Origin: Octopus sinensis | Taxonomy: Eukaryota | DNA length: 5,448 nucleotides | Reading direction: 5' to 3' | Assembly (NCBI RefSeq): GCF_006345805.1 | Contig: NW_021830026.1 | Coordinates: 1 to 5,448, forward strand | Notes under the pieces: model-generated | Seen by the model: only the letters and a program-made list of their open reading frames with translations | Database searches by the model: none | Told to the model about the DNA's origin: nothing | Translations under genes and position numbers: made by a program | In this document: positions 1-5,448 of the stretch, piece after piece | Layout: the number at the start of each line of letters is the position of its first letter | Position numbering within the stretch: position 1 is the stretch's first letter

Positions 1-395
1 GTCTCCCGTGGCCTTTAGCACAACTTCACAAGCCAGCCCCTACTCAAATCGTCCTGTCGAAAGACCCTTGTCCTACGTCCTGTTTTGTTTTGTTGTTTAT
101 TTTTTATTTTCACCGTTATTGTTTTTACGTTTTTGTATTCTTATTGGTGTCACGTATTCTGTATTTTTGTTTGTGTACTTCGATCGTTTTCCGTCCTTTC
201 GTTGTATACATTCGAAGCTTTGGGCTGGCCATATCGGAGCAATCTCAAGATTAATCAGCCGAAATTGCTAAGATGATCTGGTTCTTGACTGATGACTGAG
301 GGCTTCGAATGTCCCGTCCTGTGGTTCTTGTGTCGTCTCTGTGGTGTTTCATGTTCTTGTCCATGTCTGTCTTAATTTTACTGTTTACCTATATA
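1..395 (+). mobile_element. Direct repeat X, copy 1 (may extend left of the window); putative pseudo-LTR of a Penelope-like or retrozyme-like element
   Basis: Seen: near-identical to 734-1135 (about 10 differences, nearly all 1-2 nt indels); ends in TTTACCTATATA and contains a hammerhead-like core. Inference: partial tandem direct repeats that carry hammerheads are typical of Penelope-like elements and retrozymes. The duplication is certain; the family call is not. Confidence 0.6.
238..304 (+). ncRNA. Candidate hammerhead ribozyme with permuted (pseudoknotted) strand order, copy 1
   Basis: Seen: stem III AGCAAT 238-243 / ATTGCT 264-269; predicted cleavage after AUC (C244); stem I TCAAGA 245-250 / TCTTGA 283-288; CTGATGA 289-295; GAAA 261-264. 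Stem II is only 4 bp: either CTGA 296-299 / TCAG 255-258 with CC bulged, or GGCT 301-304 / AGCC 257-260 with a 5-nt insertion after A9. Confidence 0.5.
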
Positions 396-470
396 ATCGC
401 GCGGCTACGTATCCACAATTGTCCTTATACGATAAGTATATTTTTTCTCAAGCTTTGATACGACTCTTAA

Positions 471-663
471 TCTGTCTCTTTTTCTCTCTCTCTCCCTCCC
501 TCCTTATTCCACTTCCGTTCTTTCCTCTCCATCCGTCCCCCCCCCTTTCTACGTTTCTCTATCTCTCTCACCTCCAGCCCCTCGATCTGTCTCTTTCTTC
601 TCCTCCCTCGTCCACCTTCTCTCCCCTTTTCATCTGTCCCTTTCTCCTGTCTTTGTGTTTCTC
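471..663. repeat. Polypyrimidine (CT-rich) low-complexity tract in the spacer between the X copies
   Basis: Seen: about 190 nt that are very largely C/T on the + strand, including C9 at 537-545. Confidence 0.9.
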
Positions 664-733
664 ACGTGACAGCTAGCCGCTGTTGAGCGCTCTTTTCGTT
701 TTCAGCAGCCTCAGAAGCAACACGGATTTGTTC

Positions 734-1135
734 GTCTCCCCGTGGCCTTTAGGCACACAACTTCACAAGCCAGCCCCTACTCAAACGTCCTGTCGAAAGA
801 CCCTTGTCCTACGTCTCTGTTTTGTTTTGTTGTTTATTTTTATTTTCACCGTTATTGTTTTTAACGTTTTTGTATTCTTATTGGTGTCACGTATTCTGTA
901 TTTTTGTTTGTGTACTTCGATCGTTTTCCGTCCTTTCGTTGTATACATTCGAAGCTTTGGGCTGGCCATATCGGAGCAATCTCAAGATTAATCAGCCGAA
1001 ATTGCTAAAGATGATCTGGTTCTTGACTGATGACTGAGGGCTTCGAATGTCCCGTCCTGTGGTTCTTGTGTCGTCTCTGTGGTGTTTTCATGTTCTTGTC
1101 CATGTCTGTATTTTAATTTTACTGTTTACCTATAT
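734..1135 (+). mobile_element. Direct repeat X, copy 2; 3' end runs into (TA)n
   Basis: Seen: GTCTCCCCGTGGCC at 734 through TTTACC-TATATA at about 1135 aligns end to end with 1-395. Confidence 0.6.
975..1042 (+). ncRNA. Candidate permuted hammerhead ribozyme, copy 2
   Basis: Seen: AGCAAT 975-980, C981, TCAAGA 982-987, TCAGCC 992-997, GAAA 998-1001, TTGCT 1002-1006, TCTTGA 1021-1026, CTGATGA 1027-1033, CTGA 1034-1037. Identical to copy 1 except one extra A in the unpaired linker. Confidence 0.5.
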
Positions 1136-1240
1136 ATATATATATATATATTATACAATACTCACTTATATATATGCATGTCTACATATGTATACATGTA
1201 TGACTATGGACGTGTTTGCATACATAATATACATAGTGAG
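1131..1240. repeat. (TA)n microsatellite and AT-rich low-complexity flank
   Basis: Seen: pure TA run 1131-1151, then degenerate TA/CA. Confidence 0.9.
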
Positions 1241-1260
1241 AGAGGGCCAGAGACAGAGAA

Positions 1261-1288
1261 ACAGACAGACAGACAGATAGATAGATAT

Positions 1289-1370
<82 letters not shown>
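1261..1370. repeat. Compound (GACA)n-(GATA)n microsatellite
   Basis: Seen: GACA units 1261-1275 grading into a long GATA array that ends at 1370. Confidence 0.97.
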
Positions 1371-1510
1371 TTCTCGTATACGAGCAAAGCCATTGCTAGA
1401 AAGAATCATTGAAATCAATAATTGCCGATGCAATGTGTGGCCCTTGTATGACCCTTGAGTCCGGCCAAAGATTTTCACATACATGCATATATATATATAT
1501 ATATATATAT

Positions 1511-1737
1511 TTCTTTACTGCCCACAAAGGGCTAAACATAGAGGGGACAAACAAGGACAGACAAAGAGATTAAGTCGATTACATCGACCCCAGTGCGTAA
1601 CTGGTACTTTATTTATCGACCCCGAAAGGATGAAAGGCAAAGTCAACCTCGGCGGAATTTGAACTCAGAACGTAACGGCGGACGAAATACGGCTACGCAT
1701 TTCGCCCGGCGTGCTAACGTTTCTGCCAGCTCACCGC
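1511..1737 (-). mobile_element. tRNA-derived SINE (family A), near full length, inserted in (TA)n
   Basis: Seen on minus: GCGGTGAGCTGGCAGAAACGTTAG head with A-box-like TGGCAGAAACG (1718-1728), B-box GTTCAAATTCC (1654-1664), central GCCTTTCATCCTTTCGGGGTCGATAAATAAAGTACCAG (1601-1638); TA runs on both sides (1488-1510, 1739-1751). Resembles an abundant Octopus SINE (from memory). Confidence 0.9.
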
Positions 1738-1750
1738 GTATATATATATA

Positions 1751-2163
1751 TACTCTTTACTCTCTTTTTACTCTTTTACTTGTTTCAGGCATTTGACTGC
1801 GGCCATGCTGGAGCACCACCTTTAGTCGAGCAAATAGACCCCGGGACTTATTCTTTGTAAACCCAGTACTTATTCTATCGGTCTCTTTTGCCGAACCGCT
1901 AAGTGAAGGGGACGTAAACACACCAGCACCGGTTGTCAAGCAATGCTAGTGAGACAAACACAGACACACACACACATACACAAACATACATATATATATA
2001 TATACGACAGGCTTCTTTCAGTTTCCGTTTACCAAATCCACTCACAAGGCATTGGTCGGCCCGGGGCTATAGCAGAAGACACTTGCCCAAGATGCCACGC
2101 AGTGGGACTGAACCCGGAACCATGTGGTTGGTTAGCAAGCTACTTACCACACAGCCACTCCTG
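1751..2163 (-). mobile_element. tRNA-derived SINE (family B) with CORE-like segment, internal microsatellite and (TAAAAGAG)-type tail
   Basis: Seen on minus: A-box TGGCTGTGTGG (2147-2157), B-box GGTTCAGTCCC (2104-2114), TGGCATCTTGGGCAAGTGTCTTCT (2074-2097) similar to the CORE-SINE motif CCTTGGGCAAGT, internal TA/TG repeat (about 1955-2004), short tandem tail at 1751-1780. Confidence 0.88.
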
Positions 2164-2200
2164 TATATATGTATAAATTTACATATTTATATATGTATGT

Positions 2201-2266
<66 letters not shown>

Positions 2267-2364
2267 GTGTGTGTGTGTGGTGGTGTGTGTGTGTGTGTTT
2301 GTTTGTATATAAATATAGATAAGTATATATAGATAAGTATATATATATATATATATATATATAT
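2164..2364. repeat. Compound (TA)n/(TG)n microsatellite block
   Basis: Seen directly. Confidence 0.95.
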
Positions 2365-2367
2365 GGA

Positions 2368-2440
2368 AGTAGAAGGTCCGAATTCGGTAGAATTTGAACC
2401 CAGAAATCTAATGTTTGCTGCGCTACTATACTGCCATACC
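2368..2440 (-). mobile_element. Decayed fragment of a family-A-like SINE (B-box region)
   Basis: Seen: TTCGGTAGAATTTGAACCCAGAA resembles CTCGGCGGAATTTGAACTCAGAA at 1648-1670. Boundaries approximate. Confidence 0.5.
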
Positions 2441-2509
2441 TACACATGATGAAGATGCTGACCACATATTTTCGGGGTAGGTGGAGTAATATAAACGAAT
2501 ACATGGAAT

Positions 2510-2636
2510 CGAGGTACATGATTCGGACTGATTTTATCATCCCTGGAAAATGGTACGATAAAGCCAGATTTCGGATGTTTTGAACTCAAAACGTAGACCA
2601 AGGGATGAGCGAATCGCCGTCGACCATTCCACCGCC
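2510..2636 (-). mobile_element. Older, diverged family-A-like SINE copy
   Basis: Seen: GGACTGATTTTATCATCCCTGGAAAATGGTACGATAAAGCCAGATTTCGGATGTTTTGAACTCAAAACGTA is colinear with 1603-1674 of the intact copy; CACCGCC at 2630-2636 matches the SINE 5' end. Confidence 0.65.
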
Positions 2637-2949
2637 CAACAGTTATAGAAATATTATTAATATTGCTACAATTATCACTACGGAAGTCTGTTCCTATTTC
2701 CTATTCATAACTGTCAAGACAAAATTTCCCTCCCTTTTCTTTTGCAACACCCTTTTCTTTCTTTCCCTTCGCAAACGGCTCCCATTTCAACCAGTCCCCT
2801 ATGCTATCTCCACCCTGCATTCTAGCAATCCAGTCCAGTTCCTCCCCCTCTACCGCCTTCTTTTCTCCTTACCAAACTTGAAACATATGGTCGTCATTTC
2901 TCAATGTAATTTATCAACCAGAAAGAAAACAATATCTGCACAACACAAA

Positions 2950-3026
2950 CCTTCTTTTCTCTCTTTCTCTCTCCCACTCTTTGTCTCTCTGTCTATCTAA
3001 CTATCTCTCTATCTCTCTTTCTCCAG
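2950..3026. repeat. CT-rich low-complexity tract
   Basis: Seen: (CT)n/(CTAT)-like run ending in CTCCAG. Confidence 0.85.
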
Positions 3027-3237
3027 ACTCCGACGGAAAATAATCTAACAAGACAGAATGTAACCTAAACCCAATCAAGTAGAAATGAGGAATTCTTCAA
3101 AGTAAAAATACTATTTGTTTCTATGTCTTCTCCGAAATCTCTTTTGTCTAATTCGTTCTGTTTTTTTTTTTTGTTTTTTTGTTTTTTTTTTCTGATACAT
3201 TTCTTTATTCATATATATTTTTTTTCTTCACTTCTAT

Positions 3238-3277
<40 letters not shown>

Positions 3278-3320
3278 GCAGCAACATTTACAACAATAAC
3301 AATGACGACAACGCCAACAA
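3238..3320. repeat. (AAC)n microsatellite
   Basis: Seen: pure 3238-3276, then degenerate AGC/AAT/GAC units. Confidence 0.97.
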
Positions 3321-3507
3321 AAATATAGTTTTATTATTGACAAAGTACAAGATGGAAAACATAGCAAGAGTTCACCGTTTTGTAAACAGAGATATCTCGC
3401 AGTCCAAGGCATAAACAGGTTTCTTTTAGAGATATCGTATATGAATATGCATGGCGAGAGCAATTCACAAGTTGTACAGAAAAGAATCGAGTTTTTCTGA
3501 TTTTATT

Positions 3508-3509
<2 letters not shown>

Positions 3510-3576
<67 letters not shown>
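3510..3576. repeat. (CAT)n microsatellite
   Basis: Seen: one CGT interruption; source of the poly-Asp ORF artefact. Confidence 0.97.
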
Positions 3577-3579
<3 letters not shown>

Positions 3580-3756
3580 AGCAGTAGCATTTATTTGTGC
3601 GCTCTTTTTGGTATTGATTAAAAATTTAGGTGCCACTTGTTAAAAAGTTTGTACATATTCATGGGGAAATTGGTGGTACATAATGTTATTTATGTAATCG
3701 GCCGATGGGGCCTCGCAGTGTTATGATAAGGACGCCCTCCTTTCCACAAATGTGAA

Positions 3757-3801
3757 TGTGTGCGCGTGTTTCTGTGTGCGCGTGTTTCTGTGTGCGCGTG
3801 T
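3757..3801. repeat. 16-bp tandem repeat TGTGTGCGCGTGTTTC x2.8
   Basis: Seen: units start at 3757, 3773 and 3789. Confidence 0.9.
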
Positions 3802-4051
3802 ATATGTGCTTATGTGTGCGTGCGACAGAGATGGGGAAGGGAGAATTTGTCGCTATGTTTCCAACGCATTCAACGAGTCTTGGAGAAAGAAGAATTTTTG
3901 TTATGTATCTAATGTTGGCATTGCATTCGCTATCAGAATAATTCTTGAGATGGGGGGGAGGGGTTATCAGAGGGATGCAACTGACAAAAATATTTTTCTA
4001 ACGTTAGCCGAAGCAGAATGGTTATCATCGCAGATATAAGAATTTGCAGCA

Positions 4052-4332
4052 AACACACACACACACACACTCACACATACAAACAGAAAGATAGAGAGAG
4101 GTGGGGGGAGAAAAGAGAAAATTCACATATACGTGTATTTAGATGCGCGCATACACATGTAAGTACATATATATATATAATTATATATATATAATATATA
4201 TACATATATATATAGGTATGTATGTATTATATATATATATATATATATATAATGGTGTGTGTATATATAGGTGTGTGTGTATAAATATGTATAATATATA
4301 TATGTTTATATGACTATGTATATATATATGTG

Positions 4333-4363
<31 letters not shown>

Positions 4364-4551
4364 GAATGTATATATATGTGTGTGTGTATATATATATATA
4401 TATACGTGTATGTATATGCATGTATAGAAATACATACATACATACATAATTACATACAAACATGCATAGATACACAGTCACACACGCTTGCTAGTAGATA
4501 TATGTACGTATGTGTTCATACAATGTAACCCATTCACACACGCGCGCACAC
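4052..4551. repeat. Compound (AC)n/(AG)n/(TA)n/(TG)n low-complexity block
   Basis: Seen directly. Confidence 0.9.
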
Positions 4552-4967
4552 ATGAAAGAGTGAAGACACAAGCAAATAAAAGCAATTGTCATTCATTATT
4601 GAATAAAGAAAACAATTAAATAAAGCAAAACATTTAAATTAATTCATTTTAAAAACACGTCAAAGCACATTGGTCAGGGAACAAAAACAATTGAAAGAGA
4701 GAAAAAACCCAGCAAAGTTGGCAAGCGGCTTGTATGAAGTGTAATGGCGTTTATCGCAATTGACAGGCACGACTCAAATAGTCCCGCCTTGAGAAGCTTG
4801 CATATATTTTCCAGTTATACTTTCTGTCAATATTTAAATATATTTGAAAACAGCTTGGAAGTTGGAAGAATTAAAGTGATTATCAAAGGTTTATCTCCAA
4901 TCAACGCCATATCTATACGGCATCTTTTTAATTTGAAGGAAAGCTGGAGGCTCGCTTTATTTTAACT

Positions 4968-5228
4968 TTAAATAAGGAATTTTATATAAAGCAGTTAATG
5001 GCGTATGCTTTCGCTTCTCTTGTTTTGTATTTGAGGATTTTTTCTTTCTTTACAAATGTTTTCGGTTTTACGAATTTCTATTCATTTAATTATTGATATC
5101 ATTTTTGCTGCTATTCCTATTGTTAAGTGGTATTTCTTGTTCAAATATCTGGAGAAGTAGTAGTCGTAATAATTCTTATGGTTAGAGCTATTGTGGAGGC
5201 GGATGGATTTTGTTGTTTTATTTCTAGA
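4968..5228 (-). pseudogene. Decayed C-terminal part of a Penelope-like element GIY-YIG endonuclease
   Basis: Hand translation in one minus frame: SRNKTTKSIRLHNSSNHKNYYDYYFSRYLNKKYHLTIGIAAKMISIIK*IEIRKTENICKERKNPQIQNKRSESIRH*LLYIKFLI*. Motif order matches the remembered PLE endonuclease tail H.SS...Y...S.Y...W.I..K...LC..EK...LNKRSE(9 aa)KFL, including the 9-residue NKRSE-to-KFL spacing. Two internal stops; the Trp and one Cys are lost. Confidence 0.55.
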
Positions 5229-5299
5229 GAGAAATCATTTCTGCAATTCTTTGTTTGTGTGATTGCGATTGTTCTTCTCACTGATACGTTTTAAGGAAT

Positions 5300-5348
5300 A
5301 CACTCATGATGATGATCACGGTGATCTAAACGCTGCTGCCGAAAGTGT
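5300..5348 (+). other. Possible dead type I hammerhead remnant, inverted relative to the endonuclease fragment
   Basis: Seen: ATGATGA-T-GATCAC-G-GTGATC-TAAAC (5306-5331) versus the pattern CTGATGA-T-stem II-GAAAC; ACACT 5300-5304 can pair with AGTGT 5344-5348. Several core mismatches, and it lies beside a (GAT)n-rich region. Confidence 0.3.
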
Positions 5349-5377
5349 TGGTGATGAGAATAAGATATGTACGATGA

Positions 5378-5403
5378 GGATGATGATGATGATGATAATA
5401 GTA

Positions 5404-5448
<45 letters not shown>
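5378..5448. repeat. Compound (GAT)n-(AAT)n microsatellite running off the window
   Basis: Seen directly. Confidence 0.97.

What the first reader, a model, noticed from the sequence alone, without database searches (positions are those of the whole stretch)
238..304. Hammerhead ribozyme core with reversed strand order (pseudoknotted or trans-assembling topology)
Seen: strand A = AGCAAT-C-TCAAGA (stem III, UH site, stem I; 238-250); strand C = TCAGCC-GAAA-TTGCT (255-269); strand B = TCTTGA-CTGATGA-CTGA (283-299). Stems I and III are perfect 6-bp helices in exactly the register the core requires, and the triplet is AUC. Established: hammerhead types I, II and III are circular permutations of the order A-B-C. 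Here the order is A-C-B, which cannot fold as a planar three-way junction. Inference: it folds as a pseudoknot in which the 4-nt TTAA linker joins the distal ends of stems I and II (which lie side by side in the active fold, where loop-loop contacts normally act) and a 13-nt linker joins stem III to stem I; alternatively B is supplied in trans by another copy. Type I-III descriptor searches would miss it. The complementary blocks are swapped in order, so a simple inverted duplication does not explain them. Weakness: stem II is only 4 bp and needs either a CC bulge before G12 or a 5-nt insertion after A9; a competing AATC/GATT hairpin (241-252) also exists. I cannot check whether this topology has already been reported.
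Basis: partly seen in the sequence, partly recalled or inferred. Interest (0 to 1): 0.82.

Follow-up and report, generated by a model that had tools for sequence, protein, structure and literature searches.

The report
Hammerhead look-alike in permuted order
The hammerhead-ribozyme pieces are really in the sequence, in a strand order already published and shown to work in 2023 (type SGC), but this copy breaks two features those ribozymes need, so it is most likely an inactive look-alike in duplicated non-coding animal DNA.

Summary
AGCAAT-C-TCAAGA (238-250), TCAGCC-GAAA-TTGCT (255-269) and TCTTGA-CTGATGA-CTGA (283-299) are present. Stems I and III are perfect 6-bp helices in hammerhead register. 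An identical second copy lies at 975-1037, inside a 395-bp direct repeat.

The "reversed" order A-C-B is not new. It is the type-SGC hammerhead of Eckert, Friedrich, Weinberg and Weinberg (NAR 2023, PMC10085705), which was shown to self-cleave.

This sequence fails that family's tests:
- Stem II is only 4 bp. It needs either a CC bulge before G12 or a 5-nt insertion after A9. The four tested members I rebuilt have neither.
- The fourth helix that clamps the CUGAUGA block, which is required for cleavage of SGC-3, is absent.
- Stronger competing helices (a 14-bp outer stem; GGCUGG/UCAGCC) take over the stem II strands.
- Rfam gives no hammerhead hit.
- No relatives were found, so covariation cannot be tested.

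A constellation this good is rare per window (about 1e-5) but expected about once per gigabase. The CTGATGA heptamer itself sits at the junction of a 7-nt tandem duplication.

Verdict: probably an inactive look-alike (about 0.68). A decayed or active type-SGC ribozyme is not excluded (about 0.25 together).

The parts
238..250 (+).
251..254 (+). UUAA linker from the distal end of stem I to the distal end of stem II (typically 3 nt in published type-SGC ribozymes)
255..269 (+).
270..282 (+). 13-nt linker from block G to block C. It has no significant partner downstream, so the fourth helix of type-SGC ribozymes is missing
283..299 (+).
301..304 (+). Alternative stem II strand GGCU. It pairs with AGCC 257-260 and abuts G12, but leaves a 5-nt CUGAG insertion after A9
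287..300 (+). Tandem 7-mer GACTGAT|GACTGAG. The CTGATGA heptamer is formed at its junction
   Evidence: read directly
208..221 (+). 5' arm of a 14-bp outer helix that encloses the whole motif. It pairs with 299-312 at -18.1 kcal/mol, with pair probabilities of about 0.9 for the inner 11 pairs
299..312 (+). 3' arm of the outer helix. It takes A299 and all of 301-304 away from stem II
223..228 (+). GGCUGG, a better partner for UCAGCC 255-260 (-8.3 kcal/mol, probability 0.42) than either stem II strand
975..1037 (+). Second copy of the whole S-G-C constellation (S 975-987, G 992-1006, C 1021-1037). It is identical except for a 14-nt second linker
1..395 (+). Copy 1 of the duplicated T-rich non-coding segment that carries the motif. 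Its left end is cut by the window
734..1136 (+). Copy 2 of the duplicated segment (96.8% identical). It ends at a TA microsatellite

Best explanation
This is an inactive hammerhead look-alike in type-SGC block order, inside a locally duplicated, non-coding, T-rich segment of an animal-type genome.

Shown: all consensus core bases and two perfect 6-bp helices (I and III) are in register. The region lacks a stem II that abuts the core on both strands. It also lacks the fourth helix that clamps block C in the published ribozymes.

Inferred: the constellation arose without selection for catalysis. Short complementary hexamers are common in a 120-nt stretch. The CTGATGA heptamer is the junction of a 7-nt tandem duplication (GACTGAT|GACTGAG). 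A genome-scale scan is expected to turn up about one such case per gigabase.

If transcribed, the RNA would mainly fold as a long hairpin closed by the 14-bp helix 208-221/299-312. Inside it, stem III (238-243/264-269) would compete with GGCUGG/UCAGCC (223-228/255-260). I expect no site-specific cleavage at C244.
For: - Stem II defect: only 4 bp. It needs either a 2-nt CC bulge between 11.1 and G12 with C10.1-G11.1 (-2.0 kcal/mol), or a 5-nt insertion after A9 (-4.2 kcal/mol).
- The four tested type-SGC ribozymes I rebuilt (SGC-1, -2, -3, -5) all have no bulge, one U after A9, G10.1-C11.1 and 4-5 bp as drawn (5-6 by my G-U-tolerant count).
- The paper reports only three atypical sequences among 583 predicted members, none with this defect. 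It also states that no known hammerhead alignment has more than 1-2 nt inserted next to CUGAnGA.
- Fourth helix: disrupting it abolishes SGC-3 cleavage. Here the best duplex between linker and flank (-7.2 kcal/mol) equals shuffled controls (-6.5 +/- 2.0) and lies about 27 nt away.
- Competition: outer helix -18.1 kcal/mol with probability about 0.9; helix 223-228/255-260 at probability 0.42; stem I 0.01; both stem II registers 0.00. In SGC-3, stem III and helix 4 each reach about 0.9.
- Folding energy of the region is ordinary, with z-scores of -1.1, -1.0 and +0.7.
- Rfam gives no hammerhead hit.
- The chance rate is compatible with a genome scan.
- Known type-SGC ribozymes come only from metatranscriptomes and occur with hairpin ribozymes.
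Against: - A match this good is rare for a single window, about 1e-5.
- Stem III and its neighbours (AGCAAUCU and CGAAAUUGCU) are identical to those of the active ribozyme SGC-3. This is roughly a 1e-3 coincidence, noticed after the fact.
- The 4-nt stem I to stem II linker is close to the family's usual 3 nt.
- The motif sits at the same position in two copies 737 bp apart, as ribozymes do in retrozyme-like repeats.
- Minimal hammerheads can cleave in vitro without tertiary contacts (my own knowledge), and natural twister ribozymes tolerate structural imperfections (abstract of PMC11662667).
- No experiment was done.
Confidence: 0.68

Rival explanations
1. This is a decayed relic of a once-active type-SGC hammerhead carried by a repeat element. 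The core and stems I and III survive. An indel near A9 (for example the extra CUGA 296-299) displaced stem II, and the clamp helix was lost.
For: - Deleting 296-299 would give CUGAUGA-G-GGCU pairing with AGCC-GAAA. That is a contiguous block G and block C with G10.1-C11.1 and a single-nucleotide insertion after A9, as in SGC-1, -2, -3 and -5 (read).
- Stem III is identical to that of SGC-3.
- All core bases are intact.
- The motif is present in both copies of the repeat.
Against: - No other copies were found to show an intact ancestor.
- Type-SGC ribozymes are known only from environmental RNA, not from animal DNA.
- There is no trace of the fourth helix.
- The 7-nt tandem duplication gives a simpler origin for CTGATGA.
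- A story that is one indel away from function can be told for many chance matches.
Confidence: 0.17
2. This is an active type-SGC hammerhead of a relaxed kind. Stems I and III and the UUAA tether hold the fold. The CC bulge is extruded, or the CUGAG loop is tolerated. Cleavage 3' of C244 and C981 would release a 737-nt unit, as in retrozyme-like repeats.
For: - The block order and the tether match a validated topology.
- The core is complete and stems I and III are perfect.
- The two copies are 737 bp apart.
- Published type-SGC ribozymes are slow, and stem II of SGC-3 is short, 4 bp as drawn.
Against: - It fails block contiguity and lacks helix 4.
- Stem II pair probability is 0.00 against strong competitors.
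- The repeat is not a clear tandem array: 396-733 is not repeated after copy 2.
- There is no covariation and no expression evidence.
Confidence: 0.08
3. This is a trans-assembling or dimeric hammerhead. Block C of one transcript or copy pairs with blocks S and G of another.
For: Two copies exist in the window.
Against: - The same stem II defect applies in trans.
- Supplying block C in trans does not remove the crossing topology.
- The intermolecular helices are only 6 + 4 bp and AU-rich (-4.8 and -2.0 kcal/mol).
Confidence: 0.01
4. This is another structured RNA or DNA element unrelated to hammerheads, for example a long hairpin transcript closed by the 14-bp palindromic helix, or a C/D-box-like RNA (UGAUGA followed by CUGA).
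For: - The outer helix is 14 bp at -18.1 kcal/mol, with probability about 0.9 for its inner 11 pairs.
- There is a weak Rfam hit to sR44 at 266-303 (9.9 bits, E = 2.4).
Against: - The folding z-scores are ordinary.
- The snoRNA hit is far below its gathering score of 45, and UGAUGA abuts CUGA with no guide region between them.
- There are no relatives to show conservation.
Confidence: 0.04

Closest known systems
Type-SGC hammerhead ribozymes (HRIMA-1 motif and type-SGC variants; Eckert, Friedrich, Weinberg and Weinberg, Nucleic Acids Res 2023, PMC10085705)
   Same: - The 5'-to-3' order is the same: cleavage-site block, GAAA block, CUGAnGA block.
- All core bases are consensus.
- Stems I and III are 6 bp.
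- A short tether (4 nt here, typically 3) joins stem I to stem II.
- Stem III and its neighbours are identical in sequence to SGC-3 (AGCAAUCU, CGAAAUUGCU).
   Different: - Stem II does not abut the core on both strands (a CC bulge or a 5-nt insertion, versus no bulge and a single U).
- The first stem II pair is C-G in one register, not G10.1-C11.1.
- The fourth helix flanking block C is absent.
- The second linker is 13 nt and unpaired.
- The source is animal-like genomic DNA in a duplicated segment, not an environmental RNA that also carries hairpin ribozymes.
- No covariation or cleavage data exist.
Type I hammerheads of metazoan non-LTR retrozymes and Penelope-like elements (PMC7229834; bioRxiv 10.64898/2026.07.22.740005)
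   Same: Animal genomic context, and a motif recurring at the same place in directly repeated units (737-bp spacing).
   Different: - The block order is not type I, and no Rfam hammerhead model matches.
- Only two copies are visible, and the spacer 396-733 is not repeated after the second.
- The unit is longer than the 170-400 nt I recall for animal retrozymes.
Type-CSG and type-GCS hammerheads (same 2023 paper)
   Same: They are non-circular permutations with crossing helices.
   Different: The block order differs. The window matches only the SGC order.

Membership tests
Type-SGC hammerhead | Blocks in the order S (site), G (GAAA), C (CUGAnGA) on one strand | tested here: met
   The descriptor scan returns only order A-C-B (= SGC), at 238-299 and 975-1037.
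Type-SGC hammerhead | Consensus core bases: CUGAnGA, GAAA, the A15.1-U16.1 pair, and H17 not G | tested here: met
   CUGAUGA 289-295, GAAA 261-264, A264-U243, C244
Type-SGC hammerhead | Stems I and III contiguous with the core | tested here: met
   Both are 6 bp, perfect Watson-Crick, with no gap to the core
Type-SGC hammerhead | Stem II contiguous with G12 and within 1-2 nt of A9 (blocks G and C uninterrupted), with G10.1-C11.1 | tested here: not met
   The two options are a 2-nt CC bulge before G12 with C10.1-G11.1, or a 5-nt insertion after A9. SGC-1, -2, -3 and -5 all have no bulge, one U and G-C. The rule is stated.
Type-SGC hammerhead | Short linker (typically 3 nt) from stem I to stem II | tested here: met
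   UUAA, 4 nt, in register IIa; 6 nt in register IIb
Type-SGC hammerhead | Fourth helix pairing the sequences that directly flank block C (required for SGC-3 cleavage) | tested here: not met
   The best duplex between linker and flank is -7.2 kcal/mol, versus -6.5 +/- 2.0 for shuffles, and it is displaced by about 27 nt. Within the adjacent 25 nt the best is only -3.6 kcal/mol. Known members have it abutting the block, and in SGC-3 its pair probability is about 0.87.
Type-SGC hammerhead | Covariation in stems I, II and III across homologues | not testable with these tools
   Only two copies exist, with no substitutions in the stems. No relatives were found in the viral or metagenome collections or in the protein index. 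No animal genome collection is on hand.
Type-SGC hammerhead | Site-specific self-cleavage abolished by mutating G5 | not testable with these tools
   This needs in vitro transcription. The predicted site is 3' of C244, and the control is a G291 mutation.
Type-SGC hammerhead | Context: environmental RNA (metatranscriptomes) that also carries hairpin ribozymes | tested here: not met
   The window is microsatellite- and repeat-rich DNA. Rfam finds no hairpin ribozyme.
Classical hammerhead types I, II and III (Rfam hammerhead families) | Match to a curated covariance model | tested here: not met
   No hammerhead family hit at E up to 10, in the whole window or in 195-330 alone
Non-LTR retrozyme | A tandem array of units, each carrying a type I hammerhead | tested here: not met
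   There is no type I hammerhead. The only repeat is 1-395 versus 734-1136, and the spacer is not repeated.
C/D-box snoRNA | C and D boxes with guide regions and a terminal stem, matching a curated model | tested here: not met
   sR44 scores 9.9 bits against a gathering score of 45, E = 2.4. UGAUGA abuts CUGA.

The most novel reading that the evidence does not exclude
The two copies are working (or very recently working) type-SGC hammerheads. They would be the first non-circularly permuted hammerhead encoded in an animal genome. They would lack the clamp helix and tolerate an interrupted stem II junction. They would cut a 737-nt repeat transcript at C244 and C981, as a retrozyme does.
Probability: 0.08. 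Interest if true: 0.7.

Novelty: not a real feature. Interest (0 to 1): 0.25.

Why it matters
If the sequence did cleave, three things would follow. Type-SGC hammerheads would extend from environmental RNA replicons into animal genomes. The clamp helix and an uninterrupted stem II junction would turn out to be dispensable. Descriptor searches would have to be loosened.

As it stands, the value is mostly a caution. A complete hammerhead core with two perfect stems can appear about once per gigabase without function. The permuted topology that made this finding look new was already published in 2023.

Tried and rejected
- **Rfam 15**, whole window and 195-330 alone, at E up to 10: no hammerhead or other ribozyme. 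The mir-297 and mir-466 hits are TA/TG microsatellite artefacts.
- **Other hammerhead readings.** I looked by eye for a classical type I, II or III hammerhead around CUGAUGA 289-295 and GAAA 59-62 and found none. There is no CUGANGA on the minus strand.
- **Search for relatives.**
  - An exact 29-mer in the viral and metagenome collections found nothing.
  - Exact look-ups of four window ORFs found nothing.
  - A protein homology search with the ORF spanning copy 2 of the motif found nothing.
  - A gapped pattern AGCAATC..GAAATTGCT..CTGANGA returned 130 loci, all chance or coding matches. None had stem I of 6 bp or more together with a stem II in register. The contig that carries SGC-3 is not in the collections.
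- **Covariance model.** I aligned four published type-SGC ribozymes to build a covariance model. MAFFT shifted SGC-3 by one column in blocks S and G. I dropped the model and compared features directly instead.
- **Published alignment.** The 176-sequence type-SGC variant alignment is held only as images.
- **Host identification.** A text search for the SINE-like sequences in papers found nothing.
- **C/D snoRNA reading:** rejected.
- **LTR or retrozyme reading of the 395-bp repeats:** by eye I saw no TG..CA ends and no primer-binding site or polypurine tract next to the repeats, and there is no type III hammerhead.
- **Null from the fetched loci**: not used, because those loci were selected to contain stem III.

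Full report
**1. What is in the sequence**

- 238-250 is AGCAAT-C-TCAAGA.
- 251-254 is TTAA.
- 255-269 is TCAGCC-GAAA-TTGCT.
- 270-282 is a 13-nt linker.
- 283-299 is TCTTGA-CTGATGA-CTGA.

Stem I (245-250/283-288) and stem III (238-243/264-269, including the A15.1-U16.1 pair) are perfect 6-bp Watson-Crick helices in hammerhead register. The cleavage triplet is AUC. All consensus core bases are present.

My own descriptor allowed all six block orders. It differs by one extra A in the second linker. It belongs to a direct repeat, 1-395 versus 734-1136, which is 96.8% identical, with most of the differences being single-base indels. CTGANGA occurs nowhere else in the window on either strand.

**2. 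The surroundings**

The window is not prokaryotic. It is full of microsatellites: (AGAT)27, long TA, TG, AAC and TCA runs, and an ATA run at the 3' end. No tRNA gene is found. It carries repeated pieces such as GAATTTGAACYCAGAA at 1655 and 2390. From memory these resemble cephalopod SINEs, but I could not confirm the host.

The motif lies in a T-rich, non-coding segment. The 338 bp between the two copies (396-733, partly CT-rich) is not repeated after copy 2. So this is a local duplication, or at most about 1.5 units of a 737-bp repeat whose left end is cut by the window.

**3. The topology is already known**

The order A-C-B is the "type SGC" hammerhead of Eckert, Friedrich, Weinberg and Weinberg (Nucleic Acids Res 2023, PMC10085705). 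That paper divides the ribozyme into blocks S (site), G (GAAA) and C (CUGAnGA). It shows that SGC-ordered RNAs from metatranscriptomes cleave at the predicted site.

A linker of typically three nucleotides joins stem I to stem II, and all core helices cross one another. The family also has a fourth helix that pairs the sequences directly flanking block C. Disrupting any of the four helices in SGC-3 abolishes cleavage, and compensatory changes restore it.

The paper counts 583 predicted members. All come from metatranscriptomes (soil, spruce and freshwater for the variants) and are associated with hairpin ribozymes. I found no later report of this type in an animal genome.

**4. Membership test**

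I rebuilt SGC-1, -2, -3 and -5 from the oligonucleotide table of the paper's supplement. I measured them and the window with one script. The helix count in that script extends through G-U pairs, so it reads stems slightly longer than the paper draws them.

| Feature | Four tested ribozymes | Window |
|---|---|---|
| Stem II length | 4-5 bp as drawn (5-6 by my G-U-tolerant count) | 4 bp |
| Gap between stem II and G12 | none | CC bulge (register IIa) or none (IIb) |
| Insertion after A9 | exactly one U | none (IIa) or 5 nt, CUGAG (IIb) |
| First stem II pair | G10.1-C11.1 | C-G (IIa) or G-C (IIb) |
| Fourth helix | abuts block C | absent |

- Register IIa is UCAG/CUGA, at -2.0 kcal/mol. Register IIb is AGCC/GGCU, at -4.2 kcal/mol.
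[quoted passage not shown] It treats the blocks as uninterruptible.
- For the fourth helix, the best pairing between the 13-nt linker and the 3' flank is -7.2 kcal/mol. Shuffled flanks give -6.5 +/- 2.0, and the pairing lies about 27 nt downstream.

So the block order, the core bases, stems I and III and the short tether are met. Stem II contiguity, the clamp helix and the biological context are not.

**5. Competing structure**

The strongest local helix is a 14-bp stem, 208-221 with 299-312 (-18.1 kcal/mol). It encloses the whole motif. It takes A299 and all of 301-304 away from stem II.

UCAGCC 255-260 has a better partner upstream in GGCUGG 223-228 (-8.3 kcal/mol).

| Helix (nested ensemble) | Pair probability |
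|---|---|
| Outer stem | about 0.9 |
| 223-228/255-260 | 0.42 |
| Stem III | 0.40 |
| Stem I | 0.01 |
| Stem II, both registers | 0.00 |

In SGC-3 the two non-crossing helices, stem III and the clamp helix, each reach about 0.9. They give a scaffold onto which stems I and II can dock. The overall folding energy of the region is ordinary, with z-scores of -1.1, -1.0 and +0.7.

**6. Chance**

I planted CTGATGA in 40,000 random flanks. Non-canonical-order constellations totalling 12 bp or more occurred at 5e-5 per core with a Markov model of the element, and at 6e-4 per core with a model of the whole window. The rate falls about 2.5- to 3-fold per added base pair. Constellations of 16 bp or more occurred once in 40,000 (2.5e-5) under the whole-window model. 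They extrapolate to about 1e-6 under the element model.

There is roughly one CUGANGA per 4 kb per strand. By inference this gives about 3e-6 to 7e-5 per window, but 0.5 to 12 per gigabase. The match is striking for one window and unremarkable for a genome-scale scan. The two copies are one event.

A further detail read: positions 287-300 are a tandem 7-mer, GACTGAT|GACTGAG. CTGATGA is its junction, which gives the heptamer a mundane origin.

**7. What argues the other way**

Stem III and the bases next to it (AGCAAUCU in block S, CGAAAUUGCU in block G) are identical to those of SGC-3, the fastest of the published type-SGC ribozymes. Given a hammerhead-like candidate, this is roughly a 1e-3 coincidence. 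I noticed it after the fact, and I could not see the family alignment to learn whether this stem is conserved.

Deleting CUGA 296-299 would create a textbook type-SGC core: CUGAUGA-G-GGCU facing AGCC-GAAA. That keeps a decayed-relic reading alive.

The motif also recurs at a 737-bp spacing, as ribozymes do in retrozyme-like repeats. However, animal retrozymes carry type I hammerheads, and none is present here.

**8. Relatives**

None could be found.
- An exact 29-mer found nothing in the viral or metagenome collections.
- Four exact ORF look-ups and one protein homology search found nothing.
- A gapped pattern requiring the SGC-3-like S and G blocks plus CUGANGA returned 130 loci. All were chance or coding matches with no stem I and stem II in register.

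**9. Verdict**

The topological insight is correct and matches a validated class, but that class is already published. This sequence fails two features on which the published members depend.

| Reading | Probability |
|---|---|
| Inactive look-alike | about 0.68 |
| Decayed type-SGC relic | about 0.17 |
| Active relaxed type-SGC ribozyme | about 0.08 |
| Another structured RNA or DNA element | about 0.04 |
| Trans-assembling or dimeric hammerhead | about 0.01 |

A cheap in vitro cleavage assay with a G291 mutant and a construct lacking C259-C260 would settle it.

Noticed in passing
window 1-395 and 734-1136: A direct repeat of about 400 bp, 96.8% identical, with most of the differences being single-base indels, at 737-bp spacing. 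The left end is cut by the window start, and the right end stops at a TA run. The 338-bp spacer (396-733, CT-rich from about 470 to 660) is not repeated after copy 2.
   Followed up: partly
window 287-300: A tandem 7-mer, GACTGAT|GACTGAG. The hammerhead heptamer CTGATGA is formed at the junction of the two units, which suggests a slippage origin for the core motif. It is present in both copies of the repeat.
   Followed up: no
window 208-221 / 299-312: A 14-bp helix (11 Watson-Crick, 2 G-U, 1 terminal A-U) built around the palindromic sites TTCGAA and AAGCTT. It encloses the whole motif and is the dominant predicted structure on both strands.
   Followed up: partly
window 238-245 and 260-269, compared with SGC-3 of PMC10085705: AGCAAUCU and CGAAAUUGCU are identical to blocks S and G of the published active type-SGC ribozyme SGC-3 (contig Ga0247524_116441), so stem III has the same sequence. 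This is an unexplained coincidence or a hint of shared ancestry. The family alignment was not readable.
   Followed up: partly
window 1540-1740, 2040-2160, 2370-2640: SINE-like interspersed-repeat fragments. GAATTTGAACYCAGAA occurs at 1655 and 2390, with a looser third copy near 2580. From memory they resemble cephalopod (octopus) SINEs. ARAGORN finds no tRNA gene, and the host is not confirmed.
   Followed up: partly
window 4135-4520, 2144-2230, 1158-1239: The Rfam hits to mir-297, mir-466, mir-1277 and mir-3149 (best 61 bits against a gathering score of 90) all fall on TA/TG microsatellites. They are low-complexity artefacts.
   Followed up: no
window 1263-1370, 2164-2364, 3238-3320, 3509-3577, 4167-4404, 5395-5448: Dense microsatellites: (AGAT)27, (TA)50, (AAC)28, (TCA)23, about 240 bp of AT/TATG, and (ATA)18 running off the window end.
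   Followed up: no
window 266-303: A weak match to the archaeal C/D-box snoRNA model sR44 (9.9 bits, E = 2.4), caused by UGAUGA directly followed by CUGA. There is no guide region and it is not credible.
   Followed up: yes
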